Shown here: in pieces, positions 1-64,000 of the stretch
Numbering within the stretch: the stretch's first letter is position 1
Layout: every line of letters starts with the position of its first letter
IMG/VR virus record: IMGVR_UViG_3300027286_000002
DNA: 64,000 nucleotides
Strand: one strand, 5' to 3'
Source: a virus
Taxonomy: Duplodnaviria; Caudoviricetes
Notes under the pieces: generated by a model
What the model was told of the DNA's origin: nothing
The model's database searches: none
Seen by the model: only the letters and a program-made list of their open reading frames with translations
Position numbers and translations under genes: made by a program

Positions 1-136
1 GTCGAAATACCTCCACCATCACCTTTAGTTATTAAAGAAGATATAAAATTTAATGATCTTAAAAAGAAAACAGATTGTATAAATAATAAGTCTAAAGACA
101 TCTTACTTAAACTTAAACTTAAAAAGGCAGTTCAAA

Positions 137-400
137 ATGCAAAGCACTACAAAACAGATCGGGACACTCTCTGAACAACAAATCCAAAAGTTTGCAGAAT
201 TAAAGCAAACTGCTATCCAGCTTGTTAATCAGTTAGGCTCTCTTGAACTTAAAAAACATAACATCATTGAAACTCTCAATAAGAATGAGAATGAAGCTCA
301 AAACCTTTTAAGCCAAATTAAATTTAAATTTGATTTGAAAGAAGATCAAGTTTTCCAAATCTTAGATGATGGCAAGGTAATTGTTAAGGTTGAAGAATAA
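137..400 (+). CDS. Hypothetical small coiled-coil protein
   Basis: 87-aa ORF, heptad-like pattern, purine-rich upstream (aaaggca); no recognised motif. Confidence 0.6.
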   Translation: MQSTTKQIGTLSEQQIQKFAELKQTAIQLVNQLGSLELKKHNIIETLNKNENEAQNLLSQIKFKFDLKEDQVFQILDDGKVIVKVEE

Positions 401-1073
401 TCTCAAAGGTATAATAATCTGTATTGTTATCTTCTATCCATCTTAAATGATTTAATCCTGTTGCTTTCTCAAAGCTATCTATATACCTTTCATCTACACG
501 AACACGAATTTGATCTTTATCCATAAATGACAATAAATCTGTATTCCACTGTGCAGGCTGTAAATCATCATTGCTCTTATCTATATAAGCATGATGCTCT
601 TTTAAACACTTAAACAAAGTATTCTTATCACAATTTACTACCTGCTCAAATGGTCTTTCATAAAGCATTGTTGGTCTTACATCTTTAAGATATGCCATGA
701 TATGATCATAAGCAATTGGATAATCTTTCTTTTTTAAAACCTTATAGAATTTCTGAATAAAGTCTTTTTGCATACTGCTCAATAGCAATTCTTTTGCCAT
801 ATCTATCCTTTCATATTTAAATGCACAAGCTGTAAAGAAAAGTATTTCCCTTTGGCTTATGGTTTCTAATGATAATATCTGTTCTCTTGTTAAAGCATCC
901 GTAGGATAAAACACATAAGTAGTCGCTTTCTGTGTTCTAAAGAAATCTACCTGTGTATTTGCCATATCTAATGAAAATGCAAAGTAATCTGATTTCATAG
1001 GTGGCAACTTTTCACTAGCTGGTATAATATGTACTAGATACATACTTTTATATGTGATTAGCTTTTTGATCAT
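384..1073 (-). CDS. Hypothetical protein
   Basis: 229-aa ORF with SD-like AAGGA upstream; no recognised motif. Confidence 0.65.
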   Translation of the reverse strand: MIKKLITYKSMYLVHIIPASEKLPPMKSDYFAFSLDMANTQVDFFRTQKATTYVFYPTDALTREQILSLETISQREILFFTACAFKYERIDMAKELLLSSMQKDFIQKFYKVLKKKDYPIAYDHIMAYLKDVRPTMLYERPFEQVVNCDKNTLFKCLKEHHAYIDKSNDDLQPAQWNTDLLSFMDKDQIRVRVDERYIDSFEKATGLNHLRWIEDNNTDYYTFEIILQP

Positions 1074-1161
1074 ATCTTTTCCTTGTTTATTTATCTTATC
1101 TTATATTTTATTTATATCTTTTTTCCTTGATATGAAACACTTAAACGAAAAGGTAAACATT

Positions 1162-1602
1162 ATGTCTTTACATGATTTAAAAACACGATTGGCATCTGTA
1201 CAAAGAATTGCTTTAATCAAAACTCAAGTTGGCGATATTGTGAGTTTTACTGATGACCCTAAACTTTGGTACTTTAATCTTTTTATTAAAAGTTTAGTCA
1301 AAAGACTTATTCAAAAGAAAATTGCAGATCATCTTATTTATGTAGATGATAAAAAAAACCATATCTTAACTGTAAAGAACCTTGCACATGAAGATGGTGA
1401 TCCTCAATTAGTTATTGAATTTGTGCATTCTAAAAAAGGCAAACTTTGGGAAACTGCTCTTAAATATAGAACAAGAGGTACAGAAAAGAATATCAAAGGT
1501 GAAATTACTATTAAAGATCAAGAAAAGTTAAATGATGAATCTGTAGATGAAATCTCTAAACTTGTTAAAGAATTTGTTAAGCTAGAACCACTAAAAGATT
1601 AA
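1162..1602 (+). CDS. Hypothetical protein, possibly virion-associated (N-terminal RLAS motif)
   Basis: ORF track 1054..1602; its 5' part is T-rich intergenic-looking, so the ATG at 1162 after aaaggt is the likelier start. Confidence 0.6.
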   Translation: MSLHDLKTRLASVQRIALIKTQVGDIVSFTDDPKLWYFNLFIKSLVKRLIQKKIADHLIYVDDKKNHILTVKNLAHEDGDPQLVIEFVHSKKGKLWETALKYRTRGTEKNIKGEITIKDQEKLNDESVDEISKLVKEFVKLEPLKD

Positions 1603-2664
1603 TTAAAGGATTGCAATACATCCACGATTTTCACCATAAGTATATCCTATCTTCTTAACACCTGTGTAATTTTGAATCCTTTTTAATAAACTTACTAATG
1701 GTTCTACACTACCATTCCACAATTCTTTAATTTCCCAAAAATCTTCTGCTGTTCTAATCTTTAAAACACCTACCTGCACAGGTATATCTGTCTTTGTAAT
1801 AATAAGTGTATCTACACCATTTACTTGTATTGCCTCTTTTAATAAATCTAAATCCAACCAACCTATCTTTCTAGGTCTACCTGTTGTTGCTCCATATTCT
1901 TTACCTACAGATCTATATTTCTCCGATAACTCTTCATCTAGTTCTTCAAACTCACCTGTACCTACTTTGGTTTCATAGATTTTAGCTACACCTATTACTT
2001 CATCTATTTGTTTATGACTTAAACGAGTAGAATAAAAGACTGCACCAATGGTTGTGCATGATGAAGTAACATTGGGATATTCTTCACCCCATACATCTAG
2101 TCGATAACCTTGACAGCCTTCTAATAAAAGATCCATTGTAGATAAATGGTCTTGTAGAAACTTTTCTGCATCACCTATATAATCTTTTAAAAGAACTGCA
2201 TCTTCTGTGTAATCAAAAGATTGAAGCCAAGCATTAATATTCATGGCATCTCTTGCATAAAAATCTCTTAAAGCGGGACCAATACCTTTTGCAGTCGTAC
2301 CTAACTTCGATTGGTATTTGGCTTTATCCTCTGCAATATGCCATGACATGACTACAGGACAATAAGGCGAAATAATAAGAGATCCTTTCTGAACATTAAA
2401 TTGTTTGATCTCTTCTACAAGCTGAATAGGATCTACCACTGTTGCTCTTGTAATAACATTAATAGCATTTGGATTTAGAACACCACTAGGTAATAGATGC
2501 ACTACAGACTTATTACCTTTTTCATCATAAATAGTATGTCCTGCATTTGCACCACCTTGAAAACGAACAACAACAGGTTTATCTGCTTTAAAGCACAGAT
2601 CATCTACAATCCTGCCTTTACCTTCATCACCATTTTGTAAACCTAGAATAACTTTGACTGCCAT
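1603..2664 (-). CDS. purA: Adenylosuccinate synthetase (short PurA type)
   Basis: GDEGKG, QGGANAGHT, GTTAKGIGP, EGCQG, YPNVTSS, YGATTGRPR and TKTD motifs; catalytic Asp retained; central helical segment shortened. Confidence 0.95.
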   Translation of the reverse strand: MAVKVILGLQNGDEGKGRIVDDLCFKADKPVVVRFQGGANAGHTIYDEKGNKSVVHLLPSGVLNPNAINVITRATVVDPIQLVEEIKQFNVQKGSLIISPYCPVVMSWHIAEDKAKYQSKLGTTAKGIGPALRDFYARDAMNINAWLQSFDYTEDAVLLKDYIGDAEKFLQDHLSTMDLLLEGCQGYRLDVWGEEYPNVTSSCTTIGAVFYSTRLSHKQIDEVIGVAKIYETKVGTGEFEELDEELSEKYRSVGKEYGATTGRPRKIGWLDLDLLKEAIQVNGVDTLIITKTDIPVQVGVLKIRTAEDFWEIKELWNGSVEPLVSLLKRIQNYTGVKKIGYTYGENRGCIAIL

Positions 2665-2781
2665 CTTTTTAACCTTTTCTTTTGTAGGTAGAGAATATAT
2701 TAATACTATACATAAATCATCAAAGAGTTTTGTATGCTATAATAAGGTAACTCAACCTTCATCATGTAAAAGAGAAAAAGT

Positions 2782-3027
2782 ATGATTTTACTCACATTGT
2801 TAAATTTAGTCCTTCTTATATACTTTACACCTGCTGTGACAAAAGACTTAATGGAACAGCAAGATCCACCTGTATCAAAAAGATATAGACAAGTTACAGT
2901 ATATATTTGGTATGCTTTAGTACCTACTCTTACTTATGCTTTTCAAGATTACTCGGCAATCCTCACTGCCACCATTTTTTGGTTTTGGTTGCAAGCCATT
3001 TCATATCCTACAAAGGATAATCCATGA
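2782..3027 (+). CDS. Small membrane protein
   Basis: 81 aa with three hydrophobic stretches; ATGA overlap with the next gene. Confidence 0.6.
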   Translation: MILLTLLNLVLLIYFTPAVTKDLMEQQDPPVSKRYRQVTVYIWYALVPTLTYAFQDYSAILTATIFWFWLQAISYPTKDNP

Positions 3028-3533
3028 TTCAAGTTATTAAACCTGATAGTGAAGATCAAAAAGCAATCTTTCCAAACAGAACTATCTTTTTAGCTGGCAG
3101 TATTGAAATGGGATCTGCTGTAGATTGGCAAAGAGAAGTTGAAGAAGTCTTTGACAAAGAAATCTTTAAGACAGATGGCTGTACTGTTTATAATCCTAGA
3201 CGAATTAATTGGGATAGTTCATGGAAGCAATCTATTGAAAATGAACAGTTCAAATATCAAGTCGAATGGGAATTAAATAAGCTGTATGAATGTGGTCTTA
3301 TTCTTATGTATTTAGATGAGAATACCAAATCACCTATCAGCCTGCTAGAATTAGGTTTATATGCACAAGACACTAAATTACTTGTGATCTGTGGTGAAAA
3401 CTTTTGGCGAAGAGGAAATGTAGAAGTCACTTGTGATTTTTATGAAGTACCTTTACTTATACACAATCCAAGAGAAAAGAGTTTAAGCACACTCTTAATT
3501 GAGAAATCTAATAAAATTCTGCTTGGTATTTAA
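3024..3533 (+). CDS. Nucleoside 2-deoxyribosyltransferase-like protein
   Basis: IFLAGSI, NPRR, QVEWEL, SPISLLELGL and FWRRGNV motifs typical of the NDT-like family. Confidence 0.85.
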   Translation: MIQVIKPDSEDQKAIFPNRTIFLAGSIEMGSAVDWQREVEEVFDKEIFKTDGCTVYNPRRINWDSSWKQSIENEQFKYQVEWELNKLYECGLILMYLDENTKSPISLLELGLYAQDTKLLVICGENFWRRGNVEVTCDFYEVPLLIHNPREKSLSTLLIEKSNKILLGI

Positions 3534-3882
3534 TCACAAGTTCTTTTAATTTTTCCCATGTGAAATCATGATTTTCAATATCCTTATAATCTAAATAAGA
3601 ATCTTCATCTTCTTTATAGGATGATGCCAAACAAGACACTTGCATTGTATTCTTATCAAGATCACATAAAATACATACCTGCTTAGGCATACCTTCCACT
3701 ACAAGGTCTTGACCAAAGTTTATGTGGATGCCAAAGACAGGTAAGTCATTATATAGACTTGAATCTTCTAACATAACATTTGTATATCCCAAATCTTCAA
3801 CAAAACAATGCAAATAAATTTGTAGTTCTTCTTGTGAAGTGGTGGTTGGTAAATCAAATAAGAATCTAAACTGCTCTTGCAT
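3508..3882 (-). CDS. Hypothetical acidic protein
   Basis: 124-aa ORF in a run of small minus-strand genes. Confidence 0.6.
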   Translation of the reverse strand: MQEQFRFLFDLPTTTSQEELQIYLHCFVEDLGYTNVMLEDSSLYNDLPVFGIHINFGQDLVVEGMPKQVCILCDLDKNTMQVSCLASSYKEDEDSYLDYKDIENHDFTWEKLKELVIKYQAEFY

Positions 3883-3887
3883 TTTTA

Positions 3888-4019
3888 TTATTTCCCTTCT
3901 TCTGTTTGGTTTTCTTCTTCTGCAATTTCATCTAAAATTGCTCTTTTTTCTTCTTCTGTAAGACAATCATTTGATGAGTAAAACTCTTCACAAGTCATGG
4001 TGCATAAAAAATCATCCAT
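3888..4019 (-). CDS. Hypothetical small acidic protein
   Basis: ORF track 3888..4082; start re-placed at MDDF (4019), directly after the upstream stop. Confidence 0.45.
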   Translation of the reverse strand: MDDFLCTMTCEEFYSSNDCLTEEEKRAILDEIAEEENQTEEGK

Positions 4020-4020
4020 T

Positions 4021-4212
4021 TTATCTATTACCTTTCTTTTCATAAAGTGCTGAGATAGTTCTGTCATCCCAAGCATTTGCAAACTTGGTTTGTGGTTTAA
4101 TACCTAAAGTCAAAAGATCAGTATCTTTGAAAGACAATGCTCTTTTATTTGCTGTGGTTTTTGGTGTTTTGAAGATTTTGCCAACAGGCACATTTCTTAC
4201 TGTTCTTGACAT
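4021..4212 (-). CDS. Hypothetical small basic phage protein
   Basis: 63 aa (MSRT...PKT...AWDD), SD AAGGA, downstream of bipartite promoter motif. Confidence 0.6.
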   Translation of the reverse strand: MSRTVRNVPVGKIFKTPKTTANKRALSFKDTDLLTLGIKPQTKFANAWDDRTISALYEKKGNR

Positions 4213-4240
4213 TTTGTCATTTCCTTTCTTTGGTAATAGA

Positions 4241-4269
4241 TAAACACTTATCTTTAAAGTTTATTGCAA
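4241..4269 (-). promoter_or_regulatory. Bipartite promoter-like motif TTGCAATAA-N11-AAGTGTTTA (copy 1)
   Basis: Exact motif and spacing found four times, always intergenic and pointing into a small gene. Confidence 0.75.
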
Positions 4270-4276
4270 GTTCGCA

Positions 4277-4615
4277 TTAAAAATCTTCATCTTCTGCTTC
4301 AGATAATTCTTTGTAATACTCATCTTCCATTCTACGAAACTCAATCCTTTCTGCTATGAGTAAGGAAATCCTTTCAATTAAGGATTTGAGATTGTAGTGA
4401 TGAACCTCAAAAATCATTTCTTCATCGTATCCGATATCATAATGAAATCTGCTTTCAGATACACTTGCATACTCACTTGTGATAAACAATGAAAATGCCA
4501 TGTTGTTCTTTTCTACTGTTGCATAGACTTCATCATCTACACTGCTATTAATGGTGGTGGTGATTTGGTGTGTTGCAAGAACATCTGCTACAATTTTAAC
4601 GATTGAGTTAATCAT
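4277..4615 (-). CDS. Hypothetical acidic protein
   Basis: 112-aa ORF, strong SD AAGGAG, downstream of promoter copy 2. Confidence 0.7.
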   Translation of the reverse strand: MINSIVKIVADVLATHQITTTINSSVDDEVYATVEKNNMAFSLFITSEYASVSESRFHYDIGYDEEMIFEVHHYNLKSLIERISLLIAERIEFRRMEDEYYKELSEAEDEDF

Positions 4616-4654
4616 TTTTTTACTCCTTTGATGAGTTGGTTTATTGATACTATC

Positions 4655-4683
4655 TAAACACTTTGCATAAGATATTATTGCAA
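4655..4683 (-). promoter_or_regulatory. Bipartite promoter-like motif (copy 2)
   Basis: Plus strand taaacactt-N11-ttattgcaa. Confidence 0.75.
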
Positions 4684-4743
4684 GTTCACTTAATCTTTTA
4701 TTAAAAATTTTATTGTATCCCTTACTTTGAAAGTTGAGTTCCT

Positions 4744-5433
4744 ATGAAAATTTTAGGTATCAGTACCACTACACATTCACCTGTACCTGAACATCCTGAA
4801 CCATCTGCATCTTTTACTACATTAGAAACTTTAATTAAGATTTTAGATCAGTATGGACATGATACTCAAATTCTTGATGCTAATAAACTTCATATCATTA
4901 AAAACCTGTCTTGCTATTCCACAGATAAAAAGAATTGTGGATCTCTTGATGCTGGCAAATATAGATGTTGGGCAACTCATCTTTCTCATGAAAATCCTGA
5001 TGAGTATGGTGGCAAAGACGAAATGACTTATATTTATGATGGTATTGAATGGGCTGATGTTATTCTTATCTCTACTTCTGTTAGATGGATGAGTCATAGT
5101 GCTTTACTACAAACTATTATTGAAAGACTTAATGTGATTGAAAATAGGCATAGTGTTTATGAAGAACCTAATCTTGTTGCGAATAAAAAAGTAGGTTTTA
5201 TTGTCATTGGACAGCATTATCAATCTCAACAGGTATCTAGTCATTTAATAGAAGTGTTTAGTCAATTAGGATTTATTACAGATAGTAGAGATGGATCATT
5301 TACTTGGCAAAGAACTGTTAATAGAAATTTAGAACAGGATGGAAGTAATCGTCCACATATTATAAGTTATCTTGCCACTGCTGAAGGTACAGACCAACTT
5401 AATAACTTTATCAATTGGATTGAAAGGTTTTAA
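4744..5433 (+). CDS. Flavodoxin-fold / NADPH-dependent FMN reductase-like protein
   Basis: MKILGISTT start, Cys cluster (C..C..C), ADVILISTSVRW and KVGFIVIG motifs of the iron-sulfur flavoprotein/FMN_red fold. Confidence 0.75.
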   Translation: MKILGISTTTHSPVPEHPEPSASFTTLETLIKILDQYGHDTQILDANKLHIIKNLSCYSTDKKNCGSLDAGKYRCWATHLSHENPDEYGGKDEMTYIYDGIEWADVILISTSVRWMSHSALLQTIIERLNVIENRHSVYEEPNLVANKKVGFIVIGQHYQSQQVSSHLIEVFSQLGFITDSRDGSFTWQRTVNRNLEQDGSNRPHIISYLATAEGTDQLNNFINWIERF

Positions 5434-5435
5434 AA

Positions 5436-6143
5436 ATGAAAGCATTAAATTTAAGTCTATCTGAAATCAGATCTTTTTTAGAAAAGAAATATGGTAAAAC
5501 AGCTTTAAAAAAAGGTGTTTATTTTGATATGGATATGTATTGGGAAAGATATAATATTGAAATACCTTTAAATGAAGATAGGATCATTATAGTCGAAATC
5601 ATAGGTATAGATGAAAATAATTTACAAAACTTTAAAGGCTGGAAAGATAGTCTAGCAACAAAAGTTCAAGATCAAGATAAAGAAGGACTTCATTTAGCAT
5701 TAAGTAAAGAAGTAGATCTTTCTACAAATTGGAAAGACAATTTACTTAAAGCTATCAATGCAGTTCAATCTGAAGTTGCTTTAAAATCTAAAGAGAAAGT
5801 AAATGCAGATAAGTTATTAAAAGATCTTAGATCTACACCTATGTTTAACTTTGATCCTTTTTTAAAATCTTTAGAAAAGTATTTACTTGCACATGATACT
5901 TTAACACCTGCTCAACAGCAGGCATTTAATAAAGTTAAATGGCGATATACACCTCGAATTGCTTTAAACAAAAAACAAATTGATTTTCTTAAAGCAATGA
6001 ATACTTTACCTACAAATGAAATGGATACAAATGAAATTGAAACCATTTCTAAAATGTATGCAAAGGCTTGTGCAGGCACTACTTGGAATGATAATGAAAG
6101 AAATGAAGTTGCCTTTATTATGAAAAAGTATATTGCATTATGA
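5436..6143 (+). CDS. Hypothetical protein
   Basis: 235-aa ORF; contains a short helical module FLKSL..YL....LTPAQ. Confidence 0.65.
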   Translation: MKALNLSLSEIRSFLEKKYGKTALKKGVYFDMDMYWERYNIEIPLNEDRIIIVEIIGIDENNLQNFKGWKDSLATKVQDQDKEGLHLALSKEVDLSTNWKDNLLKAINAVQSEVALKSKEKVNADKLLKDLRSTPMFNFDPFLKSLEKYLLAHDTLTPAQQQAFNKVKWRYTPRIALNKKQIDFLKAMNTLPTNEMDTNEIETISKMYAKACAGTTWNDNERNEVAFIMKKYIAL

Positions 6144-6394
6144 TTTATGATTTTTTAGAAGAGATAGGTTTTATCCCTGTGTCTTATTGCATTATATATA
6201 GGAAAGACAATATTGAGATCATCTTTAATAATGAAATCAATATTGATGTTTACATAGATGAGATACATACCAAATATAAGATTAGAAATAACAATGAAGT
6301 AGAAAAGATACAGAATGGTGTTCTACTTGAAGTCTTGCCTAATATCTATGATGAACTTAAACATATTTATGATACACATATTGTGCATAAATAA
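6140..6394 (+). CDS. Hypothetical protein
   Basis: 84-aa ORF, ATGA overlap with upstream gene. Confidence 0.55.
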   Translation: MIYDFLEEIGFIPVSYCIIYRKDNIEIIFNNEINIDVYIDEIHTKYKIRNNNEVEKIQNGVLLEVLPNIYDELKHIYDTHIVHK

Positions 6395-6484
6395 AGACAG
6401 GCACTAAGACATAAGGATTTTCAGAAAAGAATATAAGTGTAATACCTATTAAGATTAGGCATAAGATCATATGTAGATAGATAT

Positions 6485-6640
6485 TCATTTTGTATAGCAA
6501 TTCTTATATGGTCTACAACTAGCTTTCTCACTAAATCCCATTTCATCACAGGATTTAGACATACAATGTTTTTTATCCCATTTTCTAGGCATATCGAATT
6601 TGACTTTAGCTAGTCTTATTTTTAAATTCTCTATATTCAT
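6485..6640 (-). CDS. Cys-rich basic mini-protein (51 aa)
   Basis: MNIENLKIRLAK...HCMSKSCDEMGFSEKASCRPYKNCY; the track's longer start (6754) would run through tRNA-Glu. Confidence 0.55.
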   Translation of the reverse strand: MNIENLKIRLAKVKFDMPRKWDKKHCMSKSCDEMGFSEKASCRPYKNCYTK

Positions 6641-6645
6641 TTTAA

Positions 6646-6719
6646 TGCTCCTAACGAGATTTGAACTCGTGTTACTGCCTTGAAAGGGCAATGTCCTTAC
6701 CTGACTAGACGATAGGAAC
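6646..6719 (-). tRNA. tRNA-Glu (UUC), no encoded CCA
   Basis: Acceptor GTTCCTA/TAGGAGC, anticodon arm TTGCC-CT TTC AA-GGCAG, T arm ACGAG-TTCAAAT-CTCGT. Confidence 0.92.
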
Positions 6720-6844
6720 TTATCTTTAAGTGCATATAGGTTTTTAATCCACATCCACTTAAAAACTTTTCAACCAAACCCTAATAGATAACCTACAGGA
6801 TTATGTTTGTTATACTCATTTCTTTTTCATCATGCAATATAAAA

Positions 6845-6988
6845 TTACATAATGTTTTCAATTTCTTTTTTCTCTACACGATTTAAAGGTTTTGGACTGC
6901 TTTTAGTATAGATCGCAACTAATAAACTTAAAACAATAATTGTAATTGCTGTGTAATTTGCTAGCTTTGAGATTTGTGTGTTTGTCAT
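6845..6988 (-). CDS. Small single-TM protein (47 aa, below ORF-track cutoff)
   Basis: MTNTQISKLANYTAITIIVLSLLVAIYTKSS...; GGA SD upstream. Confidence 0.5.
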   Translation of the reverse strand: MTNTQISKLANYTAITIIVLSLLVAIYTKSSPKPLNRVEKKEIENIM

Positions 6989-7063
6989 TTTTTATGATCC
7001 TTTGGATTTGATTGGAAGGTATCTTTATTTATGACATAGTATTTTTAGTTATGCAAATATAAA

Positions 7064-7136
7064 TGGGTCGTTTGGGACTCGAACCCAAAACCTGAAGATT
7101 AAAAGTCTTATGATCTACCTATTGATCTAACGACCC
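7064..7136 (-). tRNA. tRNA-Lys (UUU), no encoded CCA
   Basis: Acceptor GGGTCGT/ACGACCC, D arm GATC/GATC, anticodon arm TAAGA-CT TTT AA-TCTTC, T arm TTGGG-TTCGAGT-CCCAA. Confidence 0.92.
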
Positions 7137-7176
7137 ATAGTCATAATGAATGGTCTTATGACTTGCGAAAAAACTT

Positions 7177-7287
7177 AAAGCTATATCTCACTACCTAAAA
7201 GAAAATGTGAGATTTGAACTCACATCACCTATATTGGCATTTTTACAATTTAAAATAATCTTCCCTTAAATTGTAAGACATAGCTTT
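7177..7287 (-). ncRNA. tRNA-like domain (D arm, stunted anticodon arm, T arm) capping a 30-bp helix
   Basis: T arm GTGAG-TTCAAAT-CTCAC, D arm TTTT/AAAA, acceptor GGAAGAT/ATTTTCT extended by 23 further positions; non-WC pairs are GU on the minus strand except one A.A. Confidence 0.65.
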
Positions 7288-7385
7288 TTCAGTATTTCTA
7301 TTTTCATTATACATATCCATTTTATTTTTTTCATTTTATTTTTTCATCTTATTTTAGAAAACATTTACATAAAGGATTTTCACCT

Positions 7386-7877
7386 ATGGACAACAGAGAA
7401 CTCATGGCAATTAGAATTGCTAGTATTTATTTAGAAAGCAAAGACAAAGACAAAGGCTTACCTAAAAAATACTTGTCAGGTCTTAAAGGTAAAGATAGAA
7501 AAAAAAGAGTAAATGAAATCGACAAAAGAAAAAATGAAACTGATCCAAAGAAAAAGTTTAAACCTTTCAAATCAGATAAAGGTGAATCCACTTCCAAAAG
7601 CCAATACTCTAAAACAGACATAGCTAAAAAGATCAGAGAAAAAATTGAAGGTCAAGGCAAAGATGCTTTCATTGAAGCATCATCTAAAGTATCAGGTGTA
7701 TCTAAATCTATTTTAAGTGAAGTTTATGCAAGAGGTGCGGCGGCATGGGCAACAGGACATAGACCGGGTGCTACTCAACAGCAATGGTCTATTGCTCGTG
7801 TTTATAGTTTCTTATCAGGTGGCAAAACTCAATCCACTGCTGACAAAGATCTAGCTGAAAAAGCTGGACTATTGTAA
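7386..7877 (+). CDS. Basic conserved viral protein (DUF5824-like)
   Basis: VYARGAAAWATGHRPGATQQQWSIARVYSF motif, recalled as DUF5824; RIAS near N-terminus. Confidence 0.65.
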   Translation: MDNRELMAIRIASIYLESKDKDKGLPKKYLSGLKGKDRKKRVNEIDKRKNETDPKKKFKPFKSDKGESTSKSQYSKTDIAKKIREKIEGQGKDAFIEASSKVSGVSKSILSEVYARGAAAWATGHRPGATQQQWSIARVYSFLSGGKTQSTADKDLAEKAGLL

Positions 7878-8669
7878 TTCTTTAAAGATTTGTAAATTCC
7901 ATTTACATTTAACACAAACTCCACACATATTCTTATATGGTGGCTTTTGCTTATTATAATGTGCTTTAAAAAACATCTCTCTCATATAACAAGATGCTGT
8001 GTATTCAAATAATCCCTTTTCTAATAAAACTTTCACTTTCTCTTTTCTAGGTACTGTTATATGACTAAACTTTAAAGCACCTACTTCTTTTCTTAAAACA
8101 TCTTCAAATAAATGATATGCTTTAGGTGTATCTGAATACATTGTTATACTGCCATCATCTATATGATCATTAATACAAATCACTGTACCTATCTTATGCT
8201 CTCTTATTAAATCTACCAATAACAATAAAGCATATTGATTTTTCACTACACTTTCTTTATCTATCTTATCTGACAGATATTGATCTTTATGTAGTAGCCT
8301 TAACTCACTTGGATGATCAATCACTGTCAAATTGAGATTTAGCTTTTCTTTTAAAACATTCACTGCCTTTAATTCTTTAGATGAGATAGCTGGATTAAGC
8401 ATCTTTATAAACACAGGATAAACTTCATATCCTAATTTAATATGTTCTAATAAAGACCATGTGCTATCTACACCACTTGAAAATAAGACCACTGCTTTCT
8501 TTTCATCTAAATCCTCAATAGGTTCTTTATAAATACTTTCTTCATCTATATATGAGATATTAACACCATGATATTCTGCTAAACCATCTGCATATGCTTT
8601 AAGAGAATAAGGCACTGTGTGTTCAGATTTTAAAGGTGTAAATAACTTATAGAACTCTTTTGCATTCAT
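7869..8669 (-). CDS. QueC-like PP-loop ATPase (7-cyano-7-deazaguanine synthase fold)
   Basis: VVLFSSGVDST PP-loop variant; SCY...CGVCVKC zinc motif. Confidence 0.75.
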   Translation of the reverse strand: MNAKEFYKLFTPLKSEHTVPYSLKAYADGLAEYHGVNISYIDEESIYKEPIEDLDEKKAVVLFSSGVDSTWSLLEHIKLGYEVYPVFIKMLNPAISSKELKAVNVLKEKLNLNLTVIDHPSELRLLHKDQYLSDKIDKESVVKNQYALLLLVDLIREHKIGTVICINDHIDDGSITMYSDTPKAYHLFEDVLRKEVGALKFSHITVPRKEKVKVLLEKGLFEYTASCYMREMFFKAHYNKQKPPYKNMCGVCVKCKWNLQIFKELQ

Positions 8670-9802
8670 GTGAGTTTCCTTTGTTTTAATTTGTTTAGTA
8701 AATCTGCATCCGTGTACAAGTCAAAAACTAAATGGATTCTTGTTTTGCCATTATTCACTACTCTATGTGGTTTTCTAGTATCTAAATACCAAAGTTCACC
8801 TTCTTTAAATTTAAAGACCTCTTTACCTGTCATGCCATATACTTCAAACCAACAATCATCATGTGTATCTATTGGTATATGAAATCTTGGTACTTCACCT
8901 ATGCCTATGCCACATTCACTATCTACTAAATCAGTATGTTGTTCAATAACTTTACCTGCATCTAGTTTCATTATCCGAACACGATCTACTTTAGCTGTCT
9001 TTGATACCTGCTTAATAATCTCTTTCACTTCAGGAAATAAATCATAAACACTTGTATCTTGAATATGGAAATCTTGACCTTTATGTTTTTCATGCCATTT
9101 GTCATTCATCTCTAAAGGTTTAATAATAAAGTTTGGATCAGCACTATATCCTCTTAATGATATAGCAGACCAACCACCATCTGCATTATAATTTGAATAG
9201 TGATTGGCAAAGTTCAGTTGAGATACCTTTTCTTTTAATGCTGTTATATCATAATGGAAATCAGTAAATTTAAAAGCACAGGCTATTTCATGTGGATCAG
9301 TATATAGGCAAATAGGCTCTTGATCAAATAATGAAAAAGATGGTTTCTTTTCTAGGTAATAGACACCAAAGCAATCACCAAAAGAATTAATCTTGCTACC
9401 TATTCGTGTAAATCCTAATTGTGTAATAGGTGTGAGATCACCATCATCCAGCCATAAGAGCCAAAGGTTTTCTGTTAAGCTATTAAGATAAGATATAAAG
9501 ACAGGTAAATCTCTAATTTGAACATAGCTTAATTCTATATCATTCGCTTGTTTTACTGCAAGTATATGATTTTTAGAAGAATAAACTTTGATTTTGGATG
9601 GTTTATTTGATTGGGAAACAAGTACATCATAAGCATCAGTTAAGATGAGTTCACCTGTAGAAAGATATTCTGCAATATTATTCTTTTTCATTTGCATGAA
9701 AGGTGAAATGATTTTCTCATTAAGAGTATCATATCTAGCTTGCAAGGATTTTAGGTATTCTAAATCATATCCTTTTTGCCATTCTTTAAGATCTTCGGAC
9801 AT
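8666..9802 (-). CDS. 2OG-Fe(II) oxygenase (Asp/Asn beta-hydroxylase family) with extra N-terminal domain
   Basis: RVRIMKL..G..IEQHTD (HxD), RFHIPI, GELW..DTRKPHRVVN...RIHLVFD. Confidence 0.8.
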   Translation of the reverse strand: MSEDLKEWQKGYDLEYLKSLQARYDTLNEKIISPFMQMKKNNIAEYLSTGELILTDAYDVLVSQSNKPSKIKVYSSKNHILAVKQANDIELSYVQIRDLPVFISYLNSLTENLWLLWLDDGDLTPITQLGFTRIGSKINSFGDCFGVYYLEKKPSFSLFDQEPICLYTDPHEIACAFKFTDFHYDITALKEKVSQLNFANHYSNYNADGGWSAISLRGYSADPNFIIKPLEMNDKWHEKHKGQDFHIQDTSVYDLFPEVKEIIKQVSKTAKVDRVRIMKLDAGKVIEQHTDLVDSECGIGIGEVPRFHIPIDTHDDCWFEVYGMTGKEVFKFKEGELWYLDTRKPHRVVNNGKTRIHLVFDLYTDADLLNKLKQRKLT

Positions 9803-9881
9803 TTTACGATCTCCTTTATTTATTTATTCTTATATTGTTTGTATTATTCTTTACAAAATCCCAAAGAAAGGTTTTTAAAAA

Positions 9882-10685
9882 ATGGATTTAAGAGATAATT
9901 TTAAGAGTAGGTGTCCTGTCAGATATAATTCTGATGGTACACATTGGTATTGCAAAAGACAACTTAGTGAAAAGCAAGAGATTGAGAATAAGACTTGTAA
10001 TTATTCCAGATGTCCGGGCAGAGAATTAACAGAAGAAGAAGAAACTGCTCGCTTACTTGAAATTGAATCTAAGATGAAAGATACCAAGAAAGAGGTTACT
10101 AAAGATCCTATGGATGCACTTATTAGAAGAATGAAAAGAGAACTCGAACGAATTGAGGCTGAAGAACATAACTTTAAGAAGTGTGATATTAAAGTAAACG
10201 ATAAGAATAAATGGTTTTGTAAAAAGAATATGGATAGTGCTTTATCTATGGATGAGAAAGAATGTTATCGTGATGGTTGTCCCGGTCGTAAAGCAACCTA
10301 TGAAGAAGAAAAAGAAGAGAGTATTAGAAAAGAAAAAGTTCAGAAAGAACTGACTGCATTACAAAAGAAAACTAAGAAACCTATTGTTAATAAGCAACCA
10401 CCTGTGGTTATTGAAGATTTACCTAAGCCTATTGTTATAGTAGAAGAACCTATTGTAATAGTAGAAGAGCAGGTAGTAATAGTAGAGCAGGCTTCACCTT
10501 TAGAAAATCCTATTGTAGAACCTGTATTAAAGAAGTGTGAATGGCATATCTGTCCAAACTACTTTGAAGCTGGTGGTAAAAAAGAAAAGTTTTGTTGCGA
10601 ACGATGTAGACGAAAAGATAATAGATTAAAATCAAGACGAAGGTGTGCTTTAAGAAAGAAAGAGATCTCTGCCAAAGGATTGTAG
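9882..10685 (+). CDS. Cys-rich protein with duplicated putative Zn module and C-terminal Zn finger
   Basis: Two C..W(Y/F)C..C..CPGR units; C-terminal CEWHIC...KFCCERCRR. Confidence 0.6.
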   Translation: MDLRDNFKSRCPVRYNSDGTHWYCKRQLSEKQEIENKTCNYSRCPGRELTEEEETARLLEIESKMKDTKKEVTKDPMDALIRRMKRELERIEAEEHNFKKCDIKVNDKNKWFCKKNMDSALSMDEKECYRDGCPGRKATYEEEKEESIRKEKVQKELTALQKKTKKPIVNKQPPVVIEDLPKPIVIVEEPIVIVEEQVVIVEQASPLENPIVEPVLKKCEWHICPNYFEAGGKKEKFCCERCRRKDNRLKSRRRCALRKKEISAKGL

Positions 10686-11618
10686 TTTTTTAGTCATTCT
10701 TTCTAAATACAATCTCAACCTTCTTTCAGGCATATCTATTGCTTTTGACCATGCAGAAACACTTGGATATTTTTGATAAAGTTTATCTAAATATAATTGA
10801 TTGTAAAACTCATACTCATCAGGGAATTTAACTTTTAAACATTCAAGTACTTTTTGATTTAATTGTTTTTCTCTAATCGTCAAATCAAAATCTTCTTCTT
10901 GATGTTCATTAAACATATCTAAAACTTGACCTTCATCATTTTTTACTTGTCTTGCTACTACAGGTGCTTCAAACACAGGTTCAATACCTAAATTTCTTTT
11001 TGCTAATTGTGCTTGTGTTCTTGAACCTTCTTTTTCTCTTGAAAGTGCATCTTTACCTTGTTTATGTCCAAAACGAACTAACCATTGTGTAAAGTGATAC
11101 CATACTGCACCTACTTTAATATTGTTTTCTTTTTCTAATTCAGATCGCAAATGGTCTATTTCTACCATCCATACCATAAAATCTCTTACTCGATCTACTT
11201 GATCGCATAATGGGATTTTATAATAAGTTGCTGTTCTTAAATTTTTGATCAGTTCAGTTTCAATTTTTTCAAACCTATTAAATGCAGGATGAAAAATCCA
11301 TTGTTCTGTCAAATTCACTTCTTGTACTTTTTTAGTGTATCTAGGTTTTTCAGATACTACTTCTTTAGTAGTCAATTCTTTAGTAATGATTACTTCTTTA
11401 TCATCGGATTGAATTTCTTGTGATTGAATTTCTTGTGATAGTTTTTCATTCAAGTTTGCTTTTCTTTGTTCAATCATTGAATAAAATTCATCATCATCAC
11501 TTACTTGACTTTGTTCAATTTGAACAGTTTCTTTTTCATCATTATAAATTTCATCATCAAGTAAATTAAGATCAAAACAGTTTAAATCGGATAAAATAAG
11601 ATTTCTTAGAGATAGCAT
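10650..11618 (-). CDS. Putative divergent sigma-factor-like / HTH protein
   Basis: Acidic N-terminus, region-2-like aromatic helix, C-terminal HTH-like SAWSKAIDMPERRLRLYL. Confidence 0.45.
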   Translation of the reverse strand: MLSLRNLILSDLNCFDLNLLDDEIYNDEKETVQIEQSQVSDDDEFYSMIEQRKANLNEKLSQEIQSQEIQSDDKEVIITKELTTKEVVSEKPRYTKKVQEVNLTEQWIFHPAFNRFEKIETELIKNLRTATYYKIPLCDQVDRVRDFMVWMVEIDHLRSELEKENNIKVGAVWYHFTQWLVRFGHKQGKDALSREKEGSRTQAQLAKRNLGIEPVFEAPVVARQVKNDEGQVLDMFNEHQEEDFDLTIREKQLNQKVLECLKVKFPDEYEFYNQLYLDKLYQKYPSVSAWSKAIDMPERRLRLYLERMTKKLQSFGRDLFLS

Positions 11619-11769
11619 TGTATTACTCCGTAAGGGTTATGTTTTTGTAGATAGGCAATAATGACAAGTTTTTTGTTTCAAAGGTCGTGCCTAATTTCTT
11701 TCAATAGTTTATCTATTTTCTATCAGTTTGTCAATACCAAATCGCTTTTTAATGAAAGGTTTTTTAAAA

Positions 11770-13107
11770 ATGAGTTTAATCAAAAAAGCACATAGTTTGC
11801 TCCTACAAGCAAGAAATGAAACAAATCCTAGAAAAGCAATGCTTTTAAAAAAAGCATCTGCTACTACATATAATGAAATGATTGCTTTTGCTTATATTTA
11901 TGGTGTCATTACTCAAGATGATGATATTGATAATGTTACTCAAGCTATGGCAACAGGTGGTGATAATTTTGAAAATGGCATCATTAAGCTAATCTCTAAA
12001 ACACAAGGTATTAGTTTTAGAAATATCTCTGTAGCTAGAAAACTTGCCACTGAATTTTTTAATGCTAGTCAATTGGGAAACCAAAGATTTTATGAAAAGA
12101 TGATCAAAGATTTTACCTATACTTTAAAAAGTGTAGATAAAGCTGAAGATGCTGTCCATAATATCCTAGCAGGTTTCAATCCTGTTACTCAAACTGCTTA
12201 TCAAAAAGTAGAAGCTAAAAATGCTTTTGCTCATGCTGGAAAAGAACATAGTGTTTTACCTGCTCTTTTCCAAAAGACTGTAGAAGAACTTAAAGTTAAT
12301 TCTTTAACTTCTATACCTAATAAATATCAAGATTGTGTAAACAGTATTCTTTCCACCATCACTCTTTATAATAACAGACTAAAATTTAATAGTCGTGGCA
12401 AAGGTCTTACTCAAACTGAGAACTTTTCTGCTTTAACTAAAAATGATGATGAAACATCTACTCCTTTTGAGAATAAACTTAAAGATAAAGATCTAAATCC
12501 TGAACAAATTGCTGGATCTATGATTACTGAAAATACTTTAGATCGTCTTATTGAACTTTTCAAATTAGGTTATGGTTGGAAATCTATCAGAACTCCTGCT
12601 AAACAAAGAAGAGCAATTTCTCATATTCTTTTCTCTATGAAATTAGCTTATAGCAATCTTTCATCTTTAATCAGTACCAAAGACGATATGAAACTATATA
12701 GCCAATTAGCTTATCCTGCACAGAAACTTTTTGAAGAAGGTCGTGTTATTAGAGATACTAAATTAGCTGATAGTCTTGAAAACCTTAGCATTGCTGTTAA
12801 TCAAGCTGATGCTCTTGATGAATTTTCAGAATTTATTGTTGCTGTCATTAATCTTTATGAATCCATTAATCCTACCGATGACATTACTGAATCTGTTGGT
12901 GAAAAAGCATGGGATAAAGCATTTTCTTCTTTCTTTCAAGAAATTGGTCAAGATATTGAAGCTATTAGTTCTGAAACTCCTCTTTTAATTCCTTCTGCAC
13001 ATAGTCTTATTGATAATATCGCACCTATTTTCAAACAAGGTTCTCAAAAGAAAGCATCTCTTAAATCAAGAGTAGCCTCTTTACTTAGACGATATAATCA
13101 AATCTAA
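11770..13107 (+). CDS. Hypothetical helical protein, putative virion internal protein
   Basis: Start re-placed at ATG 11770 (SD aaaggt); KKAS near N-terminus and KKAS...RVAS at C-terminus. Confidence 0.65.
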   Translation: MSLIKKAHSLLLQARNETNPRKAMLLKKASATTYNEMIAFAYIYGVITQDDDIDNVTQAMATGGDNFENGIIKLISKTQGISFRNISVARKLATEFFNASQLGNQRFYEKMIKDFTYTLKSVDKAEDAVHNILAGFNPVTQTAYQKVEAKNAFAHAGKEHSVLPALFQKTVEELKVNSLTSIPNKYQDCVNSILSTITLYNNRLKFNSRGKGLTQTENFSALTKNDDETSTPFENKLKDKDLNPEQIAGSMITENTLDRLIELFKLGYGWKSIRTPAKQRRAISHILFSMKLAYSNLSSLISTKDDMKLYSQLAYPAQKLFEEGRVIRDTKLADSLENLSIAVNQADALDEFSEFIVAVINLYESINPTDDITESVGEKAWDKAFSSFFQEIGQDIEAISSETPLLIPSAHSLIDNIAPIFKQGSQKKASLKSRVASLLRRYNQI

Positions 13108-13902
13108 TGGTGCATTAGATAATCCCAATAAGATTATCTGATCTAACTTTGATAACCTTTTCATTCGCTTATAATACTTATTAATCTTTCCCATATCACC
13201 TATTATTGAATGTGCATACTTTATAGCTTTCGCAGGACATGGTTTACTTGTATTGCCATAATTGTAATGACATAATAACTGCACCATGTTCTTCTTATAT
13301 ATATTAGCATATGTCTGTATTGCTATTATGCCTGCTTTCTCTAAATCACATTCCACATACTCACAATTTTCTGTATCACAGTAAATCTCTTGACACTGTT
13401 CATCATAATAGTGATTGGTCTTTAACTTCTTTTTCTTTTTACAAGTTCTTTGGATATTCGGAATAAATAAAACATCTGTTTTACTTTGCCAATCATCTCT
13501 ACCTGTCTGTAGCTTGCACCACCATTTAGGTATTACCTGCATGATACCTAAACTTGGACTACCTTTTATTTCTTCCTTATCCAATCTTGCAATTTTATTT
13601 GCCTGTGTATGTTTAGATATTGATGGTTTAGATATTTTACCTATGCCACCTACGATTTTACGAGCAAACTTACTTTCATGTTTTGCTACTGCTATGGCTA
13701 ATATAGGATCTACATTTTCCCTTAATGCTAAATTACCTATCTCAACACAAGCACGGATTCGATCTCTTTTAGCATCCTGTATATCCAAACTTATCTCTAC
13801 TAAAGAATTATTATAAACACTAGGATAAGTTTTTTCTATACTCATACCATTAACAAGCATCACACAAGTTAAGATGATCTCATTTATGGTATTATATATC
13901 AT
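13081..13902 (-). CDS. Lytic transglycosylase (SLT fold) with N-terminal hydrophobic anchor
   Basis: LAIAVAKHESKF (catalytic Glu), LGIMQV and HYNYG motifs. Confidence 0.8.
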   Translation of the reverse strand: MIYNTINEIILTCVMLVNGMSIEKTYPSVYNNSLVEISLDIQDAKRDRIRACVEIGNLALRENVDPILAIAVAKHESKFARKIVGGIGKISKPSISKHTQANKIARLDKEEIKGSPSLGIMQVIPKWWCKLQTGRDDWQSKTDVLFIPNIQRTCKKKKKLKTNHYYDEQCQEIYCDTENCEYVECDLEKAGIIAIQTYANIYKKNMVQLLCHYNYGNTSKPCPAKAIKYAHSIIGDMGKINKYYKRMKRLSKLDQIILLGLSNAPLDLIISSK

Positions 13903-13929
13903 TTCCTTGCACCTTCAACATTTATCCTC

Positions 13930-15030
13930 CTATGAGAATAATGGTTCTACTTTGAGTGCTGTCCTTTCTGCATTTAGCTTTTCTAAAATATGAAAAAGCA
14001 CAAGTTGATGGAAAGGTCGCACTGACTTCATTGTAAAGTTTTTAAATTCATACTGATTGATTTTAGTCTTGTTCGCTTGGTCTAAAACAAGATCTTCAAA
14101 ATCTTTCGTGTACACTATTCCTTTCTTTGAACAGTACTCTTGTACCATTTCTCTAAATGATACATCTTCATTATACATTGTCAAGACTACATCTCTATAT
14201 ACGATTTCACAAAAGCCTTTGCTTACATCTAAAGCATCCACTGATGTGAAACCTTTATCTTTCGTTGTAGCTGTCTTTGACACATACTCACTACCTATAT
14301 TATACTTAATCAATAAATTATTGACTTCATCACTTAACTCAGTAATGACTTCTTTAGGTAGCATCCAATTTTCAACTGCACCATTTCTTGTAATCGCACA
14401 CTTGACATTCATCCATTCTTGGATGGTCATCATTTTTTGATCCTGTGGTGTGTACTCCTTTAATAAATACTTTCTTAAAGTTTCTAATAAAGCTACTACA
14501 CAACCATTGCTCTTTTCAAAGACCTGTCTTGTGCTTGGTGAAATTGTTGTGATTGTAGATTGTGATGTACGATCATAACCTTTACCTAATAAGGTAGCTG
14601 AAATTGTGCCTGATGCTCCTCGCATTCTGCTGTTAGCTGAAGACCAATCTACACCTAAACACATTAGAAAATCTTCAATTTCTAATCCTTGTGGATAGCT
14701 TGGATTTTCATAAACACTGACAAACTTTTCAATATCAAAAGTAATGCCAAATCTTTCTTTTACTAATTGCCATAAATCTGTAGAAACTGTTTTTTCTACA
14801 ACAACAGAAACTTGTGGTACAATTTCATCTTTTTTATCAGATGATCCATTTAAATTGTTGAAAAGTGATTTCAAATCATTTAAGTTAAAACCTAATTCGG
14901 ATGCCTCCAAAAGATAACTTAAGATTTGGTCTGCTTTTTCAATGCCATGTGTGGCAATGATACCTTGATATGAATCAAAACCTAGAACTTTTAATTGTCT
15001 GGCTTTCTGAATGAATTGGATCATGTCCAT
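13930..15030 (-). CDS. Hypothetical protein
   Basis: 366-aa ORF with SD; no recognised motif. Confidence 0.7.
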   Translation of the reverse strand: MDMIQFIQKARQLKVLGFDSYQGIIATHGIEKADQILSYLLEASELGFNLNDLKSLFNNLNGSSDKKDEIVPQVSVVVEKTVSTDLWQLVKERFGITFDIEKFVSVYENPSYPQGLEIEDFLMCLGVDWSSANSRMRGASGTISATLLGKGYDRTSQSTITTISPSTRQVFEKSNGCVVALLETLRKYLLKEYTPQDQKMMTIQEWMNVKCAITRNGAVENWMLPKEVITELSDEVNNLLIKYNIGSEYVSKTATTKDKGFTSVDALDVSKGFCEIVYRDVVLTMYNEDVSFREMVQEYCSKKGIVYTKDFEDLVLDQANKTKINQYEFKNFTMKSVRPFHQLVLFHILEKLNAERTALKVEPLFS

Positions 15031-15076
15031 TTTCTCTTAATCCTTTTTTTATACGATAAAGAAAGTAGGTGCTACT

Positions 15077-15832
15077 TTGTTAGAAGAGCAATATACTTAT
15101 ATGAAATTAAATCATGGTGGACACAAAGTTGTAAAAAAAGATGATAAATTTATCATCGATTCTCTTGAACTCACTGCCAAAGAATTTAAAAAGAAATTTG
15201 GCAAAATCCCTGAACTCTATTTTGAAGTTAAATTGCCTGTCTATCTCAAAGGTCTTTCCTCTATCTTTGATATCATTAAAACTAAACCTGTTATTGAAGA
15301 AGATATTAAACCTAAACGAAAATTAGGTGTAGATGTTGATGCTAAAGCAAACGATATTAAATCTATCTTCTATAAACACTTTGCCAAAATGTGTATCCAA
15401 TCTAAATATGATCCTGAAGAAATGCTACAGGAAATCTATTTAGGTATTCTACATCGCAATAAAGGTAACTGTCCTTTTGATCCTGCTAAATCTTCTTTAT
15501 CTACATATATTGTTATGGTTAGCAGATGTATTCTCTTTAATATCTTCAATAAAGAAAATAAGACAAGAGCAAGGATTTTTGATCCCAAAGAAAAAGATGA
15601 TTTGTTTAGACTTATTAAAGATAACCATGACTTTGACACTAAATTCCTAATAGAAGAAGCTAGAAATCTTTGTAAAACTGAAGATATGAAAAATGTTTTT
15701 GATCAAATGTTGCTTGGATATAATATAAGCCAAATCTCTAGCAACCTTAAAATCGAAAACAGGAAAGTCAGTGAAATGACTTCCAAAATTAAGAAAACTA
15801 TTTCACCTTTGTTTAACAAGGATATTGATTAA
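15077..15832 (+). CDS. Sigma70/ECF-like RNA polymerase sigma factor
   Basis: DPEEMLQEIYL...FDPAKSSLSTYI (region 2) and LLGYNISQISSNLKIENRKV (region 4 HTH). Confidence 0.8.
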   Translation: MLEEQYTYMKLNHGGHKVVKKDDKFIIDSLELTAKEFKKKFGKIPELYFEVKLPVYLKGLSSIFDIIKTKPVIEEDIKPKRKLGVDVDAKANDIKSIFYKHFAKMCIQSKYDPEEMLQEIYLGILHRNKGNCPFDPAKSSLSTYIVMVSRCILFNIFNKENKTRARIFDPKEKDDLFRLIKDNHDFDTKFLIEEARNLCKTEDMKNVFDQMLLGYNISQISSNLKIENRKVSEMTSKIKKTISPLFNKDID

Positions 15833-15835
15833 GAT

Positions 15836-16438
15836 ATGCTTACCTTCTTTTACTCCACTATTAATGCAGGCAAAACTGCTAATCTTATTTTATCTGCCCA
15901 TGCCTGCTCTCAAAGAAATATTAAATACTTGATCTTTGTACCTGCTGTTGCATCAGGTAGAGATGGTTTTAATAAAGTCAGTTCAAGAATTGGCATACAT
16001 CAAGATGCCATCTCTATTGATGAAAATGATAACCTTTATGAAATGGTATCTACACAGATCATTACAAAAAATATAGATAGCAATCCTTTACAGATTGTCT
16101 TTGTAGATGAATCTCAATTTCTCACTGCTAAACAAGTAGCACAGCTCACTCAAATCTGTGATATATATAATGTGCAAGTTCATGCTTATGGTTTAAGAAC
16201 TGATTTTAAAGGCGAACCTTTTGAAGCAAGTAAATATCTTTTAGCTTGGTCGGATCATATTAGAGAAGTTGAAACATGGGCAGAAAATAGCAACACTGCT
16301 GAAAAAGCATTGATGAATATTAAACTAGATGAACACGGTAAACGAATTACTAATGGTGATTCCGTGTCTGTTGGTTTTGCATATAAAGCTGTTTCTAGAT
16401 CTGAATTTAATATCTATAAACATTGGAATAAGAAATAA
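15836..16438 (+). CDS. tdk: Thymidine kinase (TK1-like type)
   Basis: YSTINAGKT P-loop, FVDESQFL, YGLRTDFKGEPFE. Confidence 0.92.
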   Translation: MLTFFYSTINAGKTANLILSAHACSQRNIKYLIFVPAVASGRDGFNKVSSRIGIHQDAISIDENDNLYEMVSTQIITKNIDSNPLQIVFVDESQFLTAKQVAQLTQICDIYNVQVHAYGLRTDFKGEPFEASKYLLAWSDHIREVETWAENSNTAEKALMNIKLDEHGKRITNGDSVSVGFAYKAVSRSEFNIYKHWNKK

Positions 16439-16484
16439 TACTTTTATTTTGTATTCTCTTATATATAGAAAGGGAATACATAAA

Positions 16485-16808
16485 ATGGCTGTCTATAATA
16501 ATAAAAGCAAAGGCATGAATTTTTGGATTAGACCAACAGGACAAAACACTTTAAAAGGTGTTGAGGATAATGAATTTAATCCACCTGTTTTACCTGCTAC
16601 TCTTATTCAAGAATTACTCAGCGATTATCCTGATGCTCGTAAAGGTTTCTTAGAACTTTTACCTACCATGTTGCCTGAAGAACAAGAAAGACTACAAGCT
16701 ATTGTAGATGATTGTCCTAATGTCATGAAAGACAAACCTAATCACCAGCAACTTGAAGATAACTTTCAATCCAAATTAAACAAACCTGTGATTAGATTTC
16801 CAAAATGA
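16485..16808 (+). CDS. Hypothetical protein
   Basis: ORF track 16329..16808; ATG 16485 after SD aaaggga avoids overlap with tdk. Confidence 0.55.
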   Translation: MAVYNNKSKGMNFWIRPTGQNTLKGVEDNEFNPPVLPATLIQELLSDYPDARKGFLELLPTMLPEEQERLQAIVDDCPNVMKDKPNHQQLEDNFQSKLNKPVIRFPK

Positions 16809-17086
16809 TTAAAATTGATAAGATGCCACTACAATCTAAAAAGTTTATCGCATACCTTATTAGTGAGATAGGCTGGAAGATTACTTTATTTTACTTGCTA
16901 TGGAAAATTCAAGGTCAAATTGATCCATCTGATCTCACTCTTTTAATTACCATTGTCTTAACAAGTGGTTTTATTCAGATAGGTTATATACTTGGTCAAA
17001 CTGCTTTAGATAAATATGTACAAATGTCTTTAAGAGATGATGACGATGATGACGATGATGATGATAAGAAACCTACTGCAAAATAG
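16805..17086 (+). CDS. Holin-like two-TM membrane protein
   Basis: Two hydrophobic helices, highly charged C-terminal tail (D10KK). Confidence 0.45.
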   Translation: MIKIDKMPLQSKKFIAYLISEIGWKITLFYLLWKIQGQIDPSDLTLLITIVLTSGFIQIGYILGQTALDKYVQMSLRDDDDDDDDDDKKPTAK

Positions 17087-17615
17087 GTGATACACCTAAA
17101 TCATAATGAACTAAACTTTTAAAGAATGGTGACATCATAGCATTTTCTAAAATCTCATCTTCTGTTCTTTTAATAACAAGTCCATCATCTGTCTTTTCAA
17201 TATTGCCTAAAAACACTTTGGCAAAATTATCTACTGTCACAAATAAAACTACAACACCATTTCCGTGCTTTACTTCTTTGGTATCTAAATCCCTTCTTGT
17301 ATATCCTGTTTCACAGACTACCATATATCCAATAGGTTTTCTATAATCCACGATATTACGAATGATGCCACTCCAATCTTTCTTTGAATACTTTAAATAT
17401 GTCATTTGACCATCTTCAAAATCTAAGAAATATGGTAGATCAGGTGATAAAGTGTTAATATCATCTTCATCTTCAGGTGTTAAAGTTACCAAAAATGCAG
17501 GCATAGGATTTTCAGCAGACCACTCTGCACTCTTATCCCAATTGTTTAAGAAACTCTCTGCTAATCCCATTGTCCAATCAATCGTTTGATCTACAAAATT
17601 ATCTTTATCACTCAT
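17073..17615 (-). CDS. Hypothetical acidic protein
   Basis: 180-aa ORF with SD AAGGA. Confidence 0.65.
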   Translation of the reverse strand: MSDKDNFVDQTIDWTMGLAESFLNNWDKSAEWSAENPMPAFLVTLTPEDEDDINTLSPDLPYFLDFEDGQMTYLKYSKKDWSGIIRNIVDYRKPIGYMVVCETGYTRRDLDTKEVKHGNGVVVLFVTVDNFAKVFLGNIEKTDDGLVIKRTEDEILENAMMSPFFKSLVHYDLGVSPILQ

Positions 17616-17667
17616 TTTAGTTAAATCCTTGTTTAAAGAGATGTGAAAGGTATTATGTCTTATAATA

Positions 17668-27433: not shown

Positions 27434-28075
27434 TTAAATTCTTTGGTCATAGACGAGTTCATCAGAAGATGTATCGCCTGCAACAGTTAAAATACCAATA
27501 GTCCATGAACCACCTGCTGTGGGACCTGAACCATGATCAACATCATGTAAATCAGCATTAGCAGTAGCATTGGTCAAATAACCATTTACAGATGCAAACA
27601 ATTCATCACCAATGGTATAAGCCAAATCAGAATTATCATCTTGAGATTGTGTTTCATAAAGTGTATTACCATAAGTACCTTGTGCAGATACATAGGGTCC
27701 ACGATTTGATGCAACACCGGGTTGATTGGTAAATGCAAGACCTACAGCAGTATTAATGAAAATACCAATTGGCTTTTCTTTATCATTATCAGCACCACCA
27801 TTAGCACTACCTGCTGTGGGACCACCATGATAAAATTCACCTTCATCATTACGAGTAAAGGCAATAGAACCACTTAATACACCTAAAACACCTGCTGTGA
27901 AACCACTAGCAGTTGTTTTCTTGGTGTTTGTTGTAATAACAGGTGGATTAGTTTGAGTAAAAGAATCAGCAGTCAATTGACCAACTGTATTGCGAACACC
28001 AACATGAAGGATTCGCAATGCACTATTACTTTGAGTAAATCCACCACTCGCTTGTCCAAGTAAAGAAATAGACAT
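27434..28075 (-). CDS. Capsid decoration/cement-like protein
   Basis: Gly/Thr/Asn-rich beta-type sequence directly before MCP; start re-placed at 28075 (SD AGGAG). Confidence 0.6.
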   Translation of the reverse strand: MSISLLGQASGGFTQSNSALRILHVGVRNTVGQLTADSFTQTNPPVITTNTKKTTASGFTAGVLGVLSGSIAFTRNDEGEFYHGGPTAGSANGGADNDKEKPIGIFINTAVGLAFTNQPGVASNRGPYVSAQGTYGNTLYETQSQDDNSDLAYTIGDELFASVNGYLTNATANADLHDVDHGSGPTAGGSWTIGILTVAGDTSSDELVYDQRI

Positions 28076-28301
28076 GATGTCACTCCTAAATCTCTGACTC
28101 TCTGTTTTCAAGAGAATGGTTTATGAAAAAAAGTTTTAAAAAGTTTAAAAGTTTGAAATTATTTTTAATAACTTCACTTTATATACTCTTGTTTAATAGA
28201 TAAACTATTAAAGATTTAATAGTCATCTACTACTTTTTCATCATCTTTTTTCACATTTATTTTAAATGCTCTTAAACATGACTACTTAAGATAACCAAAT
28301 C

Positions 28302-30386
28302 TTAGCTAAAGAACTTGCTAACATCAGGTGCTGATTCCCACAACTTTGACAATTCATTAGCATCACTTGCTGTTCTACTAATATTGCCAAGTGTCTTTAC
28401 ACTAGCTTGTTGTGTCTTTGGTCTAGGAGTAATAGATGCTTTCTTAGAAGATGCTTTACCTTCTTCTTTAGCAGGTGCTTTACCTTCTTCTTTAGCAGGT
28501 GCTTTCTTTGCAGGTGCTTTTTTAGCAGGCTTTTCTTCCTCTTCTTCTTCCTCTACTTCTTCATCCTCAGTTTCTTCTTCTTCAGTTTCTTCTTCAGATT
28601 TTTTAGCTTTGGCAAAACGACTAGCTTTTTTAGATGCTGTTTCAGTTTCTTCAACTTCTTCTTCATCTTCATCACTAGCAAAAGAGAAAAGACTTGCTAA
28701 TCTAGGATCAGCATCAGCCATCATATCATCTGAATCAAGACCAAATGGATCTACTTCATCAGATTCAACTTCATCAGCCATCCAATCAGCTTGTTCTTCT
28801 TCTTCAGATTCAACTTCATCTGCCATCATGTATTCAGTTTCATCTTCAGCCATGAACATAGCTTTCTTTGCAGATTGCTTGCCTTCACGAGCTTCAATTT
28901 CTTCTTGATAGAAATGACGAGGATCATTTTGACCAGCTTTTTTATTAGCTTTCTTAGATGCAAACTTTGATGCTTGTTGTTCCATAGCTTCTTCAGCTTC
29001 AATTTCAGCTAAAAGATCTGCTAATGATTCAGTACCATCATCTGCAATACCTTCATCTTCAGCCATATATGAACTAAGAACATTTGCTAAACGACCAACA
29101 CCTGCTTTTCTTGAAGATGCAAATCTTTCTACAGGTTGTTCACCATGAGAAGAATAGTTTTGTTCTAAAGCATCTAAAACTTCACTGCCTGCTAATCTTT
29201 GTCTTAAACGAGCATTTGCTTTTTTAAGTGCTTTGATTTCTTCTTCAAGAACTTCACTATCGCTTAATTCTTCTGATTCTTCAGATTTTTTAGCTTGTCT
29301 TAAACGAGCATTTGCTTTCTTTGCTTGTTTAAGTTCTTCAGCAAGACTTTCAACTTCAGATGAAAGAGTTTCAACTTCTTCAGCTAATTGTTCAGCTGTT
29401 TCTACTGCTTCTTCAGCTAATTGTTCTGCACCATCAGATTTCTTTGATTGTTTTAAACGAAGATTAGCTTTCTTTGCTTGTTTAAGTTCTTCAGCAAGGT
29501 TTTCAACTTCTTCAGCTAATTGCTCTGCTGTAGAAACTGCTTCTTCAGCAATGCTTTCAGCTTCACTTGCATCTTCTGATTTCTTGCCTGCTTGTCTTAA
29601 TTTAAGATTTGCTTTCTTCATTGCTTGCAATTCAGCTTTGAGTTCTTCAACTTCTTCAGCTAATTGTTCGGCAGTTTCTACAGCCTCTTCAGCTAGTTGT
29701 TCAGCTTCACTTGAATCTTCTGATTTCTTACCTGCAAAACGACCACGATTTGCTCTACGAGCCATCATACTCATTTCAGCCATCATATCTGATTCATCTG
29801 ACATAAGATCTTCAGCATCAACTTCGCCAAAATAACCTGTGCCTTCTTGAACTACATTTTCAGCAAACATATCTGATTCATCAGCCATCATATCAAATTC
29901 ATCTGACATCATATCCATTTCATCAGCTAAAAAAGAAGATGAAAGTTTTCTTTGAAGTGTGGAATTAGATAAATTCATATATGACAAAGCAAGATTTTCA
30001 ATCGCACGAGCAGATGCTTTACGACCAAGTTTCTTTTCAGCTAATTCAATGCACTTTGATGCTTTTCTTTCCATAGCTTGCTTTAAATTCAATTCATGTA
30101 ATTGACTACCTGTTTCATAATCTTCTACAAGGTCTTCATCTACTGCAGGATGATCAGGCATCCAACCTACTGATGCAGGTGGTGGACCGGAAAGATATGG
30201 ACCCTTGCGAACACCTTCGCCAAAATCACTATCAATACCATATTCATCTACTTCAGGTTGAGCATAAGATGCAGGATGTCCAAAAGCATCCCAACCTTGA
30301 TTATCATAGCCGGGGATTCCTGAATTTGCTCTTCTTCTATTTGAAAAAGATGATCTTCTTGTACGGAATGTCATGTTAAACTCCAT
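28302..30386 (-). CDS. Capsid scaffolding protein
   Basis: Very acidic, Ala/Glu heptad repeats, short hydrophobic C-terminal helix LSKLWESAPDVSKFF, position between protease and capsid genes. Confidence 0.75.
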   Translation of the reverse strand: MEFNMTFRTRRSSFSNRRRANSGIPGYDNQGWDAFGHPASYAQPEVDEYGIDSDFGEGVRKGPYLSGPPPASVGWMPDHPAVDEDLVEDYETGSQLHELNLKQAMERKASKCIELAEKKLGRKASARAIENLALSYMNLSNSTLQRKLSSSFLADEMDMMSDEFDMMADESDMFAENVVQEGTGYFGEVDAEDLMSDESDMMAEMSMMARRANRGRFAGKKSEDSSEAEQLAEEAVETAEQLAEEVEELKAELQAMKKANLKLRQAGKKSEDASEAESIAEEAVSTAEQLAEEVENLAEELKQAKKANLRLKQSKKSDGAEQLAEEAVETAEQLAEEVETLSSEVESLAEELKQAKKANARLRQAKKSEESEELSDSEVLEEEIKALKKANARLRQRLAGSEVLDALEQNYSSHGEQPVERFASSRKAGVGRLANVLSSYMAEDEGIADDGTESLADLLAEIEAEEAMEQQASKFASKKANKKAGQNDPRHFYQEEIEAREGKQSAKKAMFMAEDETEYMMADEVESEEEEQADWMADEVESDEVDPFGLDSDDMMADADPRLASLFSFASDEDEEEVEETETASKKASRFAKAKKSEEETEEEETEDEEVEEEEEEEKPAKKAPAKKAPAKEEGKAPAKEEGKASSKKASITPRPKTQQASVKTLGNISRTASDANELSKLWESAPDVSKFFS
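29197..29729 (-). repeat. Four tandem 35-52-codon coiled-coil units in scaffold
   Basis: KKSE...AEQLAEEAVETAEQLAEEVE...KKAN(L/A)(K/R)L(R/K)Q repeated; fourth copy truncated. Confidence 0.85.
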
Positions 30387-30398
30387 AGGTTTAAAGGT

Positions 30399-31895
30399 TT
30401 ATCTTAAACTTAAAATCTTAGCTAATCTCACTAAGATCTTTTGTTCTTTATCTGTTAAAGGTTTTTTATAAATTGTATCAGCTGTTGCTAAATAAGTATT
30501 TACATCACCATATTGTTTTGTACTACCTAAATAACTTGCCAAACGATACAAATGATTTGGGATTTCTACACCATATTGCTTATTCACATAAGCAACATTC
30601 TTGATCGCTGTTTCATTTGATTGAGATAAGTTTACTGCCACTCTTAAATGACTAAAATAATTCTGCTGTAAACTTGCTTGTTTCTTAGCTTTATCTTTTT
30701 CAACCAAACGACCATATAATTTTTCTACTAAAGCATCTATATCTTCATCTGACATTTCTTTTAAAGATACTGTCTTTTCTTCTGTATCTTCATCTTCTTG
30801 TGCTGTTTTAGAAATAGACCAATTCTCAAAATTCAAATTGCCTTCTTTAATCACACTATCATTTTCATGAATGCTAGATTTACTCATATCTACTTTAGGT
30901 TCTTCTTTCTTGCCTGAAAGTTCTTCTTCTAACTTAGACTTTACTCTATCCATCACTACTTGCTTAATGTGTTCTTCTAATTCATCAATAGGACTTTTAG
31001 CAGGTTCAGCAGGTTTCTTTTCTTCACCACCACCTTCTTCACCACCACTTGAATCATCACCAAAATCAAAAGCTGATTTGGATTGACTTGCAACCTTTTG
31101 AATATCTAAAGTATTTCTTGCGACTGCACCTTTAAATGCAGGTGTAGCTACCCATGATGCCTCAATAAATGTAACACCACCATTATCACCTTCTGATTCA
31201 TGTCCACATAGTTCTGCTACTCTGTGCTTATTACCTTTTTCATCATAGAAAACATTGCCTTTTTCATATTTGATGTGCTTACACATTTCTGTTTCATCAC
31301 TCGCAACATTTCCACATTTAGTACATAGGGTATAGTCTACAGAACATCCCATACTCATCGCATTCATTTGACCTGATATAATCTGTTGTACTAAATCAGT
31401 ATGCTTTTTATTAGTAGCTACTAAAATATCTACATAAAGACTATCACCAATATCTCTTAATACTGCATCAATAATCTTACCTTTAGATAATTCTTCTACT
31501 TGAATATGTTCTACAAAATTATGGGCACCAATAAATGACTTGTAGGATTTCTGTAATACACCTCTTGACCAACAATCTAAATTATTATTGATATATTGAT
31601 CGCAATCAGCTTTCACTACATAATCGGCAAATCTTCTATTAATCTTTTCACCTTCAAATTGTACTGAACCTGTCTTTACATTTGTAGGTGTATCTACATC
31701 TACAGAACATACGATTGTTGAATGTGTTAATAGATATTTATCAGGTGTAAATGTTTCACCTAAAATTCTTTCAGCTTGTTCTTTTAAACTTGCATCTAAT
31801 CTTCTATTGCCACTTGCAACACGAATACGATCCCATTCACCACCAAATATCTTTGGTTTAACGATACTTGATTTTGCATATCTTAGAAATGCCAT
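30399..31895 (-). CDS. Prohead maturation protease (herpes/HK97-fold serine protease)
   Basis: NFVEHIQ (His), AMSMG (Ser), FIEASWVATPAF; position between portal and scaffold. Confidence 0.75.
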   Translation of the reverse strand: MAFLRYAKSSIVKPKIFGGEWDRIRVASGNRRLDASLKEQAERILGETFTPDKYLLTHSTIVCSVDVDTPTNVKTGSVQFEGEKINRRFADYVVKADCDQYINNNLDCWSRGVLQKSYKSFIGAHNFVEHIQVEELSKGKIIDAVLRDIGDSLYVDILVATNKKHTDLVQQIISGQMNAMSMGCSVDYTLCTKCGNVASDETEMCKHIKYEKGNVFYDEKGNKHRVAELCGHESEGDNGGVTFIEASWVATPAFKGAVARNTLDIQKVASQSKSAFDFGDDSSGGEEGGGEEKKPAEPAKSPIDELEEHIKQVVMDRVKSKLEEELSGKKEEPKVDMSKSSIHENDSVIKEGNLNFENWSISKTAQEDEDTEEKTVSLKEMSDEDIDALVEKLYGRLVEKDKAKKQASLQQNYFSHLRVAVNLSQSNETAIKNVAYVNKQYGVEIPNHLYRLASYLGSTKQYGDVNTYLATADTIYKKPLTDKEQKILVRLAKILSLR

Positions 31896-31907
31896 TTCAT
31901 GTACTCC

Positions 31908-32378
31908 TTAGTTGAAACCAAGTATATCTGTGGTTTTGATGAGAAATAAACATTCAGGACAGCATAGAAGTCTTTCAGATTTACCACCTACTCTTTTATA
32001 GATGGTTTTCTTTAGTTCTACACCTTTGCATCTAGGACAAGTAGGTTTGAGTTCATCTCTACACATCCTATACTTGCGATCTTTATCTGCCCAATATAAT
32101 GCTGTTTTTGCATTAACAGGCTTTGTGCCAAGACCTCCGGGGATTGAATCATATTGCACAGGCTCAATGTCTAAGTCTGCAATCTGTAAATCCTCTACAG
32201 GATATCTTGAGCTACCAAAAGGAAATTGAACATCAACCATACCAATAGCTGGATAAATCGCTACTACTGTTCCGTGATGATCTTTACTGCCACCATAAAA
32301 AGGAAATACTTTCATACCTATTCTAAAGGTATTAGCTATCTCTTGATAATTGGTGATCGTTGTAGATTTCTTTTTCAT
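31908..32378 (-). CDS. Probable in-frame internal gene (SH3-like plus Zn ribbon, 156 aa)
   Basis: AAGGA SD 12 nt before in-frame ATG 32378; preceded by AT-rich stretch translating as NNNNN. Confidence 0.5.
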   Translation of the reverse strand: MKKKSTTITNYQEIANTFRIGMKVFPFYGGSKDHHGTVVAIYPAIGMVDVQFPFGSSRYPVEDLQIADLDIEPVQYDSIPGGLGTKPVNAKTALYWADKDRKYRMCRDELKPTCPRCKGVELKKTIYKRVGGKSERLLCCPECLFLIKTTDILGFN

Positions 32379-35300
32379 ATTAAAATCTAGTCCTTTGCTA
32401 TTATTATTGTTGTTAATAAATACTTTATTAAAGTTTTTATCAGTTCCTAGTCTTGTTTTTTTAAAAATAGGTGGATCACTATCATTATTTTGCAATAATT
32501 CTAAATATTCTTGTCTTTTCTTTGGATCAGGTATCTTTCTAATTGCATCTATCATTGCTTTAGATCGTTCATCTCTTGTTGCTTGACTTGCCTTTGCCAA
32601 ATTCAAATCTGTTGTGATTTGTTTAATCCTCTCTACTCTTTTATTTTCATCTGGTATGAGTAAAGCATCTTCAAAATTCTTTGTGTATTTCTTAATCTCT
32701 TCTTGATGCTTTTTTACCTGTTCTTTTTCTTCTTTTGCCTTCTCCTTCTCTTTTGCCTTCTCCTTCTCTTTTTCTTTTGCTTCTGCTTCTTCTCTCTTCT
32801 CTATCTCTTTTGCCATTTCAGAGACATCCTCTTTTTCTTCAATGTCCATTTTTGTAGGTTTTGCTTTTGTCTTACCTTTATCTGCATTCGTAAAAAACAT
32901 TTCATTTGAAATGAAATCTAATATATGTTCCCTTGCCTCTTGTTTTTGTGCATAACTTAATGTAACATTACATTTATTATCATCATCATCTCTATCTTTG
33001 CTTTTATTCGCAACATCTTGTGGACAATAATCTGCACCTAATAATTTTGCCATTTCACCAACACTCGTATTTTCTACTACAGACATTAAATCTTCATCAG
33101 ATACAGATTTAAATATGGTCTTTAAATTTTCTTTATATTCACCTTGTTCTTTAATTTTTGTCATTTGCATTAATGCACCTAAGACTTTAGGATTATCCAT
33201 TGTTTGAACCATTGCCACAATATCTTTATTCACAGGATATCTTTTTGTTTTTATAAATTCCTTGTCTTGTAATTTTCTAGCTTTCTCTTCTAATTTTTTA
33301 AGTTCATCACTTGCAATAGTAAGATCGCCTGCTAATTTTTGTAATTCTGTTTCTTCTTTTTCACTTAACTTCCCATCCTTTTCTTTTTTAATTTTCAAAG
33401 TAGTTATCTTTTTCTTTAATTCAAACCATTGCATCTGTTTAAATCTTACTTTACTACCATCTAAAAGCTTCTTATTTTCTTCTTGCTCTATTTCTTTTTT
33501 AGTTTCATCTTTTAATGATTGGATTTTATTCGCAGTATTCTTTCTCTCATTTAAAGCACTTTGTGCTGTAATTGCTTTTTCTTTCTTTTCTAATAATTTC
33601 TTATATGCAATCTGGTCTTTTGCCAAATCTTCTTTTTTCACTTTCGGATTAGATTGTGATTTTAATAACTTTTCCTTTAAGGTTTCTAATTCAGCTTTCA
33701 CTTCTTCATAAGATGCCACATCTTTTAAAAGACTTTCTTCATCTCTTAATGCTAACTTATAATCATTTTGTTCTATTTTAGCTGTCTCTTTTTCTATCTT
33801 TTCTTTTGCACTTTGTTGTTTAAGAAGTTCTTCATTTAATTTTTCTAATTCTTTTTGATCTTTTGTTTTAGAAATTGCCTGTTGTATTTCTAAAATACTA
33901 TTTCCTATGCTTTGAGATTTCTGCTTATTCTCAGTTATCTTTTTACTATTTTCTTCTCTTTTTTTCTTTTCTTTATCATTTAATGGCATCTTCATTTTTT
34001 CTAAATTAGAAATTTCTTTTTCCCTTTTATCTTGCTTTTCTTTCCTCTTTGCATCTTGCTTTTCCTTATATTCCTTTTTCTCATTAGGACTCATTCCTTC
34101 TGTTGGATCAGCATCAAATAATTCTTGCATTTCATCTTCATTGTTTTCAAACATTGCTGATGCTAGTAGTCCTTCATATGCACTTTCCAAAACATCTATT
34201 TTTTCTTTATCTTTAAATGGATCTAATTTATCCATTTCTGCTTTTAGTTTATTTCCCATCTCTTTTCTATCCTCAGCAGGCATCTTTGCATATCTTTCTT
34301 TTTCTGATTCTCTTATCCATTCTTTATGTTCTTCTATATCCTGTTTATTCATTGTTGTTAGGTTTTCTAAACCTAAACCATTTAATGGATTAAAATGAAA
34401 TTCTGCCTCTTTCTTTATTGCCATTGCCTTTGCTAATTCTTTTGGATCTTTTATTTTGCTTAAATCCACATCTCTATATTTCTTATAATCTGAATGACTT
34501 TGTTCTTTCTTTACTGTATTTGTATAAGACTCCATAAAATCATTTAGTTCTTTTTCATCCATATCCACATCTAAACTCTTTAAATGTTTTTCAAAAGATT
34601 TTGGATTAAAAGGTACTTTATTTTTCTTTGCCCATTCATTTACTCTATTCATATCCAATCTAGGTTTAGCAGATACACCTGTTTCTACTACAGGTGGTGG
34701 TGCTTGTACAGGTGGTGGAGTTTGCTCTTGTGGTTTAGATTGATCCTGTTTAGGTTGTTTTTCCTGTGGTTTAGATTGATCCTGTTTGGTTTGATCAGTA
34801 ACTTTAGATTGATCAGTAACTTTAGGTTGATCTTTTTTAACAGGTGCTTTCTGTTTAGGTGGTGCTTTAGATCCTTCAGGTCTTTGCATTCCTAATGCCT
34901 GTTGTAATTCAGGTTGAGATAACAATTCTATGATAGCATCTAAAGTGCCTCTTTCACTGCCTTGCTCTATCTGCTTTAATTCCTCTAATGCCTTTGCCTT
35001 ATCATGTCCTCTTAATGCTTTTAATAACTTCTTTGCATTATCTTTTGTCTTTATAGGATCTATTTCTGAAATACTTTTTTTAGGTGCTTGCTTTTCTTCT
35101 TTTTGTTCACCTTTATCTTTTTGACTACCTGCTCCACCTGTTTCTTTTTTTGATCTTGCCTTATCCATACCTTTATTGAAATCTTCTTTTGCCTGTGCAT
35201 TTCCTCTTGCATATGCAGTTCCAAAAGATAGTTCTACACCTGTAGCAGTATCTTTATATCTTTTACCTTTTAGTCCTTTTTTTACTTTATCTGCTAATTC

Positions 35301-35444
35301 AGGATCAGCAGTACTTTGACTTTTTGTAGTTTCTTTAGCTTGCATCTCTGTTAATTTATTTTGAATAAATTTTGTCATTGATTGCAATTCATCTAAATCT
35401 TTATCAGCTGTCTTAATATTCAATAAAGGATCTAATACATACAT
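31908..35444 (-). CDS. Large Lys/Glu-rich coiled-coil protein with C-terminal SH3-like and Zn-ribbon domain
   Basis: 1178-aa ORF; low-complexity repeats; C-terminal FRIGMKV..GTVVAIYP and CPRC...CPEC. Confidence 0.7.
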   Translation of the reverse strand: MYVLDPLLNIKTADKDLDELQSMTKFIQNKLTEMQAKETTKSQSTADPELADKVKKGLKGKRYKDTATGVELSFGTAYARGNAQAKEDFNKGMDKARSKKETGGAGSQKDKGEQKEEKQAPKKSISEIDPIKTKDNAKKLLKALRGHDKAKALEELKQIEQGSERGTLDAIIELLSQPELQQALGMQRPEGSKAPPKQKAPVKKDQPKVTDQSKVTDQTKQDQSKPQEKQPKQDQSKPQEQTPPPVQAPPPVVETGVSAKPRLDMNRVNEWAKKNKVPFNPKSFEKHLKSLDVDMDEKELNDFMESYTNTVKKEQSHSDYKKYRDVDLSKIKDPKELAKAMAIKKEAEFHFNPLNGLGLENLTTMNKQDIEEHKEWIRESEKERYAKMPAEDRKEMGNKLKAEMDKLDPFKDKEKIDVLESAYEGLLASAMFENNEDEMQELFDADPTEGMSPNEKKEYKEKQDAKRKEKQDKREKEISNLEKMKMPLNDKEKKKREENSKKITENKQKSQSIGNSILEIQQAISKTKDQKELEKLNEELLKQQSAKEKIEKETAKIEQNDYKLALRDEESLLKDVASYEEVKAELETLKEKLLKSQSNPKVKKEDLAKDQIAYKKLLEKKEKAITAQSALNERKNTANKIQSLKDETKKEIEQEENKKLLDGSKVRFKQMQWFELKKKITTLKIKKEKDGKLSEKEETELQKLAGDLTIASDELKKLEEKARKLQDKEFIKTKRYPVNKDIVAMVQTMDNPKVLGALMQMTKIKEQGEYKENLKTIFKSVSDEDLMSVVENTSVGEMAKLLGADYCPQDVANKSKDRDDDDNKCNVTLSYAQKQEAREHILDFISNEMFFTNADKGKTKAKPTKMDIEEKEDVSEMAKEIEKREEAEAKEKEKEKAKEKEKAKEEKEQVKKHQEEIKKYTKNFEDALLIPDENKRVERIKQITTDLNLAKASQATRDERSKAMIDAIRKIPDPKKRQEYLELLQNNDSDPPIFKKTRLGTDKNFNKVFINNNNNSKGLDFNMKKKSTTITNYQEIANTFRIGMKVFPFYGGSKDHHGTVVAIYPAIGMVDVQFPFGSSRYPVEDLQIADLDIEPVQYDSIPGGLGTKPVNAKTALYWADKDRKYRMCRDELKPTCPRCKGVELKKTIYKRVGGKSERLLCCPECLFLIKTTDILGFN

Positions 35445-35450
35445 TTTCTT

Positions 35451-36125
35451 TTACCATCTTCTTCTTGCTACTTTGGTTGTATGTAATGATAAATCTCTAT
35501 CACCTTCTGCACCTAAATTCTCAATATCCTTATCGTTCTCTACAATCCTATTTTGTCTTAAATCTTCTCTTTTAGGTTTCAGCTTTGGTGATGGCTTTAC
35601 CATTTCAGATACTCTTTCATCTTCTTTCTGATTATCACTTTTAGTAGCATATTTGCCATGTGGACAGTAAGATGCAAACTTCTTATTATGTTTTGACTCG
35701 TCCATTTCCACTACATCAAAACAATATGGTGTTAGCTTTTTTCTTACATCTCTTAATGCCTGTGATATCAATAAATATCCTTTTCTCTTTTTGATCTCAT
35801 CATCTTTAATATCCAGCCATATTGATTGCAAATCTCTTAATACTTGTGCTTGACCTTCTAATATATCAAGATACTTTAAATCTTTATCTAGTGAGATCGC
35901 CTCTTCAAAGAATGCCTCAATCGTTAAGAAATGTTTTCTAATACAATCAGGACACCTCTTGCGAACATTATTTAAATGATCTTCCAATAAACAAGATTGC
36001 TTACAAATCTCTCTCATATTAAATAAAGGATTCATAATAGGCAATAAACCTAAATCACTTTCACTTGCTCTTTTTATTCTTGTCTTTAAAGAACTTAAAC
36101 GAAATGATAAATCAAACATATACAT
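35451..36125 (-). CDS. Hypothetical protein with RCPDCIRKH motif, putative virion protein
   Basis: 224 aa, CxxC plus His; KRAS and KFAS motifs; between portal and protease. Confidence 0.7.
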   Translation of the reverse strand: MYMFDLSFRLSSLKTRIKRASESDLGLLPIMNPLFNMREICKQSCLLEDHLNNVRKRCPDCIRKHFLTIEAFFEEAISLDKDLKYLDILEGQAQVLRDLQSIWLDIKDDEIKKRKGYLLISQALRDVRKKLTPYCFDVVEMDESKHNKKFASYCPHGKYATKSDNQKEDERVSEMVKPSPKLKPKREDLRQNRIVENDKDIENLGAEGDRDLSLHTTKVARRRW

Positions 36126-36176
36126 ATCCTTTTTTTTAGATTTTTTATATAAAAAAGGATATTCATTTAATAGTTA

Positions 36177-37910
36177 TTAAAAACGACCACCTTCACCTTC
36201 AGGCTTTGGCTTACTATATTTCAATCCTATGTTTTTTGCTATCAATTCTATCGCATCACTATTCTCTGCTAACATTCTACCTGCCTCACCATATATACCT
36301 CTCAACACTTCATTAAATGTACTGTCATTAAATGTTAAAGCATCTCTCTTTAGCTTTGCCTTTGTGGTTTCACTGTCAATATTCAATAACTCTAAAATCA
36401 CATCTATATCTAATGATCCCTTTTGATACAGATTAAACAAAGCATCAAAGGTGTCTTGATTATCTCTTAATCCTAATCTTGTAAATGATAAAGACGGATG
36501 AACCACCACTTCTTCACCATCATCATCTACTTCTATAAATCCCATTCTTTCACACATAGGTTTAAGCATATTTTCTTCTACCATTTCCTGTAGAATTTCT
36601 CTCATTAACATATATCTAGTGTTAATGACTTCCAAATGAATACGATCACCACTATATGCACCTTCACCACTTAATAAACTTTCTGTTACACCTAAACCTG
36701 CATATAGCTGTCTATCTGTCATATCGTATTCAGATGACAGGTCTAACAAGCGACTATCTGCACCCATTTCTTCCCAATTCACTTGGAAATTTGAAATAAT
36801 AGAATAATCAGGATCTTGTAATGCTAAATCTACTTGATCTCTTAATGCCTCTACATCCATTGCATCCATATCCTCTGCATATACTAAACGAATAGGTGTT
36901 AAGTGTCTTGATGCAATACTTGTCTGTGCTTGTCTTAATTTATCTCTAAACACTAAAATTCTTAAACATCTTTCTAATACACTATGTCCACGAGGTTCAT
37001 ATTGTGATTTCTTTCTTGCCATATAAAACACAAAGCTACCTAGATTTGGATCTGTATTTAATGGTATATTCCTACCTTCTTTAATTGCATCTACTACATC
37101 AGGTGGCATTGATCTAGCTATTCTTAATGCTTCAGGATCATCCATACCTGCTCTCTCTACTACATCTTTTGTCTTGCTATCAGGTATTAATTGAATCATC
37201 TTTTGATCTGTAAATGGAAAACTCTCCATATGTACTTGTTCAGGTGGCAAAATACGAATAGCTGTCCATCCCTTATAATTCTTTTTCATCCACTCATATG
37301 CCCTCTCATTACTATCTTCATATTCTTCCCAAAGTTCTTCAATCTGATCTGCTGTACCTTCCCTTAAAGAAATCTTTTTTTTATGTGTAACTTCTTTAGG
37401 CATATCTGGATTGTTATCTTCACAGAATACAAACACTTCACCAAGTAAATTATATTCATGCACAATTTCAATAAGTCTGTGTAGTAAACCTACTTTCTTT
37501 GCCCATTTCTCACAAAAGGATAATGCTTTTCTAGCTAACTCACTGTCTTTAGCTTTTGGCATACCTAATCTAATTTTAGATAAAGGTAATTCGGTATGTA
37601 AATCAATCGCTTGACCAACAAATGGATCTGTACGATAAAAGAATCTAAAGTAGTTTCTCTGTTCATCTTGAGATTGTGGTAATTCCAAAAAGTCTGTTGA
37701 AAGTTCAGGTGAGTAAAAATTACCACCACCACCTAATTGAGTACCACCTGTTGTCATCGCAACCTTTACTCTTGATTTCATCTCATTAGGTGTTAGCTTT
37801 TTTGCAGGCTGTGTCTTTACCTTTTCTCTTGGTCTTACTTTACTGACTACTTTTACATCATCATCTTCAATCGTTGGTGTCTGTTGGTTTGATTGCTTTG
37901 CCATTTTCAT
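36177..37910 (-). CDS. Portal protein
   Basis: 577 aa, FYRTDPFVGQAIDLHTELPL N-terminal helix pattern; canonical position after terminase. Confidence 0.8.
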   Translation of the reverse strand: MKMAKQSNQQTPTIEDDDVKVVSKVRPREKVKTQPAKKLTPNEMKSRVKVAMTTGGTQLGGGGNFYSPELSTDFLELPQSQDEQRNYFRFFYRTDPFVGQAIDLHTELPLSKIRLGMPKAKDSELARKALSFCEKWAKKVGLLHRLIEIVHEYNLLGEVFVFCEDNNPDMPKEVTHKKKISLREGTADQIEELWEEYEDSNERAYEWMKKNYKGWTAIRILPPEQVHMESFPFTDQKMIQLIPDSKTKDVVERAGMDDPEALRIARSMPPDVVDAIKEGRNIPLNTDPNLGSFVFYMARKKSQYEPRGHSVLERCLRILVFRDKLRQAQTSIASRHLTPIRLVYAEDMDAMDVEALRDQVDLALQDPDYSIISNFQVNWEEMGADSRLLDLSSEYDMTDRQLYAGLGVTESLLSGEGAYSGDRIHLEVINTRYMLMREILQEMVEENMLKPMCERMGFIEVDDDGEEVVVHPSLSFTRLGLRDNQDTFDALFNLYQKGSLDIDVILELLNIDSETTKAKLKRDALTFNDSTFNEVLRGIYGEAGRMLAENSDAIELIAKNIGLKYSKPKPEGEGGRF

Positions 37911-38127
37911 CCTTCCTTTGCTTTATTAAATATTTAATCACTGTTTTTAATAACTTAACATGGTCAGGATGTCCTTCATAAAACTGCTTCCATGTTCCAC
38001 CTTTTTCATTATACAATAAAGCAATCTCTTCTATTAAATCTAAATCCTCTTTTTCATCACCATAGGATATTTCTAATATTCTTGAAATCACTCTTTGGTA
38101 TGCCATTCCTAAATGCTTTGGTTTCAT
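37867..38127 (-). CDS. Hypothetical small protein
   Basis: 86-aa ORF with SD aaaggt, overlapping portal start. Confidence 0.6.
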   Translation of the reverse strand: MKPKHLGMAYQRVISRILEISYGDEKEDLDLIEEIALLYNEKGGTWKQFYEGHPDHVKLLKTVIKYLIKQRKDENGKAIKPTDTND

Positions 38128-38180
38128 AATTCATTTAACCTTTCTTGTTTATTACACATCATAATTAAAAGGATTATCAA

Positions 38181-38456
38181 ATGTTTAATGAAAACCACCA
38201 ATACTATTCCCTTTGTATGTTCTTTCTCGAAGATTATCTTGAACTAGGTAAACCATATATTTTCTGTTCAGATAAAGATACTCTTACTGCTGAATGGTTT
38301 GAACTTCAAATCAAACTACAAATCAATTTACTTAATTTAGATAGTGAATTGTATATCAAAAATCTACTTGACCATCGTACTAATTTATATAACTATGGTA
38401 GGAGATACCTTTTAAAAAAACATATACAAAGCACAGGACTTAAACCACATGGCTAA
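38181..38456 (+). CDS. Hypothetical protein (first gene of antisense two-gene insert)
   Basis: 91 aa, SD AAGGA, 8-nt overlap with Panacea-like gene. Confidence 0.6.
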   Translation: MFNENHQYYSLCMFFLEDYLELGKPYIFCSDKDTLTAEWFELQIKLQINLLNLDSELYIKNLLDHRTNLYNYGRRYLLKKHIQSTGLKPHG

Positions 38457-38850
38457 CCTTATTGATGTTGCGAAATACATTCTTGATACCTATAAAAGTA
38501 CAACAGGCATAAAACTACATAAACTACTTTATTACTGCCAGCTAAACCACTATATGAAACATAATGGATTGCTTATGGATGATGCAGATTTTGTTCTTAA
38601 AGATAATGGCATCATTTGTAATACTCTTTACACTCATATCACTCAACTTGTATCAGGCAATGCGAACAGACTTACAAATGATGAAGTCTTGTCTATTAAT
38701 AATACTTTAAATAGATATGGCAAATACACAATCCACGAATTGACTGCTCTTAATAAAAAAGAAATCCCTGTTGGTACTCTTATTTCTTTTCCTGCTATTC
38801 TTGATCTATATCTCTCATCATCTACTGCGACCAATCATACCACGAATTGA
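38449..38850 (+). CDS. Divergent Panacea (DUF4065/SocA/GepA-like) domain protein
   Basis: DVAKYIL...IKLHKLLYYCQ...NG.I...LY...RYGKYTIHEL. Confidence 0.7.
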   Translation: MANLIDVAKYILDTYKSTTGIKLHKLLYYCQLNHYMKHNGLLMDDADFVLKDNGIICNTLYTHITQLVSGNANRLTNDEVLSINNTLNRYGKYTIHELTALNKKEIPVGTLISFPAILDLYLSSSTATNHTTN

Positions 38851-40659
38851 ATGTTTAGGTAATTTTGGTGCTATACGATTTACTGCACTTCCTTCAGGCA
38901 CTGCTCTGCCAAATACTAATCCTCTACCTAATGGTGATGATCTTGTTGAGCCACCACTAGACATAGATAAAAATTTACCTTTACCTACATTTTGACTTGC
39001 TACCCAAAACATTCTCACTATCGCATCACTCATATCGTCATGCTTGCCTTCTGTTTGTGGTGCTTCTACTGTTATTAAATTCTTACTATGTACTGTCTGT
39101 TGCAATTCTAACATTTCTTGAATATATGGTTCATGTCCATCTACATCACAATTCTTTTTATTATATAACACCAATCTCTTATCCCACATCATATCTTTAA
39201 AGTTTTGAAACATTTGACTTGTTAATTGCTTTGTCATTTGTTGTGTCTTTAATTGTGTTATCCCTCGCTTATTTAATGCTTGCTCAAATGGAATACCTGC
39301 CCATTGGTCAAATATCCCTTCTGTAATATAAAATTTCTTTGTGTAGTCTAAAACCCAATCTGCTACATCATCAAATTCTAATCTTTCTTTATCTGCATAT
39401 TTACCTACACCTGCTTTAATCATATCTACTTTATCTAAAACTAACTTATCACCATCTAAATGTCCTATTGCTACTGCACTACCATCACCTACCAAAGCAA
39501 CATCTATTCCCATGAAATATGGTTTTCTTGCTACACCTCTTTCTACAGGTCTATGCTTTTCATCTACACAAGCTAATAAGTCTTTACTATCTTCTATCCA
39601 ACCACGAGTTCTATCTGTAAATTCACCACCATATTCTGTAAAGAATACAGCTGGATTTTTTAAATAATGCTTTTCAAATTCTGTTGCAGGTACTGTTGGA
39701 TTTACTTCCCATGTTGGTGCTTGCACACATAACATATTTTCTGATGCTTTGCCACCTTGCATACCAATTTGAAATAACTTATAAAACAAACCTTGTTTAC
39801 CTAATGGTGATGAAATAGATATTACACGACCTTCTACGGGCCCAATAGGTATTCTACGATCTGTTGGATCTTTTGGTGAATAAGCTGATGTAGATGGTAC
39901 AACTGCATTATATACTTCTTCTGCACCACTTTGACCTGTTTCGGTAAAGTGAGCGATCTCATCCATAATAACACAAATATTACCAGCACCACGAAGACCT
40001 TTAGCAACACAACTTCTAAATGTTACTTTTAAGGTAGCTTTGGCACTTGGATCTTCTATATACCTACCATATCTTTCTACATCTTTAGGTGTTTGAAATC
40101 TAGCATAGGATTGTGTATTGTTTGCAGTGTAGGGTCCAAAGAAGGCACAATTGCGAAAGTGTCCAGAAACCTCGTTATATAGCAAACCTGCCTGATCTTT
40201 ATCAGTAGCTACTGAAATGATCTGAATGTTATTACTTGCAGGCAATCCATAATACTCTTGTGGATCTTGTTTTCTAATAAGTTTATATGTTTCATAGGCG
40301 GCGATACAAGCAGAGATAGTTGTCTTACCCGATCTACGACCAATGGACAAAACCATTTCTCTTCTTTCTTTGCCCGGTATAACTTGACCAATATTACATC
40401 TACCTTCATCAAAGAGTAATTGTAGATATTCTTTTTCTGTAACATCTCTAAAATGTTGCCTTCGCCAATCAGAGATTTTAAATCTTTTCACATCATCTAG
40501 TTCAAGACCATAGTGTGCTTTAAGAATAACCTTTTGCACAGGGAATAAAGTCATACCTAGTCCCCAAGGTGCTTCAACAAAGTCAATAATATTTGCATCT
40601 TCTTTGGATTGAACACCTGCTTTGGCACTAGCTGAAATTGCAATCGTGGATAAAGCCAT
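38818..40659 (-). CDS. terL: Terminase large subunit
   Basis: Walker A GRRSGKT, Walker B VIMDE, RNase H-like GIDVA and HDDMSDA; SD AAGGAGG. Confidence 0.93.
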   Translation of the reverse strand: MALSTIAISASAKAGVQSKEDANIIDFVEAPWGLGMTLFPVQKVILKAHYGLELDDVKRFKISDWRRQHFRDVTEKEYLQLLFDEGRCNIGQVIPGKERREMVLSIGRRSGKTTISACIAAYETYKLIRKQDPQEYYGLPASNNIQIISVATDKDQAGLLYNEVSGHFRNCAFFGPYTANNTQSYARFQTPKDVERYGRYIEDPSAKATLKVTFRSCVAKGLRGAGNICVIMDEIAHFTETGQSGAEEVYNAVVPSTSAYSPKDPTDRRIPIGPVEGRVISISSPLGKQGLFYKLFQIGMQGGKASENMLCVQAPTWEVNPTVPATEFEKHYLKNPAVFFTEYGGEFTDRTRGWIEDSKDLLACVDEKHRPVERGVARKPYFMGIDVALVGDGSAVAIGHLDGDKLVLDKVDMIKAGVGKYADKERLEFDDVADWVLDYTKKFYITEGIFDQWAGIPFEQALNKRGITQLKTQQMTKQLTSQMFQNFKDMMWDKRLVLYNKKNCDVDGHEPYIQEMLELQQTVHSKNLITVEAPQTEGKHDDMSDAIVRMFWVASQNVGKGKFLSMSSGGSTRSSPLGRGLVFGRAVPEGSAVNRIAPKLPKHSIRGMIGRSR

Positions 40660-40681
40660 AAATGAAACCTCCTTTATTTTA

Positions 40682-40708
40682 TTTATCTATAATACCTATA
40701 TAGATAAA
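40682..40708. promoter_or_regulatory. 10-bp inverted repeat TTTATCTATA-N7-TATAGATAAA between divergent terL and peptidase array
   Basis: Perfect inverted repeat; TTTAT(A/C)TA also precedes several array and structural genes. Confidence 0.45.
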
Positions 40709-40735
40709 ACATTTAGAACAGGATTACATATAAAA

Positions 40736-41983
40736 ATGGCAATGACACAAAAACAATATGATGAAACCATCAAAGACCATTTTCTAAAAAAAATAGCTTT
40801 TGTTAAAGGCTATGTTACTAAAGATTGGACAGGTAATGGTGCATCTTATCCTTATGTTATTAAAAATAAATATGGATATTGGTATCAAAGACCTGTTCAG
40901 ATACCAGCGAATGATTATGGATTCCCATCCGAAATTACGATTGGTGGTTTGATACTACAATTAATAGAAGATCACCAATCGGATTTGAAACTTTTAAATC
41001 CTCTTCCTAAGTATAAGTCTATGGAATATACAACTATTGGTTTTATTAATTTTATTATCAATAAAGATAGGAATAAATTAAGATTAATTCCTAAAAACAA
41101 AGACAGCAATGCCTATGAAATATATCTTAGAAATATAAGTCCAAGGGCACACTCTGATTATGAAGATATTGTAAAAGATTTGGAAAATATAAAAACCTTA
41201 GTTTCTCAAATTAAACTTATTCTTACTTCTATAGATAGCAGTGAAGTAAGTGAAGATAGTGAAAGTGCTATTATTAAATTAGCAAATGTTTCTCTACATA
41301 TCATGTCAAATATGACTTTAAGCCAAACGATCGAATTTAAAAAAGCCTTATCTACAGCTATTGAAAAACTAAAAAACACACCTTTTAAAAAAGTTTTTTC
41401 TAATTCAGTAATCCTTGTTGGCACAGAAGACCAATCTGACTCTCCTCGTGGAAATGCTATTGCTCGTTATCGGGAATTAGCAGATCAAATTTTTTATTTT
41501 TTAAAATCGGATGGCAGTACTTATTCTAATAAAGAAATTTACATTACTTTGATTCATGAATACGGACATAGATTTCATGCTCATTTTATGAAGAATGGTT
41601 ATAATAATCCTAAAATCAAGAAATTATATTTAGAATCACAAGAAGGAACTAAAACTTGTTATCTTAAAAACCTACCAAAAATAGGTGATCCTCTTTCCGA
41701 TTTAAGAGAAGATTGGTATTCTGTTAGAATGGCATCCAATGAATATTATTTAAAAAAGATAGTTGGTGATAACTACATCTATGAGAATGAGCGAGGTAGG
41801 ATTATAGTAGTTCCAAAGAAAGACATTCTTAAAAGAATCACCTGTCCTTCTCAATATGGGGCAAAAAATGAAAGGGAGTTTTTTGCTGAGATGTTTACTC
41901 TTATTGTTTTAGGTTTAGTAAAACCTAATCAAAAAGTACTAGCAGATAAGTTTATGAAAATCATAGAACAAGATTCTATTTAA
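40736..41983 (+). CDS. Lethal-factor-like zincin paralog 1
   Basis: HEYGH; LPKIGDPLSDLREDW; SQYGAKNEREFFAEM; start re-placed at 40736 to avoid overlap with terL. Confidence 0.8.
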   Translation: MAMTQKQYDETIKDHFLKKIAFVKGYVTKDWTGNGASYPYVIKNKYGYWYQRPVQIPANDYGFPSEITIGGLILQLIEDHQSDLKLLNPLPKYKSMEYTTIGFINFIINKDRNKLRLIPKNKDSNAYEIYLRNISPRAHSDYEDIVKDLENIKTLVSQIKLILTSIDSSEVSEDSESAIIKLANVSLHIMSNMTLSQTIEFKKALSTAIEKLKNTPFKKVFSNSVILVGTEDQSDSPRGNAIARYRELADQIFYFLKSDGSTYSNKEIYITLIHEYGHRFHAHFMKNGYNNPKIKKLYLESQEGTKTCYLKNLPKIGDPLSDLREDWYSVRMASNEYYLKKIVGDNYIYENERGRIIVVPKKDILKRITCPSQYGAKNEREFFAEMFTLIVLGLVKPNQKVLADKFMKIIEQDSI

Positions 41984-41994
41984 ATATTCCTTTT

Positions 41995-42063
41995 ATTGCG
42001 AATAAGTTTATGGAAGGTCTTGCTGAGTATGCTGGTGAAAAAATAGGCAGTCAATTTCTTTAA
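41995..42063 (+). pseudogene. Orphan C-terminal fragment of a lost paralog (IANKFMEGLAEYAGEKIGSQFL*)
   Basis: Matches paralog tail IADKFM; near-identical copy at 45751-45819. Confidence 0.7.
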
Positions 42064-42170
42064 AGATTATCACTATCGTTCAAAGTGAATTGTCTTAAAA
42101 CAGGTGTATTTAATATCTTATTTATAAACTTTGTTTAAATTAAACCACATTTAAACAAAGGTATTAAAAA

Positions 42171-43733
42171 ATGAAATTTTTAAAAAAAGCATATTCCGAT
42201 GCAGAAGCACAGGTTATTGTTCAAGAATCAGAAACCTTACTAAATGACTTAACTAATACCTTATCCCTAGTGAAAACATTAGGATCAAGTGCATTATTTA
42301 ATCCGATGAGTCCACTACGAGTAAAAATGAAATTATTACTAAAGCAGGTAGTTTCTCATCTTCCTCTTCAAATGTTAACTATACTTATGGAAAAAAAAGA
42401 AATTCCTAGTAGTAAAGAAAGAGTGGCTTTAGGAAAAATTAAGACTCTTTTATCAAAGAAATCCTACAGCACAGATGATTTTAGTATGTTCCAATCTGTT
42501 TTTACAGAGATGATTACATGGTGGAAAACTTGGAAAGATATCGATATGTCTGCTGAAGAAGGTGAAGATTTTTTTAAAGTTAAAGATATTAGAGTTCGTG
42601 TAACATCTAAAATCACACCTGCTCTTATGGTGGAATGTAAAGAAATTATTGAAAAAGCAGTGGAATTTATAAATAAAAGCAATTTACCTAGATTTAAAGA
42701 AATGCTTAAGAACCTACAAATTTTTATCGTAGGTGGCAAAAAATCAAGCACCATTGCTTATTATAATCGTATTGATGATTTTGTTTATTTACAACATCAA
42801 TATATCAAATCTGAAGGAATTGAAGATAGTGTTCATAGTGTCATTCATGAACTTGGACACCGATATCTAAATAAAATTGCAACAGACAGTCAAAAAACAG
42901 AATGGAAATCATTTTATAAAGATATCCAATCAAAACAATGGAGTTCTGATTCTGCAAAGTTTTATCCTCAAGTTGGCGACAGTCTTTCAAAAGATTTCAA
43001 AGTTAATACAAAACATAAATATCCTTTAGATGTTGTTAAAGAAGTAAGATTTGAACCCATGTTTGGTGAAACTGTCCTTGTTCTTGAAAGTGGTGGCATG
43101 GTTTCAAGAGCAGGATTTAGAAAAACACTTGGTTTCCCAACTACATACTCAAGCGATTCACAAGATGAATTTTTCTGTGAAACTTTAGCTTTAATCCACA
43201 TGAAAAAATTAAAACCTCTTTATGCAGATGTTAAAGCGAAATTCTTAGAGATTTGGCAAGGTGGTACTTCTGATGATGATATTGTTGTTTATACACCACC
43301 TACAAAAACACCTGAAGTAAAGACAACACCTAAAGTTGTTGTTGTTCCACCTACACCTGTCACTTACACTGAACCTACACCACCTAAAACTAGAAAACCT
43401 AGAACACCTAAAGCACCTGTACCTACACCTACACCTGTACCTACACCTGTACCTACACCTAAAGTACCTGTTGCTCCTGTGTTCACACCATCTGCACCTG
43501 TTGTTCAACAACCATCACCAACAGGATCAAAATTTAATCCATATGCAGATATACCTACCTATTTAAGTAGATTTGAGAAAACATTAGCTAAAATCAAAAT
43601 GACTAAAGATAGTTCTACTGAATGGGAAACTAAGTTTATGGCAAATATGATCAAGATGCTTAAACAAAATATACCATACACACCTAAACAACTTTTATGG
43701 ATTGAAAAGACACTTCAAAAGTACTCTATCTAA
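42171..43733 (+). CDS. Lethal-factor-like zincin paralog 2 with Pro/Thr linker and C-terminal helical domain
   Basis: HELGH; TTYSSDSQDEFFCET; PTPV repeats. Confidence 0.8.
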   Translation: MKFLKKAYSDAEAQVIVQESETLLNDLTNTLSLVKTLGSSALFNPMSPLRVKMKLLLKQVVSHLPLQMLTILMEKKEIPSSKERVALGKIKTLLSKKSYSTDDFSMFQSVFTEMITWWKTWKDIDMSAEEGEDFFKVKDIRVRVTSKITPALMVECKEIIEKAVEFINKSNLPRFKEMLKNLQIFIVGGKKSSTIAYYNRIDDFVYLQHQYIKSEGIEDSVHSVIHELGHRYLNKIATDSQKTEWKSFYKDIQSKQWSSDSAKFYPQVGDSLSKDFKVNTKHKYPLDVVKEVRFEPMFGETVLVLESGGMVSRAGFRKTLGFPTTYSSDSQDEFFCETLALIHMKKLKPLYADVKAKFLEIWQGGTSDDDIVVYTPPTKTPEVKTTPKVVVVPPTPVTYTEPTPPKTRKPRTPKAPVPTPTPVPTPVPTPKVPVAPVFTPSAPVVQQPSPTGSKFNPYADIPTYLSRFEKTLAKIKMTKDSSTEWETKFMANMIKMLKQNIPYTPKQLLWIEKTLQKYSI

Positions 43734-43786
43734 TATCTTATTTATATACATCTCTTAAATTAAACATTTGAAAAGAGAGATGTACC

Positions 43787-44911
43787 ATGAGTTCAATGAG
43801 TGATATTGAATTAGAACTAACAAAAAAACAAATTTTAGATGCTTTCAAACCTGTCAAAAAACGAACTAAAGATTTTATGTTTGATCCTGAAAGTTATAGG
43901 TTAGCAAAATCTATCATTTCTTATTTAGAAAAAAACATACCAAAGTTAAAACTCAATAAACCTATATCTAGCTATATTACTTTTAAAAAAGAAATTGAAG
44001 ATATTGATACTATAGGTTTAAATCCAAACGATAATATTAAGAGTAAGATCATAAATTTTACAGACACATTCGCTAAAGAAATCAAAAAGATTAAAATCAC
44101 AGATACTCAAATTACAGAAAATCAAACCTCTTGGGAAGATGCCTCTAAACAAGAAATTGAGATTGTCATTCAACAAGTACCTTCTTTAAATCTCAAATTC
44201 CTTTCGCAAGTCACTATGGATAATCTCATCAATTTTAAAACAAACATTCTTAAAGCTGTGGATAGAATCAAAACATCACCTATCTCTAAACTACATAAAG
44301 CTGTCACAGGTGATTTAATTATTGCTACAGATAAAGACATTCAAAAAGAATATGGTATTAAAAAAACAAAAACAGCTATTGCTTTTTATTCTCAAAACCA
44401 TCAGATCGTTGTTTATTATATTGATGAAACTCAAAATGTAGATAAAAGAGAGATTTACATTTCTCTTATTCATGAATTTGGTCATAAATTTCACGATAAA
44501 TTCATGAAAGCAGGATTTGGAAGCACAGCAGTCAAAGTATTATATCTTGAAGCAATGAAATCTACAGAACAATGTTACTTAGACCAATTACCTAAAATAG
44601 GTGATCCTCTTTCTAATTTAAGAGAAGATTGGTGGACAGTTAGGATGTCATCTGAAGATTATGTTTTAACTGAAATCCAAAAAAGTAACTTAGGTATTAA
44701 GTATGTCTACACTAACACGGAAGGTAAAACTATGCAAATAGATAAGAAAGACATTCTTAAACTAATAACTTGTCCTTCCCAATATGGAGCAAAAAACGAA
44801 TTAGAATTTTTTGCTGAAATGGTAACACTTATCACTTTAGGATTAGTGAAACCATCTCAACAGGTTATTGCTGATAAGTTTATGGATATTATTAATAAGT
44901 ATTCAATCTAG
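43787..44911 (+). CDS. Lethal-factor-like zincin paralog 3
   Basis: HEFGH; SQYGAKNELEFFAEM. Confidence 0.82.
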   Translation: MSSMSDIELELTKKQILDAFKPVKKRTKDFMFDPESYRLAKSIISYLEKNIPKLKLNKPISSYITFKKEIEDIDTIGLNPNDNIKSKIINFTDTFAKEIKKIKITDTQITENQTSWEDASKQEIEIVIQQVPSLNLKFLSQVTMDNLINFKTNILKAVDRIKTSPISKLHKAVTGDLIIATDKDIQKEYGIKKTKTAIAFYSQNHQIVVYYIDETQNVDKREIYISLIHEFGHKFHDKFMKAGFGSTAVKVLYLEAMKSTEQCYLDQLPKIGDPLSNLREDWWTVRMSSEDYVLTEIQKSNLGIKYVYTNTEGKTMQIDKKDILKLITCPSQYGAKNELEFFAEMVTLITLGLVKPSQQVIADKFMDIINKYSI

Positions 44912-44929
44912 GCAAAAGAGAGATATATT

Positions 44930-45703
44930 ATGAACACCATGAGTGATATTGAATATGGATCAGATAGACTTAAAGCTGTTGTTATTGAAGTAGATGGTAT
45001 TAAGATAAGCATTCAATCTCTTATCACAGAAAAAGACATAGAATTTTTTAAAGCACAATTATCTTTAGCAGGCAAGTATATAAGCCAATCCCCTATCCAC
45101 TCTTTTAAAAAAGTTCTTTCTTCTGTATTCATTGATTTAGGTTCTCATGCTGACTTATATCAAAAATATAATCAAAGTAAAAATACAGTAGCAGTATATA
45201 AAGGTAAAACTAAATCGATTGGTTTTTTCTTTGATTCAATAAAATCTCATCCAGCATACATTACTTTAATCCATGAACTTGCACATCAGTTTCACCATAC
45301 TTTGATTAAAAATAGCTTTGGGAATAAAGTTATTTTAGCTTTATTTAAAAGAGCAACCAATTCAAAGAGGCAATGTGAATTATTCACTTTACCTAAAATA
45401 GGCGATCCCCTCTCTAACTTAAGGGAAAGTTGGTGGGCTGTTAAGAAAGGTTCAAGAGATGAATATTTATTAACTAAAATCATTCGTGGTGTTTATTATT
45501 ATGAGAATGGAAAAGGTGATGATACGATTTTTACTAAAGAAGAAATCATAGAGATGCTTGCCTGTCCATCTGAATATGGTGCTTCAAATGCAGAAGAATT
45601 TTTTGCTGAGATGGTAACACTTATTACTTTAGGATTAGTGAAACCTAGTCAACAATTAATAGCTGATAAGTTTATGAAAATCATAGAACAAGATTCTATT
45701 TAA
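44930..45703 (+). CDS. Lethal-factor-like zincin paralog 4 (lacks N-terminal variable domain)
   Basis: HELAH; SEYGASNAEEFFAEM; MSDIE leader joined directly to core. Confidence 0.8.
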   Translation: MNTMSDIEYGSDRLKAVVIEVDGIKISIQSLITEKDIEFFKAQLSLAGKYISQSPIHSFKKVLSSVFIDLGSHADLYQKYNQSKNTVAVYKGKTKSIGFFFDSIKSHPAYITLIHELAHQFHHTLIKNSFGNKVILALFKRATNSKRQCELFTLPKIGDPLSNLRESWWAVKKGSRDEYLLTKIIRGVYYYENGKGDDTIFTKEEIIEMLACPSEYGASNAEEFFAEMVTLITLGLVKPSQQLIADKFMKIIEQDSI

Positions 45704-45732
45704 ATAATCCTTTTATTTAATCTTCTTTGTAA

Positions 45733-45819
45733 ACACCTAATCAACAAGTGATTGCGAATAAGTTTATGGAAGGTCTTGCTGAATATGCTGGTGAAAAAAT
45801 AGGTAGTCAATTTCTTTAA
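45733..45819 (+). pseudogene. Orphan C-terminal fragment of a lost paralog (PNQQVIANKFMEGLAEYAGEKIGSQFL*)
   Basis: Matches paralog tail KPxQQ.IADKFM; duplicate of 41995-42063. Confidence 0.72.
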
Positions 45820-45839
45820 AGAAAGAAAAGAGATATGTT

Positions 45840-46955
45840 ATGAACACAATGAGTGATATTGAATTTAAAAGAGCAAAAGAAGGGATTTTAAAACTCATCT
45901 CTAAGATTAGCAATATGACTATAGACGATGATGCTGAGAGTTTAGACTTGGGAAAAGCAATTTCAGCTATTGAAACCAATTTACCTAAACTAAAACTCAC
46001 TTTTGAGAAAAGTTTTGAATTATCATCTATCATCAGTTCATATGAAAGAGAACTTAAAAAAAAACCAATATATTTAAAAAACGAAAAAGCTGATCTGATT
46101 ATGTTTTTGTCTTTTTTAAATAATTTTGCTAAGGAAATCGAAAAGATTAAAATCACAGACACTACCATTATTGAAAATAAGATGACTTGGGAAGATGCCT
46201 TAGATCAAGAAATCACTATTGTGATGCAAAAAGAACCTAACTTAAAGATCAAGATCATTTCGCCTGTATCTATGGAAGACCTTTTAGACTTTAAGAAAAA
46301 CATTCTTAGATCAATAGGTGCGATTAAAGCATCGCCTATTCCTAATTTTGATAAAGCATTAAAAGGTAATTTAATTTTAGGTACAGAGGCAGATATTAAA
46401 GAACAAACAGGTGTTACGACACCATATAAAGTAAGTGCTTTATATGATGAGAAAACAAACGATATTATCTATTTTATAGATATTGCACCCTTTCAACCAG
46501 AAAGAGATATTTACACTACTTTTATACATGAGTTTGCACATAGATTCCATTACAACCATATTAAAGGTGGATTTAAAAATCCTAAAATCAGAACACTATA
46601 TGTTCAAGCATTTAGATCGGAAGAACAATGTTATTTAGACCAATTACCTAAAATAGGTGATCCTCTTTCTAATTTAAGGGAAAATTGGTATACAGTTAGA
46701 AGGTCATCCGAAGAATGGATTTTATCTAAAATTAAAGATAACTCATATGCCTATAAAAACTCTAAGGGTGAACTTAAGTATTTAGATAAGAAAGACATCC
46801 TTAGAAGGATAACCTGTCCAAGTCAATATGGTGCTAAAAATGAAGGTGAATTTTTTGCTGAAATGGTAACACTTATCACTTTAGGATTAGTGAAACCATC
46901 TCAAAAATTAATAGCTGATAAGTTTATGGAAATTATTAATACAGAATTAATCTAA
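45840..46955 (+). CDS. Lethal-factor-like zincin paralog 5
   Basis: HEFAH; SQYGAKNEGEFFAEM. Confidence 0.82.
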   Translation: MNTMSDIEFKRAKEGILKLISKISNMTIDDDAESLDLGKAISAIETNLPKLKLTFEKSFELSSIISSYERELKKKPIYLKNEKADLIMFLSFLNNFAKEIEKIKITDTTIIENKMTWEDALDQEITIVMQKEPNLKIKIISPVSMEDLLDFKKNILRSIGAIKASPIPNFDKALKGNLILGTEADIKEQTGVTTPYKVSALYDEKTNDIIYFIDIAPFQPERDIYTTFIHEFAHRFHYNHIKGGFKNPKIRTLYVQAFRSEEQCYLDQLPKIGDPLSNLRENWYTVRRSSEEWILSKIKDNSYAYKNSKGELKYLDKKDILRRITCPSQYGAKNEGEFFAEMVTLITLGLVKPSQKLIADKFMEIINTELI

Positions 46956-47104
46956 GCTGGTGGCAAAGTAGCATCATGAATTTGTTTAGATAATTTCTCA
47001 AATCCTAATATATGAAAAACTTCACTTACAGGATGTCCAATTAAATTATGTAAAGACCATTGATATTTTTCAGGTAGTCTTGCGATTAGCTTTTGCATAG
47101 TCAT
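46952..47104 (-). CDS. Small hypothetical protein (50 aa, below ORF-track cutoff)
   Basis: MTMQKLIARLPEKYQWSLHNLIGHPVSEVFHILG...HDATLPPA; SD AAGGA. Confidence 0.65.
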   Translation of the reverse strand: MTMQKLIARLPEKYQWSLHNLIGHPVSEVFHILGFEKLSKQIHDATLPPA

Positions 47105-47233
47105 ATCCTTTTATATGTTCTGTGTATCATTATTATATAGTGAAAAGAGTAAAAGAATGGCAAGCTGTTTTGAATCATAATCTTTTTATATATCTTATTC
47201 CTTATAGATATAAATTTAAAAAGGATAAAGATT

Positions 47234-48625
47234 ATGAATTGGGATGATGAACAACAAGTCTTAGAACAAGCTAAAAACTCAATATATGGAATTAGAGATG
47301 CTAGTCCTAGACTTAAAAACAATTTACCTTTTCTTTTAAAAGCTGTTAAAGGAAGAATCACAAATTTTAATTATGCTTCTGAAGAACTTCAAAATAATGA
47401 AATCTTATATAACACTGTCAAAAAAACCATCTTATCCCAACCAATGGATTTAAGATATATACCTAAGAAATTTAAAGACGATAAAGAAATAATCTTAAAA
47501 GCAGTAAAAGATTATTATGGTAATTTTGAATATGCTAGTGACAGGTTAAAACAAGATGAAGATATTATCCGAACCACTTTAAAAAGCATACCATCCGACA
47601 GATTATCTTTTTCAGAAGATTTTATAAAAAGTATGGATATTCAAAATCCTTATCTCATCTTAGATACTTTTAAAGAACATACCTTTGTAATAAACTATCT
47701 CAATGAGAAATTAAAATCAGATAAAACATTCATGCTTAATGCTATTAAAATAAATCCATACTTTTTTCTGTATGCAGATGATAGTTTAAAGAACGATAGG
47801 ATGTTTATCATAGATGCTATTAATATAAATCCTGATATCAGAATTATGGATGATAAGATACCTTTAGAAATAAGACAAGATCCTGAGATTGTTAAAGATG
47901 AAAATAGACAGGTCACAAAAGTTAAGCTACGAGAACTACCAATTAATCTCTTCTTTTTCAATATCAGTAAAGAAGAGATATTGATTTTCAGAAAGAATTT
48001 AAAAGAAACTATCCAGCTGATAAAATCATCTAAAATACCAAATTTCAGTGATGTCTTAAATGGCAACATTTATATTGGTACTAGAGAAGATCTCATTCTT
48101 AATTTTGGTGGATCAGGCATAGATGAAAATGTAGGTGCTTACTATATTGAAAAAATAGGTGTCTTTTATATCCTACCAACAAAAATAGGAAGTGTTAGTA
48201 CTCTCATCCACGAACTTGCACATAAATACCATTATACTTTGATTAAGGATGGATATCGAAATTATGCAATCATGCAATTTTTCCGATTTTCCCAATATAG
48301 AGAATGTAGTTTTCCACAGGTAGGTGATCCACTTTCAGATCTAAGGGAAGATTGGTGGATTGTTAAGAAAATGGCATCTGATGAATACTATTTAAAAAGA
48401 ATACTCTCTAATAATGCCTATGAATATGAGAATAAGAACAAAGATAAAAAAGTCATACCTTATGGTAAAATGATTGAACTAATCAACTGTCCTTCTCAAT
48501 ATGGTGCTAAAAACCATAAAGAGTTTGTTGCTGAGTTGTGTACTCTTATCACTTTAAATAAAATGAAATCATCTATGCAAAAACTAGCTGATGACTTTAT
48601 CCGTATGCTTGAGGAAGAAATCTAA
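47234..48625 (+). CDS. DUF4116-repeat plus lethal-factor-like zincin, paralog 6
   Basis: DDKEIILKAVK..YASDRLKQD repeats; HELAH; SQYGAKNHKEFVAEL. Confidence 0.8.
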   Translation: MNWDDEQQVLEQAKNSIYGIRDASPRLKNNLPFLLKAVKGRITNFNYASEELQNNEILYNTVKKTILSQPMDLRYIPKKFKDDKEIILKAVKDYYGNFEYASDRLKQDEDIIRTTLKSIPSDRLSFSEDFIKSMDIQNPYLILDTFKEHTFVINYLNEKLKSDKTFMLNAIKINPYFFLYADDSLKNDRMFIIDAININPDIRIMDDKIPLEIRQDPEIVKDENRQVTKVKLRELPINLFFFNISKEEILIFRKNLKETIQLIKSSKIPNFSDVLNGNIYIGTREDLILNFGGSGIDENVGAYYIEKIGVFYILPTKIGSVSTLIHELAHKYHYTLIKDGYRNYAIMQFFRFSQYRECSFPQVGDPLSDLREDWWIVKKMASDEYYLKRILSNNAYEYENKNKDKKVIPYGKMIELINCPSQYGAKNHKEFVAELCTLITLNKMKSSMQKLADDFIRMLEEEI

Positions 48626-48689
48626 TCACTCATAATCTTTTTATATATCTTATCTTATATATATATCTACATAAGAAAGGACAAAGATT

Positions 48690-49850
48690 ATGAATTGGGA
48701 TGATAAAGAACAAGTCTTAAAGGCAGTACAAAACAATTTCAATAATTATCTATATGCAAGCAATAGATTGAAAAAAGATGATGATGTTATCGTAGCTACT
48801 TTAAAAAGCATACCCACAAGTAAAATCCCTTTCCAAACCAATTTTATAAAAAGTATGAATATCCAAAATCCATATCTCATCTTAGAAGGGTTTAAAGAAT
48901 ATTCATTAGCAATAACTCTTGTAAACCAAAAGTTAAGATCTGATGAAGCATTCATGCTCTATGCTATTAAACTAAATCCATACTTTTTTGTATATGCAGA
49001 TGAGAGTTTAAAAAACGATAGGAATTTTCTTATTAATGCTATTAATGTAAATCCTGAAATTAGAATTACATATGACATCATTCCTTTAGAATTAAGACAA
49101 GATCCTGAGATTGTTAAAGATGAAAATAGACAGATCACAAAAGTTAGACTACGAGAACTACCAATTAATCTTTTCTTTTTCAATATCAGTAAAAAAGATG
49201 TCTTAGCTTTCAGAAAAGATTTAAAAGAAACTATCCAGCTGATAAAATCATCTAGATTACCAAATTTCAATGCTGTCTTAAATGGCAACATTTATATCGG
49301 ATCACAAGAAGATCTCATTCTTAATTTTGGTGGTGGTGTATATGTGAATGAAAACACAAGTGCTTACTATACTGAAAAAGCAGGTATCTTTTATATCCTA
49401 CCAACAAGAGGAAGTCTTGTTAGCACTCTCATCCATGAGTTTAGTCATAAATACCATTACACTTTGATTAAAGAAGGATATGGAAATGATAAAGTCAAAA
49501 GATTTGCTCAATTTGCTAAATTTAGAGAATGCACTTTTCCAAAAATAGGAGATCCACTTTCTAACCTAAGAGAAGATTGGTGGCTTGTTAAAATGGCATC
49601 AGATGAATATTATTTAAAAAAGATAGATAGAAAGAAAAACTATATCTATAAAAATATTGCAGGTGATGAAAAAATCATCAGTTCGGATAAAATGAGTCAG
49701 CTGATCAACTGTCCTTCTGAATATAGTATGAAAAACCATAGAGAATTTGTTGCTGAATTATGCACTCTTATCACTTTAAATAAAGTCACACCAGCTATGC
49801 AAAGTCTTGCTGATGATTTTATCACTCTACTCGAAGAAGAAAGAATATAG
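48690..49850 (+). CDS. DUF4116-repeat plus lethal-factor-like zincin, paralog 7
   Basis: Close copy of paralog 6 with fewer repeats; HEFSH; SEYSMKNHREFVAEL. Confidence 0.8.
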   Translation: MNWDDKEQVLKAVQNNFNNYLYASNRLKKDDDVIVATLKSIPTSKIPFQTNFIKSMNIQNPYLILEGFKEYSLAITLVNQKLRSDEAFMLYAIKLNPYFFVYADESLKNDRNFLINAINVNPEIRITYDIIPLELRQDPEIVKDENRQITKVRLRELPINLFFFNISKKDVLAFRKDLKETIQLIKSSRLPNFNAVLNGNIYIGSQEDLILNFGGGVYVNENTSAYYTEKAGIFYILPTRGSLVSTLIHEFSHKYHYTLIKEGYGNDKVKRFAQFAKFRECTFPKIGDPLSNLREDWWLVKMASDEYYLKKIDRKKNYIYKNIAGDEKIISSDKMSQLINCPSEYSMKNHREFVAELCTLITLNKVTPAMQSLADDFITLLEEERI

Positions 49851-49853
49851 AAT

Positions 49854-51095
49854 ATGAAACAAGCAGGTACAAACATCAGATTAAATTTCGTACCACCGTC
49901 TTTTAGAGATGATAAAGAAATCGTACTACAAGCAGTAGGTGATTCATATGAAGAATATCTATATGTAAGTGACAGGCTAAAGCAAGACAAAGATGTTATT
50001 CGTACTACTCTAAAAAACACACCTAAATTTTATATCGTGGATGTCTTAAGATGGATGGATTACAAAACCAATCCATTATTTAAAGATGAGAAATTTCTCT
50101 TAGAATTAATAAAAGAAAATCCACATATCTTCTTTGAGATAGATTTAGCATATCGTAAAGATAAAAAGTTCATGCTTGAGGCTATTAAAATAAATCATAA
50201 TTTTTACAATTATGCAGACTATTCTTTAAAAGAACCTACATTATATGCAGATGGCAATATAAAACGATATTGGTTTATTGAAAATGCTATTGATGCTAAT
50301 CCTGCTGTGAGATATCTTGACATACCAAAAGAAGTAGCTAAAAGTCCATATCAAATTGAACCACGAGCAGGCAAAAGAGTTACTATTAAACATCCATACT
50401 TGCCTTTGCTTTTAACTTTTATTAACATTAATAAATATACTCTTTTAGAATTTAAAGAAAACTTGAAACAAGTCACTTCTTTAATCAAAAAGTCAAAAAT
50501 CCCAAAGTTTAGTAAAGTCTTAAAAGATAATATTTATATTGCGAATAAAGAAAACCTTAAAAAGTATTTTCTTTTAGAAGGTTTAGACGATACAAGTGCA
50601 TTGTACTCAAAAAACCTAGATGATATCTTTTATGTCATGCCATCTAAATCATCTTCAATCTATGATCTTGTGCATGAATTTGGACATAAATTTCAGAATA
50701 CTATGATTAAAGATGGTATGGAAAATGAAGCTATTTCTTCTTTCTTTATGAAACTGCAAAATGATACCTGCTCTATGCCAAAGCTAGGTGATCCATTATC
50801 TGATCTAAGAGAAGATTGGTGGAATGTTAAAATGAGTTCAAGTAATGAGTTTTATTTGAATGAGATAGATAGAAATAAAAACTACATTTATAAAAATGAT
50901 CAAGGTGTGGAAAAAACCATCAGTTCAGATAAAATGAAAGAACTAATGGTTTGTCCAAGTCAATATGGTGCATCTAATGTACAAGAATTTTTTGCTGAAA
51001 TGGTAGCACTTATTACTTTAGGTAAAGTGAAACCTAATCAACAATGGATTGCAGATAAACTGATTAAGATCATTAAAGATAATTTAGAAGTCTAA
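49854..51095 (+). CDS. DUF4116-repeat plus lethal-factor-like zincin, paralog 8
   Basis: DDKEIVLQAV..YVSDRLKQD; HEFGH; SQYGASNVQEFFAEM. Confidence 0.8.
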   Translation: MKQAGTNIRLNFVPPSFRDDKEIVLQAVGDSYEEYLYVSDRLKQDKDVIRTTLKNTPKFYIVDVLRWMDYKTNPLFKDEKFLLELIKENPHIFFEIDLAYRKDKKFMLEAIKINHNFYNYADYSLKEPTLYADGNIKRYWFIENAIDANPAVRYLDIPKEVAKSPYQIEPRAGKRVTIKHPYLPLLLTFININKYTLLEFKENLKQVTSLIKKSKIPKFSKVLKDNIYIANKENLKKYFLLEGLDDTSALYSKNLDDIFYVMPSKSSSIYDLVHEFGHKFQNTMIKDGMENEAISSFFMKLQNDTCSMPKLGDPLSDLREDWWNVKMSSSNEFYLNEIDRNKNYIYKNDQGVEKTISSDKMKELMVCPSQYGASNVQEFFAEMVALITLGKVKPNQQWIADKLIKIIKDNLEV

Positions 51096-51644
51096 ATAAT
51101 ATGCCACTAAAGATAATCTAACTTCTGCAGGAAAAAACACTGTGTAATCATATTTTTTCCAAAACTTTTCTGCCAAAATTTTTACTTGTTCTTCATACAT
51201 AGATGGTGGAAATTTTTTCAAAATGCCTGACTTTTCTACTTCTACCATTAACTTGTATTGAATGAGTTCTCTATCACTATTAAATGGTGGATCATCTGAT
51301 AACATATTCTCAATCACTTCTCTAATGATAGGAAAATCAAAATAGAAGTAAAATGGTTTGCTTGCATGAAAATCACTTGCAATTCTAGAAATGTGTTGAA
51401 ACCAATCTAATGGAAATTCATCACGAATATCTGTAATCTCACCATCACGGATTGCTCTATCCATCATTTTTTGATCAGATCCTAAATCTCTTGTTTTAGG
51501 ATTGTTATCTACAAGTTCTAATAACAATTCATGTACATTTGTACCTCTAGTTTGACTCAAATCCATAAAATGCTCACCTCTAAATAGAGAATGATTTTGA
51601 TACATCTTTAGTAAACTCGATCTACGACTTCTATGACTATACAT
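51084..51644 (-). CDS. Hypothetical protein
   Basis: 186-aa ORF, SD aaagga, contains RIAS. Confidence 0.65.
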   Translation of the reverse strand: MYSHRSRRSSLLKMYQNHSLFRGEHFMDLSQTRGTNVHELLLELVDNNPKTRDLGSDQKMMDRAIRDGEITDIRDEFPLDWFQHISRIASDFHASKPFYFYFDFPIIREVIENMLSDDPPFNSDRELIQYKLMVEVEKSGILKKFPPSMYEEQVKILAEKFWKKYDYTVFFPAEVRLSLVAYYLDF

Positions 51645-51708
51645 ATTGTATATCCTTTCTTTTTTCAGCTATGCCTATTAACAATAGACTTTATAAATAA
51701 AGTAAAAA

Positions 51709-51978
51709 TTAAAGTGTTTCTCTGATCTTGAGTATTTGGTTTAATGACAGTGGATTTGTCATGCTGTTTAACTCTAGATCAAATCTTACTTTTTTTGACT
51801 GCCATTCAATAATGGTAAATTGAATTTTTTCTTTTTGCACATACTCAAAGGTATATTGCTTACCATTTGTTTCAACAGTATTCCAAAAAAGATTTTCTTT
51901 AGACTTTAATCTGTGCAATGGGAAAACACCTAATACAGTACAGATCTTTTCATTTACTCTAAAAATATGTTCGTTCAT
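51709..51978 (-). CDS. Hypothetical protein
   Basis: 89-aa ORF downstream of promoter copy 3. Confidence 0.6.
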   Translation of the reverse strand: MNEHIFRVNEKICTVLGVFPLHRLKSKENLFWNTVETNGKQYTFEYVQKEKIQFTIIEWQSKKVRFDLELNSMTNPLSLNQILKIRETL

Positions 51979-52014
51979 GTCTTTTACCTTTCTTAACGAC
52001 CATTCATATATATG

Positions 52015-52043
52015 TAAACACTTAAGATAAAAGTTTATTGCAA
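52015..52043 (-). promoter_or_regulatory. Bipartite promoter-like motif (copy 3)
   Basis: Plus strand taaacactt-N11-ttattgcaa. Confidence 0.75.
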
Positions 52044-52106
52044 CCTCGACTAATTTTTATTTTATATATCCGTCTTTTTATATACATCTTAAAAAACAGG
52101 TAAAAA

Positions 52107-53786
52107 ATGACTAAGTATAGACAAGCTGAATATGAAAATTGGGATGATTATAATTTTGTTTTAAAAAGAATACAAAATGGTAATGGTAGCGAAATTGCTA
52201 AAGCAAGCAGGGATTTAAAATCCAATCCTACATTGAGAGAAATTGCTATTGAGAATGGTGCTTTAATATCAGATACTTATATGCCTACTAGTAGATACAT
52301 AAGAATTTCTGATCCAAATCTTGCTATTAAAGGTTTGAAAAATGGTGGCAGTGATCAACTTGGATATTTAGATAGTAGTCTTACTAATAATAAAGAAGTA
52401 GTTTTAGTAGCAGTAAAATTAGATCCAAATAATCTTATGTTTGCAAGTGATGAACTTAAAGATGACTATGATGTTGTTAGCCTTGCTGTTAAGATAGATG
52501 CTAACACTATTCAATTTGCTAGTGATCGTTTAAAAAATGATCTCACTATCGGAAACTACATCCTTGAAAAAAATCCACAAGTATTCGTTTCATTAATGAA
52601 TGACTTAAAGACAAATATTGATTTTGCCATTCAAAGACTTTCACAAAACCTACAAGACCTTAGATTTTTCCCAAACCTAGTAAATCACATTCAAGTTCAG
52701 AAACTTCTTAAAAATAAAAAACTAATTTTGCAATCTGCTGGCATCACACCTGATGCCAAATCAGTTTATCATATTTTCAATATGGTAAATGAAAATCATT
52801 TATCTTTCCTTGATCACATAGCAAATGATTTAAAAAACGATGAAAGTTTTATGCTTAAACTTTTAGAAGTAACACCAAAAGCATATACCATCCTTCCTGA
52901 TTCTTTAAAAAATGATCCTGTGTTTATAAATAAAGCAATGGATGTGTCTTTGATTGACACCTATTTGAACTTTGATGAAGATAAAAAGAAAGAACTTGCA
53001 GGAAAAATAACAACTTTAAGTTTGAGTACTGCACCTGCTTTAGATTTTATATTCTATGGTAGAATTACAACACCGGGTCTTATCCTTTTTAAAAAACATT
53101 TGAACTTCACAATTAAAACCATCAAAGGTTCGCCTTTAAAGAACTTCAAAAAAGTCTTTTCAGCAGGTAAAGTTATAGTTGGTCAAAAAATAGACCTTCT
53201 AGCATCTAATATTTTACCATCTGAAATTGCTAGTGAATTACAAACATTTAAAGGTATACTTGCTGGCTTTTTTGATCCACGATTTGTAAATAATGTTTAC
53301 ATCATCTTAAATGGTGAAACATATAAAAAATCCGATGCCATTAATCTTATTCATGAACTTGCACATAAATTTCAATATCACCATATAAAGAATGGTATGG
53401 AAAACAAAAGACTTAAAGATTTATTTGACCTAGCTAAAAATCCAATTGGTGATGAATATTGCGAACTGCCACAAATAGGTGATCCTTTATCTAATCTTAG
53501 AGATCCTAAACTTTGGGGCATTAATAATAGATTAGCTAATTCCGAATATTATTTAAAGAAGATTGACCAATGGAACTATATCTATGAAAATGAACAAAAA
53601 AAACAAAAAATCTTACCTAGATCTGAAATCAGAATACTTAGCAGATGTCCATCTCAATATTCTAAAATGGCTCACTATGAATGGTTTGCTGAAATGGCTA
53701 CTCTTGCTACTTTAAACCTTGCCAAGACTTCTGAAAAATTGATTGTTGAAGAATTTATTAAAATTGTTAATGAAGAATCTATTTAA
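52107..53786 (+). CDS. DUF4116-repeat plus lethal-factor-like zincin, paralog 9
   Basis: NNKEVVLVAVK..FASDELKDD repeats; HELAH; SQYSKMAHYEWFAEM. Confidence 0.8.
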   Translation: MTKYRQAEYENWDDYNFVLKRIQNGNGSEIAKASRDLKSNPTLREIAIENGALISDTYMPTSRYIRISDPNLAIKGLKNGGSDQLGYLDSSLTNNKEVVLVAVKLDPNNLMFASDELKDDYDVVSLAVKIDANTIQFASDRLKNDLTIGNYILEKNPQVFVSLMNDLKTNIDFAIQRLSQNLQDLRFFPNLVNHIQVQKLLKNKKLILQSAGITPDAKSVYHIFNMVNENHLSFLDHIANDLKNDESFMLKLLEVTPKAYTILPDSLKNDPVFINKAMDVSLIDTYLNFDEDKKKELAGKITTLSLSTAPALDFIFYGRITTPGLILFKKHLNFTIKTIKGSPLKNFKKVFSAGKVIVGQKIDLLASNILPSEIASELQTFKGILAGFFDPRFVNNVYIILNGETYKKSDAINLIHELAHKFQYHHIKNGMENKRLKDLFDLAKNPIGDEYCELPQIGDPLSNLRDPKLWGINNRLANSEYYLKKIDQWNYIYENEQKKQKILPRSEIRILSRCPSQYSKMAHYEWFAEMATLATLNLAKTSEKLIVEEFIKIVNEESI

Positions 53787-54481
53787 CCTTTTTCCATCCT
53801 AGCTTTTGCTTCTTTCATCCATTCCTCTGCATCTATCATTTTACCAAAATTCGCAAATATACTTTCTGTCATTTCAGGTCTTACTTTCGCTTCATCACAG
53901 GCTCGCCTAAATGTTTCAGCTAAAAACCCAAACAAAATCTTAAATGCTTTTGAATCCATATCTATCGTTTGGTTTGATAACATTTCTTTCTTTTTAATCC
54001 AAGCATCACCTACTGCCTTTAAAGCATTTACTCTACGAATAGATAACTGACTTGTATTCTCACCTTTTCTTTCTGCCTCTGATCTCTCAAATTTTAATGA
54101 TGCTGATTCTTCTGCCAAACCTTCAATCACTGAATTTAATACATCACCACTCTCAATATTTGTTATTACATTGCCTAATATCTTATCCTGCATTAAAGTA
54201 TTCATCTTATTTAATTGCTGATTTGCTACATTAAGCTGTGTAGATGACATTGCTATCTGTGCTTGTTGAATTGTAGGCACAGGTGTACTTGGTGTATTTG
54301 TTGGACTAGATGCAGGTTTAGTTTTACGACCCGGTTCGGTATTCATCGTAATTGGTAAACCTGTTGTTGGATGCAACATCACTTGATCTGTTGGTTTCAA
54401 TTCATCAGGTTTCCTCCATACAATCTTTCCTAAATCATCTATTACTTTTACTCTTGCTACATTGGGATCAATCACTGTCAT
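53783..54481 (-). CDS. Hypothetical protein (possible terminase small subunit)
   Basis: 232 aa with central helical hairpin region; function is weak inference only. Confidence 0.55.
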   Translation of the reverse strand: MTVIDPNVARVKVIDDLGKIVWRKPDELKPTDQVMLHPTTGLPITMNTEPGRKTKPASSPTNTPSTPVPTIQQAQIAMSSTQLNVANQQLNKMNTLMQDKILGNVITNIESGDVLNSVIEGLAEESASLKFERSEAERKGENTSQLSIRRVNALKAVGDAWIKKKEMLSNQTIDMDSKAFKILFGFLAETFRRACDEAKVRPEMTESIFANFGKMIDAEEWMKEAKARMEKG

Positions 54482-54527
54482 TTATTCATATCCTTTTTTA
54501 GATTAGATTTTTATATTAGTATTATAT

Positions 54528-55514
54528 CTAAAAAGGTGCAATAAGGTCTAATATTGTTTGCTTATTCTTTTCTAATGATCCAACCACTCGCATTGCATCT
54601 GCTTGTGGTGCATCTAAACTTGTTATTGTTAAGTTATCTACTGCCACTTCTGTTTTCACATAGACACCACCTACTAAATTATAAGTAATTGTGTTCTGTG
54701 TTAATGGATTATATACCATCTCTACTGTATTTCCTGATGGTGCTATAAATCTTACTTTTTGATCTGCTGTACGAATATCTGTAAATACATAGATAGGAAT
54801 AAACTTAATGCTTTTAATAAAATTACTAAAGTCATTTGCCACAGGTGATTCCTTTAATTCACTCATTGGCAAAATTGACTTTTCTCTCACCACTTGCTTT
54901 CTTCCTAACTTATGATCATCTGATGGATCATATAGCAAATTGTTTTCCATATCATAAATTAAGAAAGGTGGAACACCATTAAACAAATCATAGCTATATT
55001 GCAAAAACTGAACAATTAAATTATCAAACAAAGACACTGACTGCACAATCACTTGTGTATCATTATCGGGATCTATACTCGCAATCATATTAAAATCTTT
55101 GTCATTAATAAGATTACATAAGTCTTGTGCAATTTCAGCTAATGTCATCGCATCACCATCTTCACCACCTGTTCTTGCAAATGAATCACCTACTTTCATT
55201 GTAGGCTGTAATTCCATATCTGCTACATTATCACTGTAGATCTGAAATTCATCTAATCTTCTTAATGATGCAGGTGCTAAAGCATTATTCCCATATTCAT
55301 CACTATTTACTCTAATCTTTAATGCAGGTCTTGAATCATTGTAATTACCTAATTGTCCTTGACCATGATTTGTTACAATTAATTGTGTTTCAAAGCCATA
55401 TCGGATTGGTGCAGGTACTACACTTGTAATAGAATAATCTGCACTAGGTTTATGTGCGACTAACATCTTAAATGGTTCAAACAAACTTGTCTTTTTATAC
55501 ATCTGTGGTAGCAT
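54528..55514 (-). CDS. Hypothetical protein, putative structural
   Basis: 328-aa beta-rich ORF in minus-strand operon. Confidence 0.65.
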   Translation of the reverse strand: MLPQMYKKTSLFEPFKMLVAHKPSADYSITSVVPAPIRYGFETQLIVTNHGQGQLGNYNDSRPALKIRVNSDEYGNNALAPASLRRLDEFQIYSDNVADMELQPTMKVGDSFARTGGEDGDAMTLAEIAQDLCNLINDKDFNMIASIDPDNDTQVIVQSVSLFDNLIVQFLQYSYDLFNGVPPFLIYDMENNLLYDPSDDHKLGRKQVVREKSILPMSELKESPVANDFSNFIKSIKFIPIYVFTDIRTADQKVRFIAPSGNTVEMVYNPLTQNTITYNLVGGVYVKTEVAVDNLTITSLDAPQADAMRVVGSLEKNKQTILDLIAPF

Positions 55515-55525
55515 TTTTTTTCTCC

Positions 55526-58333
55526 TTAGAACTCAAAACCACCAAATAAAACATCTTTTAATCCATCAGGTGTTTTACTTGTATCTGTTTCAATTTCTAT
55601 TTCTTCGTTTGTTGTTAGGTTGAACTCATCCTCATCATAATTGTTTACAAATAATGATGCTGTCTTTTCACTATCACTCGCATTAGCTAATCTAATACTT
55701 TCTTTCTGATACTTCTTAGGATTGTCTATTCCCATTTGAGATAAACTTGCAATCACAGGTTTATTGTATTTTTGACAAGTACCTTCTGCATTCTTAAATA
55801 CACAAGTTGCACACTTATCCATTTGCAATACAGCAGGTATCATATTTGATCTATGTTGTAATGCACCTTGTTCGCAACCTACTTTTTCATAAGCACCTGC
55901 ATCTACATAGACTTGACCAGATAAACCTTCATGTGCAGTTCTAATAGCTTTAATAGAATCTGCATAGTGATTTAATACTTCACTAGCAAATCTTGCTTTA
56001 AGCATAATATCCAAATCATTACCGACTGCACCTTCAGCCATCTTTTGTCTTAACCATGTTTCTACTGTATCTTTACTTGCTAACTTAACACTAGCTTTTT
56101 TAGTTTCGATATGCTGTGTATATTGTGTATCTGTATATTCTTTCTTTTGACTTGCACTTAAATGAGTTAAAACTTTTGCTAATTTCTTTTGTGGATTTGA
56201 AATGCCACCTACTAGATGTTCTAATTCAGATCTGTCTAATAAACCACCTGTAACAATAGAATTTAAAGTAGCCTCAATTTTACGATTGACTGCCATCACT
56301 TCTTTTTCTTTTTGAAGTAAAGGCATTTCACTTGCTTTCTTTAATCTTAATTCCAATTCCTGTTGAATAGCTTTAAAGTTATTATTCGCTTGCTTTAATT
56401 TTGATTGTTCCGACCACTGCTGATTGTCATATTCTTTATCAGAAATATTAACACTCGCATCTTTCATAGCTTGGATGTTTTGCTTTAATCTTGCAGACAG
56501 TTCTTTTTGGAAAGCAACAAAATCATTCTTTGCTTCTTTTAATAAGTTTAACTGTTCGTATCTTGTTTCACTATATTCTTTATTTGATACATCGGATTGA
56601 GATTGTGTAATGAAGTCCAAAGCACTTGAAACTACTTCTTCAGGATTACTACATCCACAAGCTATTTTTTCCATTTGATTTAAAGTGATTAAACCTGCTT
56701 TGATCATGCGACTAACTTTATCTTTTGCTACTCTTGATCTTACTGCCAAATCTCTTTGTTCTGCATTATCATAATGTCCAAAGTCATTACTATATGATTT
56801 GCCTGCCATTGTCTGTGCATTTAAACCACTACCTAAATAATTTCCTGCTTTTGTCATTACAGGTTTAGATGCTAACTTTTTCAAGTATTGTGTCTTGGTA
56901 TGAAAATCACCTTTCATACCAACGATTTGATCTACTTGATTTTTTGTTGTCATTCCCAACTTTACTAGCTGTGATGCTAATAAAGTAAATTTGTTTTCTT
57001 GTGCTTGTATTTCTCTTTGTGCAGGTGTTGTGTAATGTGGATCTATTTCTTGAATGACTTTATTGTGCATTCCTTTTTTACCTACACCACCACCTTCATA
57101 ATCCTGTGCTTGTTTTTGTCTAAGTAAATATTCATTTAACTTAGCTGTCTTTTGCTCCAAACTACTTAATCTTGAAATCTCTTGATATTGGGATTCATTT
57201 AAGAAGTTACTTTTCTTAAAATTCTCTAATAGACCTGCAAACTTATTATTAAGATTATTCAGTTCTCTATCTCTTGTTGTTCCTACATCTACTGTTTCAG
57301 GTACATACTTTGCAAACTTTTCACTTGCCTGTTCGCTTGAATATTTCTTTGTTAAATCTTCTTGATAGGCATACCATGTTTGTGGCAGTACTTGTGCAGG
57401 TGCTTGAGATAAAAATGCTTGCTTTAATCTAGCTTGGTAATTTGTACCACTGCCTAACTTAATACCAACTGTCTTTAATTTTGGTGCATAATGTTCAAAG
57501 GCTGATTTCCAATTGATATTAGAAACTACCTTACGACCTTGATGGTAATCAAATACACAATCCTTTGATGCTGGAATAATGTATTTTGCACTTGCACACC
57601 TTGCTTTAATTTGTTTATCCCATTTGCCATTAAACAAACCTTTAAATGCCTCTTCTCTTATATATACTTTGCCATGTAAACCATGATCACTAGCAATACG
57701 ATTAGCAACATCATCTGTATATTTATTGCCTATGTCTGTTTTCAAATCTGCAAGAATAACTTTTAAAGGCTCACCATAAGCAGACCTTCTCATTGCTTTT
57801 TCTATTTTTTCTCTGTAATCATCACCGGGCTGTTGTGCTTGTGGTGCATCATATTTATTTACTACTTTGACAAATTCTCTATTCTTATTTGGTACTAATC
57901 CTAAACCATTGGTGCTTTCATCCCACATCTCACTTAATTCTTTTAATGCACTATCTTCATAAAAGCTATTTTCCATCTGTTCGTAAACATCTTTCTTATT
58001 ACGAACACCTTCAAGATTAGCTTGTGTTTCCTGTGCTAACCATGAATGATCTACAATAGGTACATATTGAAAAGAACTTTCTTTTAAGAAATCACCTAAA
58101 TGGATGCCACCTTCTTCATCTACATGACTAGGTAAAACACTTGATCTAGGTGTATCATTTGGCAAAATGCCACTAGGTAAAGAAGATAAACCTTTGGCTT
58201 CAGGTAGTCTTGCTTTCTCTAATACTCCACCATTATATTCAGTATCGTATTGAAAACCATCGAGCATATAATTTGAGCCATTGGTTAAAGTATAACCACC
58301 ATTAGGTAGATATGAATTAGATTGCTTTTTCAT
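55526..58333 (-). CDS. Large modular protein, putative virion internal protein
   Basis: 935 aa; duplicated HxGLxGxVY domain, four short helical repeats, eight K/R-x-A-S sites, C-terminal Cys cluster. Confidence 0.75.
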   Translation of the reverse strand: MKKQSNSYLPNGGYTLTNGSNYMLDGFQYDTEYNGGVLEKARLPEAKGLSSLPSGILPNDTPRSSVLPSHVDEEGGIHLGDFLKESSFQYVPIVDHSWLAQETQANLEGVRNKKDVYEQMENSFYEDSALKELSEMWDESTNGLGLVPNKNREFVKVVNKYDAPQAQQPGDDYREKIEKAMRRSAYGEPLKVILADLKTDIGNKYTDDVANRIASDHGLHGKVYIREEAFKGLFNGKWDKQIKARCASAKYIIPASKDCVFDYHQGRKVVSNINWKSAFEHYAPKLKTVGIKLGSGTNYQARLKQAFLSQAPAQVLPQTWYAYQEDLTKKYSSEQASEKFAKYVPETVDVGTTRDRELNNLNNKFAGLLENFKKSNFLNESQYQEISRLSSLEQKTAKLNEYLLRQKQAQDYEGGGVGKKGMHNKVIQEIDPHYTTPAQREIQAQENKFTLLASQLVKLGMTTKNQVDQIVGMKGDFHTKTQYLKKLASKPVMTKAGNYLGSGLNAQTMAGKSYSNDFGHYDNAEQRDLAVRSRVAKDKVSRMIKAGLITLNQMEKIACGCSNPEEVVSSALDFITQSQSDVSNKEYSETRYEQLNLLKEAKNDFVAFQKELSARLKQNIQAMKDASVNISDKEYDNQQWSEQSKLKQANNNFKAIQQELELRLKKASEMPLLQKEKEVMAVNRKIEATLNSIVTGGLLDRSELEHLVGGISNPQKKLAKVLTHLSASQKKEYTDTQYTQHIETKKASVKLASKDTVETWLRQKMAEGAVGNDLDIMLKARFASEVLNHYADSIKAIRTAHEGLSGQVYVDAGAYEKVGCEQGALQHRSNMIPAVLQMDKCATCVFKNAEGTCQKYNKPVIASLSQMGIDNPKKYQKESIRLANASDSEKTASLFVNNYDEDEFNLTTNEEIEIETDTSKTPDGLKDVLFGGFEF

Positions 58334-58335
58334 TT

Positions 58336-58959
58336 TTATTTATTACCTTTCATATATAAATCAGCTATTCTTAAAGCAGATGGTCTTTTAGATGTGGCTG
58401 TTCTCATCATTGGTGGAATTTGATCTTCTGCAATGTTTTCTGTAATTGCAGGTGGTTCATCTTCTACTTCTTGAGCCCAACCTTCAGGATCATCTTTTAC
58501 TTCTTCTACTTGATCAATCACTTTTTCTGCTTCACGAGATTTCATAGACCAATGTGGTGCTTTAATTTCATCATATAAAGTATCTGTTAAAGATGATAAT
58601 GCCTCTACAATATTCATATATTGTTTTCGCATAGTCTTGATTTCTTGAATATAACCTTTACCACCAAGATTACCATCAGGTGAAACATCTCTTGATTTAA
58701 GTTTGGCAAAAGTAGTGTATGCTGACATAGCATGACCTAAACTAAATAAAGTTGCTCTTAAAACTTTGGCAAGGTCTTTACTGCATTTAGGATTAAAGTC
58801 ATATTCAGATACATTCTTTCTTTCAGATGGTGTAAAACCACCCCATGCCCAACCATCTGTGCTATTACTATTATCTTTAACAAAGCGAACTTCACCTGCC
58901 TGCTTTTTTAATCTTGCCTGTCTTAACTTAAAGCTATCATTGTTATTTTCCATTTTCAT
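58336..58959 (-). CDS. Hypothetical helical protein, putative virion protein
   Basis: 207 aa; KKQAG near N-terminus, RIADLY at C-terminus. Confidence 0.7.
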   Translation of the reverse strand: MKMENNNDSFKLRQARLKKQAGEVRFVKDNSNSTDGWAWGGFTPSERKNVSEYDFNPKCSKDLAKVLRATLFSLGHAMSAYTTFAKLKSRDVSPDGNLGGKGYIQEIKTMRKQYMNIVEALSSLTDTLYDEIKAPHWSMKSREAEKVIDQVEEVKDDPEGWAQEVEDEPPAITENIAEDQIPPMMRTATSKRPSALRIADLYMKGNK

Positions 58960-59022
58960 ATACTCCTGTTGCTATCTATCATTATGTTCTTTATTTAATA
59001 CTTATTAAATTTTTATCTGAAC

Positions 59023-59051
59023 TTGCAATAAATCTCAATCCTAAGTGTTTA
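59023..59051 (+). promoter_or_regulatory. Bipartite promoter-like motif (copy 4)
   Basis: TTGCAATAA-N11-AAGTGTTTA, 40 nt before ATG 59092. Confidence 0.75.
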
Positions 59052-59091
59052 TGTATATATCAACTAACCAATCTCGAAAGGATTGTGATTT

Positions 59092-59625
59092 ATGTACGGA
59101 ACACTTTCTATTCCTACTTTTGAAAACTTTCTCAATGCAACTCAAAACACTTTTACCAAGTGGTCTGAAAATACCATTGCAGTGAATGTAAAGAACACCA
59201 CCTGTGCAATGATCTTTAAATTTGAAAATGGTAATCTTAAATCTACAGGTTTATGGTCTTATCAATCTAAAAAGTTTCTTTCTACTTTCGATGAAGATAA
59301 GAAACTTGCACAAGATCCTACTCTTTCTCTTATGGAAAAAGTTCTTAATGCAATGTCTTTTTGGATTGATAAAGCACAAGTAGAAAAAAAACCTGAAAGA
59401 AAACCATTTAAGAAATTTGAAAAAAAACCTTTAAGTGATGATCAAATTTCTTTCTTTCAAAAAGTTCAAAGTTTATCCAAAGCAAGTGAAATTGCGAATG
59501 ATGAATTTACTTTAAAGTTCTCTCAATCCATTATTGACTTGATCAATAAATATGGCAGTAATGCAAAAATCTCTGAAAAACAAATTCAAATCTCTTTGAC
59601 CAAATTCAAAAAATATGGAATCTAA
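59092..59625 (+). CDS. Hypothetical protein
   Basis: 177 aa, SD aaagga; C-terminal F..S....G..ISEKQ module. Confidence 0.7.
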   Translation: MYGTLSIPTFENFLNATQNTFTKWSENTIAVNVKNTTCAMIFKFENGNLKSTGLWSYQSKKFLSTFDEDKKLAQDPTLSLMEKVLNAMSFWIDKAQVEKKPERKPFKKFEKKPLSDDQISFFQKVQSLSKASEIANDEFTLKFSQSIIDLINKYGSNAKISEKQIQISLTKFKKYGI

Positions 59626-59851
59626 CATGAATGATTTTATTACTCTCTATGGTTTAAATATCCAAAACGATGGTTATCTTGACAGTGTTCATCATGAATA
59701 TACTGCATTTAGATTTTCTAAATCTGATGAAGATACCATCATCACACTTCACTTACCTGTATCTGTTGCAGATAAATTATTACACAATGATGATTTTGGC
59801 GATGGTTATGAACGATTTAACTTTGTTTTTGATTACATTGTGAGAAGATAA
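59615..59851 (+). CDS. Hypothetical acidic protein
   Basis: 78-aa ORF in operon. Confidence 0.55.
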   Translation: MESNMNDFITLYGLNIQNDGYLDSVHHEYTAFRFSKSDEDTIITLHLPVSVADKLLHNDDFGDGYERFNFVFDYIVRR

Positions 59852-60049
59852 ATGCAAGATCAAATTACTCAAAATCTTTATACTTGTCTTGACCTGTTTG
59901 AACAGGATGTAAAACAAAAAATCCAAACTGTTCTTTCTACCAATGACTTAACACCTGCACAAGTAAACGAACTAAATTCTAAAGTGCATACATTCCTAAA
60001 ACAAAATCTTTCCAATATGGAAGAGGACATCCTAAATCTTTTCAAGTAA
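59852..60049 (+). CDS. Hypothetical helical protein
   Basis: 65-aa ORF abutting upstream stop. Confidence 0.55.
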   Translation: MQDQITQNLYTCLDLFEQDVKQKIQTVLSTNDLTPAQVNELNSKVHTFLKQNLSNMEEDILNLFK

Positions 60050-60487
60050 AATCATATTGTCTTTTAAATATATTAAACCTTGATTATGCACACCACCAAA
60101 ATCCATTGGACAATATACTTTCTTTATTCCAGCATGATGAATTGCTTTTGCACACATTAAACACGGATCACAATTTACTATTAAGATTTTTCCCTGTGTA
60201 GATTGACCAATCCTACTTGCATTTAAAATTGCATTTAATTCTGCATGATGACAGCCAACATCATTTTGTGTACCACTTGATACTTTATTTAAATCTCTTA
60301 AACAAATAGAACCACCACATAAATCACCTGTTGAGCAACCTCGTGGATTACCATTATATCCATCTGCAATAATGCTATTAGTAGTATCATCTAAAATCAT
60401 TGCAGATACTTTCCTGCGAATACAAGAACTTGCTTCAGCCAATAAATTACATTGTGCAATTCTGATTTCTAATAAATGTTTTTTCAT
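60032..60487 (-). CDS. dCMP deaminase
   Basis: DGYNG, HAELNAI and PCLMCAKAI zinc motifs. Confidence 0.9.
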   Translation of the reverse strand: MKKHLLEIRIAQCNLLAEASSCIRRKVSAMILDDTTNSIIADGYNGNPRGCSTGDLCGGSICLRDLNKVSSGTQNDVGCHHAELNAILNASRIGQSTQGKILIVNCDPCLMCAKAIHHAGIKKVYCPMDFGGVHNQGLIYLKDNMILLEKI

Positions 60488-60523
60488 GTCTTATCCTTAT
60501 TCTGAATAAGACATAATACAAGA

Positions 60524-61393
60524 TTAGTTGCCTGTATTATCTTTATACATAAGAGATAAAAGTTCACCCATCCAGCCATCAGGTCTATGTCCTACTAAAC
60601 CAATATAAAACATAGTACCTTTACTTGGATTAAGATTTACAAAATCACCAATACCATTAGCAAAAGATCTGCTCTTATTAGCAATCATTGTACAGTACAT
60701 TTCACCTTCTTTATTTTGAGTGAAACTGTTAATTGTACCTTGATAATAATTGACAAGATACTTTTCACTATTGGTCAAAACAGAATCAATGTTCTTAACT
60801 GCTTGAGCAACAAAATTTGCACTTTGTTCAATCTTATATTGAGGACTTGGTCTTGAGGATCTGTCTTTAAAATAAATGACTTCAAATTGTTTATTAGAGG
60901 TTTCTTCTTCTAAAACAGGTTTCTTAAATGAGAAACGATAAAGACCAACCTTCTTGCCTGATGGTGCTTTACCATTATAGCCATTAAAACTTAATTCATG
61001 TCCAACAGGTTCACCTTCTGTGTTTACTCGCTTAACAGAAATTACACAATCTGTACCACTAGAAACAATCTTAGTAATGAGAACTACTTGTAAATGTAAT
61101 TCACTACACATTTCTTGATTTTGTGGATGATCGCATCTATTTTTATCAATAGAGGCATATTCACCAACAGTCAAATCACCTGTGGTTCTATCAGAAGGAT
61201 CTTTAAATAAAAGACCACATTTAGTGAGTTTTTGTGCAAATTCACTAGATGTCATAGGATTATCACCACCTAAAGATGATTTTAAAATTGCCCATGATGC
61301 AAAATCTGCTTCTTTACCTGTGGCAGGTGATGGAATTTGTCTAAATACTTTTTCAAAATCAATACTTTGAGGACTTGCTTTTTTCTTAGCCAT
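60524..61393 (-). CDS. Hypothetical protein
   Basis: 289-aa ORF with SD AAGGA. Confidence 0.7.
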   Translation of the reverse strand: MAKKKASPQSIDFEKVFRQIPSPATGKEADFASWAILKSSLGGDNPMTSSEFAQKLTKCGLLFKDPSDRTTGDLTVGEYASIDKNRCDHPQNQEMCSELHLQVVLITKIVSSGTDCVISVKRVNTEGEPVGHELSFNGYNGKAPSGKKVGLYRFSFKKPVLEEETSNKQFEVIYFKDRSSRPSPQYKIEQSANFVAQAVKNIDSVLTNSEKYLVNYYQGTINSFTQNKEGEMYCTMIANKSRSFANGIGDFVNLNPSKGTMFYIGLVGHRPDGWMGELLSLMYKDNTGN

Positions 61394-61527
61394 TTTGAAT
61401 ATCCTTTGGAATAAAAGAAAAATGTTTTATTAAAGGTACTCTTATTAAATAAGTATTGATCACTTTAAATTTAAGTGAATATACACCAACAAAATAGACA
61501 GCAGGATTACGATTACGATATTCATAT

Positions 61528-62073
61528 TTAATCCAATTCGATTGACTTGTACATCACATTAGTCATGCAAGTTGCCAAATCATTTTTTAATGAATAAGAA
61601 TTGTTAAAATATAAACATGGCAGGTTTTCATTTCTTACTGCATAAGCAAAACCTTTTTCAGTAAGCACACCTACCTTTTCATATTCTAAACCTTTTCCCA
61701 TCACATCTGATAAATCTGTTATGACTTTCTTATAGAGAACTCTATTCTTAACTTTGGTAATGTAAAACTCACCTGTTAAATTATTGAACTCATATCGCAG
61801 TCTAGGATTCATCTCAAAATATGGCATCAAGATTTCAATTTCACCTGTTGGAAATTGAATCCCTCGCACATCTTTAAAGATTACTTTCTTCATCCCAAAG
61901 TTGCCAAATTTCTTATTTAGAAATTTGATCTGATAGCTTACTGCTTCAGACATCTCTAATAAAAGATCATCTAATTCTGTTCTAGGTTTTTCTTTCAAGA
62001 CAGGCATATCGGATAACCTTATCCGATTATTCATTGGTGAACAGGTTAAAAGGTTTGATAAGTTCATATACAC
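61528..62073 (-). CDS. Hypothetical protein
   Basis: 181-aa ORF with SD AAGGA. Confidence 0.65.
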   Translation of the reverse strand: MYMNLSNLLTCSPMNNRIRLSDMPVLKEKPRTELDDLLLEMSEAVSYQIKFLNKKFGNFGMKKVIFKDVRGIQFPTGEIEILMPYFEMNPRLRYEFNNLTGEFYITKVKNRVLYKKVITDLSDVMGKGLEYEKVGVLTEKGFAYAVRNENLPCLYFNNSYSLKNDLATCMTNVMYKSIELD

Positions 62074-62138
62074 TTTCCTTATGTATTGACGAATATATAA
62101 ATATACTTATATGTTTTTTTCAAAGAAAAAACAAGTAT

Positions 62139-62483
62139 TTATCGTATAGATATTACACGATTACTTAAATATTCATCTTCTACCTGTGCAATAAAATATC
62201 CTAGTTCACTTAATGTAAACAAGTTCTTTTCTTTACAGGTATCACTACCTACTTTTACCTTTACTCGCATACCTATTTCTAGTTCACCTTGATCTTCAAA
62301 GGAACACCAACTCACATCTAGTGTGACCATATAACAAACAGCATTTTTCTTAAATGCTTTGCCTATTGGTGAATAAAAGACTTCACCTCTATACATAGGT
62401 CTTTTGTTATATTCGTTTTCCCAATTTCCCTGCACCTTAAAACCATTTTCTTTTAAATAGTTTTTTACTTCCGTCACTTTCAT
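62139..62483 (-). CDS. Hypothetical protein
   Basis: ORF track 62139..62552; ATG 62483 follows SD aaagga and a TTGTAA-17-TATTGT promoter-like element. Confidence 0.6.
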   Translation of the reverse strand: MKVTEVKNYLKENGFKVQGNWENEYNKRPMYRGEVFYSPIGKAFKKNAVCYMVTLDVSWCSFEDQGELEIGMRVKVKVGSDTCKEKNLFTLSELGYFIAQVEDEYLSNRVISIR

Positions 62484-62898
62484 AAGAATCCTTTCAAAAA
62501 GACAATAAAATCCCTTTAAAGATTTTACAACCTTTATTTTAATTATTCTCATGTTTTTACTTTAAACACCAGCTTAAAGACAATAAAATCTCTTTTAAGA
62601 ATTTCCCAACTCTTAATTAAGGTGTCTTTATATGTTTATGTTAGTTTCTGATCCTATATTTACCTTGCACGAAAAGATACCATCAACAAGCATTACTTTC
62701 CACAGTTGCAGACCAAGTAAACTCTATTCTCTCTTTCAACACTACACGATATGGAAATTAAGACATTACCATTGCCTTTAAACAGAGGATCTTATTACCC
62801 TTTTAAAGGTCTTTTGTTTCCCCATTGTCCGAAGACGAGGAAACCATCTCTTTTGCATCGTTTCAGATGCGAACACACACTAAAACCTCTAAAGATTT

Positions 62899-62950
62899 TA
62901 CTTATACTAGATGTATAAATAGAATATATAGATGTATTATATGTATTGGA
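62899..62950 (+). repeat. 52-bp exact direct repeat, copy 1
   Basis: Identical to 63949-64000. Confidence 0.9.
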
Positions 62951-63629
62951 AGAGATGTTGGAAGCAATAGGAAACACCTTAATGGATCTTACCGTCCTAA
63001 CCCCATGCTCTATATTATTTCAAAGGTAAGCACGGATGGTGTCCTGACATCTATCTAAGTATCATTTTCACTTCCACCTAAAAAGGATGAAAAAAAGCTA
63101 CTTTTGAAGTCTTAAACTATGCCTTACAGAATCACTTTAAAAATAAAGTAATCATAACCTAGCACGAGAATAAAGTAAAGTTCCTAGATACCTGCGATAT
63201 CTAAAGGTTTTCCCTTATAAGTATTCTTTCTAATCTTAAGCTACCTTTACACCTAAGACTTTATTTACTTGATCGTAACCAAGCAGAACCTTATCTACAA
63301 TTAAACCTGTTTTCAGATTTAAAAGCCTTTACCTTATGGATTACTCTTATATTTAAATCTTTCCCTTTTAGCAAATCTTTTTTTATCTTTTTTTTATCAT
63401 TCAAAAAAGCCCTTTAAATTTGCTCTTTTCCTTTAAGGTATATGTTCATATAGGAATGACCTTTAAAATCGTCTATAAAGCATATTAGATAGGTTTTAGA
63501 ACATATAGGATTTATTTGCTAGATCGTTTACTTATCCTGCATATAAAAGATAATGGTTTAAAGATTAAAGCAATAAGACCTTTCTTATCCAGCTATAAAA
63601 GTTTATGGTTTACTTATCCTTATATGTTG

Positions 63630-63872
63630 ATAAATCTTATTCTCTTATTCTGATCTTCTATAAATCTTATTCTCTTTCTTATCCTGATCTATAAATCTTA
63701 TCTTTACCTTATATGCTGATAAATCTTATTCTTATTCTCTATATATCCTTATTCTCTTTCTTATTCTTATTCTTATATACTGATAAATCTTATTCTCTAT
63801 AAATCTGATCTTTCTTATTCTCTATAAATCTTATCTTTCTTATTCTTTATTCTTATATGCTGATAAATCTTA
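63630..63872 (+). repeat. Iterated ATAAATCTTA decamers in pyrimidine-rich low-complexity tract
   Basis: Exact copies at 63630, 63660, 63691, 63719, 63783, 63824, 63863; one-mismatch copy at 63799. Confidence 0.85.
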
Positions 63873-63903
63873 CTGCCTACTTTATATTATATATTCTTTC
63901 TTT

Positions 63904-63924
63904 ATGTTTTGCGAAGCAAAACAT
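63904..63924 (+). other. Perfect hairpin ATGTTTTGC-GAA-GCAAAACAT (GCGAAGC mini-hairpin)
   Basis: 9-bp stem, GAA triloop. Confidence 0.8.
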
Positions 63925-63948
63925 CTTCTAACCTAAATCTGTTCTCTG

Positions 63949-64000
63949 TACTTATACTAGATGTATAAATAGAATATATAGATGTATTATATGTATTGGA
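63949..64000 (+). repeat. 52-bp exact direct repeat, copy 2 (runs to window edge)
   Basis: Identical to 62899-62950. Confidence 0.9.

What the first reader, a model, noticed from the sequence alone, without database searches (positions are those of the whole stretch)
7177..7287. tRNA mimic: cloverleaf with stunted anticodon arm mounted on a 30-bp helix
Seen (minus strand): canonical T arm (GTGAG-TTCAAAT-CTCAC), D arm and 7-bp acceptor, but only 17 nt between D and T arms (canonical about 22-23), so no normal anticodon loop. The acceptor stem continues through the flanks for 30 positions in total (29 paired, one A.A). All seven wobbles are GU only on the minus strand, and a U6 tract follows shortly after. 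The flank complementarity argues against simple decay, and there is no free CCA end. Established: known tRNA mimics (tmRNA, circularly permuted YrlA Y RNAs) have different topology. Inference: a new elbow-mimic ncRNA, e.g. a decoy for tRNA-targeting defence nucleases or RNase P, or a structured precursor.
Basis: partly seen in the sequence, partly recalled or inferred. Interest (0 to 1): 0.8.

Follow-up and report, generated by a model that had tools for sequence, protein, structure and literature searches.

The report
Anticodon-less, end-locked phage tRNA look-alike
A freshwater jumbo phage carries a conserved gene for an RNA that keeps the body and elbow of a tRNA, has only a stub where the anticodon arm should be and has both ends locked in a long helix, so it cannot decode and probably works by imitating tRNA shape.

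Summary
On the minus strand, 7287-7177 folds into a cloverleaf (Rfam tRNA, 35.3 bits; ARAGORN silent). The anticodon arm is a 3-bp stem with a 6-nt loop. The acceptor stem runs on into a 30-position helix: 22 Watson-Crick pairs, 7 G.U and 1 A.A.

It is not a decaying tRNA. I found the same element in at least six sequence variants from related uncultured freshwater jumbo phages. The acceptor/outer helix and the T stem covary: 14 of 26 pairs changed on both sides, 95% of cells paired, 0 of 500 shuffles as good. The D arm, stub and variable region are almost invariant, while neutral sites in the neighbouring gene are only 62% identical.

The outer helix is always present beyond the acceptor, but its length varies (about 4 to 23 bp). 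The element is single-copy and belongs to the phage tRNA cluster. In at least five contigs tRNA-Glu(UUC) starts 0-3 nt after it. One complete genome keeps it with no tRNA nearby.

No Rfam family other than tRNA matches, and I found no paper describing it. This scan has noted other anticodon-less phage tRNA look-alikes on other DNA. Function is inferred: most likely a stable, non-decoding mimic of the tRNA body; a cis processing or stability module is the main rival. No RNA data exist.

The parts
7306..7334 (-). Promoter-like site (ATGAAA, 17 nt, TATAAT, preceded by TG), 19 nt upstream of the helix
   Evidence: 10 of 12 matches. Such sites are no commoner here than in shuffles. A TGTATAAW box lies just upstream of the helix in L001 and L230 too, but not in the L236-type copies.
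7265..7287 (-). 5' strand of the outer helix (23 positions beyond the acceptor)
   Evidence: The positions nearest the acceptor covary in homologs.
7258..7264 (-). Acceptor stem, 5' strand (positions 1-7)
   Evidence: Rfam alignment. Five to six of the seven pairs changed on both sides among variants.
7240..7257 (-). U8-A9 and the D arm (UUUU / AANUUGUA / AAAA); one G remains in the loop, at the place of G19
   Evidence: Invariant in six variants except one loop position.
7227..7239 (-). U26 plus the stub that replaces the anticodon arm: 3-bp stem (RCC/GGU) and 6-nt loop
   Evidence: Stem and loop length are kept in all variants; loop letters vary (AAUAUA, AAUUUA, ACUCAU, ACUUAU).
7207..7226 (-). 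Variable region GAU and the T arm (5 bp, loop UUCAAAU)
   Evidence: Three T-stem pairs changed on both sides. The loop is UUYAAAU in all variants.
7177..7206 (-). Acceptor 3' strand (7206-7200) running without a break into the 3' strand of the outer helix (7199-7177)
7168..7173 (-). U6 run 3 nt after the helix; a possible weak terminator, not conserved in homologs
7140..7162 (-). Small hairpin ending 3 nt before tRNA-Lys
7063..7137 (-). tRNA-Lys(UUU), next gene on the same strand
6646..6719 (-). tRNA-Glu(UUC), same strand. In related phages the tRNA look-alike abuts this tRNA directly.

Best explanation
This is a gene for a non-decoding RNA shaped like a tRNA, and it belongs to the phage's tRNA gene cluster.

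Shown:
- The RNA keeps a full tRNA core: U8, A14, A21, one D-loop G at the place of G19 opposite Y56, a UUYAAAU T loop and a 7+5-bp acceptor/T stack.
- The anticodon arm is reduced to a fixed 3-bp/6-nt stub.
- The 5' and 3' flanks pair with each other beyond the acceptor stem.
- This design is under strong purifying selection in several phage lineages.

Inferred:
- It is transcribed with the cluster. In the window type it may have its own promoter-like box.
- Where a tRNA follows directly, RNase P cleavage at that tRNA would set its 3' end.
- The extended helix leaves no single-stranded leader or 3' end. That should hinder RNase P and RNase Z from acting on the element itself, block CCA addition and charging, and shield the ends from exonucleases.
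- The product would be a stable tRNA body that cannot enter translation. It would act in trans by occupying a protein that recognises the tRNA elbow and D arm. That could be a host tRNA-directed defence nuclease or toxin, or a tRNA-processing or tRNA-modifying enzyme.
For: Structure and strand:
- The minus-strand fold has z = -6.2, and all seven G.U pairs exist on that strand only.
- Rfam's tRNA model scores 31-37 bits in three variants.

Conservation:
- Six variants were found in contigs from different samples and collections: window (identical copies in L094/L102/L116), L001, L230/L231, L236/L260/L261, L259 and L262/L263.
- On an alignment fitted to the model, 16 of 30 pairs changed on both sides.
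- On a plain MAFFT alignment, 14 of 26 pairs changed on both sides, 95% of cells paired, 0 of 500 shuffles were as good, and slid controls gave 40-56% paired.
- The D arm, stub stem and variable region are invariant apart from two positions. Four-fold sites of the adjacent gene are 62% identical.

Points favouring a specific gene product over a generic cut signal:
- It is single-copy in the window and in the complete 316-kb relative G001.
- G001 and L230 keep it with no tRNA next to it; the only normal tRNA detected in G001, tRNA-Met, lies 40 kb away.
- At the spot before tRNA-Glu where relatives carry the element, the window has a plain hairpin, yet it still keeps a full copy elsewhere.
- Acceptor letters change freely provided pairing is kept, so no fixed synthetase identity set is maintained.
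Against: - No transcript, RNA ends or binding partner are known. No RNA run holds the element.
- The L230 variant has a purine-rich internal loop where acceptor pairs 1-5 should be, so a perfect acceptor stem is not essential.
- The outer helix is as short as about 4-7 bp in some variants, so the locking may be weak there.
- Direct fusion to tRNA-Glu in five or more contigs fits a cis role equally well.
- No neighbouring protein gene with a telling function is conserved.
- The family was found only in one group of freshwater phages. It is absent from 42 related contigs, four of them near complete.
Confidence: 0.45

Rival explanations
1. It is a cis-acting processing or stability module, like the t-elements of plant mitochondria. 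The tRNA shape recruits RNase P or RNase Z to cut the cluster transcript. The helix then protects the new ends of the upstream or downstream RNA. The released RNA itself has no function.
For: - It always lies inside a unit with tRNAs or small ORFs.
- tRNA-Glu starts 0-3 nt after the helix in L236 and L259-L263.
- Other tRNAs in the window are preceded by plain hairpins ending 3-5 nt before the mature 5' end, so a helix before a tRNA is a local design rule.
- Precedent: t-elements direct RNase P/Z cuts at mRNA ends (PMC1920247).
Against: - A cut signal needs only the acceptor/T-arm stack. Here the D arm, stub length and variable region are the most conserved parts.
- There is one copy per genome, not one at many gene junctions.
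- A leader paired with the trailer should hinder RNase P, not help it (established knowledge of RNase P substrates; not tested here).
- The position in the operon is not fixed: it is first in the window, G001 and L230, and internal in L259-L263.
Confidence: 0.3
2. It is a Y-RNA-like partner of a Ro60/Rsr protein (YrlA type): a stem formed by the two RNA ends with a tRNA-like module on top.
For: The overall layout is similar: a terminal stem plus a tRNA-like module. Some jumbo phages encode a TROVE/Ro protein with a tRNA-like partner (PMC7824862).
Against: - No TROVE gene in the complete relative G001.
- No match to any Rfam family except tRNA, so none to YrlA/Y RNA models.
- The stem letters are not conserved, so there is no fixed Ro-binding motif.
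- The topology differs: here the ends leave through the acceptor stem, not through the anticodon stem.
Confidence: 0.04
3. It is a tRNA pseudogene in decay after a small deletion in the anticodon arm, and the flanking complementarity is accidental.
For: The Rfam tRNA score is low. ARAGORN is silent. The loop has 6 nt.
Against: - The same stub is kept in six variants.
- The stems covary and the core is invariant while neutral sites are at 62% identity.
- A probable real relic before the window's tRNA-Glu has lost the T-loop consensus. That shows what decay looks like here.
Confidence: 0.03
4. It is a working but bizarre decoding tRNA, with a 3-4-bp anticodon stem and a 6-nt loop, used for recoding or frameshifting.
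For: The third loop base is always U (like U33). The tRNA core is intact.
Against: - The three loop bases after that U differ between variants (AUA, UUA, CAU, UAU), so no anticodon is conserved.
- Acceptor letters are free to change, so no charging identity is conserved.
- The 3' end is buried in a helix.
Confidence: 0.03
5. It is a DNA-level element: a cruciform, a recombination site or the inverted-repeat ends of a mobile element.
For: A 30-bp inverted repeat flanks the core. The element sits at different places in the cluster in different phages.
Against: - The seven G.U pairs are mismatches in DNA and on the other strand.
- Changes between variants keep RNA pairing, including G.U to A-U switches.
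- There is a single copy, no target-site duplication was noticed, and no nuclease or transposase gene was recognised nearby.
Confidence: 0.02

Closest known systems
Canonical bacterial/phage tRNA (Rfam RF00005)
   Same: It has a 7-bp acceptor, U8-A9, a 4-bp D stem with an 8-nt loop, a 5-bp T stem with a UUCAAAU loop, and elbow-forming bases. It lies in a tRNA cluster. It scores above Rfam's gathering score.
   Different: The anticodon arm is a 3-bp/6-nt stub with no conserved anticodon. G18 is replaced by U. There is no unpaired discriminator or 3' end, because the acceptor runs on into a covarying helix. Acceptor letters are unconstrained.
Phage T4 species 1 RNA (rnaC), a stable RNA of unknown function in the T4 tRNA cluster
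   Same: It is a phage-encoded, non-decoding RNA at a tRNA cluster. It has a canonical T arm next to a stem formed by the two ends. It is expressed and its function is still unknown (PMC9697503).
   Different: T4 rnaC is 139 nt, with large extra hairpins in place of the D and anticodon region. It does not match my model R2, so it is a different family.
t-elements of plant mitochondria and similar tRNA-like processing signals (PMC1920247)
   Same: They are non-canonical cloverleaves inside polycistronic transcripts and could be handled by RNase P and RNase Z.
   Different: t-elements are dispersed cis signals whose ends coincide with mapped mRNA ends. This element is single-copy, has a strongly conserved D arm and stub, and has its ends sealed in a helix.
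YrlA-type bacterial Y RNAs (Ro60/Rsr partners)
   Same: They have a terminal stem made by the 5' and 3' ends, carrying a tRNA-like module with D and T arms.
   Different: YrlA is circularly permuted, with the ends in the anticodon stem and the acceptor closed by a loop, and it needs Rsr. Here the ends leave through the acceptor, G001 has no TROVE gene, and there is no Rfam match.
tmRNA tRNA-like domain
   Same: It is a tRNA mimic with an acceptor and a T arm.
   Different: tmRNA has a free CCA end, is charged with alanine, lacks a D stem and carries a tag reading frame. ARAGORN and Rfam find no tmRNA here.

Membership tests
tRNA (RF00005) | Covariance-model score above the curated threshold | tested here: met
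   35.3 bits against a threshold of 29 in the window; 31.3 in G001; 37.1 in G044.
tRNA (RF00005) | Anticodon arm of 5 bp with a 7-nt loop carrying an anticodon | tested here: not met
   A 3-bp stem and 6-nt loop in all six variants, with loop letters not conserved. ARAGORN makes no call.
tRNA (RF00005) | Single-stranded discriminator and 3' end available for CCA addition and charging | tested here: not met
   The bases after position 72 pair with the 5' flank in every variant.
tRNA (RF00005) | Elbow nucleotides (U8, A14, G18-G19 with U55-C56, U54-A58) | tested here: inconclusive
   U8, A14, A21, one G at the place of G19 and the UUYAAAU loop are present. G18 is U, and C56 is U in L001. No three-dimensional test was possible.
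YrlA / Y RNA | Ro60/Rsr (TROVE) partner gene | tested here: not met
   No PF05731 match in the complete relative G001. The host genome is unknown.
YrlA / Y RNA | Match to Rfam Y RNA/YrlA models; permuted tRNA-like module | tested here: not met
   tRNA was the only relevant family found at E up to 10. The ends leave through the acceptor stem.
tmRNA | tRNA-Ala-like end plus a tag reading frame | tested here: not met
   ARAGORN and Rfam find none.
t-element-like processing signal | RNA ends produced by RNase P/RNase Z at the element's borders | not testable with these tools
   No RNA run holds the element.
T4 rnaC (species 1 RNA) family | Sequence and structure homology to T4 rnaC | tested here: not met
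   Model R2 gives no match in the T4 tRNA region. The resemblance is limited to the T arm, the end stem and the location.

The most novel reading that the evidence does not exclude
Phages deploy an end-locked tRNA body without an anticodon as a decoy or sponge. It would titrate a host protein that reads tRNA shape, for example an immune nuclease or toxin aimed at tRNA, or a tRNA-modifying or tRNA-processing enzyme. It would stay invisible to the ribosome, synthetases and anticodon nucleases. That would be an RNA-based counter-defence that travels with the replacement tRNAs tRNA-Lys(UUU) and tRNA-Glu(UUC).
Probability: 0.25. Interest if true: 0.85.

Novelty: new variant of a known kind. Interest (0 to 1): 0.62.

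Why it matters
Phage tRNA genes are usually read as codon-usage helpers or as replacements for tRNAs cut by host defences. This RNA cannot decode, yet selection clearly maintains it in phage tRNA clusters. So these clusters also encode tRNA-shaped RNAs with other jobs, as the still unexplained T4 species 1 RNA hinted decades ago.

The design is simple and testable: an intact elbow, a stub in place of the anticodon arm, and sealed ends. It gives a defined construct for three questions:
- Which proteins read tRNA shape alone?
- Can RNase P, RNase Z and the CCA-adding enzyme be kept off by pairing leader with trailer?
- Do phages use RNA decoys against tRNA-directed immunity?

It also warns annotators. 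Rfam calls it a tRNA and ARAGORN calls nothing, and both answers miss what it is.

Tried and rejected
- Close relatives in cultured phages: blastn of the 1.2-kb region against 50,697 phage records hit only the two normal tRNAs.
- Whole genome of the window: not held.
- Synteny through the divergent DUF5824 gene: the 80 IMG/VR loci are mostly giant-virus contigs and have no element, except L001. Homologs at 66-80% identity have no element beside the gene.
- Pattern scans: an exact T-arm pattern found nothing. A metagenome scan gave 78 loci: three copies identical to the window, the rest chance. A genome-contig scan gave 6 chance hits. A D-arm pattern gave 3 chance hits.
- 42 related jumbo-phage contigs (terminase 57-97% identical): no match with R1. 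With R2 there were only weak cross-hits; those I checked (L247-L250) coincide with ordinary tRNAs, Thr, Lys and Gly.
- RNA evidence: the only RNA run with shared words covers part of a tRNA-Lys from another organism.
- Ro/Y RNA, CCA-adding enzyme and RtcB in G001: none.
- Neighbouring small proteins: no Pfam match and no informative PHROG match.
- Terminator reading of the T arm plus U-rich acceptor strand: not conserved in homologs, so rejected.
- RNase III substrate as the purpose of the helix: the helix is too short (about 11-14 bp in all) in the L236/L262 types to be a conserved requirement.
- A promoter right upstream as a general feature: seen in the window, L001 and L230, but not in the L236-type copies, which lie inside the cluster.
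- Literature: three searches found no description of this design.

Full report
**What is there**

On the minus strand, window 7287-7177 reads as a cloverleaf set on a long helix.
- Rfam's tRNA model matches 7264-7199 at 35.3 bits (threshold 29). Only 6 nt stand where the model expects 13 in the anticodon arm.
- ARAGORN finds the two normal tRNAs downstream on the same strand, tRNA-Lys(UUU) 7137-7063 and tRNA-Glu(UUC) 6719-6646, but not this element.
- The fold is far better than shuffles (z = -6.2) and much better than the plus strand (-39 against -24.5 kcal/mol).
- A U6 run follows 3 nt after the helix.
- The neighbouring tRNA genes do not encode CCA either, so the missing CCA says nothing.

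**Where it comes from**

The window encodes a portal, large terminase and head protease. Its G+C content is about 31%. Its closest relative in IMG/VR is a complete 316-kb contig (G001). It is therefore an uncultured jumbo phage. The same DNA is held by 20 river, lake and freshwater runs.

**Homologs**

I found the element in six sequence variants:

| Variant | Place |
|---|---|
| Window type (identical copies in L094, L102, L116) | window 7188-7276(-) |
| G001 | L001 2822-2910(-) |
| L230 (also L231) | L230 1999-2089(-) |
| L236 (also L260, L261) | L236 155-244(+) |
| L259 | 5906-5994(+) |
| L262 (also L263) | L262 5128-5216(+) |

- It is single-copy in the window and in G001.
- It was not found in 42 more distant relatives, four of them near complete. 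Those carry ordinary tRNAs.
- It was not found in cultured phages.

**Selection**

- On a plain MAFFT alignment of the six variants, 14 of 26 pairs changed on both sides and 94.9% of cells are paired. None of 500 shuffles reaches this, and sliding the partner gives 40-56% paired.
- The alignment of four variants fitted to the model gives 16 of 30 pairs.
- All the change lies in the acceptor/outer helix (11 of 14 pairs) and the T stem (3 of 5).
- The D stem, the D loop (except one base), the stub stem, the three-base variable region and the T loop (except C56/U) do not vary.
- Four-fold sites of the adjacent DUF5824 gene are only 62% identical between the same genomes.
- The stub always has 3 bp and 6 nt, but its loop letters differ, so there is no conserved anticodon.
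- The acceptor letters are free as long as they pair, so no charging identity is kept.
- The D loop reads AANUUGUA where normal tRNAs of related phages read AAUUGGUA. G19 is kept and G18 is lost.
- Two registers of the junction fit three of four deep variants each, and the data cannot separate them: a 7-bp acceptor with a 5-bp T stem, or 5 bp with 7 bp.
- In L230, acceptor pairs 1-5 are replaced by a purine-rich internal loop inside a much longer rod.

**The outer helix**

Every variant has it, but its length varies:
- 23 positions beyond the acceptor in the window;
- 9 plus 5 in G001;
- a long interrupted rod in L230;
- 7 in L236/L260;
- 7 plus 4 in L259;
- about 4-5 in L262.

So the conserved feature is that the ends are paired and no single-stranded tail is left. 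The 30-bp length is not conserved.

**Context**

The element belongs to the tRNA cluster.
- In L259-L263 the order is tRNA-(Arg)-Tyr-Lys(UUU), a 44-47-aa ORF (in L259 a methyltransferase gene lies before it), the element, then tRNA-Glu(UUC) starting 0-3 nt after the helix, then a 143-aa ORF.
- In the window the order is the element, tRNA-Lys, a 47-aa ORF (6988-6845), a plain hairpin, then tRNA-Glu.
- That hairpin aligns with the 3' half of the element of L260 and looks like a decayed second copy.
- In G001 and L230 the element is followed by 126/158-aa ORFs with no tRNA. The only normal tRNA detected in G001 is a distant tRNA-Met.
- A TGTATAAW box lies just upstream in the window, G001 and L230, but not in the internal copies.
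- No conserved neighbour has a known function.

**Interpretation**

Shown: this is a conserved, strand-specific, structured RNA gene with a tRNA core, no anticodon and sealed ends.

Inferred: because the ends are paired, the usual maturation and charging steps should be hindered and the RNA should be stable. The full core, not just the acceptor/T stack, is conserved, and there is only one copy per genome. For those two reasons I favour a trans-acting mimic of the tRNA body that binds some protein reading tRNA shape (0.45). The main rival is a cis processing or stability module like mitochondrial t-elements (0.30; PMC1920247). A Ro/Y-RNA system, a pseudogene, an odd decoding tRNA and a DNA-level element are each unlikely for the reasons given under the rival explanations.

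**Comparison with what is known**

- The closest published phage example is T4 species 1 RNA (rnaC). It sits at the T4 tRNA cluster, has a canonical T arm beside an end stem, is expressed and is still of unknown function (PMC9697503). It is not homologous by my model.
- YrlA Y RNAs share the layout of a stem plus a tRNA module, but they are permuted and need Ro, which G001 lacks.
- Three literature searches found no description of this design.
- Earlier notes of this scan report other families of anticodon-less tRNA look-alikes in phages on other DNA. None shares sequence with this one. These are unchecked notes and I do not count them as evidence.

**Limits**

- No RNA data exist.
- The host is unknown.
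- There are only six variants, three of them close to each other.
- E-values from my models are rough.

Noticed in passing
window 6722-6766 (-): A 17-bp hairpin ends 5 nt before tRNA-Glu, at the exact place where L260 and L262 carry the tRNA look-alike. MAFFT aligns it with the variable region, T arm and 3' acceptor strand of that element. It may be a decayed second copy whose T loop has lost the UUCAAAU consensus.
   Followed up: partly
window 7140-7162 (-) and 6722-6766 (-): Both normal tRNA genes are preceded by a stable hairpin that ends 3-5 nt before the mature 5' end. This may be a local rule for protecting upstream RNA after RNase P cleavage.
   Followed up: partly
window 7063-7137 and 6646-6719 (-): The phage's tRNAs here are tRNA-Lys(UUU) and tRNA-Glu(UUC), the classic targets of anticodon nucleases. 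The tRNA-Lys is about 81% identical to tRNA-Lys of T5-like phages.
   Followed up: no
window 6845-6988 (-): A 47-aa ORF with a hydrophobic centre lies between tRNA-Lys and tRNA-Glu. An ORF of 44-47 aa stands after tRNA-Lys and just before the element in L259-L263 (in L259 with a methyltransferase gene in between).
   Followed up: partly
window 7386-7877 (+): This is a DUF5824 protein. Most of its relatives in IMG/VR lie on giant-virus contigs (GVMAG names), so the family is shared between jumbo phages and giant viruses. A PHROG match links its C-terminal part to a cytidyltransferase family.
   Followed up: no
window 7869-9802 (-): A QueC-like gene and an Asp/Arg beta-hydroxylase-like gene form an insertion that the close relative G001 lacks at this place (compare).
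   Followed up: no
L259 2436-4390; L260 2521-3977; L262 3074-4521: Tandem arrays of paralogous 152/158-aa proteins of unknown function (61-84% identical) lie just upstream of the tRNA cluster. G001 and L230 have them directly downstream of the element.
   Followed up: no
Read laying records 15 and 23 (runs X19, X20) on window 7206-7258: Short contigs from river metagenomes match only the core of the element, with 8 differences, and diverge in the flanks. A second variant therefore co-occurs with the window phage in the same waters. Its sequence could not be retrieved.
   Followed up: no
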